DNA of 62,315 nt, filler included, from Stramenopiles sp. TOSAG23-2 (Eukaryota), in assembly GCA_900128395.1 (NCBI GenBank). It is 35 parts of 35 records of this genome, joined end to end, with 100 filler letters (N's around TTAATTAATTAA, not from the genome) between each part and the next. Parts side by side here need not be neighbours in the genome. Positions count along the whole stretch, not along the records: positions 21,529 to 23,216 come from LT652498.1; 34 more parts are not named here. The stretch is one strand, 5' to 3'. The stretch's first letter is position 1, and the number at the start of each line of letters is the position of its first letter. Below, piece by piece: positions 1-62,315 of this stretch. A program made the translations under genes and the position numbers. The notes beneath the pieces were generated by a model, which did not search any database, was not told the DNA's origin, and saw only the letters and a list, made by a program, of their open reading frames with translations.

Positions 1-10777: not shown

Positions 10778-12471
10778 ATTATTTATTGGAAAAAAGTCGT
10801 AGTGTTATACAACCAGAATTAGAAAGAAATTTTCATATATTTTACCAACTATGCCAAGGTGCAGATGATGATATAAGGACTACATTGAAATTGCAGCCAG
10901 CCACATCATACGATTACTTAAATCAAAGCGGATGTCTCGAAGTCGACAGTATATCTGATGAAGAAGAATTTCAAAGTACAAGAATGGCGATGAAAACTTT
11001 AGGGTTGACACTTTCTCAGCAATTAGCTATTTTTAAATTGATATCTGCACATTTGCATTTAGGTAATATTGTGTTTGAAGAAGATAATATCACAAATAGC
11101 GACGGTGATAACGTTACTAGTAGCCGTATTGACCAGGCCCAACCATTAGAAAGAGCAGCTGAAATGTATGGTGTTGACGCGTCCGAATTATATGAAGCAT
11201 TAGTAACTAGAGTATCATCCCACCAGATGGAAATCCTGTTATAAAACATTTAGATCCAGAGCAAGCAGTATATGCACGTAATGCATTTGCAAAGTATGTA
11301 TATTCTGGACTTTTTGCTTGGTTAGTCGAACGTGTCAACCGTTCTTTAGAAAATTCCAAAGAACCTTTGAATTATGATAAAGTGAAATCAATCGGTATTC
11401 TTGATATATATGGCTTTGAAAGCTTATTAAATAATGGATTTGAGCAACTATTAATAAATTACGCCAACGAGACATTGCAAACGATATTCAATCGAGTAAT
11501 TTTTGAAGGAGAAAAAAGTTTATACTCCGCAGAAGGAATTAACTGGGATGCAACTGATTTTCCAGATAATTCGAAATGTTTAGATTTAATTGAACACCGT
11601 TCCAATGGTATTTTAGCTTTATTAAACGAAGAGTGCTTATTAGGCCATGGTACCGATTTAACGTTTTGTCGCAAAATTACGAATTTATTTACATCTACAC
11701 GCGATCCATATTTTGCAGCTTGTGGACCTTCCACTAAATGGAGAGACCCTTCCTCCGGCGAGCCTACAACAGAAATGCACTTTGTTGTTAGACATTTTGC
11801 TGGTAATATTATATATACATCAGAGTTTTTTATTGAGAAAAATCGTGATACCGTCAGTCAACGTCTAAAAAATTTGAGCAAAGACAGCACAAATAGTATT
11901 TTTCATAGCTTATCCACCATTCAAGATAACGCAATATCTAGTGGAAGTGGAGGCAGAAAAAATAGAGGGAACAAAAAAGGCCGTGACAAAGGTGGTAGAA
12001 AAGGTCATAACGAATTACACAGTACACTAGGGATGTCATTTAGAAAACAGTTAAAATCGATGGTTGAAGTAATCAAAGGGACTAAACCTGTATTCTTGCG
12101 TTGTATAAAATCGAACAATTATTTAAGAGAACAATTATGTGATTCTGTATCCGTCTTGCGGCAATTAAGGTGCAATGGTGTCCTTGCTGCATTAGATATG
12201 CGTCGTGCAGGATTTCCGACGCGTATATTGTACAAAGAGTTTTGTGAAAGATACCATGTTTTAGTAAAATCTAATCAGGATTCAGAAAGACGACGATCTA
12301 GCGGGAGTATTGGAAGAAGTTACAAGAAAAATTGGAAAAAAGTGGCAGAATCTATTTTATCAAATGAGATTGTTGAAGCAGCGGATATTAAGGGGTCAAC
12401 ACGTCTTGGAATTACGCGAATATTTTTCCGCTCTGGTGTATTAGCAATCCTCGATACGGTGAAAGAAACGG
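10778..12471 (+). CDS. Myosin motor domain, internal fragment, one apparent frameshift near 11215
   Basis: LLEKSR, ERNFHIFYQL, AFAKYVYSGLFAWLV (shifted frame), IGILDIYGFE, NYANETLQ, FLRCIKSN and QLRCNGV. Confidence 0.97.
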
Positions 12472-12813
12472 NNNNNNNNNNNNNNNNNNNNNNNNNNNNN
12501 NNNNNNNNNNNNNNNTTAATTAATTAANNNNNNNNNNNNNNNNNNNNNNNNNNNNNNNNNNNNNNNNNNNNATACTTGTAGTAAAAAAAATGAAAATATA
12601 AAATGGATTTTTATATAAAAGTATTATAAAAGTTGTAAATATTATAAGAATGAGAAATTAATATCATATCGATGCTAAAGTAAAAATATAAAATTTATAT
12701 TTTTATAGGATATTTTAGATATTAAACAGATCAAATTGGAATATTTGATATATTTTAATGATTTAAATCACCTTTACCTGCTCCTACGTGCTGGCCCGGC
12801 AGATTATTAAACC

Positions 12814-13060
12814 GGGACCGAAAATATTAGCATAGGAATAGCATTATGTTAGAGTTGAAGAGTAGGGTTCAAGCGGAACGTAATTTTATCAAACAATGCC
12901 GATTATGGATATTATTAACTTACAAATATCCGATTTTAGTTTGTAAAATGGCATATCAATTTCATTATTTATTTAAAAACATAATATAATGAAAATCACA
13001 AAATCCTTTTTTAAAATTCATTTTTTGATAAAATTATACGTTCCGATTGATTTCGGTCCC
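12814..13060. mobile_element. MITE-like element, family B (10 bp TIR gggaccgaaa/tttcggtccc)
   Basis: Short perfect TIR. The interior (ataggaatagcattat..agagttgaagagtagggttcaagcgga) recurs in reverse orientation at ~29285-29500. Confidence 0.65.
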
Positions 13061-13527
13061 ATAGGCCCGATTTAGAATCTATATATATTAATATATAAGT
13101 GCATTATATCGAGTATATACACCATTGGATATTGTGGACTGTGGACATTGTGTGTGGATATATATTTTGATGGAAATATTTGATAGACGTAATATTTAGT
13201 ATATTAATAAGTACGAAGTGGATCAATTAATATACTAATACTATATACTATATACTATATACTTTTTCGTTACTCGACGACGAATTGCAGCATTGCAGCA
13301 GGTTGTTGTTATGACAAAATATTACATATATATATATTAATATATAATCTCAATAAGAATCAGTGTACACATCCACGTGTTTGCAAATATATAAATGTAT
13401 ATATATATATATATGTGATTGCGATTATAGATTAAACTATATAATTCAACGAATCGTTGTACTTGAAATATTTATATTCTCCAGGAAATAATTACATTTG
13501 TGTCTGTATATATATAATTTCATTACA

Positions 13528-13935
13528 ATGATACCGTCACAACAACATGATAATAATAATACCAACAATGTAATGTATGATACTATCATAAAACAATGGA
13601 AAGAAGTAGAATATGCAAAAAAAGAGGAAAAACATAGTATTGATACCAACAATGACAACAATATAGACGACGACGATGATGATAATGATAAATACATACG
13701 TGTAAAAATATCATGTGATTTTAGTAAACGAGATCATTTAAAATATACGAATAAAAATGATGATCATCAAAGTAGAAATAATAATAAAAAAAAATATAAT
13801 GGGGCTGTGTCCCACATGAGATTTTTTTTAAAGAATAAGAGAGGAATTTTAGTTTTTAAAAAGTTAAAAGTCGTGCTACAAAACATCGTTTTTAATAAAA
13901 TACGAGTCGTAATTTTTACGGTTCGTACGAAGTAA
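13528..13935 (+). CDS. Hypothetical low-complexity protein
   Basis: N/D-rich ORF with no recognised domain. Confidence 0.3.
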   Translation: MIPSQQHDNNNTNNVMYDTIIKQWKEVEYAKKEEKHSIDTNNDNNIDDDDDDNDKYIRVKISCDFSKRDHLKYTNKNDDHQSRNNNKKKYNGAVSHMRFFLKNKRGILVFKKLKVVLQNIVFNKIRVVIFTVRTK

Positions 13936-14055
13936 ATATTTTCACAAAATTTAATGATAATACAAAGCTTCGTACCAACTTCCGACAATTTATCTCATGT
14001 ACATATTTTTAAAAAAAAAGAACTTTCATATCTCATATATCTTAGGTCCTTATAT

Positions 14056-14265
14056 TCACAATCCCAATGCTTTTAAAAAAACACTTGCCATTAATTTGTA
14101 ACCATTATCATCTGGGTGGCATTGATCGCATTGCCATATTTGATCATCCTCGCAATAATATTGACATGGTTGAAATTTCGTTGTTAATGTACATTTTAAG
14201 GGAAAGGTGCGTTTCCAATTATCAATCGTTCCACCCATATTTTCATAAATATTAATAATACCATC
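14056..14265 (-). CDS. SGNH/GDSL hydrolase, C-terminal fragment
   Basis: Block V-like DQCHPDDNGYKLMA at the C-terminus; frame open to the contig edge. Confidence 0.65.
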   Translation of the reverse strand, partial: DGIINIYENMGGTIDNWKRTFPLKCTLTTKFQPCQYYCEDDQIWQCDQCHPDDNGYKLMASVFLKALGL

Positions 14266-14365
14266 NNNNNNNNNNNNNNNNNNNNNNNNNNNNNNNNNNN
14301 NNNNNNNNNTTAATTAATTAANNNNNNNNNNNNNNNNNNNNNNNNNNNNNNNNNNNNNNNNNNNN

Positions 14366-15570
14366 GTGCATTAGAAGGTCAAGAAGAAATGTTAGGACCA
14401 AAACATTCAGATACATTAATATCAGTCAATAATCTTGCTGGATTGTTCAGAAAACAAGATAAATTCGATGAAGCTGAATCATTATATAAACGTGCATTAG
14501 AAGGTCAAGAAGAAATGTTAGGACGAAAACATTCACATACATTAAATACAGTCAATAATCTTGCTGGATTGTTCAAAAAACAAAATAAATTAGATGAAGC
14601 TGAATTATTATATAAACGTGCATTAGAAGGTTATGAAGAAATGTTAGGACGAAAACATTCATCTACATTAAATACAGTCGGTAATCTTGCTTCATTGTTC
14701 TCAAAACAAAATAAATTAGATGAAGCTGAATTATTATATAAACGTGCATTAGAAGGTCAAGAAGAAATGTTAGGACCAAAACACCCAGATACATTAAAAA
14801 CACAAAATTTTCTTTTTGGCTGCAAATCCCGTGCTACCTTAGGACGGCAACAGAGTCAAGCAGACCATGTTGGTATTTTAAAACAAGGTACTGCTGTATA
14901 TATTCATAGTTTAACTGATGCTACACAACATAATGGTCGGATAGGAAGAATTAAACATTTTGACAACAGTAAAGAGGAATATACAGTAGATATAGGACCA
15001 GAAACTCCTCCATTAGCGTTAACATTGTCTCGTGCATTAGAAGGTAGAGAAGAAATGTTAGGACGAAAACATTCAGATACATTAAATACAGTCAATAATC
15101 TTGCTTTATTGTTCAAAAAACAAAATAAATTAGATGAAGCTGAATTATTATATAAACGTGCATTAAAAGGTAGAGAAGAAATGTTAGGACAAAAACATTC
15201 ATCTACATTAGATTCTGTATATAATCTTGCTGATTTATTAAAAACACAAGGTAAAATAAATGAAGCTATAACATTATTTGAACGAGAATTACAAGGTCTG
15301 ACAGAAATAAATGGAATGAAACATTCGGATACAATATATTCAGCAATGAATCTTGTTGAAATATTATTCGAGCAAGGAAAAGAAAATGAAGCACATGTAT
15401 TGGCAGAAGAATATGAACTATATGATGACGACGACGACGACGACGAACTATATGATGACGATGATAGTGATACCAATCATAGTGATGACAATGATAGTGA
15501 TACCAATGATAGTGATGACGATGATGGTGATACCAATGATAGTGATACTAACGATGTGAATGGTGATTAA
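14366..15570 (+). CDS. Kinesin-light-chain-type TPR (42-aa repeat) protein with inserted SH3/KOW-like module and acidic tail, 5' truncated
   Basis: Near-identical 126-nt repeats LGxKHSxTLxxVNNLAxLFxKQxKxDEAExLYKRALEG; insert GTAVYIHSL..HNGRIGRI..FD..YTV; D-rich tail. Confidence 0.9.
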
Positions 15571-16009
15571 ACACATGATATAAGATAATATTATAAATGG
15601 ACGAACAATCAATATTTTTACATTAATAATCATCTAGTACAAGTGAACAATTGTTCATATACACAATATTGGATATTTATTAATTTATGTAAAAAACAAC
15701 TTTCTATTAATATTAATACTCCTCAGGAAAATTTTCCTACGCTTTGTGTAGGAAAATTGATAAGTACTTATATTACTATGGGAATAACATTAGAGTCTCC
15801 AAAATTAAAATTAGCATCGTCATAGCATTATCTATTTTCCATCTTACTGGTACTTTTCGATTTTTTGTTTGTACTTATTAAGCTACTATTTATGATAGGA
15901 ATATAAATTTTACTTGCTTGTTTTTATTACATATTTATACTACACACAAAAAAGTGTAGTATATTATATAGGATATGTTTTAGATATAATTAGATATAAT
16001 AAGATATAT

Positions 16010-16058
16010 CCCGATATAATTTTTACTGTGCCGGCCAGTCGTACATTTTCGGTACACA
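16010..16058. mobile_element. Truncated end of family F foldback/MITE element
   Basis: cccgatataatt..ctgtgccggccagtc..ttttcggtaca matches the left arm at 29772-29818. Confidence 0.7.
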
Positions 16059-16158
16059 NNNNNNNNNNNNNNNNNNNNNNNNNNNNNNNNNNNNNNNNNN
16101 NNTTAATTAATTAANNNNNNNNNNNNNNNNNNNNNNNNNNNNNNNNNNNNNNNNNNNN

Positions 16159-16931
16159 TTGGTCAACGTAGCTATGAACAACAAAATAATATTAAAAATG
16201 GTGATCCAATACATTTAGATATTTTAAACGACCAACCAATTGCGCTAGATCTTGTAGGTAGAATGACATTACGTGAACCAGAAAAGCGTTTAACAATTAA
16301 AGAGGTATTGGAACATCCATTTTTTTGGAATCATACAATGCAAATAAACAACATTCGCGATTGGAATTCTAGTTGGTCCTCTAATGATAATATCTTTCGA
16401 AAACGTATCAGCCAACATTCATTTAAAAATGTACCGCTAATTGTTGGTAATAAGGATGGCTGGAAAGGAAGCTTGCATCCTGCTGTAAGAAAATATTTAG
16501 ATTCAAGAAAAGATAATTATTACGATGGTAAAAATCTAAAGGATCTAATTCGTGCAATACGCAATATAAATGAACATTGGTTTGACAAAAATGAAAAATT
16601 AGATGATAATGAACAACAATTACGTAAAGAAGCATTGGAATGTTTTAATTATGCTAGTAGTAGCAAAAATAATAATAATAATAATAATAATAATAGTGAT
16701 GCAGCAGTGACAAAGGAAATGAAATTATCAAAATATTTCTTACAAGATCGTTTTCGAACGTTGCTTTTAATTTTTCATAACGAATATGAATTTATTTTAC
16801 ATGCACAGCAAGCAGATTCAAATAATAGTAATAAATTTTCTTTACGTAGAAATAATAAAGATTTCCCTTCTCTTATGCGTAATAATAATAACAATAACAA
16901 TAGAAATACTGGAAAGAAAAAAAAGCGGTGA
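16159..16931 (+). CDS. Kinase C-lobe + KEN ribonuclease domain (IRE1/RNase L superfamily), 3' part
   Basis: FGQRSYEQQNNI, PEKRLTIKEVLEHPFFW, then YDGKNLKDLIRAIRNINEH and YFLQDRF. Confidence 0.88.
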
Positions 16932-17949
16932 AAAGTGAAAAGATCTTTTTGTTTTTTTGAAAAAGTTACGGGAGAGAACATATTGCGTAAATACGAGAAT
17001 AATTCTTTTTTTTTATAATATAAAAAAAGTTTTAACTCTCTAGATGTTTTTTATTTTTTTCTACCTAAACTACGTCCTTCCTAATTTTTTTAATTTCTTG
17101 ACGGTGACATGTGCACACACGGGTTGTATTACTGCACACACGAACTACTGTCCATGCCCCCTGATCTTACTGAGATTTGAGATTAAAATTGTTGTTTCAA
17201 AAATACGATATATCCGTTCGTGTATATGATAGACGACTAGGAAGAAGAAGAAGAATATAATAAAATTGTCTTTTTCAAATATGTAGTCGGTCTAGAAGGT
17301 CATGATATAAAGATGATTTATTTGTGTGGTGACCTCCATTGTATTTACCTGCTAATGGCATGCCCAGCATGTACATAGCACTGTTAAATAATATAAGCAC
17401 AGAATATAAGCACAGCATCAGCATCAGCACATCAGAATATTATTTTAATATTTACTACTAGTTATACCAGGTAGTATATGTTCCTGTTCCTATGATGTGA
17501 TTTCGGGTTAATGCTATAATGCTATGTCAATATTAATTTTTTTTTCTCAGACTTCCTGATCTCCTTGTTGTAAAAAAAAAAAAAAAAACCCGGATGTATA
17601 GATGATGGAGTTGCGATTGATGATTTATTAGATTGATGATGATTGTTTTGTTGAATAATAATTGCAATTATTGATGATTTTTTAATAAATTGAATTGATC
17701 AATTGATCCTGGTAATATGATTTCAATGATATATATTACTGTATTGTAGAAAATAATAAAGAACTAAGAAAAGATTTATATAACAACAATATAGAAACAA
17801 CAGAACATTGGAAACAACAGAAAATAATTATAGACAACTGGCATTACTGNNNNNNNNNNNNNNNNNNNNNNNNNNNNNNNNNNNNNNNNNNNNTTAATTA
17901 ATTAANNNNNNNNNNNNNNNNNNNNNNNNNNNNNNNNNNNNNNNNNNNN

Positions 17950-18172
17950 AACAATTTACACCTCCACCGAGTTCACCTACACGAAGTAAATTTCATCCAA
18001 TTCTCATCTTCACCAAAATTGACTGAAATTAGTACATCTCATTCACTTTATAGATTAACTAATATAAAATTAATACATGAAATATAGCATATTTTCGTAT
18101 TTAGTCAAAAACGTGCCTAATTTAAGGTAAATATCACGTCGGAGGTGAACTTCAGCGGAGGTGGTAATTGTT
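17950..18172. mobile_element. MITE-like element, family C (imperfect ~35 bp TIR)
   Basis: aacaatttacacctccaccgagttcacct pairs with ggaggtgaacttcagcggaggtggtaattgtt around an AT-rich interior; single copy in the window. Confidence 0.55.
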
Positions 18173-18953
18173 CATTTTTAATGCCACCTGCTCTACAGGA
18201 AAAGTGTGTAAGAACTTGCACGTATTTTTTTTTTGAATGGTGGTTGCGATGCTATTGCGATGCTATTTGTATCCGGTCCGGACCGCTAATAAATTTCTGG
18301 TGGCCAAAAGACATCCATTCGAAGGAAAAAGAAAAGAGGCAATAGTATTCCGATGCTATTTAAAAATTGGACCTTGTTTAGATGAGCTTCTTCAATATTT
18401 TTGGAAATTTCGACGAGGATGTTGTGATAAATCATCCCTTTTTCATAGTGAATAGTGTTATTTTTGATCACAGTGAACAGAAAAAAAATATTATTCAACT
18501 GCTTTTTCGGATATATATAATATTTGGATATACTAAAATGGAAATCTTGATAATTAAAGACATTGAAATAATAATGTAAGAATATAGAAATTAGATTAGA
18601 TTTCCTCTTCTTAAAATATTTTTTGATATTTAGCATTGGATTTCCTATTCAGATTTCACCTCCAATTTAAAAACTGTGCTAAAATGTGCAATGGAAAAGA
18701 ATCCCGCGGAAGAATCGCCTGGAATCAAGTACAAGACATTGACTACGACAATAAAATATATCTACCTATTACCTAATATATTAGTATTACATAGCATTGC
18801 ATATTTTGAATTTTCGACTCTATAAAAATTACCACCAAAAGAGATCAAATTTACCAGGGAGATCATCATGCATAAAAATTATTATCAAGTATAAGTTATA
18901 AACACACCCTTTTCCTCACACCTCACGAACTCCACATAGATAGACCTAGCTAG

Positions 18954-19532
18954 CTACCTCGCTGCGACAGCTGCACCATGTACCATATCCATCAATACAG
19001 GCATAATTGCACTGACACTATCTTCCAATTTGGCTTTTAAATATTCTTCTGCACTTGCTTCATCTTCTACTTTTAAATCTAAACGTAATTTTTCTTTTAC
19101 TTGTTCAATGACAGCATTTGCATTTTGTGTGACACAAAAATCTTTAATACCTGAATTTTTTAATAAATTTAATAATGATAATATCAATGGTGCTTTATAA
19201 CGTAATATATTATATCCTTGGCAACAATACCGTTGAAATGCAGCAAAACCTACACTATCTTTACCACCCATACATTGTACCATTTCCTTCGTTAAACGCA
19301 TTGGTGCAGGCATTGGTTTTGGATCTTTACCAAAAATAAAACCAAAGTCAATATGTAATAAATGACCAGTTGGTTTTAACATTAAATTTTCTAAATGACG
19401 ATCACCAATACCTAAGATATATGTAATGACACAATATCCAGCACTACTACGAATAAATGTTTCCATCACTTCTGAATCAATGCCATATTCAGCATTTGGA
19501 TCCGGGTTAAATTTTCTAAAATATGATCGTAT
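18954..19532 (-). CDS. VPS34: Class III phosphatidylinositol 3-kinase, terminal exon (catalytic domain)
   Basis: SAGYCVITYILGIGDRHLEN and HIDFGFIFGKDPKP. Preceded by an ACTAAC branch point (~19565) and a CAG acceptor (19533-19535). Confidence 0.93.
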   Translation of the reverse strand: MRSYFRKFNPDPNAEYGIDSEVMETFIRSSAGYCVITYILGIGDRHLENLMLKPTGHLLHIDFGFIFGKDPKPMPAPMRLTKEMVQCMGGKDSVGFAAFQRYCCQGYNILRYKAPLILSLLNLLKNSGIKDFCVTQNANAVIEQVKEKLRLDLKVEDEASAEEYLKAKLEDSVSAIMPVLMDMVHGAAVAAR

Positions 19533-19739
19533 CTGCATGTGTGTTTATATATATAATAGAACATGTTAGTGAAACAGGTTTTTAATATGAAGAGTTTGAT
19601 GGTGCTTATTTAAATACAATATATATATATATATAGTACNNNNNNNNNNNNNNNNNNNNNNNNNNNNNNNNNNNNNNNNNNNNTTAATTAATTAANNNNN
19701 NNNNNNNNNNNNNNNNNNNNNNNNNNNNNNNNNNNNNNN

Positions 19740-20486
19740 ATGGTAGTTTCTCCACCACCATCATTTAATTTGAACATATTATTGCCAAGAAAAAAAATTG
19801 AATTTCTAGGTGATAGTATTACAGCAGGATTCTGCAACATGTGTAAAATTGAATCTCACATTTGTGGACCAAAACCTGATCATGGACAAACTTGTGAAGC
19901 ACAACAACATTTTTCATCTAGCTGGGCAAACTTGATTTGTGACTATTTTCAAGCTGATTGCCATATAGAGGCGTGGTCTGGATTTGGCATGTATGAAAAT
20001 TGTTGTGGTGGAAACACAGTGATGCCTGATATATATAAAAGAACTTTAGCAACAGTTGTATCATCAAATTCAAGTGATCCTCATGGTACTGTAAAAGATA
20101 ATTTATGGGATTTTACGAAATGGATACCTGATGCTGTTGTAATTAATTTAGGCACGAATGATTTATTAAATCGTAGACCAGAAAATGTTTATAAATATAA
20201 TGAGACATATTTAAATCTAATATTGGAAACTTCAAGATTGTATGGTATAAATACACATTTTTTCCTAGCATGTGGTCCGATGTCGACGGCATATTGCAAT
20301 GAAGTAGATTGGATTCTGCAAACAGTTACAAAGCCACCATATTCAATCAAAGCGTCATTTTTAGATCAACGCAATTATTTAAATGGAACCTATGGCCCAT
20401 CATGTTGTGGACACCCATCTGCATCTGTTGATAAAGCAATTAGTCATGGTAGTATTAAAAGAATTAGTGAGGTAATGCATTGGTAA
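19740..20486 (+). CDS. SGNH hydrolase, carbohydrate esterase family 2-like, 5' truncated
   Basis: KIEFLGDSITAG, AWSGFG, WDF..W.PDAVVINLGTND and GHPS. Confidence 0.88.
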   Translation: MVVSPPPSFNLNILLPRKKIEFLGDSITAGFCNMCKIESHICGPKPDHGQTCEAQQHFSSSWANLICDYFQADCHIEAWSGFGMYENCCGGNTVMPDIYKRTLATVVSSNSSDPHGTVKDNLWDFTKWIPDAVVINLGTNDLLNRRPENVYKYNETYLNLILETSRLYGINTHFFLACGPMSTAYCNEVDWILQTVTKPPYSIKASFLDQRNYLNGTYGPSCCGHPSASVDKAISHGSIKRISEVMHW

Positions 20487-20817
20487 TTTTTTTGAATATT
20501 CGTGTATTGTTAAAATATATTTTGTTGCGCTGTATATGAGTGTTACACTGCTGTAATAATCGTATTATTATATTCTAAATAATTTTTTTATTTATTAGCT
20601 TCTTTTTCTTTCTTCTCCGGCACCTTCCCTCTGTGTCAACCGTCAGGCTGCCAATGTTATCACAATGCTAAATTTAACATATATACAGCACTAAATACCC
20701 AATTTTTAAGGATTTCATTCGAAAGAAAACATTTTTTAATCTATAATATCTTGTTATCTTGCTAATTTATCAATTTATCTTTTGATGAAAGGCTTAAAAG
20801 GATTTTTTGACTATAAA

Positions 20818-21428
20818 TTATAGATTATATTGAAGTGTTACTTTATTCAGAAGACAGATCCACAATACAAATTTTTGATAGGTAGATATTTCCAAAACTG
20901 GAAACACTATTTTTATTTTAACGGAAATTGCACGTTGACTTACAAGTGATATGAAAAAATGGTTTTTTTGTATGAATAGCATGGTAATAGCATGCTGGGC
21001 ATGGCCATTTACAATACTGACAGCACATTTCTGTATTTTGTCTTGTATTTTGTCTTGTATTTTGTCTTGTAATTCTTCAACACTTTTGTAATTTGATAAT
21101 TGTCTACAAATAAAAATACAACTACTTTTGTTTTTACAATAAAAACTAACTAAAGGATCCATACGACCATAAGCATCAGACTTTTTATTTCCCATTTTAG
21201 CTTCTGTGTAACAACGAATAAATTCACCCACATCATTTCTGTATTGAATTTGCCTTCTCCTCTCATGTTCTATATTTTCTTCCGGACTTACAATTCTCCA
21301 TGCTTTATGATAGACATTGTCTATTTGTGCATTTGCCCAATTGTTATCATGTTTGAACTTTTTAAAATCACTTGGAAAACATTTAGATAAAAAAAGTTTT
21401 AAGAAGGCTTTATGAAATGTAAATGTGA
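20818..21428 (-). CDS. Hypothetical protein fragment with 3x QDKI (12 bp) tandem repeat
   Basis: Frame open from the contig edge to 20818; no recognised domain. Confidence 0.4.
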
Positions 21429-21528
21429 NNNNNNNNNNNNNNNNNNNNNNNNNNNNNNNNNNNNNNNNNNNNTTAATTAATTAANNNNNNNNNNNNNNNN
21501 NNNNNNNNNNNNNNNNNNNNNNNNNNNN

Positions 21529-23216
21529 CTCAAGCCAACCAAGTAATATTATAATACAAACAATACAATGATAATAAACAAATTACATAATACAAATATT
21601 CGATGTTAGTTTGGATCAATTACAAATAAGCATATAGAAAAGATTATTGATTGATCACCACGATTTACATTTATTTACTTACACCCTAAATCATATTGAT
21701 CAAATCAATAACATATCAAGCCAACGAAGTACATAAAATACTTACCATCGAATTACCTGATACGACACTGTCACTTAAACTCAGTGTACCACTTGTTATA
21801 TAAAATCCTCCACCCTTCAAATACGTGTATTATGTTAGTTTGGATCAATTACAAATCACCATATAGAAGAGAAAATTATTGATTGATCGACATCATTTAC
21901 ATTTATTTACTTACATTCTAAATCATATTGATCAAATCAATAACAATCAAGCCAACCAAGTAATATTATAATACAAACAATACAATGATTATAAACAAAT
22001 CACATAATACAAACATTCGATGTTAGTTTGGATCAATTACAAATAAGCATATAGAAAAGATTATTGATTGATCACCACGATTTACATTTATTTACTTACA
22101 GACTAAATCATATTGATCAAATCAATAATATATCAAGCCAACGAATCACATTATAATACAAACAATACAATGATAATAAACAAATTACATAATACAAATA
22201 TTCGATGTTAGTTTGGATCAATTACAAATAAGCATATAGAACATATTATTGATTGATCAACATCATTTTACATTTATTTACTATCAAGCCAACGAAGTAA
22301 TATTATAATACAAACAATACAATGATTATAAACAAATTACATAATACAAATATTCGATGTTAGTTTGGATCAATTACAAATAAGCATATAGAACATATTA
22401 TTGATTGATCAACATCATTTTACATTTATTTACTTACCATCGAATTACCTGATACGACACTGTCACTTAAACTCAGTGTACCACTTGTTATATAAAATCC
22501 TCCACCCTTCAAATACGTGTATTATGTTAGTTTGGATCAATTACAAATTAGCATATAGAAGAGAAGATTATTGATTGATCAACACGATTTCCATTTATTT
22601 ACTTACATACTAAATCATATTGATCAAATCAATAACACATCAAGCCAACGAATCACATTATAATACAAACAATACAATGATTAAACAAATCACATAGTAC
22701 AAATATTCGATGTTAGTTTGGATCAATTACAATCAGCATATAGAAGAGATTATTAAATGATCAACATACAGCCACATTACCTGATACGACACTGTCACTT
22801 AAACTCAGTGTACCACCTTTTATAAAAAATCCTCCACCCTTTTAATACGTATATATAATGTTAGTTTGGATCAATTACAAATCAGCATATAGAAGAGAAG
22901 ATTATTGATTGATCACACATCATTTACATTTATTTACTTACATACTAAATCATATTGATCAAATCAATAACACATCAAGCCAACGAATCACATTATAATA
23001 CAAACAATACAATGATTAAACAAATCACATAGTACAAATATTCGATGTTAGTTTGGATCAATTACAATCAGCATATAGAAGAGATTATTAAATGATCAAC
23101 ATACAGCCACATTACCTGATACGACACTGTCACTTAAACTCAGTGTACCACCTTTTATAAAAAATCCTCCACCCTTTTAATACGTATATATAATGTTAGT
23201 TTGGATCAATTATTAT
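21529..23216. repeat. Modular tandem array formed by near-identical introns and exons of the microexon gene
   Basis: tgttagtttggatcaattac recurs about 10 times, and a ~335-bp unit is repeated (22607 to 22942; 22770 to 23105). Confidence 0.97.
21683..23173 (-). CDS. Spliced beta-helix (Pmp-like GG..N repeat) gene fragment built from 69-nt exons and 3-nt microexons
   Basis: Exons in transcription order: 23173-23105, 22944-22942 (TAT), 22838-22770, 22609-22607 (TAT), 22506-22438, 22102-22100 (TCT), 21917-21915 (AAT), 21814-21746, 21685-21683 (GGT). All are AG|exon|GT(A/G) bounded and phase 0. Joined product: GGGFFIKGGTLSLSDSVVSGNVA-Y-GGGFFIKGGTLSLSDSVVSGNVA-Y-GGGFYITSGTLSLSDSVVSGNSM-S-N-GGGFYITSGTLSLSDSVVSGNSM-G. 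Confidence 0.85.
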
Positions 23217-23516
23217 NNNNNNNNNNNNNNNNNNNNNNNNNNNNNNNNNNNNNNNNNNNNTTAATTAATTAANNNNNNNNNNNNNNNNNNNNNNNNNNNN
23301 NNNNNNNNNNNNNNNNCACATGTTTTTCAATAAAAAGTAGAAATATATATGTTAAAGTGGTATAAATGTATGGTTTAGAATACTAAATAATGTACTTAAA
23401 TATACGCTATTATATTTTAGGATTTACGTTTTCGGGTTTCCATATTAGACGCTGTGGATCTTAAATTACTTTTACTTTTTAAACATTTTAGTTTTTAATG
23501 AACATGGTCATGGATA

Positions 23517-24524
23517 TCAAACGTATCTTTCACGTTTAAACTTTACTTTATCCTCAAATATCAATGGGTTTGACGTAGGTTGTATATCTCTTATTGCTGG
23601 ATGAGCCATTAACATGGCAAATTCTAAATACAATTTATGTCCACCAGCACTTCTAGCAAATATATACGATGGATATTTTTTATTATATTCTTCTTCCTCC
23701 TCCATATTTACTAAATCGCTAATATCAGCGATATCACATAAAGATAAAAATACTTCCTTTGCTTTTTGTTGCACTTGTTCATCTTTACTTTTTGTATGTA
23801 AAAAGAAAATATCCCATACGACATTTGAATTAATAAGAAAGTCGCGATGAGAGCGCTTACCCCTTGACCAAAATGGCACACTGTTACTCCTTGTATATAC
23901 AAATATTATATGGTATACGCTCGAATTATTGTTTTCTCGCATCATATTATCTGTTTTAATTTCAACTAACTCACAAATAGATGAAAAATCAACTGGTGCA
24001 CCCTTTGAATCACCTACGATATCAATTTTATCAATAGCATTTAAAATTTCACGTTTATTGGATGAAAAATTCAAAAAGCAACCTATATGTTCCCCAAGTA
24101 TATATATAGAAAATTCAACCGTTTTGCTGTAATGATTTGGCATGCTTAATTTATTTTCAACAAATATTGACATACAATCTTTTATTACTTCCAGTCGTGA
24201 TTTACGTTTTGTATATAATTCAGTAGCTTCTTTATCAGCATCGATGATGAATATTATTCGTTCTTGCAAACAAATATATTTGTTTGATATTATAGTAGCA
24301 TGGTTGTTGTTGTTGTCGTCGTTGTTGTTTTTAGTAGTAGTAGTAGTAGTCGTGGTTCTATTGTTTAACATGGATGATAAATCTGGTTCTGCTGGCTCTG
24401 CAACTATTATTTCTTCATTTATCGTATGATTATGATCATCTGGCAATGTTTCAACTACAATTGCGGATGCCACTGTCGCATCGTCATTCGCTTCCTCATG
24501 TTCATGTACTGTAATGGCCGACAT
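23517..24524 (-). CDS. BABAM1: BRISC/BRCA1-A complex member 1 (MERIT40/NBA1), vWA-like
   Basis: ERIIFIID..E...SRLEVIK..IFVENKL, HIIFVYTRS, WDIFFLH and MLMAHPAIR.IQ match the MERIT40 pattern; complete ORF. Confidence 0.8.
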   Translation of the reverse strand: MSAITVHEHEEANDDATVASAIVVETLPDDHNHTINEEIIVAEPAEPDLSSMLNNRTTTTTTTTKNNNDDNNNNHATIISNKYICLQERIIFIIDADKEATELYTKRKSRLEVIKDCMSIFVENKLSMPNHYSKTVEFSIYILGEHIGCFLNFSSNKREILNAIDKIDIVGDSKGAPVDFSSICELVEIKTDNMMRENNNSSVYHIIFVYTRSNSVPFWSRGKRSHRDFLINSNVVWDIFFLHTKSKDEQVQQKAKEVFLSLCDIADISDLVNMEEEEEYNKKYPSYIFARSAGGHKLYLEFAMLMAHPAIRDIQPTSNPLIFEDKVKFKRERYV

Positions 24525-24763
24525 GCTCTATTGTATATATATCGTATCTATGTTTACATACATGCATATATACATATATGTCGGAAAAGTATTTCAGAGT
24601 CCGCAGATGGCCCTTGGCTAAAAAGCATTTTCTTCTACAGTACGTAATGGATTTTTGTTTTGGGCACTTGGCTGAGAAAAAAAATAATGGAACATCAGTC
24701 TGAGTGTAGTGGTCTGTTTTACCAGTATAGAGCTAGCTCTAGCTAGTAGCCTTGTAAATAAGA

Positions 24764-25002
24764 CGGATGAAACTCTTCCCAAAACAGGGGTAGTGAAATT
24801 AGTACAGATTTAGTATACCATAAATATTTGATAGGTAGATCTTGGAAGATAATAAATCCATAAAATCCAAAAATGACCAATGTTAATTGGATGAAAATAT
24901 CTAGAATATCCGATTTATGGTATTACCTATATAAATATATATTTATAGTATACTAAATCTGTACTAATTAGACCACGCCTGTTTTGGGAAGAGTTTCATC
25001 CG
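24764..25002. mobile_element. MITE-like element, family D (25 bp perfect TIR extending imperfectly to ~60 bp)
   Basis: cggatgaaactcttcccaaaacagg pairs with cctgttttgggaagagtttcatccg; inner arms aattagtacagatttagtatac / gtatactaaatctgtactaatt; related copy at 32618-32790. Confidence 0.85.
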
Positions 25003-25102
25003 NNNNNNNNNNNNNNNNNNNNNNNNNNNNNNNNNNNNNNNNNNNNTTAATTAATTAANNNNNNNNNNNNNNNNNNNNNNNNNNNNNNNNNNNNNNNNNN
25101 NN

Positions 25103-26788
25103 TCGATGTCATTGTCAAACCCAAAAAAGCTCGGATTAAATTCTATACACAATGACCTTTCCCCATCGTGGGAATCGTCATCTGCAGTTGCACTATTTAA
25201 TAATGTTGGAAATGCCAACGGTGGCAATGCACCCATGTTTAACGGGAGATTAATTCTACCGCGGATTAGTCTCTTTTCATAATCAAACAAGTGAACGCCG
25301 GTCCATGCCATAGCAATATGTTCATTGTTTGCGCATATTTCAAAAGTAGCAAATGAGGTTAGCGGCAAATCTTTGATTTTGCATCCTAAATCAATAAATA
25401 CGTCCACAGGTATTATTAGCTTTTGACCGAATTCAATATCTACTGTATCCATTTCAATATCGTTATCAAATGTACTTTCAACAGCACATCGGGGTGTTTC
25501 ATATTTGAGACTCCCTTTTTCAATTGGACCTAACAAGGATGGTGACGATTCACCACACCCAGTCCCAGGCGATGGCCATAATTTTACGCGCACACGAAAT
25601 AGCATGGCACTTTGGCAACACCGTACCTTCTTGTTTTTCAATCCAACAAATAAATCTTCACAGTTGTCTAAATGCTTGACTTTCAATTCTATATTATTCT
25701 CAAGCGTGTGAGATTCATGTACATATGTTGAGTTGCAACAAGTTAACAGTTCGTCCTCGTGTATGTTCAAAGATGCAGTTCTAACAACACCTTCCACCTT
25801 CATCATATCCTCGGGTGTAAATGGATTTGCTGCTGGTCGCACAATTTGTAGGACAATCAGCGGCTCTTCGTCGCTTGCACTTATTGAATCATCTAAAATG
25901 AGATTCACCATGTCGGTTGACCTGGATTTTTCATTACCTTTTTGAGTTTTGAACTGCTCGCTAAATGTTGCGTTTTCATTTTCATATCCAGATGCAAAAA
26001 TTGGCAAAGCCATGACCGTATAATCAATTTGCTTTAAACTTTGCATCATACCCATGGCGCTTTTGTCATAATATGGATGGTCCCAAGCATGATCCTCTAG
26101 AATTGGCAAAGCCATGACCGTATAATCAATTTGCTTTAAACCTTGCATCATACCCATGGCGCTTTTGTCATAATATGGATGGTCCCAAGCATGATCCTCT
26201 AGTACAAATTCTCCGGTCCTTGCAACACCACGCATTATCCCTAATAATTTTGTCAAAATTATTTTATCACTAGCTTTGGACGATATCTGGATTGATTGCC
26301 CAGCTTTATCTCCATAAAGTGGTATTGCAATTGATATCTCCGATGCTTTGATAACTTTATTGTCTAAAAATAAAAGTAAACGGTGAATTATATCGCGTGC
26401 GGTTAATTCAGGTCCAATTACTTTTAAAAAGTCTAATTGTAATGAGCCAGATATTTTCTGAACATCTTGATTCCCAAGCGATGATTTCAAAGTCTCTACC
26501 ACAGACCAGGTCTTAACAATTTTCTTTTGCCTTGGTAAATTACCAACACCCTCCGTCTGCCTATTTTCACTTAAATTTCCGGATATCTCCCCCCAAGAGA
26601 ATGAGTTTGGTACATCTGGATCGCCTTTATAATCGCTTTCAATTTGCATGAGCAAATCATTATCGCCTTGAACATTGCGTGCATCAGCATCATCTTCGTC
26701 AAAAGTATCCTCCTCCTCCTCCCCCTCCATGTTCTCTTTCACAATTTCATCATCACCTGCAAGTGCATAATTAGGAGTTTCAATTAGC
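25103..26788 (-). CDS. GAF-like domain followed by PI3K-type C2 domain (probable PI3-kinase fragment)
   Basis: GAF-like VMALPIF..EPLIVLQIV..FTPEDM, then KIKDLPL..TFEI..AMAWTGVHLFDYEKRLIRGRINLPL (PI3K C2). Contains an in-frame 102-nt duplication. Confidence 0.7.
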
Positions 26789-26888
26789 NNNNNNNNNNNN
26801 NNNNNNNNNNNNNNNNNNNNNNNNNNNNNNNNTTAATTAATTAANNNNNNNNNNNNNNNNNNNNNNNNNNNNNNNNNNNNNNNNNNNN

Positions 26889-27250
26889 ACGGAAAATTTA
26901 GCACTACATAGCATTAAAAACAAGATTTCAGGTGAAAATATTTTCCGTCAGTAAATGCATTATTTCTATACCTTGGTTTTTTAATTATGGAATTATACAG
27001 TCAAAATATAATATTATTAATAGCTTTAATTATAATGTATTTATGTCAAATTATACATCGGGTATTTATTATAATAACGTTATATCGATATAAAAAAGGG
27101 GAAATGGTCATGAAATCATGATGAAATCGAGAAAAATTTTATAATTACTATTGATAGGTTTATATTTATACTGGTTAGTATAACTGACGATAAATATTTT
27201 CACCTGAAATCTTGTTTTTAATGCTATGTAGTGCTAAATTTTCCGTCAGT
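26889..27250. mobile_element. MITE-like element, family E (~60 bp near-perfect TIR)
   Basis: acggaaaatttagcactacatagcattaaaaacaagatttcaggtgaaaatattt is the reverse complement of 27193-27246; left end cut by the contig edge. Confidence 0.85.
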
Positions 27251-27374
27251 AATTAATGCACAGACTGGGCCAGCTTGCACTCTTCTTCTTTGTTGCAAAA
27301 AAAAGAAAAGAGGTGACACTATAATAGGCAAAATACCTTATTTTATGTTAAAATACATAGACACAGCACTAGTC

Positions 27375-27659
27375 TCATGCAAATAGGCGATAAAACCAGA
27401 GAGATAAAACAGAAAAGCCATATGTTTTAGACATAAATCTTGTAATATGTGTTAATTTGTAATCTCTGTTACCAATGAAAACAACTTTTGACCAAATGCT
27501 TAAACAGTAAGGATGAACTTTATTCTTTACATAATATTTATTCTCCACTAGCATGTCTCCCACATTCGTAAACCATTCATCATTAAACTCCTCTTTCCCA
27601 CTGAGAATATCTTCACACAAAGGTGCAATACTACCGTTCAAATCCAATGCTTCGTCCAT
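27375..27659 (-). CDS. Hypothetical protein or exon
   Basis: 94-aa ORF with protein-like composition and no recognised domain. Confidence 0.3.
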   Translation of the reverse strand: MDEALDLNGSIAPLCEDILSGKEEFNDEWFTNVGDMLVENKYYVKNKVHPYCLSIWSKVVFIGNRDYKLTHITRFMSKTYGFSVLSLWFYRLFA

Positions 27660-29033
27660 TTGTTATTAATATTCATGGCTATATACAAATTATAATTAAA
27701 AGAATAAAAAAGAAAAAGAAGAAAAGAAAAACGATTACTATATATGTACCCTATGTACCATTATATCATTCTTCCTGTCGTACTTAGCATACAACGAGGT
27801 GCATATGTGTGATGTATTACTATTTAGTTTGGTGTCATCTTTATCCTCTATCATCTCGTTGATACCACCATCATTTTATATGTGTGTGAGAAGAACTTCC
27901 AATTTGCGAAAAGTGGTAGTGACGGTCCATGTTGTGTTCACTTTATTAGCATTGGTGTTTAACAATGGTTTTTTCATGGAGTTATACCACCTAGACACCC
28001 TGTGTAGCATCGATTCGGATACACCTTATTTGTATCAACTTGTTTCGATTGCGCTGTTGAATATTAGTGTGATCGTTGGTCACTTAATTGGCCATTTTGT
28101 TATAGTGTGTAGAGTAATGACCTAAATACCTAGAATATTTCATAACTTTTTTTTATTTTCTATTTTTTTTATTTTTTTATTTTTTGTCCAAATAATTGCA
28201 TTTTCAAATCAATCCCAAAACATTCTTACGAATAGGTTCTTACTATAAAACAACAATTGATAACTTAAAATTATGAATCACTTAAAATTACTAACTAAAT
28301 ATAACTAATAATAATGTAAATAATATGTAATAATTAAGGTACTAGAAAGAATAATAATAATGAAATAAATAGACATAATATAATGGAAAATGATACATAG
28401 ATATAATACTATCTTTAGGAACTATAATTACTCTAAGAATACATATAAAATAGAAACAAGAGAAGCGTCACTTCGTATGAGTGTGAGGTAAGCCAGCTCA
28501 TGTCTTACACTCAAGTAGGCTGTTAGTTTATAAACGGACATCTATCAAAATAGCAGGTATACATCACTAAGCGNNNNNNNNNNNNNNNNNNNNNNNNNNN
28601 NNNNNNNNNNNNNNNNNTTAATTAATTAANNNNNNNNNNNNNNNNNNNNNNNNNNNNNNNNNNNNNNNNNNNNTTTTTCTACGGCGTTCACTTCGCTGTT
28701 CTGGTGTATATTTCGATGTTCTAGTTCTTAATCCTTTCATTTAGGGAGGAGAGGGAGAGATAAAGAAAGAAAGAGCGAAAAATGTGTTATAAATATTAAT
28801 AATGTAACAATATCTAAATTATAAATATATATATGTACACAACTGGGTGTAAGTGTTAACTTATATAACTACTAAAAAAATTATGAAAATATTCTTCTTA
28901 TTTGATATTTTGTTTTCATGTCTTTTATTCCTAAGATAAGTGGCACTGCAAAACGGTGTCCCATCCAATTTTGTTCCAATTTGTGATTTTTTATGTGATT
29001 TGTTGTTGTAGTATATATGTAATAATTCATTCA

Positions 29034-29280
29034 ATGATGATGGCGATGGATTTTGCCTTAGAAAAATCAATAACATTTCAGGAATTTTATCATATTAAAA
29101 TAATCATCAAATAATTTTATGACAATTATAAATAATTGAATAATATCGGATATTATTATTCCTATTCCACTATAAATAGTCAGTTCGGTAACTTAAAACT
29201 TCTAAACCCTACACGATAACTCTAATTTTTGTGATTTTAATGCTATGCGATGCTAAAATCCATCCGGCATCATAATTTAA
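29034..29280. mobile_element. MITE-like element, family A, second copy
   Basis: Colinear with 225-480, e.g. aaatagtcagtt.ggtaacttaaaacttctaaaccctacacgataactct. Confidence 0.8.
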
Positions 29281-29284
29281 TCAA

Positions 29285-29500
29285 AACATGAATTTCAAAA
29301 AAGAATTTTACTATTTCATTTTTTAAAAATAAATAAGTGAATCAATATTTAATTTTACAAATAATAATCGGATATTTGTATTTTAATAGTATCAATAATC
29401 GGCATATTTTGATCCAATTTGGTCCCGCTTCATTTGGGTCCGCTTGAACCCTACTCTTCAACTCTGATATAATGCTATTCCTATCCTAATGATTTCGTTC
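29285..29500. mobile_element. Family B element, diverged inverted copy
   Basis: tccgcttgaaccctactcttcaactct..ataatgctattcctat is the reverse complement of ~12832-12877. Confidence 0.65.
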
Positions 29501-29537
29501 GTAGTCATTACAAAAATTACAATGCTATGTAATGTAT

Positions 29538-29668
29538 ATACCTCTATAGCAGGTGAATACCATCATATTTTGTGTACATGATAGGTGATTATACCTCTAT
29601 AGCAGGTGAATACCATGATATTTTGTGTACATGATAGGTGATTATACCTCTATAGCAGGTGAATACCA
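29538..29668. repeat. 53-bp tandem repeat, ~2.5 copies
   Basis: atacctctatagcaggtgaatacca at 29538, 29591 and 29644. Confidence 0.85.
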
Positions 29669-29771
29669 CTAACTGGGAGACGAGGAGGTGCAGAGAAAGG
29701 GTATCGCTGAGTTTAACATGGGCATACCATTGCAGGTTCAGCTGAGGTGAAATTTGATCGATCAAAAATAA

Positions 29772-30010
29772 CCCGATATAATTGTTCCTGTGCCGGCCAG
29801 TCACCGATTTTCGGTACAAATTGTTATGTATACTTAAAAACTATATTACCTATTAAATACACAAATTAATCGAAAACACCCACTCGAAATTTATTGAAAA
29901 CCTGAAAACCGGATTAATTTGTGTATTTGATAGGTAATATAGTGTTTAACTATACATAAAAAATATACCAAAAATCGGTGACTGGCAGGCACAGTAAAAA
30001 TTATATCGGG
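29772..30010. mobile_element. Foldback/MITE-like element, family F (~100 bp imperfect arms, short loop)
   Basis: cccgatataatt..ctgtgccggccagtcaccgatttt..ctatattacctattaaatacacaaattaatc pairs with gattaatttgtgtatttgataggtaatatag..aaaatcggtgactggcaggcacag..aattatatcggg. Confidence 0.85.
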
Positions 30011-30458
30011 ACAAACTGAAAAATTCATCCAATTGATCAATGAAGACACTATAGTTCATATGTGTGTTTGTGTGTGTGTATATCTACGGATTGATATATA
30101 CACATAGAAAATTGAATTATTTAGTTTTGTTGTTGTGTTAGATTCTTTTTTTTTTTGAAGGTTGTGGTGTTATTTTTTTGATTTTTTTTATAATTTTTTG
30201 TTGATTATTATAATATAAATTTAAGAAATTTTACACTGGGATTTTTTAATAATTAGTGGAATTATTGGAAAATATATAATACAATTTTAATAAATAAACA
30301 TGCCGACACATCAAATTCATACATCCGATTCATGGATAGCAAAACAAGTAGTATCCAANNNNNNNNNNNNNNNNNNNNNNNNNNNNNNNNNNNNNNNNNN
30401 NNTTAATTAATTAANNNNNNNNNNNNNNNNNNNNNNNNNNNNNNNNNNNNNNNNNNNN

Positions 30459-31434
30459 CAACAAATCCAATTCGAACTTTGTACGGGATTATATTTTGTT
30501 GTTTTTTTGCTATTTTAATGGTTTCATCCTCTGAATAAACACTTTTACGGCGACGTTTTAAGTTTTTAGCGATCCTATCTTCCTCTTTCAATACCTCCTG
30601 AACACTTTTGACTCTAATAATTTCCCGAAAGATGGAACGTAATTTCGTCCAAAGACAGAAGGCTGGAAACAATGCAATTTGTATCATATCTACAACGGAT
30701 ATTGGCACATTATATCCAAACCACATAAGCAACAGAGGCAGTGCTACACACAGAAAATCCACTAGTATATCGATTTTTATTTGTCGGTCTCTGCGTATAG
30801 GCGAATTTTTCTGCAATACACCATGTCCACGAAAAAAACTGTCTATTCCTAAAGCAATACCGATGCCGGCACTCCATCCAACTGGGAGTGAACATAAATA
30901 TACGGTGAAAAAATTAATCATCTGGTTGATACTTTCACAAAATTCGATAATATAAAGCTTCCACAAAAAGAAAGGACCATTGATAAAGGTTTTTGAATAC
31001 CATTTTAGAAGCGTATTTCCTCCTGAAGTTCTCCTATTTCGCCCAGTAGCACGTTTCGTGTAGTCGTCAGCTATCTTCTTCCATCTCTTTGTAAACCACA
31101 ATACGGCTAGAAAATAGATCAGTCCCATCAACATAAACAGCCAGACAAAGTCTCTATTAAAGTTGTTAAAATACGACGTGTATTCGTATGTGATGTATCC
31201 AAACAAGCTAGCTATGAGTAGCATAAATAATAAGACAACGACACCTTCACACCCAACATGTGTACAAAACTTTATATTTACACGAACAACTGTATCTCTG
31301 CGTTTGGATTGTTTTGGTGGTGCAGTTAACTCTAGGGAAACTTCAGAAGGGCTACGAGTCACCTCTTCTTGATCCACAACTATTGTTTTTTTTTCTTTCG
31401 GTTCATAGGATTGGTTATTAGACAATGTTGCCAT
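30459..31434 (-). CDS. Multi-pass membrane protein, 5' part, unknown function
   Basis: Likely start MATLSNNQ; at least five hydrophobic segments; frame open to the contig edge. Confidence 0.7.
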
Positions 31435-32243
31435 GTTAATTGTTGTCGTATTCGCTCTACGGTAATATATCAATAAATAGTGTTGCGATGTGTTATGAAA
31501 TTTGACAGAGAATGTTTGTTTTGGTATACGGTACAATAATAAATTGGTTGAAAAAATTTAAATTAATATTTATTTTTCATGTAGAAATGATGATTTTCGA
31601 TGCAATTTTATTGGGGTTGCTATATCCCACTGTAGGAATAGTGGGCGTAGCATTGGTGGAGAATTGGCTATGAAGTCGATCAGTCATCTATGATAGTGCC
31701 TTGTCGATGATTGAAAATACATCATACAGTTCAAAAAATATATAGACAATGCACATACATTTATTTTTTTTTTACTCGCACGACATTTTTATTTTCATAC
31801 ACCCATGTGCATATAGTACAACATCGTTTTGCCCATGATATTTTATTTTATATTATTTCCTCTATTATTGTTACGCTGTTTTTTTTTTAAATTTTACATT
31901 GTTTTTATATGGTTACACTTTTTATTTTTTATCATGATTTTTTTTTTTTCAAGACTTTTACATTTATTTTTTATTGCTTTTACATTTATTTTCTTCTTTA
32001 TTTGTTACATTTAATTTTTTGACTTCTTGTTTTGTTTCTTTATTTTTTGAAATCTTACATTCATTTTTTTTTCACGTTTACAATGATTTTCATATTGTTT
32101 TGCCATGCATGTTGTTGACATCGTTGTTTGGGCACCATGAATANNNNNNNNNNNNNNNNNNNNNNNNNNNNNNNNNNNNNNNNNNNNTTAATTAATTAAN
32201 NNNNNNNNNNNNNNNNNNNNNNNNNNNNNNNNNNNNNNNNNNN

Positions 32244-32459
32244 GTACATGGTGTTGCTGGTAAAATAAAAGTAAATGATGATGGTACTGCTGTAGATACA
32301 AGAGGTAGAAAATATGGTAAAGCAAAAATGGAGGAAAAGAAAGAGGAGGATATCAATAATAGTAATAAGAAAAAGGAGAAAAATGTAGATGAAGAAGTTG
32401 ATTCATCAAAAGATTTATTTGGTGGTCCAGGACCTAGTTTAAACCATTTATTTGATTGA
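32244..32459 (+). CDS. 3' end of an unknown protein (not in the ORF track)
   Basis: Open frame VHGVAGKIKVNDDG...KDLFGGPGPSLNHLFD-stop from the contig edge. Confidence 0.6.
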   Translation, partial: VHGVAGKIKVNDDGTAVDTRGRKYGKAKMEEKKEEDINNSNKKKEKNVDEEVDSSKDLFGGPGPSLNHLFD

Positions 32460-32617
32460 AATAAAAAAAGAAACTAAAATATATATATAACATATATATA
32501 AAATATATCATACGAGAGTACATCAGTGCTATACACCACACAGAAAGACATCATGTACTCATATAATATTATATTTGTCCAAATTTCCTCCCAAATCCAG
32601 CTATAACAGTGGGATTC

Positions 32618-32790
32618 TAATTAGTACAGATTTAGTATACTATAAATATATATTTGGTACGATAATATAAAAAATCGGATATTCTAGATATTTTCATCCA
32701 ATTAACATTGGTCATTTTTGGATTTTATTCTAGATATTTTCATCCAAATTAAACATTGGTCATTTTTGGATTTTATGAATTTATTATCTT
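32618..32790. mobile_element. Family D element, partial inverted copy
   Basis: aattagtacagatttagtatactataaat..atcggatattctagatattttcatccaattaacattggtcatttttggatttt is the reverse complement of ~24850-24970. Confidence 0.75.
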
Positions 32791-32969
32791 CGTAAAAAAA
32801 AAAAAGGGGGGGCTTTGAACACATTATATATTATATAAAATTACAAGTGGTCTTTTATATAAAAAGGAGAGAGAGAGAGATATAGAAATATATATCTTTT
32901 GAATATAAAACTATTAAAAAGTATACACGGAATCACGTTTGATATGCAATAAGATTGATTACATTTAAA

Positions 32970-33760
32970 ATGAAACGATTCACATATATTATTAAATTAT
33001 ATTCCATATTGTTATTATCATTTTTATTATTTGTTGGTATTAATGTCGAAGCGCCAACACTCGGTGATGGTGATAGAAACGATCCGATTTTAAGACATAC
33101 CTATTTTGGATCTAGGCGTATCATCAATGACGTCGAAAAAATAAGTGACTTCATGAAATCTAATGTAATATATTTAGATGCTATAAAAAATGAAGTATTA
33201 AAAGATGCCGATGGAAATGATATTGGTATTAAACATGAGGCATTAGTAACATAAGACCCGGACAATCTGTAGAGTGACCTTTCCTGAGAGTAAATCGATA
33301 AATAACTAATTTCATATACTTTAAGTAGAATTTACCCGTATATCACTATCAAACATTCTTTCTAGATCTGACCAAAATTATTTTTTTTTGAAAAATTTGT
33401 TTCCTTATATTTTTCTGAGGCCAAGAAGATGGCATAAACGCACTCTGGACATTGAGCATTTTTGTAAAGGGCACGACGGTGATTTTATACATATAAAGAA
33501 TATTTTTTTTGATCAANNNNNNNNNNNNNNNNNNNNNNNNNNNNNNNNNNNNNNNNNNNNNNNNNNNNNNNNNNNNNNNNNNNNNNNNNNNNNNNNNNNN
33601 NNNNNNNNNNNNNNNNNNNNNNNNNNNNNNNNNNNNNNNNNNNNNNNCAACAGAAAGTGAAATGACACAATGGTGAAGTTGCAATGTTACGATTCATTGT
33701 CCATCTTTCAGTTTAGTGAGATAGATTTTGTCTCAGTTATTGTACCAGGTATTCTTTCTG
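32970..33760 (+). pseudogene. Degraded gene with signal peptide and AAA-ATPase-like (PF09820-type) N-terminal motifs
   Basis: DVEKISDFMKSNVIYLD..YIFLRPRRWHK resembles the DF..I....YYVD..RPRRFGK motif of that family. Several in-frame stops and a scaffold gap at 33516-33647. Confidence 0.35.
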
Positions 33761-34027
33761 GAAAGTAGGAATTATCGATGTTAATTATCGATGTTAATGT
33801 CCGGGGAGTAAAAGAACATTTTATATAATATATGAGTAAGAGAAAAATTTCACATTATATTAAATGCGCCTGTAATAATCGTTTTGCTTTAAAATGTGCA
33901 TTTGGTGAGTGGTATAATGATTTGTACNNNNNNNNNNNNNNNNNNNNNNNNNNNNNNNNNNNNNNNNNNNNTTAATTAATTAANNNNNNNNNNNNNNNNN
34001 NNNNNNNNNNNNNNNNNNNNNNNNNNN

Positions 34028-34704
34028 ATGCTTTGTTTCTTATTATTCTTTTTCTTTTTTTTTTCCTTCTTCTTCTTCTTTCGTCGCCAATTTTCACGTT
34101 TCAAATGAAATTTCTTCATGTCAGTAATATTATTATTTTTTATTAATAATAAACCATTAAATTCATTAGTATTATTGAGTATAAAAATATTTCGATGTGT
34201 TGGTTTATAGTCATTAAAATAACATTTCCATTGATCTTTATCGTCGTTATTTTTAATAAAAATACATATGTTTGTATTTAATAATACAGAGAATAATATT
34301 GATGGATATTGACAAATATTATTTCTATTGTTTAACAATATATCTTGTGTTTCTTTGTTTAAAAATTGAAATGCATGTAAATTTTTAATAATTATTTCTT
34401 TCTTTAAATATTTACAAGATTTTGATAGAAATTGTTTTACATTGTTTCCATTAAGACCAAACTGATTTTTCAAATCAATAGTTTGGCCATGAATTAAGGC
34501 TTGATATAAGCTACCTTTTGACTTTTTTATTATTTGAAAACTGGCCTTTTTTCCATCTGGCGTAGTGAATATATTATTATCAGTAGTTACATCATGGTTG
34601 CCATTACTATTATTATTATTATTATTTTGGTTTTTATTTTGGATAATCCAAGCAATTGCAATGGCAAGGATGATTGTAATGATAGTTGTAATTGATGATA
34701 TCAT
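34028..34704 (-). CDS. Hypothetical protein with N-terminal signal anchor, 3' truncated
   Basis: Hydrophobic start MISSITTIITIILAIAIAWII and a long open frame. Confidence 0.6.
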
Positions 34705-35151
34705 GGGGTCAAAGATGATAGATTCTGCAATGTCTATCTATCTGTCTATCTGTCTATCTATCTTAATCTTATATTACTATCTTTACATATTTCAATTATT
34801 AAAATTTAATTTAAATTGCAATGCAAGCTGGGCAAGCTGCCAATTAAAATTCAACAACAACAACACAAAAATAATTATTTTTGAATTAAGTGTTAAGTAA
34901 AATAATTAAGTGTTTTGATATATTATTAATAATATTGATATTCTAATTTTCCATTCAAGTATAAAATTATTGTCATTTGATTGGTATAATGATAATTCAG
35001 AGATCAGTCTTACCAACATAAAAAACAATCTATATTATAATAAATCATCAAGAATTTTGCATTTTATAATTTGAAAATGAAGAACATAACCTATATATCA
35101 AAGAATAGAAATACTATATATCATATTACATATGATGTGTATATAAAAAAC

Positions 35152-35710
35152 ATGGCATCGAAAGCATTACCAAATTTTTCATTATATGAAAAGAAAAAAG
35201 AAACATGGAAAAAGAATCATAATAATAATAATAATAATACATTAACAAGAAATAAAACGGCTGCAAATGAGTATGATCCAGAAACAACCATGGAAATACC
35301 ACCGTTACCAAAACAAGAATACCTTGTAAATATTCGACGTGTTACCTATATGGAACAAGTTGGGAATGCAAAGCGTTGCTTTCGTATACCTGATGTATAT
35401 CCACCGTCTTATTACACACGTCTACGAGATGATTTTACATATTTTAAAATATATCATAGGAATGATCAACATTTTGATATAACTAAACCAACTTTAGTAT
35501 TAGTTCATGGTGTATCAATGCCAAGTCCCACGTTTGATCCAATCATTCAAGCTATTCGCAAAGCAAATCCACGAACTCAAATCTTGACGTATGATTTATA
35601 TGGCCGTGGGTATTCTGGAAGGCCAGAATTTGTTGATTATGGTAATGAAACGTATGTGCAACAACTGAAGGAATTATTGGATGATATTGGTTTGAAGCAA
35701 ATAGATTTAT
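35152..35710 (+). CDS. Alpha/beta-hydrolase fold protein, 5' part
   Basis: LVLVHGVSMPS and LTYDLYGRGYSGRP..DY....YVQQLKELLD. Confidence 0.88.
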
Positions 35711-36010
35711 NNNNNNNNNNNNNNNNNNNNNNNNNNNNNNNNNNNNNNNNNNNNTTAATTAATTAANNNNNNNNNNNNNNNNNNNNNNNNNNNNNNNNNN
35801 NNNNNNNNNNTGATATCTGTCAAGTGTATATCTAAACAATGTACATGTGCGTGTGTATTTTTTAATGTATCATACACATATAATATGCATATGATATCAT
35901 ACTAATATATATATCAAAATGTAAAAAAATTATATTTTTTTTAAAAAAATATTTTTTTATATTACTCTTCGTGCATCATATGTGTCATACAAAGAAAGCG
36001 TTGCGAGCTC

Positions 36011-37159
36011 TTATAAACGCCGCTTTTTATTACCAAAATTATTATGATGCCATTGAGAACGTTTCAAATTCGGCAATTGCAATATACCATTAGGTACTCT
36101 ACCATATAATAAATTTTGTTGAACATATAAATGTTCTAATTGTTTCAAATTTTCAAGTTCAACAGGTACTTCGCCAGATATTCGATTGTTATATATACTC
36201 AACCATTTCAATAAAGTACAATTACCAAGTGCTTTAGGTATTTGCCCTTTAATTTTATTGTCGTGTAAAGATAAATATTCTAATCTTGTTAAATTACCAA
36301 TTTCATTTGGTATTGGACCAAAGATTACATTACCAGACAAAGATAAAGTTTTTAAATGACTTAATTGTCCAATTGCTTTTGGTATCGTTCCACTTAATCT
36401 ATTGCTAGACAAATCAACTGCATATATATGACCGTCTTTTGTACATTTTACACCATACCATTTACGTTCACATGGATTTGATCCACTTTCTAACCATCCT
36501 TGTGTTGAAATCCATGCTCTTCCACTTTTAGGTTGTACTAGCCCTAAACTATTTCCAACATCACGTAATGCTTTATATTCATAGTCATTTAATTCTTTTA
36601 TTTTCTTATTCAACACATGCCCACTTATACTATCTTGTGATGTGTGAGACAAAACGTATTCCCAATCTATATCTGTAATGGATGTGTCATAAATTTCTAA
36701 ATCATATTTATCCATTGCACCATAGCGATACACGTTGATATTACCAGATCCTTTTCTCCAGTACACGCGTACACTGCCGTCAATTTCTAATAATTTTTTT
36801 GGTTCATATTTTTTATTTTTCATAGTATTTTCTTTTACATTTTTAATAACAGTCTCGTCTGCTTTCTCATCTGCTTTATTTCCCTCAAGATTACTATCTT
36901 GTGGTTTTTTCCATTTTCTAACTTCAATGACAGTCCCAAGAGCTGGTCTACCATCATCACCTTGACCATCTTGATTACCATATTGCCAATCACGCCCACG
37001 TATTACCGTCATACCAACACGAATTTCAACTTGTTCAATTGGTGGTTGTGGTATACCTTCATTATATGCATATGTTATTTCCACCATTTCAAAAAATGCA
37101 TGACAAAACCAATAAACCAATAATAAATTCCATCTTCTTTCATTGCTATTCTGTATCAT
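36011..37159 (-). CDS. Signal-peptide-like N-terminus + MIB/HERC2 domain + plant-type LRR protein (complete ORF)
   Basis: GMTVIRGRDWQYGNQDG..GTV..VRVYW..NVYRYGAMDKYDL (MIB_HERC2); PC..WYGVKC cap; 24-aa LxxLxLxxNxLxGxIP repeats. Confidence 0.88.
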   Translation of the reverse strand: MIQNSNERRWNLLLVYWFCHAFFEMVEITYAYNEGIPQPPIEQVEIRVGMTVIRGRDWQYGNQDGQGDDGRPALGTVIEVRKWKKPQDSNLEGNKADEKADETVIKNVKENTMKNKKYEPKKLLEIDGSVRVYWRKGSGNINVYRYGAMDKYDLEIYDTSITDIDWEYVLSHTSQDSISGHVLNKKIKELNDYEYKALRDVGNSLGLVQPKSGRAWISTQGWLESGSNPCERKWYGVKCTKDGHIYAVDLSSNRLSGTIPKAIGQLSHLKTLSLSGNVIFGPIPNEIGNLTRLEYLSLHDNKIKGQIPKALGNCTLLKWLSIYNNRISGEVPVELENLKQLEHLYVQQNLLYGRVPNGILQLPNLKRSQWHHNNFGNKKRRL

Positions 37160-37800
37160 GTTTCTTGCGTAGATTCTTTATGTATGTATATATTATTTTA
37201 CTTCAATAATTACAAACTAATGATATGAATGAATGATTTGTTCTCTTTGATATAATTTGTCTAACTTGTTACGTGGATCGCTATGTTTAAATGTTAATTA
37301 AAATATATATATGTGTGCATACATGTTGTATTTTTAAAAATAATAGTAAATGGTAAGGAATTATATAGGTTATATATGTAATTCTTACTTGGTAGTATAT
37401 ATAAAATAATGGACCGTATCAATAATAAATTTATTATTATTTTCTATTTTTTATCATCATCATTTTTTAAAAAAAAAAACATAATATTTTAGNNNNNNNN
37501 NNNNNNNNNNNNNNNNNNNNNNNNNNNNNNNNNNNNTTAATTAATTAANNNNNNNNNNNNNNNNNNNNNNNNNNNNNNNNNNNNNNNNNNNNGAAAAATT
37601 ATTATACGCAATTGAACATGCACATGGTTTTCACATGACGTAAAAAAAATAAAAATAAAATACGCACGCACATGAAAAAGACAAAAATGTGCGCGTGGTA
37701 CGGCTTCGTATTTTTTATTCTTTTTGTATTGGAACATAATTGTAGAATATAAAAGAAAAAAAAAATATTAATTTTTGAATATCAGTATTAAATTTAATGT

Positions 37801-39273
37801 TTAATCCATGCCTTTTGACCCTCCATCTACATTATCATTACTAGTAGAATTAGTCCAAAATTTTCTAGCTTTGATCTCATTTGCTTCTTTTGTCGATGAC
37901 ATTGAAGGTACCACTGCTGTACTTTTCTTATTTTTGACATTATTTTGCAATTTATTTTTAAATTGCTGTGTTCGTCTTCTGATTCTGTGTATCATCATCG
38001 CTTCATCTAAACTTTTTCGAACCTTTAATTGTACTCTGTCATGGAGCAAATTTATTTTTGAATTAGAACCATTCCTGCAGCATTGGCAAGTTAGATACGA
38101 AATACATGATTGATACTTAAGAATAGCATGAATGAATTTTGGATTATCACTCAAGTTTGCAGCATAATCATAGGTCAGCTCGCTAATGGCAAACAAGTAG
38201 TATGATGCATTTAATATAATGACGGCAAATTCTACTATTATGAGTATATAAGAGGAGAAATACCATCGCTGATAGAAAATTAGTCCAGCATACAATGTAC
38301 ATAGAGTTGTGACCAATCCATAACTCTCCAATGTATTTAAAAACACAGTACTAAATGGTTTTTCTGACATATGAAACGCCAAAAACGTACCAACAACAAA
38401 TATGCCAGCATAAACTTGAGGAATGGCGCCATAATTTGAAAAGAAAACGGAGACAAAGATAACAAATGCTTTTCGTACTGCCACAACGCCTTCCCACCAA
38501 ATATAATTTAGTTTGTAACCATCGGTGAATAGTCCATATCTGTAACGAACCTTATCTGACATTCCACCCATTCCTTTTGCAACTTTGGCATCTCTTAACA
38601 AAACAAACATTGCAGTAGCTGGAATACCAATAATATAGAGAATAACCATTGGAAATATTACAAACGATATTACAAATAAATGTGCCGTATCATAACATGG
38701 AACTTCATAATCAATTTCAAGGTAATGGTCATGCATGCCATGTTCTAGATCAGATCGACACCCCAACAAACTTAACGCCGTTTTACACAGCAATGGATAC
38801 TGTAGATACAAGACTATAGACATTGCTAAAATTGCCCTGTCCCAAAGTTCATGATCATATTGTAGAAAATCTTCCTTTTTTATATCAAAATCTCCTTCTT
38901 TATCCAATAAATGCTGAATATCTAATAATTCTGGTTCTGTCAATCCAAAATCCCAATCTTTTAACATTCTTACACAATGTCGAACATCTATAACTTCCGC
39001 TTTTTTGTCATAAAAATGATCAACACTCTTTTCAATATTCATCATCATCCGGCCAATCACCCCTACCTTGCGTTACTACACCAACTACACTATATACACC
39101 ACCTAAATCCATTTCCATCCAATTATCGGCCTTGTTATCTGCTGCACTCCAAGCTCTGGGAGAATCTATATGACTTTGCGCATATTTTTCTCCATACTTT
39201 TGGTTTTTGTATTTGCGATCGGTTTCAGGGACATTTTTTGTTATAAATTTATCTTCTATTGTTACCTCTGTTT
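37801..39273 (-). CDS. Protist multi-pass membrane protein C-terminal domain with an EF-hand-like loop, 5' truncated
   Basis: YPLLCK..LLGC..YLEIDYEVPCY..YGLFTDGYK...WWEGVVAVRK plus about 7 TM segments; LDKEGDFDIKKEDF is EF-hand-like. Confidence 0.75.
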
Positions 39274-39373
39274 NNNNNNNNNNNNNNNNNNNNNNNNNNN
39301 NNNNNNNNNNNNNNNNNTTAATTAATTAANNNNNNNNNNNNNNNNNNNNNNNNNNNNNNNNNNNNNNNNNNNN

Positions 39374-39628
39374 TACGGTAGTTACAACCCAGATGAAGCA
39401 AAGCAAAGGCGTTTGCAACAGGAGGTTGCACAAATGCAACAACAAGCTGCAGCAGCTGGAATGATACAAGCACTTGCATCAAATTGTTGGGATAAATGTA
39501 TTAAAAGAGCAGATTCTACTATGAGTTCTAGTGAAGCGGACTGTGTTGCAAATTGTGCTGGGCGGTATATTGATACCCAAAAATTTATTGTAAAAAGGCT
39601 ATCAAAGCAAGGTCAACAGCATATGTAA
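39374..39628 (+). CDS. TIM8: Mitochondrial small Tim chaperone (Tim8/Tim13 family, Tim8-like)
   Basis: Twin CX3C motif CWDKC...CVANC followed by RYIDTQKFIVKRL. Confidence 0.85.
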   Translation, partial: YGSYNPDEAKQRRLQQEVAQMQQQAAAAGMIQALASNCWDKCIKRADSTMSSSEADCVANCAGRYIDTQKFIVKRLSKQGQQHM

Positions 39629-39904
39629 AAATAACGTTTTTGTAATATTATTATTTAAAATAGAAAAGTGTTGATATGGTGCTATGTAAAAAAAAAAAAA
39701 AGAAGACACGTAGACTATACGTACAATATTTTTTTACACAAAAGAAAAGTGTGCACATGTTTTTTGTTTTTTGGATATTGTTTTTTATTAAAAATTATAT
39801 GTAATATTATACGTATATAATATGTTTTGTACGAATATATATATATATAATTTTACAGTTATCGCTCCTCTTTCATCTATATTATATCATATGGCATGCA
39901 TCCA

Positions 39905-41053
39905 TCAATAATGCTTCTTGACTTGATATTTATCCCAACCAATAATTGGATGTGTCTCTTGGCTACTTTTATCATCTTCTTTCCATATTTTAATTGTTTT
40001 ATCACCCTCGCATGTAATTAAACGACTACCACTTCTATCAAATGTTGATGCATATATAGCTGCTTCATTATCCAATGAACCAGGTTGATTTTTTGTTATG
40101 GTAGATTGAAAATTATAACCACTATCCCAATCCCAAAACTTTAACGAACCATCATCACCACCAGTAACTACGACATTATCTTCGTTGATCGATAATGAAT
40201 TAATTATTGTATCATGACCATCAAAATTATCTAAGAAATGCCCACCTGGAAATTGCCATTTTTTAATACTATCTGCAGAGGCAGATGCAAATGTAAATTC
40301 AGTAGGATGCAATGCCATTGCCCGTACACCTTTTTTATGATTGGTCAATGTTGTCATTGTTTTCCCAGCTGCTAGATCCCAAAGTCGTATGGTACTATCC
40401 ATGGATCCAGTAATAATTTGTGGATCATTCCCTTGGCATAAAATACTATTTACAGCACCATCGTGCCCACCCAATAAATGCACTTGTCGTTTTGTGCGTA
40501 TATCCCATACACGGGCGGATGAATCACGTGAGCCGGAGATTAATAAATCTAACGTTGGATGCATTGCTACGCTATATACACCACTTAAATGTCCATGATA
40601 ATGTCTCAATATTTGGTTTGTTTCTAAATCCCAACATTTCACAGTACGATCATCAGAGACGGAAAACATATAAGGATGTCGTGGGGAGACAACTAAACCA
40701 CGTACTGTATTGATATGATTAGTCAACGTTAATTTCAATTTACCAGATGCTAAATCCCAAATTTTAATTGTACGATCAGCTGATCCTGTTGCAAACCATT
40801 CATTAGTAGGATCAACGGCTACGCAACGAACCCAACCTAAATGCCCACTAATAACACGCATTAATTTCCATTGTGGATGCCATGTTGGTTCTTGTTTTAA
40901 CATATTACTTTGACGTCTTAATGCTACTGCTAATGTCTTTGTTTCCTCTGTTTTAGTACGTTTATTAAATGTCGACTTCGCTGCTTTTGCAGCAGCATTA
41001 TGATCGATAGTGATAATTGCAGTTGATGAAGGTAATTTACGTTTATTATTATA
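39905..41053 (-). CDS. PLRG1: Pleiotropic regulator 1 / Prp46 WD40 splicing factor, 5' truncated
   Basis: [36 protein letters not shown] and [31 protein letters not shown]. Confidence 0.96.
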
Positions 41054-41153
41054 NNNNNNNNNNNNNNNNNNNNNNNNNNNNNNNNNNNNNNNNNNNNTTA
41101 ATTAATTAANNNNNNNNNNNNNNNNNNNNNNNNNNNNNNNNNNNNNNNNNNNN

Positions 41154-42832
41154 CTACGCTTGCAATTGTCGTTGTCATACGTATATTGTCGACACGCGCC
41201 ATTGTAAATATACTCTGAAAATTTACATTGTATACAACTACTATCCCCATATTTACTACCTTCCAACAATATTTTTCTATCAGTCGTTTTACAATTATTT
41301 TCATTGTATGTATATAAGTTACATGTTCTATCAGACACAAACAAACCATTAACTTTACGAGGAGGCTTGCTCTCATACTCTTTGCCATTTATGCACTTGC
41401 GTATATTCTTACATATTGTATCATCGGTTTTAGAATACGTATTTCCACGACAAGCAGAACATTTAGAATCAGAATCATCATCCCCAACAACCATTTGATA
41501 GCCTGCAGCACATTTTAAATCTTTAAAAGTTTTATGGCTTTCACATGGACTTGACGAATCATCTAAATCATTAAATTTTCCAATTGTATTAGTCGTAGCA
41601 TAATACTTTGACCGACTACCTGCGCTTGTTATTGCTGTTTTTGAATTACATTTCAAACATTCCCAATCATTTTTGTTTTTACTATTTCCTTTGTATAATC
41701 CATAACCTTTGGTACATTTTTGAGTTTTGTCTACACACTTACGATTTGTTGATATGTACTGAGAAGATTCGCACACTATACTTTCCCACGCCTTCCTTAT
41801 CTGTTCGATTTGCTTTGTAGTATAACCTTCGTTGATAAGTTGATGATTAACTTGTTCGACCCCCAAATGTGGGTTTTGCTCCAGCCACCGTTTAATTTCT
41901 TGTATTATGGATTTTACAACAAACGGTTCCTTGCAGCCACTATCCGACTTAAGTGTGCCTGACACCAATATTTTTCCATCGCTACGCTTGCAATTGTCGT
42001 TGTCATACGTACATTGTCGACACGCGCCATTGTAAATATACTCTGAAAATTTACATTGTATACAACTACTATCCCCATATTTACTACCTTCCAACAATAT
42101 TTTTCTATCAGTCGTTTTACAATTATTTTCATTGTATGTATATAAGTTACATGTTCTATCAGACACAAACAAACCATTAACTTTACGAGGAGGCTTGCTC
42201 TCATACTCTTTGCCATTTATGCACTTGCGTATATTCTTACATATTGTATCATCGGTTTTAGAATACGTATTTCCACGACAAGCAGAACATTTAGAATCAG
42301 AATCATCATCCCCAACAACCATTTGATAGCCTGCAGCACATTTTAAATCTTTAAAAGTTTTATGGCTTTCACATGGACTTGACGAATCATCTAAATCATT
42401 AAATTTTCCAATTGTATTAGTCGTAGCATAATACTTTGACCGACTACCTGCGCTTGTTATTGCTGTTTTTGAATTACATTTCAAACATTCCCAATCATTT
42501 TTGTTTTTACTATTTCCTTTGTATAATCCATAACCTTTGGTACATTTTTGAGTTTTGTCTACACACTTACGATTTGTTGATATGTACTGAGAAGATTCGC
42601 AGACTATACTTTCCCACGCCTTCCTTATCTGTTCGATTTGCTTTGTAGTATAACCTTCGTTGATAAGTTGATGATTAACTTGTTCGACCCCCAAATGTGG
42701 GTTTTGCTCCAGCCACCGTTTAATTTCTTGTATTATGGATTTTACAACAAACGGTTCCTTGCAGCCACTATCCGACTTAAGTGTGCCTGACACCAATATT
42801 TTTCCATCGCTACGCTTGCAATTGTCGTTGTC
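41154..42832 (-). CDS. Cys-rich (TNFR/GCC2-like) repeat protein fragment made of two near-identical 828-bp (276-aa) units
   Basis: Continuous open frame with CxxC and SDRTC motifs; period 828 nt with only a few substitutions. Confidence 0.8.
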
Positions 42833-42932
42833 NNNNNNNNNNNNNNNNNNNNNNNNNNNNNNNNNNNNNNNNNNNNTTAATTAATTAANNNNNNNNNNNN
42901 NNNNNNNNNNNNNNNNNNNNNNNNNNNNNNNN

Positions 42933-44203
42933 AAATAAGATCGAAGCTGTCAGAGGTTTAATATTTAATTGTTTAAAACTTCGCTTTTGGAATGAAGTGT
43001 TGGTAGCAACCACAACGGCTACACGTCCACCAGAGGATGAATGGGATAAGCCTTCAGAAATTCCACAGCTTGCATTAAATAGGGTTGGGGCAACGTCACA
43101 AATTCTTCAGAGTTTAAGTGATACGGAAACTAGATTTAAGAAAAGTTTATTAAAACGCTTTTGTAATACATGGGAAAGTCGGCATTGGCGTCGTTCCTAT
43201 CAACACGTCACAGATAAAGGTCAGAGTCGTGCTTTCTTTGCAAAATTTTTAGGAGAAAATGTTGATGATAATGGAGGCCCGTATCGAGCCGTATTTGTTG
43301 CCGCTGTTTGTGATGAGCCGTCTCAAGCTCTTGATCTGCTTGATAGCAATGGCTGCTTTAAATACTCCTCTTTGGAGGGTAACGTTGAATTTTTTGGCAA
43401 GTTAATTGGCCTTGCGATACGACATAAGATGCTACTATCCTTGCCATTTGCATCTTACATATGGCATTTTTTAGTTGGTACTGATATTGATGACGAACAA
43501 AGAAACTGTAATGGTGATGATGGGCAAAAATGTGTCTCTGGGTATGAAATTTGCCGTTCTATTCAGTATATGGATGAAGAAGAGACATTAGAGTTGATTA
43601 CTGAAATTGTAGGAAGTAAAGAAACAAAAGATGTTTCGGAAGAAATAAAGCTGAGTGTCACAAACGAAGAAAATGACTCGAAGAAACAGAAATATCTGAA
43701 GTTTTTACAAGAACATATGCTGAAGAAAAAATCTGCATTTCTTGATAAATTTATCAATGGTTCAATTGTTCCCGATGTTTACAGCAGGGGAGTTGAAAAG
43801 TTTAATGTGCGGGGACGATACAATAAATTTGACCCTTCTACAAAAAGTTGCAGTATACGATGATGGGGTTGATGCTAACGAAGCATACATATTAAATTTT
43901 TGGAAAGTTTTATTCAATATGTCAGATGGAGAAAAAAGTAAATTTATTAATTTTGTATATGCCAAAAAGCGGTTGCCTGCATCTATCTCTGGGTTCATTA
44001 TGCCATTTAAAGTTTTGAAACCTCTGCCATACATGAAGGAGGCACCAGATAATTTTTTACCACATGCTAAGACATGCTTTTTTGAATTAGCCATACCAAA
44101 ATATACATCTATAGACATATGCAGGGAAAAGATTTTGTATGCTATAAATAATTGCATAACGATGGAAGATTACAGCTCTGGGTCTACCGACTTTGTGTTG
44201 TAA
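42933..44203 (+). CDS. HECT-domain E3 ubiquitin ligase, 3' part, frameshift near 43760
   Basis: KFLGENVDDNGGPYR, FFGKLIGLAIR, ELKSLMCG, FWKVL..MSDGEKSKFINFV and LPHAKTCFFELAIPKY (catalytic Cys). Confidence 0.93.
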
Positions 44204-44534
44204 AATATTTTTAGATTATATCATGTGAGTAGGAATAAAAATTTAAAATGTACGCGTTTACGAATATATACATAGTACTACATTTATTTCAGAAAATAAA
44301 ATCTTTAAAATTGTAACAATAAGAGAATTAATATAGAGAGGATCCTCTCTAGAATTACTTCGTACGAAGTGCACAAGTATACTTAGATTTTAACCATCAT
44401 ATCTTATTATGAAATATTAGTTTTTACTAAACAATTTTGTAACATCGGCCTCTATTACTCATCCTTAATAAACAGTGGTGGACTACAGAAAGAGTCTGAC
44501 GCGCCGACTAGTGGTGGACTAAAGAATTTTAATT

Positions 44535-44608
44535 ACCGACGAACTTTTTTAGCAGGGTCAAATTTATTGTATCGTCCCCGCACATTAAACTTTTCAACTC
44601 CCCTGCTG
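44535..44608 (-). pseudogene. Inverted partial copy of the HECT gene
   Basis: 44554-44608 is the exact reverse complement of 43782-43836; similarity continues ~15 nt with substitutions and then breaks. Confidence 0.75.
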
Positions 44609-44937
44609 NNNNNNNNNNNNNNNNNNNNNNNNNNNNNNNNNNNNNNNNNNNNTTAATTAATTAANNNNNNNNNNNNNNNNNNNNNNNNNNNNNNNNNNNN
44701 NNNNNNNNAATAACGTATTGTATAATACACGTAACTAATAATCGGTACCTGGTATACTACCTGGTAATTTATTGAAATCTACTAAAATATCATCTCCACC
44801 AAAAACACCACACCAAAGGAAAAATTATTATATCAATAATAAGAATTTTTCATATTACACCAATTACAAACATAAAAGTACAATTAGAGTCAAAGAATAA
44901 TATATTTATATATATATATATATATAAGAAAAAGAAA

Positions 44938-46242
44938 ATGATACGGTATTTAATTAAAGCAACAAATAAAATTTGTAAACCAAGACGTCAAGAACAAACG
45001 TCTATTTTTGGAAATATTTTTACTCGTAATGTTACATATAGTGATGATGGAAAACCAGTATTTGACATAAATGTTGATCATACGAAATCTCGTGTTTATG
45101 TTTGGGGTGATCATAAAAACGGCAAATTAGGATATTATGGGGAGGAAACGGAAGGATTTACTCCGAATAAAATACATGTATTAGATAGTTTACAAGTAAG
45201 TGGCATAAGTTGTGGTGCTGAACATAGCGTAGCTGTGAATAATGATGGCAAAGTTATGACGTGGGGCTTAGGTGAAAAGTTTCGCTTAGGCCATGGAGAA
45301 GAGGAATCTGAAGGATCCCCTCGCTTAGTCGAAGGTTTACAGCATGAACATGTAATTAGTGTTACATGCGGCGAACAATACACAGCGGCATTGACGGAGA
45401 GTGGAGATGTGTATACATGGGGTGACGATTCTGGTCGTTTATTTAGCTCATCAGGAGTATTAGGTCATGGAAATTTCGATCCACAACCATATCCAAAACT
45501 AATTGAAGCATTCCGTGAAGAAGATGTGAGAATAGTACAAATAGCTGGTGGTAAAGGCCATATGGTAGCATTAGATGAACATGGTGGAGTATGGACGTGG
45601 GGGAAAGGTGAATATGGCAGACTCGGTAATGGCGAAGTTGGCAATGTACCAACACCGGAGCCGGTTGAATTGTTTGAGGAAATACCGGTCAAATTTGTAA
45701 ATTCAGGTGAGCACCATTCATGTGCAATTGACGATGAGGGACAAGTATGGTTATGGGGGCGTAACGAACGTGGTCAATTAGGTATTGGTGGTGGGTTGAC
45801 TATGGACATGTATTGTATCGAAAGTTTTCCAACTGAATTAGCGGCCAATGAGGATGAACATGAAGTAAATGAATTGGATGGTGTGTATGTTGGATGTGGA
45901 ACTACAAATTCAATCATGGTTGCTGATAATAATGAAGTATATGCATGGGGTAGCGGTGGTTGGCTAGCGCCACATCGAATGTCAGTATTATCGCAAAAAA
46001 ATGTATGGAAAGCTGAATGTGGTGGTGGTACATTTTATGCCATAACTACTGATGGTGAAATGTATACATGGAGTAAGTCTGGTTTTATGGGAAATAGCAA
46101 GGCGCTGGGACATGGTAAAGGTGGTTTTAATTCCCAAGTTGCACAACCAACTTTAGTTGAAGCTTTTAAAGAACAGAATTTACATGTAATTGATGTAGCT
46201 GTTGGTAAAAATCATGCTATGGCGATTGTGCAAGAGCTGTAA
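44938..46242 (+). CDS. RCC1/BLIP-II repeat protein, complete, possible mitochondrial presequence
   Basis: About seven repeats of the form xxCGxxHxxAxxxxGxVxxWGxGxxGxLG; basic N-terminus. Confidence 0.93.
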   Translation: MIRYLIKATNKICKPRRQEQTSIFGNIFTRNVTYSDDGKPVFDINVDHTKSRVYVWGDHKNGKLGYYGEETEGFTPNKIHVLDSLQVSGISCGAEHSVAVNNDGKVMTWGLGEKFRLGHGEEESEGSPRLVEGLQHEHVISVTCGEQYTAALTESGDVYTWGDDSGRLFSSSGVLGHGNFDPQPYPKLIEAFREEDVRIVQIAGGKGHMVALDEHGGVWTWGKGEYGRLGNGEVGNVPTPEPVELFEEIPVKFVNSGEHHSCAIDDEGQVWLWGRNERGQLGIGGGLTMDMYCIESFPTELAANEDEHEVNELDGVYVGCGTTNSIMVADNNEVYAWGSGGWLAPHRMSVLSQKNVWKAECGGGTFYAITTDGEMYTWSKSGFMGNSKALGHGKGGFNSQVAQPTLVEAFKEQNLHVIDVAVGKNHAMAIVQEL

Positions 46243-46483
46243 AAATTAATAGAGGATGTTTTTTTACAGCAACACTACATCGAATAAAATAGCGCTGTTT
46301 TTTACGAAGAATCATAGAAAAAAAAACTCTCAAGTACAAAAAATCCCTAATCTGGCCTATCAAATATATCAAACACTACAAACNNNNNNNNNNNNNNNNN
46401 NNNNNNNNNNNNNNNNNNNNNNNNNNNTTAATTAATTAANNNNNNNNNNNNNNNNNNNNNNNNNNNNNNNNNNNNNNNNNNNN

Positions 46484-48156
46484 CTTTGGCACTGACAATA
46501 CCATTCTTTTAAAAAAGTTTCGCAATTACATCTTCCAAATGCAATATGTAAATAAAGCTAAGATTATCAGTAATCCAGATTCAAAGTCTGGTAATTGTAA
46601 AATACAAATGCAATTTATTGATAGCAAATTGGATTGTAATTATGGTTATGGTTCTAATTATGGTGGTAAAGAAAATAATCCAAATAAAACTAAAAACATT
46701 GATAACTATCGGATCGAATGTTACCTGAACCCTGTATCAAAAGTTGCAAAGTACAATATTGTTGCATTTAAAGAAGATAGCGAGGATATCCAAACAGTAT
46801 ATATGCAATTGCCTGAAATTGTTAACTGGAATTTTGTCAAGTCATGGTTTCCATCTATTCGTGTTGTTCGCGAGGACTATTATTTGTCAGAACAGAAAGA
46901 AAGAAAATATCCAAATACTATAAATATTGGTATGGTCCATTTCAACGATAATGATAATTCGAAAATACATATTGATCAAGGCAAGAATAACATGATAATA
47001 AAACCAATTAAGGATACAATAGCAAAATATATTCCAGTGTTTGTAGCAGCAAGCGAGCATCATTTTGACATCGTGAAATTATTATGGAATTTAGAAGAAG
47101 ACAAAGACATTGCAGATGTAAATGGTTGTACTTTTACCCATTATGCATGTGAGTGTGATGCAATAGAAATTTTAGAAAAAACATGGTGTAAAGATAGTAA
47201 AGCCCAGTTAAAAAAAGATAAACGCATTGGTGGTAACAATGTCCTACATCTTGCATGTAAAAATAATTCGTCTGATTGTTTAAAGCACATGATTGAACAT
47301 GGTATTTTAACATGTGAACGTAACTTAATTGCAGTTGAAAACTTTGATTTTGATACACCATTAATGCTTGCATGTAGAAATAAATGTATTGATTCTGTAA
47401 AACTACTGTGTGGCATAATGTCCGGTGATGAAATAAATCAACAAAAATCAAAAACTGGTATGACATCACTATATATTGCATGCGAAAAAGGTTATTTCGA
47501 CATAGTGAAAACGTTATTGACACACCCATCCATAGATGTTAATCAAGGAAGAACCGATGATGCTAACATGGGCGTTAATCCACTTTACATTGCATGTCAT
47601 GATGGATTCAATCCTAACTTGGAAGTGGTAAAAGAATTATTAAAGCACCAAAATATTAATGTTTGTCCTAGTACTTGTCAACCATTTAATAAAGCACTTT
47701 ATACAGGTAATTTTGAAGTTGTAAACATACTATTAGATCATGAATCATTTGATATTAATCATTCAATAAACCCAGATAAATATGGTCACGGTCAAAGTAT
47801 CCCACCACTTTATTGTGCATGCCAGGAAAATTTGATCAATATTGTAAATAAATTGTTAAGCCATGATGACATTGACATTGCAATCAATCAAAAAAGGATA
47901 GATAAACCTGTCAATCAGAATACTGGCCAAACTTCACTTCATATTGCATGTGAAAAGGGCCATGTTGGGATTGTAAATGCATTATTAGGGGTAGAATCAA
48001 TAGCTATAAATGAAAAATCAAACTTTGGTTGGACATCACTTCATACTGCATGTGAAAAGGGCCACGTTGAAGTTGTAAATGCATTATTAAAGGTAGAATC
48101 AATTGCATTAAATCAAGAAATAACTGATAATGGGCGAACGCCACTTTATATTGCAT
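46484..48156 (+). CDS. Ankyrin-repeat protein, partial
   Basis: Multiple G.T.LHIACEKGH..IVNALL repeats after an unrecognised N-terminal region. Confidence 0.93.
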
Positions 48157-48256
48157 NNNNNNNNNNNNNNNNNNNNNNNNNNNNNNNNNNNNNNNNNNNN
48201 TTAATTAATTAANNNNNNNNNNNNNNNNNNNNNNNNNNNNNNNNNNNNNNNNNNNN

Positions 48257-48830
48257 ACCCTATTGGGGAACATGAATGAAGGAAGAAGAATGTAATTTTA
48301 ACAAAATCCATCATAAATTGGGATAGTTTTCAGTGGTTCATATAATGTTGGATTCTCGTTACCAAAATCTTTTTCGTGGATTACCAGTAGTGGTACTGCT
48401 GTTATCATCCGTGAACCATAATAACCGTTGATTCGGCGGACGTGTCCCCATTGTTGATTCATAACTAAACTTTTCTGATCCATGCCACGTTTTATATGCA
48501 TGTTTATATGCCCGATGGCTTTTCCCAATGCTTTTATCTTCTGTTAACCATGTATATGGAAAGTCAAATATTTTCCTTTGAATTGGTAACAAGTTAAGAT
48601 TTGGACAGCGATATCATTCCAAATATATTGCATATAATCAATCACCAAGCAACATACTGAACCATTCATCTAACATTTTTAATGGACCAGAATTGTATGC
48701 AAAAGATCATTCATTTATTTCCATTACATCCATACCTACTCTTTTACAGACTATTTTAACAAAACTAGTTGCAAAAGATTTGTTCATGTACAACACTACC
48801 ACCTTTTTTTTTAAAATTCTTTTACAGACT
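48257..48830 (-). pseudogene. Putative pseudogene: one reading frame interrupted mainly by TGA codons
   Basis: Track ORFs 48707-48994 and 48359-48592 are in the same frame and are separated only by three TGA codons; further stops follow downstream. Confidence 0.4.
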
Positions 48831-50681
48831 ATATAATAAATAAGAGGACAAAGGAACAACAACAAAATGATGAGTTTGATTATACACCTTATTGGCAGTA
48901 GATTTGAATGCTTGTGTTCTCTAGATACCATACAGACTATATAATAAATAAGAGGACAAAGGAACAACAACAAAATGATGAGTTTGGCAGGCACAGCGCG
49001 CCATGCAGAAGATCATGTGGTAAAAATCTTAAGTACCAGCAGTTCATGGTTTTACTTCATAGTGTCACCGATGCTTGCATTAATAATTATCATTGCCTCT
49101 GATATTACACAACTTGGACTGTATATTCAGCAAAAACAGTAATTGAAATAAAATTATTATCAAAGAAATATATATATATACATCGACTATCACTAATTAA
49201 GTTCAGACAAATATATTTTCTAAATAAATTGTTATTAACAAAAAATTATTTGAGCAATTTTAAACGAAAAGCGTTGAAGGAAGGTAAACCGTAATATATA
49301 TATATACATCGACTATCACTAATTAAGTTCAGACAAATATATTTTCTAAATAAATTGTTATTAACAAAAAATTATTTGAGCAATTTTAAACGAAAAGCGT
49401 TGAAGGAAGGTAAACTGTATAAAGAGCCGGGTTGTTGAGGAAACAGATGATGATGAGGAGGAAAACCAAATCGGCAACAACTCCAATGGCAATAATAATA
49501 GTGATATGGTGGTTGAGGAAACAGATGATGAGGAGGAAAAAGAAATCGGTAACAACTCCAACTTTATTTTATATTGTACGTGGTAATAAAAAAAGAGGTC
49601 CTTACTTAAAAAGTATATACAGATGCAAGCGATGTATGAATAAATATATAGCTGATTTCACCACAGCATTTGAGAAATCTTTGGAGCCAAATTCCTTCCA
49701 TGCCCGGCCGTATGTCTTGTATACTAACATGCTAGCAATAATCGTACTATACTAGCTAGCCAGCTGCCAGCTATTATAGCTAGTCTTCTTTACAACCACA
49801 AATCAAATCATAATCATCACATACAATTCAATCACATCATAATAATATATATTGTATTGTTGCTGTTGGTGAGGGGTATCGTCGTATATATATACTAATC
49901 GATCAAGAATATTCAGTTATATATATANNNNNNNNNNNNNNNNNNNNNNNNNNNNNNNNNNNNNNNNNNNNTTAATTAATTAANNNNNNNNNNNNNNNNN
50001 NNNNNNNNNNNNNNNNNNNNNNNNNNNATTGGGCAGTATATAGAAAATGAAATTATGTGATTTTGTTGTTTTTCTTTTATACTATAATACGAGAGAGAGG
50101 AAAAAAGATTTATTTCGAATTTATAAAAATTATAGACATAATTAAATTTTATACGATGTTTATTATCAAGCGAACATAATTCGTCTATATCCATTGTAAA
50201 TTGTAAACTAGCTCTAATAGGAATTTAGTCAATTAGACACTACCAGTACGCCTATACCTGCTTTTACTCATGAATGTCGTTGATATTCTAAATTACAACA
50301 TTTGATTATTATTTAGATTTTCGATGCCCTTTTTTCGTATTTTGGCGGTTTTTTAATAGAGGTAATTATTGAAATTATTAGTATACTAACATCCGATTAA
50401 GTACATTTTGGAGTCGTGATTTACCTGGCCATTGCTTTTTCCCAGTGTGGATTAGAGAACATCAGGAACACCACTTACTGTAATTAAATAACACTACACA
50501 CAATTAAAACTACTAAGTTTAATATAAATACTATATATATATATATATCAGTGTATAAATAAAGATATATAGTAGATATAAATAAGACAAATCAAACATA
50601 TAATAAGAAACGATTATAAAACAGACAAGCAAACCAATTACAACGAACATACTTTAGTAACAACAACAATAATAAAAAAAA

Positions 50682-50939
50682 ATGGCAGAAGAAAAAGGTG
50701 ACGCAATAACTATACGTGTTAAAGATCAAGGAGGTGAAGAAACATTCTTTAAAGTAAAAAATACGACAAAAATGTCGAAAGTCTTTGGTGCATATGCTCA
50801 ACGAAAAGGTGTCCAACAAAGTTCATTGCGTTTCCTTCTTGATGGAGAAAGAATTAATCCAGAAGATACACCAAAGTCGTTAGAACTTGAGGATCAAGAT
50901 CAAATCGATTGTTTGCTTGAACAATATGGTGGATGTTAA
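50682..50939 (+). CDS. SUMO: Small ubiquitin-like modifier (SUMO/Smt3)
   Basis: ITIRVKDQGGEETFFKVK.TTKM.KVF.AYAQRKG..LRFLLDGERI..TPKSLELEDQDQID..EQYGG-C. Confidence 0.97.
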   Translation: MAEEKGDAITIRVKDQGGEETFFKVKNTTKMSKVFGAYAQRKGVQQSSLRFLLDGERINPEDTPKSLELEDQDQIDCLLEQYGGC

Positions 50940-51600
50940 ACAATAGTAGGACTATATATATGTTAAAACATTTCATGTGAACATAAAACGAAAGCATATC
51001 ATATATATGCGAAGATAATTTGAATAGTAATTAACATCAACAACTATAGTCGTTGTGATTATATATATATTTATTCATTATTGTTTCATTCATACTATGT
51101 GTTTCATATAGGTATCCATATTACATAGTTCATACATCTTTAAGTCATAAGTTTATGATTAATGTGGAGATACACGAACAGATGGTTGTGTGTGTGTGTG
51201 TGTGTGTGTGAAGTGAAATCAACTGTTGTATTAATAGTTTGAAAGATGTAAAAATATCATATAAAAAACTCCCTTTGAATAATAATATAAAATAAAAAAA
51301 AATATTCGTAATAACACACAAAAAAAATTACGACGTATATATGTTGTAGTTTCATTAATATATATATATATATAATATCTGTACAATCTCAAAAAAAGAA
51401 CTCATAGAACACATATTTTACACAAGGTATACTCGTGTATCATATCATTTTTATTATTATTATACTGCCATAATAAAATATTATCATGTGAAAAATAAGA
51501 GAAAGTATTACACACACCACTGCTGGAAATATTTTCTGAAAAATAAATTTAAATACTGACGCACATACGAATAAATTTATGTATTTATAAAAATATTTAT

Positions 51601-51698
51601 TTAATACCGTCTTTGTGGCAATGTACTCGTATTACCCACCATACCCATACCACTTGATTGTCGTGTTAGTATACCCATAAATTCTGCATAAGAAAATG
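51601..51698 (-). CDS. 3' end of an unknown (possibly EF-hand) protein
   Basis: FSYAEFMGILTRQSSGMGMVGNTSTLPQRRY-stop reading from the contig edge. Confidence 0.45.
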
Positions 51699-51798
51699 NN
51701 NNNNNNNNNNNNNNNNNNNNNNNNNNNNNNNNNNNNNNNNNNTTAATTAATTAANNNNNNNNNNNNNNNNNNNNNNNNNNNNNNNNNNNNNNNNNNNN

Positions 51799-52142
51799 GA
51801 ACAGATGGTAATTGTTATGGCTTCGGAAGTAATGAATATGGACAACTTGGTGCACATAATGTAACCCAAACACAAGGTTTAAGAAATAATACTATTGATG
51901 ATGATGATGATGATGATGATGATTCTAATAGTTATATATTTGCACCGGCGCGTATTAACTTGCCAGAAAATGCTGGGAAAGTCGTTTCCATTAGTGCTGG
52001 GTATGCACATACAACAATTTTGGATGAAAACGGTGATGTATATATATTTGGTCAAAATGAAAATGGGCAATTGGGATTGGGTAAGGTAGGGTTAGACATT
52101 CCATTTGTCTTTAATCCCACGAAAGTTGTTTACGAGAGTTAA
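51799..52142 (+). CDS. RCC1-repeat protein, 3' end
   Basis: DGNCYGFGSNEYGQLG and SISAGYAHTTILDENGDVYIFGQNENGQLGLG. Confidence 0.9.
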
Positions 52143-52171
52143 AAAATAATTATTAATTATACTCGTATCAT

Positions 52172-52320
52172 ACCTACTCATGCTTGTAGAGTATTATTAT
52201 CATAGTTTTGCAGACGTGCTTTTTACTATGTAAAATAGTGTACAAAAATTGAATTTTATTCCTGAGAAAGAGTATTGAGCATTAGTATTAATTTTACCAT
52301 TGAGAGAAGTGAAATTATTA
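52172..52320 (+). repeat. Dispersed repeat, diverged copy (2 of 3)
   Basis: acctact..tgcttgtagagtatt..tttgcaga..gagtattgagcat..gagaagtg blocks shared with 1263-1390. Confidence 0.7.
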
Positions 52321-52938
52321 TACGTAACAGTTACTCGTGTATGAAGTTGTGGAAATTAATTTTTTTAAAAATGCTCGCGTAAAATATTTGATGATAAAGG
52401 ACATATATAAAGACATGTGTATCATACGTATGACTACATATAATGGGCGTTAATGGATGAAAACATTTTAACATTGGATGGAATGATTGAAACATAGGCT
52501 TTGATGTAGTACCAAAAACGAAAAAGTATATAATTTATTATATTGTACAATCTGTAAAAAAATCGTTTTATTAGTATTTTGAACCTCCATACCTTCGTAA
52601 CCACTAATAGAATATTTTGAATATTTTTATTTATTCATTTTCGTATAATTTCCGTGTTACCTCAAAGCAAACATAAAAAAAACTTTGAGATATTATATAT
52701 ATATATGTATGCATATTAATACGTATATATTATATTACATTCTCTTCCGATCGTACATTCTTGGTATTTTTGACATTTTAATTTTTTAAAATCATTCTTT
52801 CTTTTTTGATACGACTTTCGTACGTATATATATATTTGCAGCTTCTAGTGATAATGTCTTTGACATGGGGATGTTTGACTTAGGCAACGTGTACAGTTAT
52901 TTTATCACTATATTTCTAGCCTTCTTGTCCAAGAACCT

Positions 52939-53469
52939 TTATTTCTCTTCCGTAGGAGTAACAATTGCATTTTTAGCAGTGACATCTGTAGGATTTGTAA
53001 CAGTAACAACTGTAGGACTTCCAGTAGTTGTTACTACATTTGCTCCGCTTACTTTTTTTGTGAAATCAACTGTATTCGCAGCATCTGTGCCTTCAATCGC
53101 TTTTTGTACTTCTGCTTGTTTCAAATATAATTGCTGCAATTTTTCTCCGTGTATTGGAAATAACCATACTGCTATGGTATCTATAACTCGTAGAATTGGA
53201 ATAAAAATGATCCAACTGTATGTTTTATATAGTTTAAAATATGTTTTGATGATTGTAATATAATTCCATCATAAAATTCAATAATACTTTTTTTCAATTG
53301 AATCATTTTCTGGAGTGTATCATCATTATTACCATCTTTTATTAACAAAATTTTACGTCCATGAATACCGGTATGATCTCTAAATCCATTTTCGCCCGAA
53401 ATAACTTTATATGGCATATGTAAATTGCGTAATGTGGTGTCAATTTTACCATTTAAATGATCATATATC
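52939..53469 (-). CDS. 3' end of a membrane protein (transporter-like final TM helix); apparent 1-nt deletion near 53235
   Basis: ..SSKHIL then, in a shifted frame, KLYKTYSWIIFIPILRVIDTIAVWLFPIHGEKLQQL..; the two track ORFs join if one A is added. Confidence 0.55.
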
Positions 53470-53899
53470 NNNNNNNNNNNNNNNNNNNNNNNNNNNNNNN
53501 NNNNNNNNNNNNNTTAATTAATTAANNNNNNNNNNNNNNNNNNNNNNNNNNNNNNNNNNNNNNNNNNNNGTAGACATTGTATCCATATGTAAATAATTGC
53601 CACCACTGTTTCTTTTTCGTTTTTATTTGGTGCATGGTCTGGAATGGTATTAATGTATGCCCCGCATTCGAAACGACCATCATCAGAGGATGATAATAAA
53701 AACGAACCGTTGTTGTTACAGACGACAGTGCTTTGAGGAGGAGGTACGCACAAAAAATACGCGAGATACCGAGAACGTGTCGTAAAATATACGCGTATTA
53801 ATTATATCTCTGTATATATATATATAATAAAATTTTATTTATCCCTTGGAAGCTCTCTCTCAGATAAACCGGGTCATATATGAGATATAAAATGTACTA

Positions 53900-54015
53900 C
53901 TTGTAGAGTATTAGTTTGCAGAGGTGCATTAGAGCTTTTTACTATTAGTAGGATAGCATATTATTCCTTGCGATTGAGTATTGAGCATATTGCTTAGCAC
54001 GAGAAGTGTAAAATT
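53900..54015 (+). repeat. Dispersed repeat (copy 3 of 3)
   Basis: High identity to 1275-1388. Confidence 0.85.
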
Positions 54016-54238
54016 TTTATAAATATACGATAAAATACAAATATAATATTTATTATACGAGGTCGTAAATGTACATCTCTCGCATATAATCATACTCGTA
54101 TATCATATTTCACATGCTCTCTCTTTAAGTACATGAATATTTTGATCTAATTATGTTTTAAATGAAACTGACAAGGTATCGAAATTTTTTCAAAATGGTG
54201 AATTTTTTCTCAAATTAGTAATGAACATAGTACAGGCT

Positions 54239-55239
54239 TTAAAACGCCATGTCATCGATGTCAAACATTTCCCCTTCACCTTCACCACCTTCAATCATAT
54301 CCCAAGTTGGGCTAATACTACCTTTGCGACCATAGCTGATGCTTTCACCAACTGACGGTCCCCATGGCTGTGCATGTGGATTCATATACTCATTATGGAA
54401 TGATTTACCTAATTCATTATTACTTTCATTACTATTGTAGCTACCACTACCACGTGATCCACCACTGCCATGGCTACCATTGCTCATACTCATATGCATA
54501 CTACTGATTTCGTTTACATTATGTTGAGGTTGGCTATATAAAGAGATACCATTTGAAGATGCAATTTTATTCATGTTGTTTTTACTGTTATCAATCTCCA
54601 TTGATAATGATGAATTGTCTTGCGGTGATGACCCTGGACTTATTTTAAACATCATACTGTCTCTGTTTGGTGGGGATGTTGATGGGGATGGTTTTGGCGA
54701 TTTACCAAAATATTGTTGCATATTAGATGCACCATAACTTTGTCCTACACCATAGCTTTTGGCACCTGGATATAGCATTTTACGGGAGATGTAACTAAAT
54801 CCGTCAAACATATCAGACACATCCTCATTTTGTTGCTGTTGTTGTTGCTGTTGTTGTTGCTGCTGCCTTGCGTTGTTTGTGTTAATTGGTGTAGTATGAT
54901 TTTTCAAGTAGCTATTTGCACCACCGATTCCGCTACCACCACCACTACTGGTACTTTTTGTGTCTTGCTCATGGTTCTTGTTCTTTTTCATCATCATATA
55001 ATTATTGCCCTGTTGATGTTGCGGGCTGTTTGGTGATATACTAGCTTCACTTTGAACAGGTAAACGTGTAAAAACTTTATCAAAGTATAATGTGCTCATC
55101 GTTTCCAAATCCTCTTCATTCACTTTTTTCCCTACAAGTTGATTTACAGTGGAACCTTGTCGGCTGGTTTGTTTCGGCATCCATGGTGGAATCAATTGGC
55201 ATTTAACCAATTTCTCCCAATCTAAGTTTTCAAAGAAAA
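54239..55239 (-). CDS. AGC-family protein kinase C-terminal extension and low-complexity tail
   Basis: FFENLDWEKL....IPPWMP, YFDKVFT and hydrophobic motif FDGFSY; poly-Q/S tail. Confidence 0.88.
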
Positions 55240-58127
55240 NNNNNNNNNNNNNNNNNNNNNNNNNNNNNNNNNNNNNNNNNNNNTTAATTAATTAANNNNN
55301 NNNNNNNNNNNNNNNNNNNNNNNNNNNNNNNNNNNNNNNAGGTTTATTCTTTTTTCAACAAATTGTTTTGTACTACTCAGTATTAAAAAAACACTGGAAA
55401 AAAACTTTACTTTTCCATCAAATCACCTTTTGGATTGGAAATCTTATGAAATTGATGCCATCATGATTACTATTGCAATACGCTTCTTTTCATAATGAAT
55501 GACAAACGGAAATGTTTGTTTTTGGCAGAAATGGAAGTAATGTTTTTCAGTTTACCTATCACATTTAAATATAACCTGTTGTATAGTTGAAAAATAAAAA
55601 CATTATTATTTCAATTATAATCCATACTCCATACAATCCCACTATGTTGTTGTAGTTTAGGTTACAACATTTTTATTATTTTTGGATTTTATAGATTAGG
55701 AATTAATTAAGCGGAAGTCTTGCTATAATTGTTACACGCATATGTGTTAGTAAGAGCACAGCATTAAGTGTTGATAAACATAAATACAGATTGTTGTTTT
55801 CACACACATATATGCAGGCGATAACATATATAACATAGAAAGTGGTATAGAGAGTGTATAAAATATACGTAATATACAGATAGAGAATTCAAATATTAAT
55901 AAAAAACAAAACGTATGAAATCAAAATGACAAACGAAAACGGTATCTTTAGAACAACTGTTATCTACGAGTACCAACGACATGCTGTCCTGCTGGAACTA
56001 CACGCTGTGTTTAATCAAGTATATGTTTCTGTTGGAAGAAGAATGGGAGAATTACCCCCGAATTCAATTGTGGAAATTGCCCGAATTCAACGTCGAAATC
56101 AGCATACACGTTGTCGTTGTTTGTACCCGAATGATCGTATATTTTCAACTGGTACCAGACATGTACATTCGATTTTATTCAATACGACCCAATCAAGTAA
56201 TAGGTCCCGAGTAATTTAATCCAGATTTTTAATTATACAGTTAAAAACAGTAAAAAACAGAACAAAAATATCTACCTTTTAAGTTCTTTAATATTTTGAT
56301 AGGACTTTTGGGCATTTTTGTGCATAGAAGACAGTAATTGTATGCTAATTTCAATACTGGATAGTACACTAATAGCTTTGACCTATCTTTTGTCCATAGA
56401 AAACAGTAATTGTATGCTAATGTCAAGTAATTTCAAGTATACAACGATAGTATACTAAGGGCCTTGAGTGGACAATCCTTTTCTGGTGTGGCCATTGATA
56501 ATAAGGTTCTAAAATCGGTTTTGTACTGGCGTAGCCAGTACTCAGCCACTAGTAATATGTAAAAAAATATATTTTAACAAAAGGAACAGCTGGACGAATC
56601 ATATATTATTTGTATGTGTCAAACATTTCCACCATATTACCATATAGTATCCTACACAACGGGAACTTCATAATTTAATGAATCAAACTAATGGTGTAAC
56701 ACTAGCTACAACAAGTTTAGCTAGTGAAGCTGTATTTGATGACATATTTATGTTCACTTTATTTTTTAACAAAATATCTTTAATTGAGTGTATTTTGGAT
56801 TTTCAATTTTCTCCCCAATTTTCATGTTCTAATTAGGGTTATCTCAGCTCAGATGAGGCCTGAGTCGTCTTTTTGATTTATGATGACGACGATCTCAAAA
56901 AATAATAGCTGAAATATTATTAACCAACATATAATAACCAGTTACAGTATACGTATACACACCACACAAAATACACAAATACAAAAATGTATCTACCATT
57001 GTGACAATNNNNNNNNNNNNNNNNNNNNNNNNNNNNNNNNNNNNNNNNNNNNTTAATTAATTAANNNNNNNNNNNNNNNNNNNNNNNNNNNNNNNNNNNN
57101 NNNNNNNNAAAGTCCCAACGCCAAAAATGAACTCATCGAACTTTTTCAGCTAAAATCCTTAAACCAGGCCTCAAAATAGTGGAATCGAGCTGGAATGGTC
57201 ACTATAAACCTGGAAAAATGCCTATTTTATTCCTATTATAGCATTCGAAATTATAGGATAGGGGATTGTTACCAATTGTACTTAGAGTATACAAAAATGA
57301 AGAAGGAATGCAAACGCATCAATAAGAATGCACAGTGCACAGGTGCACAGGTAATAATAATAATTAATAATTAAATATGTGCATATGTGCATGTATACGT
57401 ATCACATGTGTACAATCAATGAAGGATGCACCATCTACATCGCCCACCACGCTTTAAACCACAAAACACAAAAAACAAAACACATTTATTAGATACCTGC
57501 ACATTTATTTTGCAACATCTGTTGAATAATCTGTTTGAATAATTTCCACTCGTTATTGTTTTTTGCCAACTGTTGAAAAAATATCAGAGAGGTGAAAAAT
57601 TTTTATTCGTGAAAAAAAAAAACAAGGAAAGGTTTGGTATATACACACGAAGATTCTTGCTGCTGGTTTAAGCAAATAGCAGCGGCATTACGAAGTTTTT
57701 TGCTGCTGGTTTCAACAAAACAACAGCGGTATTTTAGATATTCTATTGTGATAAGAACGACACAAGCGATTCAAATTAGCATTTCTTTGCATATTTGAAT
57801 AAAGTTATTGGGCTAATATTGTATTTTAAGTGTTAGGCAACATAACGTAATAAAATATTGTATTTTTAGCGTTACGAATATACATAGTGCCAGCAACATA
57901 ACGCAATAAAATATTAGAAACCAAATACGAAGAGTTTGCATCTGGATTGAGAAGAATTGTATAGCTTGGAGATATTTTTTCATATCGAAATATATTTATA
58001 ATAAAGGAAAAACCCCTGTTATTATCAACGAAACAACGGTTTTGTTTCATACAATTAATTTTGACTTGCTTTAATATTTTTTTACGAAAAAAGGAACTTT
58101 GTTCGAAAGGTAAACAAGAAAAAATAC

Positions 58128-58570
58128 TTGATGACGATGAAAAATTCGTTTAGTAACGTTTTAAACATGTTTCGACAAAATTTGAAGCTGAGCTTGCTTT
58201 GCTATGTGTATTTGACTCTTCTTGTAAACCTGCGGGAAGGTGCTGCTTTGTGCATAGGTTTAGACCAGACGACTTGTGGAAGTGCGAGTGGGTGTGCGTG
58301 GCTTTCAAGCGGCTTTCTAACGGTAACAAAACACGGCGAGACTAGTACGAGTCAAAACGCATATTGCTATTCAACTGTTTGTGATACGCATTGGGAAGCA
58401 GAGTCATCGTGCCAAAGCACTTCTGGCTGTGTTTGGGGAAAACCACAGTTTGCCGGTGAACCGAGTACAATAAGTAATCAATACAAACCATTCTTTGTAT
58501 CGGTCTAGGATATGCGTAGGAGTTCCCCAGTAGTTGGTTTTGCTTTTTTGGATGTATGCGCGGCTGGTAG
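58128..58570 (+). pseudogene. Secreted Cys-rich repeat protein, apparently disrupted
   Basis: Signal-like segment, then C..LDQTTC....GCAW / C.......C....GCVW; a frameshifted CIGL repeat and stops follow 58500. Confidence 0.4.
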
Positions 58571-58877
58571 ACATAATTTTTAATTGATATACTTCATGAC
58601 AATTTGCTCGCCTAATGGTAAACACATGCTTTTCATTTTTGCACCAAAATTACAGGCTCGATTGGTAAATATTTTGTATCTAGAATACCGCAAATAGATT
58701 TGACATGGATAATATGTTGTTCTATGACAATTTGCTCGCCTAATGGTAAACACCTACTAATATTTTGAATACCAAAANNNNNNNNNNNNNNNNNNNNNNN
58801 NNNNNNNNNNNNNNNNNNNNNTTAATTAATTAANNNNNNNNNNNNNNNNNNNNNNNNNNNNNNNNNNNNNNNNNNNN

Positions 58878-59389
58878 GCAACTAATGGATACTCTTCAAT
58901 ATGCTTTATGAAAAAGTTTTGCGCTGAAACAGATTCAGAAATGCCGTTGCATATTTGTGTTGAAACATTGCATTGTTTTTTTCTAAGTGTTATTGTATTT
59001 TCATAAGTTGTAGTCCAATATGTTCCTAATATGATACCTTTAGTAAAACTTTCCTTTACAGACCCATCGATACAAGAATTATTGAGTCCAAAATACTTAA
59101 ATGAGGGGCCATAAAAGTAATTATAATCTGGGTTGTCGCAATATATCGGTATTGCACTTGCATTAATGGTACTTTCGTCAAGGCCATTCATCCACATATT
59201 TGCACCAGCTACCACCGGAGTAAAATCAAACAAACCTTTTAATCCTAACAAAAAAATTACAATTGCTATTATTAAAGTAATAAAAAATGCTATATTATAA
59301 AAATATACTATATTTCTATCCAAAATTCTAGAACGTACAGGTATAACGACCTGACTGAATGGCAGTTTCATCCTTTTGATGCCAAGCAT
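58878..59389 (-). CDS. P2X-receptor-like ATP-gated channel, 5' part
   Basis: Short cytosolic N-terminus, one TM helix, then YCDNPDYNYFY...C...YWTT...C..C..FFIKHIEEYPL, resembling algal/protist P2X ectodomains. Confidence 0.55.
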
Positions 59390-61107
59390 AGTTGTCTATA
59401 AAATGAATTTCTATATCGTATTCTGGCTGAATATATTGAATTCTTTGACTTGTTTTTTCTTTCAAAATGCAATATTAAAAAAAACGAACTTTATAAAATG
59501 AATTTCTATATCGTATTCTGGCTGAATATATTGAATTCTTTGACTTTTTTTTTTTCAAAATGCAATATTAAAATGATCAATTTAAAAAAAAAAAAACAAA
59601 AAAAAAACGAACTTTTGGAAGGGTTATCAAAATTATGAACAAAATTACAAATAATCAAAAGAGGAGGAAGTGTAATATAAGACTACCTATATATAAGAGG
59701 GTGTGTGCAATGTATTTCTAAAATATTACACATATATATTTTTGCAAAGGGTTTGAATGTTTGAATTATTCCATCGAATTTGATCGCAAGTGGACTCATA
59801 TTGTTGCATCATTTTTCAAATAATACATAATCCCCCCGCTAAATGAAAAAAAACGTAACCCATATTATTATAAACTACCAATTATTCATACTTATAAATA
59901 TACCTATATAATTACCGATTAACAGGCAAATAGCGTTGATGGAACATCGGGAAATCTTCCACTTTAAGGTTTGACCGGCTAAAACCCTTATAACTATGTA
60001 AAAAATATTGTTGCAAATAGCAAACAACAAAAGAAGAGCACAATAACAAGGCACCAAGAAATAAAGAACTTCTTTATCAAGTTAAAGTGATTAGTTTATA
60101 CTACGAGGCGTCGTAGTACGAATAGTTAAAGTACATGTTGTACACTTGTTGTTCCTGTTGCTGTATTAAGTGTTCTCACACTCTAGTGTGTTGATTCATA
60201 TATATATGTGTGCCATATAGTATTTATATTTTTATTAAAATAAATACGTAGTACGAATAGTTAAAGTACATGTTGTACACTTGTTGTTCCTGTTGCTGTA
60301 TTAAGTGTTCTCACACTCTAGTGTGTTGATTCATATATATATGTGTGCCATATAGTATTTATATTTTTATTAAAATAAATACAGTTTAATTAAACTATCA
60401 TGTATGCATACGTATATTTAATGATACGAACGGTTCGTATTATATTTTACACTTGTGTATATCATATTATGATTATATAATATATATGTATATGCACGTA
60501 AAAATCTCTCTCGCTCTGCTTTTTCAATAAAAAATTGTTCTAGCTTNNNNNNNNNNNNNNNNNNNNNNNNNNNNNNNNNNNNNNNNNNNNTTAATTAATT
60601 AANNNNNNNNNNNNNNNNNNNNNNNNNNNNNNNNNNNNNNNNNNNNTGGGTTTACTCAGTGGAGCTTACATGTGCATCTGGGCCTTGACTAAGATGTATC
60701 ATGCTACTTATTTTTTGTGTGCACTTGCTGGGTTATTATTCTTACGGGATTTAGGTTTTTAAAAGGAGAGACAGAAGAGGTCTCGTATCATACAGTAAAA
60801 AAGTACACGATTAACACCTACGGAGTGTGTGTGTGTATATGAGTAAAAGAGAAAAATTATAATATACATGGCTATATTTGATTAAATTTTGTAAAAATAT
60901 GATTCGTACGGCTTCGTATCTTAATGTGTTGATTTTATATGATATTTTAAATTTAATATTTTTTTATATAAAATATAAAAATGACTTTCTTTATGATATT
61001 AAAATATTAATTTTTTGTGCATACATATATATAATGGCTAGTACTTTCTTCATTTTCATATCCTGTCAGAGGTGGTTTAGGTAATTCTGCTTGTTCCACT
61101 TTCCAAA

Positions 61108-61797
61108 TTAATTTTTTGTGCATACATATATATAATGGCTAGTACTTTCTTCATTTTCATATCCTGTCAGAGGTGGTTTGGGTAATTCTGCTTGTTCCAC
61201 TTTCCAATTTCTATCTGCGTTTTCCAATAAATTAATTCTTGTAGATGGACTACCATGACTAACAATTGCAAAACTTCCACCTGGTTTTAGAATACGATAC
61301 ATCTCCCAAATATATTCTGTTGCTTTGCTAAAACTATTATCACCGCATAATAAGGCATCCAGCAACGCTTTGTCTAAAATAAAATCAAAACAGTTTTCAG
61401 GTACAAAATCTAAGCGACAACAATTTGCTGGTATAAATTCCAAGCTTTCTATATTACGATAACGCTCTTGCATCTGCTGAACAACGACTGTACTTGCATC
61501 AACACATGTTATATTTTGATAGCCTTCACGAAAAAGCTCTGCACCAAGTGGCGAATTTCCAGAACCTGGTATTAAAACTTCAAAATCACCGTTCGTCGAT
61601 AATAATGTTTTTATAAACGGTTTTATTCTACTGTAACTTTGGTACCAATCAAACGATTCATTACTTCGTGCACTGTATCGTTCATCCCAATAGGATGGAT
61701 GTTTTATTCTACTATAACTTTGGTACCAATCAAACGATTCATTACTTCGTGCACTGTATCGTTCATCCCAATAGGATGGATTGCCATAATCAGGCAT
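61108..61797 (-). CDS. Class I SAM-dependent methyltransferase (EEF1AKMT4/METTL13 N-terminal-like)
   Basis: DYG..SYWDERY...FDWY, VLIPGSGNS, FDFILDKALLDALLCG and YRILKPGG; contains an 81-nt in-frame duplication. Confidence 0.92.
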   Translation of the reverse strand: MPDYGNPSYWDERYSARSNESFDWYQSYSRIKHPSYWDERYSARSNESFDWYQSYSRIKPFIKTLLSTNGDFEVLIPGSGNSPLGAELFREGYQNITCVDASTVVVQQMQERYRNIESLEFIPANCCRLDFVPENCFDFILDKALLDALLCGDNSFSKATEYIWEMYRILKPGGSFAIVSHGSPSTRINLLENADRNWKVEQAELPKPPLTGYENEESTSHYIYVCTKN

Positions 61798-62315
61798 GTC
61801 GCAAATGATGTATATATTGTTAATTCGACAAAAACATTGACCAATAATATTGTTTATTTCTTTTTCTATATATTTGATCCTAATCCAGTTAAAGTTGTTC
61901 GGTTTTTGTTATGTGGGCATGGCTCCTATTTTTATCTAATTTATACACTGCAACACTCTCTGAGTGGAGTTTTTTTAGACTACAGTATAAGATTAACAGC
62001 CGCCAGCCGCCAGCAGTGTGTGTTGATGTGTTGATTTATTATTTATATAGCATTTATATAGTGTATTATTTATATTATACTTGTACTTGAGCCTTGAGCA
62101 ATAACCGATAGAAGAAGAAGATATTATACTGTAGTATTATAGTGTGCTATTATTATAAGATGATAGATAGTATTATTATTTTTTTTTTATTATTATGTAA
62201 TACATGTATTTATGTATATATATTAATACTATTTATACTTTAAATGTAAAACTATATATTCTATATACAAACTTGTATCCATTAAAATACATTCATTCTG
62301 CCTAAGGTAATGGAA

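What the first reader, a model, noticed from the sequence alone, without database searches (positions are those of the whole stretch)
21529..23216. Apparent satellite is a spliced beta-helix gene with single-codon (3-nt) microexons supplying the variable loop residues
Seen in sequence: on the minus strand, four exactly 69-nt blocks (23173-23105, 22838-22770, 22506-22438, 21814-21746) are each bounded by AG and GTAAGT/GTATGT. They translate as GGGF[F/Y]I[K/T][G/S]GTLSLSDSVVSGN[V/S][A/M]. Between them the motif ...GATTTAG|NNN|GTAAGT occurs five times. Its splice-site flanks are invariant while the three middle bases differ (TAT, TAT, TCT, AAT, GGT = Y, Y, S, N, G) and are never a stop. All junctions are phase 0. 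Established: GG-x-hydrophobic...N repeats form right-handed beta-helices (Pmp/pectin-lyase-like), and the residues between N-x-A and GGG are the variable turn. The intronless relative at 752-1207 has SGE and GRN at this position. Inference: the loop is built one codon per exon, so exon skipping, duplication or shuffling could diversify a surface or adhesion protein combinatorially without ever shifting frame. Repeat-per-exon shuffling (Ectocarpus ROCO LRRs) and schistosome micro-exon genes are precedents, but I know of no description of one-codon exons arrayed this way.
Basis: partly seen in the sequence, partly recalled or inferred. Interest (0 to 1): 0.97.

Follow-up and report, generated by a model that had tools for sequence, protein, structure and literature searches.

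The report
One-codon exons in a beta-helix gene
A small contig from an AT-rich marine microbial eukaryote seems to hold part of a surface-protein gene whose loops are built from rows of exons only three bases long, an extreme gene structure that normal annotation would miss.

Summary
On the minus strand of a 1,688-base contig (21529-23216, bounded by artificial linkers) there are four 69-nt AG|...|GT blocks and five GATTTAG-NNN-GTAAGT sites. Only the first two bases of each triplet vary. All 10 genomic triplets (5 here, 5 in metagenome locus L001) are NNT, so "never a stop" is automatic.

Support for real 3-nt exons:
- Intron bodies are almost free of AG: 18 observed against 68 expected, while GA is 65 against 68. 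The AGs that remain sit at the proposed splice sites.
- The NN columns are hypervariable inside invariant splice-site flanks.
- The same intron family sits at the equivalent N-x-x|GGG turn of a single-copy secreted beta-helix/TIG gene on L001.
- An intronless paralogue, P0004, has 3 residues at that position.
- Two contigs of an RNA-Seq-labelled marine run join 69-nt exons through exactly 15 in-frame bases, and 9 of those 10 codons are NNT (chance about 0.001).

Caveats: the RNA label is a guess, both repeat assemblies are probably collapsed, and combinatorial exon skipping was not seen. I put serially spliced one-codon exons at about 0.65. This is a new variant of known microexons.

The parts
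23174..23216 (-). 3' end of an intron (ACTAAC ... AAAAG) that runs off the contig
23105..23173 (-). 69-nt exon 1, phase 0, GGGFFIKGGTLSLSDSVVSGNVA
22945..23104 (-). 160-nt intron, GTATGT...ACTAAC...103 AG-free nt...TTTAG
22942..22944 (-). proposed 3-nt exon TAT (Tyr)
22839..22941 (-). 103-nt intron, GTAAGT...ACTAAC, 22 nt to AAAAG
22770..22838 (-). 69-nt exon 2 (same peptide as exon 1). RNA-run contigs cover it at depth 14-22
22610..22769 (-). 160-nt intron, GTATGT...TTTAG
22607..22609 (-). proposed 3-nt exon TAT. Other runs also show AAT here
   Evidence: table 3, place 22609
22507..22606 (-). 100-nt intron, GTAAGT...ACTAAC, 20 nt to TGAAG
22438..22506 (-). 69-nt exon 3, GGGFYITSGTLSLSDSVVSGNSM. 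Both RNA joints land on its first base, 22506
22103..22437 (-). 335-nt intron made of two units. The microexon site between them is deleted, leaving the only stray AG of the contig
22100..22102 (-). proposed 3-nt exon TCT (Ser)
21918..22099 (-). 182-nt full intron unit, GTAAGT...ACTAAC...105 nt...TTTAG
21915..21917 (-). proposed 3-nt exon AAT (Asn)
21815..21914 (-). 100-nt intron before exon 4
21746..21814 (-).
21686..21745 (-). 60-nt intron without ACTAAC (a deletion variant or an assembly join)
21683..21685 (-). proposed 3-nt exon GGT (Gly)
21529..21682 (-). 5' part of the next intron unit, cut by the contig end
734..1207 (+). Intronless relative on another contig: two or three GGG...NN.A coils with 3-residue linkers, then a Cys-rich stalk. 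Homologous to P0004 (E 2e-6)

Best explanation
The contig is a fragment, probably collapsed by assembly, of a gene of an AT-rich marine microbial eukaryote. The gene encodes a secreted or surface protein of a family with this layout: signal peptide, Cys-motif region, right-handed beta-helix-like coils, Cys-rich stalk, IPT/TIG domains.

Each coil core of 23 residues (GGG...S-G-N-x-x) is one 69-nt phase-0 exon. The turn to the next coil is encoded by a row of 3-nt exons of the form NNT. There are five per turn in the RNA seen, and fewer in this contig.

Every exon and microexon is separated by a member of one conserved intron family, 100-185 nt long. These introns share a perfect GTAAGT (or GTATGT) donor, an invariant block TTGTAATTGATCCAAACTAACAT with a yeast-like branch box, an AG-free body, and a TTTAG (or AAG) acceptor.

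Inferred mechanism. Introns are removed one by one by intron definition, probably co-transcriptionally. Each removal joins the growing upstream exon to the next NNT and leaves an intact ...NNT|GTAAGT donor for the next intron. The spliceosome therefore never has to define a 3-nt exon on its own. A roughly 20-bp pairing between the region just after the donor and the region just before the acceptor may hold each intron's own ends together and discourage skipping.

Gene conversion keeps the introns alike, while selection keeps the two variable bases of each triplet different because they encode turn residues (G, N, D, S, Y, F, I, H).

Shown: the sequence anatomy, the AG avoidance, the second locus, the paralogue's linker, and joined molecules with NNT codons. 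Inferred: that those molecules are mRNA of intron-bearing genes, the order of splicing, the role of the stem, and the selection argument.
For: 1. Signals. All 13 complete proposed introns of the two loci start with GTAAGT or GTATGT and end with AG, and 12 of 13 hold ACTAAC. The 23-nt branch block is exact in 16 of 18 copies across the window and L001 (the other two carry 1 and 2 mismatches), although the arrays are only 73-79% alike overall.

2. AG avoidance on the gene strand only. Window introns: AG 18 observed against 67.6 expected, GA 65 against 67.6. L001 intron region: AG 14 against 66.9, GA 71 against 66.9. Of the 14 intron pieces scored (13 complete introns plus L001 J1), 12 have no internal AG. 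L001's last intron is 404 nt without one. The 81 substitutions that separate 7 units from their consensus would create 12.6 AGs on average in simulation; none is seen (the copies are not independent).

3. The AG-to-GT spacing is exactly 3 at 10 of 10 sites. The NN columns have entropy 1.36 and 1.57 bits against a mean of 0.35 elsewhere, the third base is invariant, and the 20 nt before and 9 nt after are nearly invariant.

4. Independent context. On L001, a 14-kb metagenome contig, a 406-codon first exon (start codon, hydrophobic N-terminus) ends ...ENMILTNGE|GTAAGT. Five TTAG-NNT-GTAAGT sites follow (GGT, TTT, GAT, GAT, TAT) at a 184-nt period. The next exon then starts GGGLYVGS... and runs into TIG domains.

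5. Paralogue. P0004 (1,078 aa, one ORF) aligns with L001 exon 1 up to ...VILTHAE. It holds the coil GAAFKVGGGSLIVSDSIVSENFA, which is the best match of the window exon among 155 proteins (52% over all 23 residues). That coil is followed by PGQ and then GGGF. A linker therefore exists exactly where the microexons lie. The window relative has 3-residue linkers too.

6. RNA. In run X19 (library labelled METAGENOMIC RNA-Seq), 2 of 5 laid contigs join 69-nt exons. One carries 18 and the other 17 letters between the aligned sides. On the gene strand these read, in frame, as the exon's last codon plus GGT ATT AAT CAT AGT, and as the last codon plus GGT AAT GGC TAT GGT. That is exactly 15 extra bases each time, with 9 of 10 codons NNT (tables 5, 5c, 8). 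NNT codons are 37.6% of 6,361 codons in this window's long ORFs, so P(9 or more of 10) = 0.001.

7. Boundaries and depth. No X19 contig crosses an exon-intron boundary, while the DNA run X1 has contigs that do. X19 depth is 14-22 on exons against 2.7-4.2 on introns. X1 depth is 33-600 on exons against 1,230-4,470 on introns (tables 2, 8). None of X1's 38 laid contigs shows an exon-exon join.
Against: - The tool marks X19 as 'RNA? (a guess: may be DNA)'. Its joints have short sides (28-31 nt) and 90-100% likeness, which the tool warns often come from other organisms or repeats.
- No genomic locus with five microexons in the order seen in the RNA was recovered. This contig encodes 1, 1, 2 and at least 1 triplets between exons.
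- The oligo-dT RNA run X20 (2 contigs laid) covers only intron sequence, including one contig that runs unspliced across a microexon.
- In DNA run X1 the laid microexon site shows only TAT (table 3).
- The ACTAAC box lies 103-105 nt from the microexon acceptors, far from the usual distance. One 60-nt intron has no ACTAAC at all.
- The terminal stem has 0 compensatory pairs in 40, and folding energy is ordinary (z -0.6 and -1.4).
- Repeat copies share ancestry, so the counts overstate the number of independent observations.
- Both arrays come from short-read assemblies.
Confidence: 0.65

Rival explanations
1. Each stretch between two 69-nt exons is removed as a single long intron. On this reading the TTTAG-NNT-GTAAGT sites are inert internal features of a tandemly duplicated intron segment. 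The joined molecules in X19 come from an intronless paralogue (like P0004) or from another organism, present as DNA or RNA.
For: - Intronless paralogues of this family exist (P0004; window 734-1207).
- A direct A|GGG join is also in frame.
- X19's nature as RNA is a guess, and its joints are short and only 90-100% alike.
- X20 RNA shows the microexon unspliced.
- The final ACTAAC of each inter-exon stretch sits 20-22 nt from the acceptor of the 69-nt exon, a normal distance.
Against: - It does not explain why AG is purged from 1.4 kb of intron yet kept, with exact 3-nt spacing to a perfect donor, at 10 of 10 sites.
- It does not explain why the NN columns are hypervariable while the flanks are invariant.
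- It does not explain why 9 of 10 loop codons in the joined contigs are NNT.
- It would leave N-x-A directly fused to GGG, whereas relatives have 2-5 linker residues.
- None of the 38 contigs laid from DNA run X1 shows the joined form.
Confidence: 0.2
2. The microexons are real but are cassette exons. Different transcripts include different subsets, giving combinatorial loop variants of a surface protein.
For: - All proposed exons are multiples of three and phase 0, so any subset keeps the frame.
- All introns carry interchangeable signals.
- Flatworm micro-exon genes are described as working this way (passages read in 10.1101/2020.04.08.031872).
Against: - Both joined contigs seen have exactly five extra codons.
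- No join with fewer codons was listed among the 92 contigs laid. The sample is tiny, and short contigs cannot show rare isoforms.
Confidence: 0.1
3. The contig is a decaying or non-coding satellite derived from an exon-intron unit, or a misassembly. It is not part of a working gene.
For: - It is a 1.7-kb orphan contig with 335-, 185- and 152-nt tandem periods.
- It carries degenerate units: a deleted microexon site and a 60-nt intron without a branch box.
- The same assembly shows many perfect 100-nt tandem duplications that look artificial.
Against: - The four exon frames are open and the copies are not identical (89-97% alike).
- Independent runs from 16 studies hold parts of it.
- An independent metagenome contig has the same intron family inside an intact gene.
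- Exon sequences are enriched over intron sequences in the RNA-labelled run.
Confidence: 0.05

Closest known systems
Single 3-nt (and 1-2-nt) constitutive or alternative microexons of animals, plants and protists
   Same: A 3-nt, in-frame exon between two ordinary GT-AG introns that adds one residue to a structured domain. Strong GTRAGT donors next to ultra-short exons are reported for plant 1-nt exons. Examples: cytohesin-1, hth, MAP4K5, and RPS24 with three consecutive microexons of 3, 18 and 22 bp (listings and abstracts); plant APC11 and VPS55 1-nt exons (passages of PMC8831610); Amphidinium 3-nt exons (passage of PMC12584245).
   Different: The known cases are isolated, or at most two or three mixed-size microexons. 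Here up to five 3-nt exons lie in a row and are repeated at every coil. All are NNT, and all are flanked by copies of one conserved intron.
Flatworm micro-exon genes (MEGs)
   Same: Runs of at least 4 consecutive exons shorter than 70 nt and divisible by three, making up most of a secreted or surface protein's coding region. The predicted exons of this contig (4 of 69 nt and 5 of 3 nt) meet that operational rule. The definition was read in 10.1101/2020.04.08.031872; DeMarco et al. 2010 is cited there but was not read.
   Different: MEG microexons are about 6-36 nt as I recall (not checked here), are not single codons, are not flanked by one homogenised intron family, and do not build a repeat fold. 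No homology is expected. MEG variation by skipping is documented; here it was not seen.
Recursive splice (ratchet) sites of long animal introns (recalled, not read here)
   Same: An acceptor AG is placed directly next to a consensus GTAAGT donor, so the intron is removed stepwise and the upstream exon is re-used.
   Different: Ratchet sites leave nothing in the mRNA. Here three bases lie between the AG and the GT, and the triplet does not begin with GT, so each step must leave one codon behind.
Introner elements (intron-generating transposons, frequent in marine protists)
   Same: Many near-identical introns that carry their own splice signals, in a marine microbial eukaryote. The units hold an inverted repeat. 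Source: abstracts of PMC9860276 and PMC12130899.
   Different: Copies are tandem and confined to one gene family in the 76 kb examined. The inverted repeat is internal, not terminal. The flanking triplets match as a target-site duplication would at only 1 of 4 L001 units.
Repeat-per-exon genes (one structural repeat per phase-symmetric exon; recalled)
   Same: One 23-residue coil core per 69-nt phase-0 exon, in tandem.
   Different: The inter-repeat turn is split off into separate one-codon exons.

Membership tests
U2-type GT-AG spliceosomal introns flanking coding microexons | GT donor and AG acceptor at every proposed boundary | tested here: met
   13 of 13 complete proposed introns in the window and L001
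U2-type GT-AG spliceosomal introns flanking coding microexons | Branch-point consensus upstream of the acceptor with no intervening AG | tested here: met
   ACTAAC is present in 12 of 13 introns, and no AG lies between the last ACTAAC and the acceptor in any of them. The distance is 103-105 nt at microexon acceptors
U2-type GT-AG spliceosomal introns flanking coding microexons | Microexon present in mature RNA | tested here: inconclusive
   2 of 5 X19 contigs carry 5 in-frame, mostly NNT codons between 69-nt exons. However, the RNA status is a guess and the matching genomic order is unknown. X20 shows only the unspliced form
Micro-exon genes (operational rule of 10.1101/2020.04.08.031872) | At least 7 exons, at least half of them shorter than 70 nt and divisible by 3, with a run of at least 4 such exons | tested here: met
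   9 predicted exons in the contig, all 69 or 3 nt. The rule was read. This rests on predicted, not verified, exons
Micro-exon genes (operational rule of 10.1101/2020.04.08.031872) | Protein variants made by skipping microexons | tested here: inconclusive
   No skip variant among the 92 contigs laid. Contigs drop rare forms
Right-handed parallel beta-helix (pectin-lyase-like / Chlam_PMP repeats) | Significant match to a family profile | tested here: not met
   Window relative: Chlam_PMP E 0.83, 10.6 bits against a cut-off of 20.6. P0004: no beta-helix family
Right-handed parallel beta-helix (pectin-lyase-like / Chlam_PMP repeats) | Beta-solenoid fold | tested here: inconclusive
   The single-sequence model of P0004 residues 90-420 is all-beta but has pLDDT 45. 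The best Foldseek E-value is 0.18, and most top rows are beta-helix enzymes, tailspikes or adhesins. All 8 listed language-model clusters at 0.86-0.89 except one unnamed one are Beta_helix, Chlam_PMP or DUF1565 families, which is a lead only
IPT/TIG-domain surface proteins | TIG domains in the same polypeptide | tested here: met
   Met for the L001 gene (E 7e-23) and for P0003 and P0004. Not testable for the window contig itself, which holds only coil exons
Introner elements | Copies dispersed in unrelated genes, with terminal repeats and target-site duplications | tested here: not met
   All 18 copies of the core block lie in the two arrays. The flanking triplets are equal at 1 of 4 units. 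Only 76 kb could be examined
Recursive splice sites | Zero-length exon (AG directly followed by GT) | tested here: not met
   The spacing is 3 nt at 10 of 10 sites

The most novel reading that the evidence does not exclude
Every turn of this beta-helix is written codon by codon. Five obligatory one-codon exons per coil, and so dozens per gene, are spliced in series. A dedicated, sequence-conserved intron cassette pairs with itself so that each donor finds its own acceptor. Concerted evolution keeps the cassettes alike while selection keeps only the two coding bases of each triplet different. This would be the densest known use of minimal exons and a natural test bed for the lower limit of exon recognition.
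Probability: 0.5. Interest if true: 0.9.

Novelty: new variant of a known kind. Interest (0 to 1): 0.8.

Why it matters
- Splicing. If confirmed, rows of 3-nt exons would show that a spliceosome can routinely handle exons far below any exon-definition limit. They would also offer a compact natural cassette (a 180-nt intron plus NNT) for studying how.
- Evolution. It would be a clear case of introns homogenised by concerted evolution around coding dinucleotides held apart by selection. It would also be a way to lengthen or vary protein loops one residue at a time without ever breaking the frame.
- Annotation. Such genes are invisible to gene finders, to read aligners and to short-read assemblers. 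Surface-protein repertoires of uncultured marine eukaryotes may be systematically mis-read as satellites.

Tried and rejected
I did not try to lengthen it.
- Metagenome scan with a 21-nt exon core: 0 hits. The second and last scan, with the microexon motif, gave only L001.
- Three protein-database searches with the first 160 residues of L001's downstream exon (near, longer, shorter). Seven proteins were found. None crosses the junction from a transcript. P0157 reads through the intron end as genomic DNA.
- phmmer of P0004 against 1.84 billion representatives. The 150 listed hits are TIG-rich giant proteins. A local search of their sequences with the beta-helix part found only P0001-P0004.
- Runs X20 and X3 cover only intron sequence of the laid stretch. 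This says nothing firm about expression.
- The depth ratio of intron to exon in X1 (about 5:1) would fit five or six introns per exon. The tool warns that contig depth is not copy number, so I do not count it.
- Terminal stem: a conserved 20-bp pairing is predicted, but with 0 of 40 compensatory pairs and unremarkable energy. I keep it as inference only.
- Rfam: no match in the contig. Two sub-threshold C/D-box rows in L001 (E 0.6-0.8, far below gathering) were rejected.
- Opposite-strand ORFs of 95-96 aa across the L001 array were rejected. The unit length of 184 is not a multiple of 3, and the frame is open only because the gene strand lacks AG.
- Target-site-duplication model for introner insertion: rejected for the reason given under closest known.
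- Structure: the model has pLDDT 45, and Foldseek finds nothing at E of 0.001 or better.
- Earlier notes of this scan: none for this genome or this sequence.
- Literature searches found single 3-nt exons and mixed microexon runs, but no array of consecutive 3-nt exons. Supplements were not seen.
Full report
WHAT THE WINDOW IS. The 62-kb window is not one piece of chromosome. It is about 35 contigs of 1.67-1.70 kb, in order of size, joined by 100-base linkers (44 N, TTAATTAATTAA, 44 N). The finding fills one whole contig, 21529-23216. There is therefore no neighbouring gene to read, and the 'relative at 752-1207' lies on another contig. No whole genome is held for the window. The DNA has about 29% G+C. 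Other contigs carry long, nearly intron-free eukaryotic ORFs: myosin, a PI3-kinase domain, WD40, RCC1-like, ankyrin, TPR and plant-type LRR, as read from the translations. Parts of the contig occur in marine metagenome runs of 16 studies. I did not determine the lineage.

THE OBSERVATION. It is correct as written. There are four 69-nt blocks bounded by AG and by GTATGT or GTAAGT, and five exact GATTTAG-NNN-GTAAGT sites found nowhere else in the window. Two corrections apply.
- The triplets are TAT, TAT, TCT, AAT and GGT. The third base never varies, so the absence of stop codons is automatic.
- The contig is a tandem repeat with periods of 335, 185 and 152 nt. The DNA run that holds it best is broken into 60-80-nt unitigs there (table 8). 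The contig is thus one path through a tangled graph. The number of units between exons (1, 1, 2 plus a degenerate one, and at least 1) should not be taken literally.

ANATOMY. All spacers are built from one intron family. It consists of a donor GTAAGTAAA, an arm GATCAATCAATAAT, the invariant block TTGTAATTGATCCAAACTAACAT, and then one of two tails. The short tail is about 20 nt, ends in AAG and leads into a 69-nt exon. The long tail is about 105 nt, ends ...ATTATTGATTTGATCAATATGATTTAG and leads into a triplet.

The most telling property is the near-absence of AG on the gene strand.
- Window introns hold 18 AG against 67.6 expected, while the mirror dinucleotide GA is 65 against 67.6.
- Every one of the 42 AGs on the gene strand of the contig lies in an exon, in a GTAAGT or at a proposed acceptor. 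The one exception is at a unit whose microexon site has been deleted.
- The 81 substitutions that separate seven units from their consensus would have made about 12.6 new AGs if placed at random. None exists. The copies share ancestry, so the true number of independent changes is smaller.
- In this AG-purged setting, an AG placed exactly three bases before a perfect donor is kept at every unit.
- Across the ten sites of the two loci, the two variable bases are among the most variable columns (1.36 and 1.57 bits against a mean of 0.35). The 20 bases before and the 9 after are almost invariant.

Homogenised flanks around a dinucleotide that stays different are what one expects if the dinucleotide is coding and under selection. 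They are hard to explain for inert satellite.

A SECOND, INDEPENDENT LOCUS. A scan of public metagenome contigs with the microexon motif returned one 14-kb contig, L001. An exon-core pattern had found nothing.

On L001 the intron family sits in an ordinary gene.
- A 406-codon first exon has a start codon and a hydrophobic N-terminus (read by eye) and ends ...ELVIENMILTNGE|GTAAGT.
- Five TTAG-NNT-GTAAGT sites follow, 184 nt apart: GGT, TTT, GAT, GAT, TAT.
- A 404-nt AG-free last intron comes next.
- The downstream exon begins GGGLYVGSNS... and continues into IPT/TIG domains (Pfam E 7e-23).

The 1,397-nt intron region has 14 AG against 66.9 expected (GA 71). Twelve of the 14 are donors or acceptors. 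The other two lie before, or one base after, the first branch box. The arrays of L001 and the window are 73-79% alike overall, yet the branch block is exact in 16 of 18 copies.

Neither the rest of the window nor the rest of L001 holds a copy, so in this small sample the family is not a dispersed introner. L001 may itself be collapsed. Its paralogue P0004 has about eight coils where L001 has only the array.

THE PROTEIN FAMILY. Searches with L001's downstream exon found marine metagenome ORFs (P0001-P0003, P0156, P0157) and P0004, a 1,078-residue single-ORF paralogue.
- P0004 shares the N-terminal Cys motif and the ...VIENVILTHAE end of L001's first exon.
- It shares the Cys-rich stalk and TIG domains.
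- It is homologous to the window's intronless relative (E 2e-6).
- Its coil GAAFKVGGGSLIVSDSIVSENFA is the best match of the window's 23-residue exon among 155 stored proteins (52% identity end to end, E 1.9 on its own). It is followed by PGQ and then GGGF.
- The window relative likewise has three residues (SGE, GRN) before GGG.

Intronless relatives therefore carry a short linker exactly where the microexons lie. A direct A|GGG join would delete it.

The beta-helix fold itself is probable but not shown. Pfam gives only E 0.83 for Chlam_PMP. Language-model neighbours are beta-helix families at scores that count only as leads. A single-sequence model is all-beta but has pLDDT 45, and its fold matches are non-significant though mostly beta-helix.

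RNA. One run search and one read-laying run were allowed. I laid a 481-base stretch (22400-22880: exon 2, intron, TAT, intron, exon 3) against four runs: X20 (oligo-dT RNA), X19 (library 'METAGENOMIC RNA-Seq', flagged by the tool as a guess), X3 (unknown kind) and X1 (the best DNA holder).

In X19, 2 of 5 laid contigs join exon to exon.
- One runs from exon position 36-66, through 18 other letters, into exon position 1-50.
- The other runs from position 21-67, through 17 letters, into position 1-28.
- Read on the gene strand, both are in frame. Each equals the exon's last codon followed by five codons: GGT ATT AAT CAT AGT and GGT AAT GGC TAT GGT.

The coil is therefore 69 + 15 = 84 nt, or 28 residues. 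That equals the 28-residue second coil of the window relative. Nine of the ten extra codons are NNT, the form of all ten genomic triplets. NNT makes up 37.6% of codons in this window's long ORFs, so the chance of nine or more in ten is 0.001. GGT, AAT and TAT are also among the genomic triplets.

No X19 contig crosses an exon-intron boundary, whereas X1 contigs do. X19 depth is 14-22 on exons against 2.7-4.2 on introns, the reverse of X1. None of X1's 38 contigs shows an exon-exon join.

Against this reading:
- X19 may be DNA.
- The joint sides are short and 90-100% alike.
- X20 shows only intron sequence, including an unspliced microexon.
- The genomic array that would give those five codons in that order has not been seen.

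MECHANISM (inferred). The introns have near-perfect donor and branch signals, as in intron-poor eukaryotes. I propose that they are removed one at a time by intron definition. After each removal the next triplet is fused to a long upstream exon and is followed by an intact GTAAGT, so no 3-nt exon ever has to be recognised in isolation. This is the logic of recursive splicing, except that the triplet does not start with GT and so must stay in the mRNA.

A predicted 20-bp pairing lies between the segment after the donor and the segment before the acceptor, and it is conserved in all seven units aligned. It could tie each intron's ends together and favour serial over skipping splicing. It has no covariation support.

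Whether ACTAAC, 103-105 nt upstream, or a nearer TTGAT-type site is the branch point for microexon acceptors is open. One 60-nt unit lacks ACTAAC.

RIVALS.
- A single long intron with inert internal sites, plus intronless paralogues as the source of the X19 contigs: about 0.2.
Skipping was not seen, but the sample is tiny.
- A dead satellite or misassembly: about 0.05.

COMPARISON AND NOVELTY. Single 3-nt and even 1-nt exons are known in animals, plants and protists. RPS24 has three consecutive microexons of 3, 18 and 22 bp. Flatworm micro-exon genes have runs of symmetric microexons. Two earlier notes of this scan report single 2- and 3-nt exons in heterolobosean amoebae.

By the operational rule read, the predicted structure qualifies formally as a micro-exon gene. 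What I found no description of in four literature searches (supplements not seen) is a row of consecutive one-codon exons, repeated at each structural repeat and embedded in one homogenised intron family. I rate it a new variant of a known kind, with confidence 0.65 that the microexons are real and interest 0.8.

Noticed in passing
window 1-62315: The window is about 35 unrelated contigs of 1.67-1.70 kb, sorted by length and glued with N44-TTAATTAATTAA-N44 linkers. Any feature that seems to span a linker is artificial.
   Followed up: yes
window 4319-4522, 6413-6608, 25999-26202, 49167-49419, 60112-60382, 61006-61207, 61620-61781; also ORF 41102-42880: Many contigs hold a perfect or near-perfect (98-100% matches) two-copy tandem duplication of 81-135 nt. 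One contig encodes the same ~290-residue Cys-rich segment twice. These look like assembly artefacts at read-length scale rather than biology.
   Followed up: no
window 11150-11300: A myosin motor ORF changes frame within a few bases (ORFs 10726-11244 and 11211-12527) with no splice signals there. A homopolymer sequencing error is likely.
   Followed up: partly
window 14366-15297: 126-nt (42-residue) TPR repeats of the kinesin-light-chain type, 3.5 + 2 copies, followed by an acidic low-complexity tail.
   Followed up: no
L001 1318-1420 versus protein P0157: The 3' end of the last intron is better conserved between two orthologous loci than the exon that follows. Read-through 'translations' agree at about 27 of 34 positions, against roughly 60% in the first 30 exon residues (counted by eye). 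This suggests constrained intron sequence next to a fast-evolving coil.
   Followed up: partly
window 21686-21745 and 22280-22290: Two aberrant units: a 60-nt intron without the ACTAAC block, and a unit whose TTTAG-NNT-GTA segment is deleted, leaving the only stray AG. These are either real decay or assembler joins.
   Followed up: partly
window 22609 in runs X3, X19, X20: At the laid TAT microexon, other runs show AAT as a variant (X3 38 of 158 depth; X19 and X20 all). DNA run X1 shows only TAT. No variant of the third base appears in any run (table 3).
   Followed up: no
L001 5441-6826 (+) and 7293-11447 (-): The neighbours of the beta-helix/TIG gene are long uninterrupted ORFs (461 and 1,384 residues, the latter helicase-like by eye). 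The microexon array stands out in an otherwise intron-poor stretch.
   Followed up: no

Follow-up and report, generated by a model that had tools for sequence, protein, structure and literature searches.

Alternative exon use in the micro-exon genes (MEGs) of Schistosoma yields protein variants, and the ratchet points of Drosophila are recursive splice sites in long introns that allow stepwise removal of the intron and leave 0 nt behind. The exons of Schistosoma MEGs are reported to measure 3–81 bp, with introns of up to 5 kb (bioRxiv 10.1101/2023.06.21.545858). For animal SRRM3/4 microexons, a long distance between branch point (BP) and AG together with a strong 5' splice site (5'SS) is described as the core architecture (bioRxiv 10.1101/2024.09.17.613571), and single 3-nt exons have been reported from both animals and plants. 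In the AGGT model, as set out in PMC3443670, a tandem duplication across a splice junction gives rise to a new intron and may also lengthen the mRNA by some nucleotides, and some introners and (stw)introns are described as carrying inverted repeats able to pair the intron ends (PMC8469720, PMC3443670). The literature that we searched yielded no published description of the arrangement presented here, in which copies of an intron alternate in tandem with single codons. We propose, at what we consider even chances, that tandem duplication of an intron together with one codon made real one-codon exons. Strings of such exons in a surface-protein gene would be a rare architecture.

The window, by which we mean the whole stretch of 62,315 nucleotides analysed, is a chain of ~35 unrelated, unplaced contigs of ~1.7 kb. 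The entire array of introns and triplets is confined to contig 21529–23216, to which the adjoining contigs are unrelated, and all features of this contig read on the minus strand (Table 1). The exon and intron lengths, the ACTAAC distances and the AG-free stretch given by an earlier sequence-only reading were all confirmed on that strand. TRF reports tandem repeats with periods of 185, 152 and 335 nt and 89–97% identity, and 21-mer matches to the module number 10, against 0.01 expected by chance. Duplications with arbitrary ends, such as the 152-nt one, are also present. Exon 1 is identical to exon 2 and exon 3 to exon 4, and the units derive from each other by copying, so the contig supplies few independent observations; the intron "grammar" that had been offered as independent support for microexons rests on copies by descent and does not provide such support. 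The host is an uncultured, AT-rich and probably marine protist. A PLRG1-like ORF has its best matches at 87% and 75%, followed by Acanthamoeba at 69% and by fungi. Small shares only were found in 17 of 17 metagenome rows; X19 and X20 were the two compared, and the other 15 are given no weight as evidence on habitat.

Table 1. Features of the contig that carries the array, listed 5' to 3' on the minus strand below the contig itself. A, B and C are intron modules.
Feature	Positions	Strand	Description
Stand-alone unplaced contig	21529–23216		1688 bp; linkers N44+TTAATTAATTAA+N44 on both sides (N-run table, sequence)
Short-type intron, 3' end	23174–23216	-	Modules A+B, cut by contig end; ACTAAC 22 nt from AG
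Exon 1	23105–23173	-	69 nt; one beta-helix rung, GGGFFIKGGTLSLSDSVVSGNVA
160-nt intron	22945–23104	-	GTATGT variant of module A + module C; ACTAAC 103 nt from AG; 0 internal AG
Triplet TAT	22942–22944	-	Candidate one-codon exon
103-nt intron	22839–22941	-	A+B; ACTAAC 22 nt from AG
Exon 2	22770–22838	-	69 nt; identical to exon 1 (GGGFFIKGGTLSLSDSVVSGNVA)
160-nt intron	22610–22769	-	A variant + C; ACTAAC 103 nt from AG
Triplet TAT	22607–22609	-	
100-nt intron	22507–22606	-	A+B; ACTAAC 20 nt from AG
Exon 3	22438–22506	-	69 nt; GGGFYITSGTLSLSDSVVSGNSM; homologous to P0129 and P0128 rungs
335-nt intron	22103–22437	-	182-nt A+C unit with internal 152-nt tandem duplication
Triplet TCT	22100–22102	-	
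182-nt intron	21918–22099	-	Full A+C unit; ACTAAC 105 nt from AG; predicted 19-bp stem joining ends
Triplet AAT	21915–21917	-	
100-nt intron	21815–21914	-	A+B; ACTAAC 20 nt from AG
Exon 4	21746–21814	-	69 nt; identical to exon 3 (GGGFYITSGTLSLSDSVVSGNSM)
60-nt intron	21686–21745	-	Deletion derivative: GTAAGTA + last ~45 nt of module C
Triplet GGT	21683–21685	-	
Partial unit	21529–21682	-	Initial 154 nt of one more A+C unit, truncated by contig end

From its sequence, the gene is best read as one of a family encoding secreted or surface proteins with successive beta-helix rungs (...N-x-x/GGG[FL][YF]..., the slash marking the junction). BLASTP searches with the 69-nt exons returned P0129 (1e-6) and P0128 (9e-7), which identifies these exons as real coding rungs; P0128 itself passes the TIGR01376 POMP_repeat cutoff (17.8 vs 15 bits), and single window exons matched 0 Pfam families. 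In both P0128 and P0129 the rungs are continuous. The rung period in relatives ranges from 21 to 29 residues (P0128), so a 23-residue rung without triplets is possible, and an argument from spacing, that relatives never show N-x2-GGG, was dropped for this reason.

The same intron family occurs in a second, independent metagenome contig of 14 kb (L001), in a related gene whose corresponding position holds five units of 184 nt and, with them, five NNT triplets. There, a long exon ending in ...ENMILTNGE and a long exon starting with GGGLYVGSNS enclose a first intron, four introns of 181 nt and a last intron, and the triplets left between these introns read, in order, GGT, TTT, GAT, GAT and TAT. 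The two arrays share the phase-0 position (N-x-x/GGG) in homologous beta-helix rungs, and the reading frame is kept in both with or without the triplets. A candidate further locus, L002, was rejected as a chance match within a bacterial-looking contig. Beyond the two arrays, an nhmmer profile found no copy of the family in the remaining ~58 kb of the window or 12.6 kb of L001, a check that covered ~72 kb in all, and viral and prokaryote collections gave 0 matches. The suggestion that intron and codon were duplicated as a unit is borne out by the repeat period, which is 185 nt for the window array and 184 nt for that of L001. The notion of a "portable" cassette fared worse, as both loci lie at the same rung position and no copy appears elsewhere in these sequences.

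Each unit consists of a 181–182-nt intron and one NNT triplet. From 5' to 3', the intron comprises GTAAGTAA, a conserved block with ACTAAC, an AG-free tail of ~100 nt that has no proximal branch motif, and TTTAG. U2-type GT-AG ends (GTAAGTAA or GTATGT, and (T)TTAG) are present in 8/8 complete window introns and 6/6 L001 introns; the donor is GTAAGT in all five internal L001 units, and the window holds seven GTAAGTA and two GTATGT donors. ACTAAC is intact in 10/10 window copies and in 10 L001 copies and is missing only from the 60-nt unit, and the terminal AG is kept at 10/10 unit ends. Across the window ACTAAC is not enriched (30 observed, 10 of them in contig 21529–23216, vs ~40 expected). 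Judging by two plausible ordinary introns on other contigs, in which it lies 41 and 38 nt from the AG, ACTAAC would be the branch-point motif of the host. Both 160-nt introns begin with GTATGT, and the first ~20 nt of the 5' module common to the others are missing from them, a qualification to the claim that introns before triplets use the same 5' module.

The proposed division of introns into two classes by branch-point position extends to both loci. A CTAAC-like motif is absent within 70 nt of the acceptor in all 10 introns before triplets, and lies 20–22 nt from the acceptor in all four complete introns before long exons; the proximal motif before the long exon of L001 is CCTAAAT, with one mismatch. 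Module C stands directly before a long exon in 0/5 cases, and 0/10 complete copies of module C contain AG; on these two counts the sequence-only reading withstands the conditions that it had set for its own refutation. That a distal branch point is typical of microexons, as the sequence-only reading had it, agrees with the core architecture described in animals (bioRxiv 10.1101/2024.09.17.613571). The 60-nt intron (21745–21686) does lack the ACTAAC module, and it also lacks any CTAAC-like motif with up to one mismatch. This deletion derivative is probably unable to splice alone, and without a branch motif its GGT could serve as an exon only with the help of a non-consensus branch point. In the 335-nt intron ACTAAC occurs twice, at distances of 257 nt and 105 nt from the AG, and one internal AG (22282–22281) was born at the duplication joint, 79 nt past the first ACTAAC; if used as acceptor, this AG would introduce stop codons. 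An extra AG on the final two bases of the contig (21530–21529) has T in its place in other copies.

The stretch from ACTAAC to the acceptor contains 0 AG, against 4.4–4.6 in mononucleotide shuffles (P 0.002–0.003), and AG is missing from 8/8 intron interior segments tested (shuffle P 0.02 to <5e-5). The AG-free segments still hold GA, 2–18 times each. AG occurs 6 times per 69 nt in the coding exons, and the two plausible ordinary introns on other contigs have 7 and 6 internal AGs. The AG-free zone described earlier is real; since the exclusion runs through the entire intron, the part between 5'SS and BP among it, and through the short introns as well, it is not a property of the extra module, to which it had been assigned. 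AG is retained only at the two sites where a separately spliced unit requires it. Comparison of the L001 and window consensus units gives high divergence in the 5' variable part (7/17) and in mid-module C (11/46), and low divergence in the ACTAAC block (1/36), the last 43 nt (2/43) and the next 5'SS (0/8). Folding that might shorten the distance from BP to acceptor is no better than in shuffles (z +0.1 to +1.0).

The spacer between units is exactly 3 nt long and reads NNT in 10/10 cases, and a triplet of this form can never be a stop codon. The triplets have the layout of coding microexons: acceptor and donor flanks, a frame-keeping length and no stop. The first triplet after the exon is GGT, both in L001 and after exon 4, and GGT is the first codon of every rung exon, a coincidence that fits duplication of the intron plus first codon. 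Positions 1–2 of the triplets are variable in both arrays, as are alignment columns 46/48 and 60/62. These two other patches weaken hypervariability as a sign of selection on the triplets; at the sequence level, the variability at positions 1–2 shows lack of constraint, and not selection for coding.

We propose that a phase-0 intron separating the rungs was amplified in tandem along with three exonic bases. Repeated unequal crossing-over or slippage would have copied the intron and the first codon of the next exon, GGT, whose first two bases would then have drifted. From the observed anatomy, repetition, conservation pattern and AG exclusion, we infer that each unit is spliced and that the triplets are put to coding use. 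Each unit would be recognised by intron definition and spliced separately; the mRNA would keep each triplet as an exon of one codon, and the retained triplets would lengthen the loop that joins one rung to the next. With only 3 nt between the acceptor and the next 5' splice site, the distal branch point would hold U2 ~100 nt away from that site, and the exclusion of AG throughout the unit would prevent cryptic acceptors in an array with many branch points. A bolder version, in which the loops are strings of up to five NNT exons, each with a dedicated AG-free intron of the distal-branch-point kind, unequal crossing-over adds or removes units and optional use generates combinatorial loop length and sequence, strikes us as unlikely; it would make the gene family a protist counterpart of the schistosome micro-exon genes at the one-codon limit.

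It is also possible, if on the doubtful side, that the array is an intronic minisatellite lying between two real exons and removed either whole, as one long intron, or stepwise with loss of the triplets. These would then be spacers of a 184–185-nt intron-derived repeat whose signals are kept by recent duplication or gene conversion, or are hidden by 19-bp stems; gene conversion within the arrays could preserve unused signals. Several of the observations above suit such a repeat: the frame is intact either way, the repeats reported by TRF are ordinary tandem ones, the ends of the 152-nt duplication are arbitrary, the 60-nt unit is crippled by the lack of a branch motif and another unit has a cryptic AG, triplet positions 1–2 vary as other unconstrained patches do, and rung periods in relatives reach down to 21 residues. 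The number of triplets between identical exons also varies (1, 1, 2). The predicted 19-bp stem that closes the ends of each unit could mask splice sites, but it shows no compensatory change (0/40 pairs) and folds no better than shuffles (z -1.41). It is harder to reconcile with a minisatellite that consensus donors, ACTAAC and acceptors within a long intron would, by established splice-site selection, normally be used; that AG has been purged except at unit ends and in GTAAGT; and that, from one locus to the other, the signal blocks show conservation where other parts show 24–41% divergence.

Evidence on the junctions comes from a comparison of one 441-nt stretch with four runs (X1, X3, X19 and X20), as contigs. 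No triplet joined to exons was seen among the contigs and reads of the four runs, in which the RNA runs have low depth, and no joints at unit boundaries were found in these contig-level comparisons. In X20, an oligo-dT RNA library, the only contig that crosses a triplet (22503–22649, depth 2) has both flanking introns unspliced; this contig may be DNA or pre-mRNA. Parts of the stretch that X3, X19 or X20 leave uncovered do not count as evidence of absence. Both results side with the minisatellite. In X19, exon-like contigs have a depth of 3–19 vs 4 for intron modules, and in X1, a DNA run, exon regions have a depth of 55–601, with nothing over 22480–22509, and modules 1193–4510; expression of the exons would produce such a pattern. 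Joints in X19 connect rung-like units via five extra codons, vs one or two triplets in the window contig, and could derive from spliced RNA or from intron-less paralogues, given the continuous rungs of P0128 and P0129. X3 contains modules without exons, and a single site is represented there by as many as 12 variant contigs. None of the matches to transcript-derived proteins sought across the L001 junction (8 + 2) settles it. Of the eight near matches, P0121–P0124 and P0127 run into the GTAAGT intron and so are genomic; the two matches among longer proteins are a gene model (P0129) and a distant paralogue (P0130). The 150 matches listed for the downstream L001 exon are dominated by large TIG-repeat proteins, with best alignments that start at query residue 56 or later, none of them reaching the junction.

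We think it improbable that the locus is an artefact or in decay, that is, that the contig is a collapsed or chimeric short-read assembly of a repeat, or a pseudogene, and the order of its units is without biological meaning. Five consecutive units lie within an otherwise ordinary gene on the independently assembled 14-kb L001, and module contigs are present in 4/4 runs compared. The concern itself has substance: the contig is an unplaced 1.7-kb piece made almost entirely of repeats, it carries the crippled 60-nt unit and the cryptic AG, and the assembly has at least one indel error, a frameshift within a HECT-domain ORF. The contig being short, repetitive and from an indel-bearing assembly, its unit numbers may be wrong. 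X1 depth is zero at 22735–22764 and 22480–22509, a variant joint is found at 22603/22767, and the module-to-exon depth ratio is ~6–7 in X1 vs ~2–3 in the contig.

Highly improbable is an introner- or MITE-like mobile intron, a ~182-nt element with its own splice sites that inserted repeatedly and left the triplets as host remnants or target-site duplications: the family is high-copy and varied (the X1 depths and X3 variant contigs above), an inverted repeat of 15–19 bp lies near both unit ends, and proliferating fungal introns with terminal inverted repeats (PMC8469720) as well as introner elements and introner-like elements (PMC3443670) have been described, but both loci occupy one homologous rung position, in tandem and at an exact period, no further copy turned up with nhmmer elsewhere in the window or in L001, the flanking triplets match in 1/4 internal L001 units and so are not target-site duplications, the inverted repeat is subterminal and not terminal, and the viral and prokaryote collections hold no match.

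If the triplets are spliced in, as we propose, no denser run of minimal exons would be known than this one, with up to five consecutive exons of 3 nt. The array would serve as a test bed for how the spliceosome handles an acceptor and a donor 3 nt apart and for the room that a branch-point complex needs, and it would offer a simple route by which introns and residues are gained in a surface-protein loop. If the triplets are skipped, the array is a tandem repeat inside an intron whose decoy splice sites have stayed perfect, which raises the question of how such sites are ignored and calls for caution in gene prediction.

Among known systems, Drosophila ratchet points likewise bring acceptor and donor side by side within a long intervening sequence; here, in contrast, 3 nt separate AG from GT and would remain in the mRNA. 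The SRRM3/4 microexons differ in being single regulated exons with unrelated introns, UGC enhancers and a dedicated protein factor, and the present host is not an animal. Introners and (stw)introns resemble the array in forming near-identical intron families with complete splice signals, as described in PMC8469720 and PMC3443670, but they are dispersed in many unrelated genes, whereas the units here are in tandem at one homologous position of one gene family (~72 kb examined). Intron gain by the AGGT model, in its "imprecise" type, adds coding bases much as a unit of intron plus 3 nt with GGT as first triplet would; the known cases copy an exonic segment once, whereas here intron and codon are copied up to five times. 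The Schistosoma MEGs, like this gene, encode secreted proteins from strings of very short, frame-symmetric exons. Their introns, however, are long and are not described as one repeated family, whereas in this protist the candidate exons are all 3 nt long and of the form NNT, and the introns that separate them are copies of a ~182-nt unit.

A unit of "intron + 3 nt" has been tandemly amplified at one conserved intron position in a rung-repeat gene family, and in the amplified unit all splice signals are preserved, AG is excluded throughout and the branch motifs are distal. In the window, introns assembled from three modules, A, B and C, separate 69-nt exons (E1-E4) and 3-nt spacers (triplets, candidate one-codon exons), the whole array lying within a single contig whose neighbors are unrelated (see table). 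Re-reading of the minus strand bore out all intron and exon numbers of the sequence-only reading. The 160-nt introns start with GTATGT and are missing ~20 nt of module A; the 335-nt intron is the 182-nt unit plus an internal 152-nt tandem duplication. The module family gives 10 matches in the window, against 0.01 expected, all of them in this contig.

Coordinates and composition of the array and other features (window positions unless L001, the second locus, is named)
Feature	Position (strand)	Length	Description
Array contig	21529-23216 (minus)	1688 bp	Four 69-nt exons; E1 = E2, E3 = E4
Module A			GTAAGTAAATAAATG ... GATCAATCAATAAT ... GTAATTGATCCAAACTAACAT
Module B		~20 nt	Reaches to AG
Module C		~100 nt	T-rich, ends ...TTATTGATTTGATCAATATGATTTAG
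A+B introns		103, 100, 100 nt; one truncated by contig end	Before 69-nt exons; ACTAAC-AG 20-22 nt
A+C introns		160, 160, 335, 182 nt	Before TAT, TAT, TCT, AAT; ACTAAC-AG 103-105 nt
Piece without ACTAAC		60 nt	Before GGT
AG in 335-nt intron	22282-22281		Created by 152-nt duplication
Exon 3 start, X1	22480-22509	~27 bases	No cover
X1 variant joint	22603/22767		E2-type exon directly joined to standard GTAAGTAAAT module
X1 variant	22561	3 nt	Deletion
Consensus fold	21918-22099 + L001 units		Columns 71-79 / 144-152
L001 gene	from 3932 (minus)	406 codons	Signal-peptide-like N-terminus; to ...ENMILTNGE, then GTAAGT
L001 first intron (254 nt), features of 5' part	2654-2714, 2613-2619 (minus)		Begins with 62-nt GT...AG piece; 5' part is unique and contains two additional AGs (CACTTAG; ACTAACAG immediately 3' of an extra ACTAAC)
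L001 last intron (404 nt), unit fragments	1498-1721 (minus)		Incomplete, rearranged pieces of the unit supply three ACTAAC copies; ends in 189-nt unique T/G-rich AG-free tail, CCTAAAT 22 nt from acceptor
L001 downstream long exon	from 1317 (minus)		Begins GGGLYVGSNS; IPT/TIG domains (PF01833, 7e-23)
Control introns	2532-2701, 4986-5177 (plus)		GTAAGTA donors; ACTAAC-AG 41 and 38 nt; 7 and 6 internal AGs
Tandem repeat, neighboring unrelated contig	21032-21071		Perfect 12-nt repeat, 3.3 copies
ORF with repeat	25051-26832 (minus)		Immediate near-exact repeat of ~33 residues (LEDHAWDHPYYDKSAMGMMQ.LKQIDYTVMALPI)
Further gap	33517-33647	131 N	
Cys-rich ORF	41102-42880 (minus)	592 residues	Fills contig; ~280-residue segment present almost exactly twice; start repeated at end (DNDNCKR...)
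HECT-domain C-terminus	43724-43863		Two overlapping ORFs in different frames, no intron signals between

The window as a whole is a chain of ~35 contigs of ~1.7 kb each in descending size, not a continuous chromosome; its linkers are 100 bases (N44+TTAATTAATTAA+N44), and readings across them are meaningless. GC content is ~30%. Long eukaryotic ORFs on other contigs include myosin head, WD40/PLRG1, RCC1, ankyrin and LRR types, the PLRG1-like ORF having best matches at 87% and 75%, followed by Acanthamoeba (69%) and fungi. The HECT-domain frame change looks like a 1-base indel error of assembly, and the Cys-rich ORF is the product of a long tandem duplication or else of a loop in the assembly.

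When metagenome contigs were scanned once for a module A 20-mer, two of them matched. One (L002) was rejected as a chance match in a bacterial-looking contig; the other, L001 (14,009 bp), has seven matches. Here a 1397-nt array follows the ...ENMILTNGE exon, with four 181-nt introns between the first and last introns and with the triplets GGT, TTT, GAT, GAT and TAT, repeating exactly every 184 nt. Both loci carry the intron at one and the same protein position (phase 0, between N-x-x and GGG[FL][YF]). The ...TNGE end recurs in five of the eight relatives of L001 exon 1, which then read through into GTAAGT, so the position is conserved in the family. The 69-nt exons themselves align to rungs of two putative beta-helix repeat proteins, P0129 (13/22 identical, 1e-6), which ends C-terminally in a TRP-like membrane domain (PF06011), and P0128 (9e-7), which scores above the TIGR01376 POMP_repeat cutoff (17.8 vs 15 bits). 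In relatives the rungs run on without a break, at periods of 21-29 residues; a rung of 23 residues (triplets skipped) and one of 24-25 (triplets included) are therefore both acceptable.

The proposed rule of a distal branch motif before triplets and a proximal one before long exons holds outside the window too, in L001. Across both loci, a CTAAC-like motif (<=1 mismatch) lies within 8-70 nt of the acceptor in none of 10 introns before triplets and at 20-22 nt in all four complete introns before long exons (perfect ACTAAC in three window cases, CCTAAAT in L001), although, being mutual copies, these introns amount to a few independent observations at most. The nearest perfect ACTAAC in the last L001 intron is 195 nt from the acceptor.

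No AG occurs in any of the interior segments tested (donor to branch point, branch point to AG, one A+B intron in full and all 396 nt inside the last L001 intron), where shuffles predict 2.9-17.5 (P 0.02 to <5e-5). These segments do hold 2-18 GAs, and exons carry six AGs per 69 nt. Two candidate introns on other contigs, plausible and ordinary in build, served as controls; since they contain internal AGs, the exclusion is special to this family and extends over its whole unit. The AG-free zone that had been ascribed only to introns before triplets is indeed present in module C, but exclusion reaches the entire unit, A+B introns included. Units retain AG only in GTAAGT and at the unit end. The exceptions are two AGs, one where the copies of the 152-nt duplication join and one on the contig's final two bases.

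Between L001 and window consensus units, which are ~85% identical (33 differences in 212 consensus columns), differences number 7/17 in the 5' variable part, 11/46 in the middle of C, 1/21 in the 5' arm of the inverted repeat, 1/36 in the ACTAAC block, 2/43 in the last 43 nt and 0/8 in the following donor. All spacers (10/10) are 3 nt long and read NNT. Spacer positions 1 and 2 vary in both arrays, as do two other patches (columns 46/48 and 60/62), so we read this variability as lack of constraint and not as proof of coding. A 19-bp consensus stem is predicted per unit, pairing a segment 16-40 nt from the donor with the 25 nt before the acceptor; its fold is no better than shuffles (z -1.41), with compensatory change in 0/40 pairs, and the branch-point-to-acceptor segment shows no unusual folding (z +0.1 to +1.0). 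In the consensus fold, ACTAAC pairs with CGTTGGCTTG, a conserved block in module C, a modeled pairing that could sequester the branch point; the L001 and window alignment has no covariation for it.

We propose that each unit is spliced on its own by intron definition, so that every unit would contribute one NNT codon to the mRNA. A spacing of 100 nt would stop the branch-point complex from crowding the next donor, 3 nt past the acceptor, and the units may have arisen through duplication of "intron + first codon". Taken as one joint proposal, we give this about an even chance of being right. In L001 and after E4, the first triplet to follow an exon is GGT, and every rung exon also opens with GGT. 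That introns can arise by tandem duplication is established, and some such gains, termed "imprecise", lengthen the coding sequence (PMC3443670); a long distance from branch point to AG is described as the architecture of animal microexons (bioRxiv 10.1101/2024.09.17.613571).

Four sequencing runs were compared with one 441-nt stretch of the array contig, all as contigs and not raw reads. In X1 (DNA, likely from the source organism), depth is 1193-4510 over modules, 303-601 over exon 2 and 55-92 over exon 3, and the two variants in the table indicate that copies differ within the genome. X3 has modules and no exons; X20 (oligo-dT RNA) has module contigs only, at depth 2-4.5, one of which crosses acceptor-TAT-donor unspliced. 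In X19, whose RNA-Seq label is a guess, exon-like contigs have depth 3-19 and modules 4, a ratio opposite to that of X1. Two X19 contigs link rung-like units via 17-18 other letters with an 84-nt period, in frame (...SGNV-DGNGYG-GGGF... and ...SGNS-AGINHS-GGGF...), with five extra codons each, 9/10 ending in T. These joints could be spliced mRNA with five NNT exons per rung, the number in L001; they could equally be an intron-less paralogue, because these residues favor NNT codons in an AT-rich genome. 

No spliced triplet was seen in the four contig-level runs, which supports the main rival, an intronic minisatellite whose triplets would be discarded. The crippled 60-nt unit, the cryptic AG within the 335-nt intron, the arbitrary ends of the 152-nt duplication and a triplet number that varies between identical exons also fit this rival, which we regard as a possible but doubtful explanation. 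An artefact or pseudogene is unlikely given the independent assembly of L001, and a mobile introner more unlikely still, as the units are tandem and sit at a homologous position, with no dispersed copies in the other ~58 kb of the window or the other 12.6 kb of L001.

The interest of the array hinges on RNA evidence. In our literature search, no account turned up of one-codon exons in series that are each accompanied by a copy of a single intron family. Animals and plants are known to have single 3-nt exons, and RPS24 has three consecutive microexons (3, 18 and 22 bp); the Schistosoma MEGs have exons of 3-81 bp (bioRxiv 10.1101/2023.06.21.545858).
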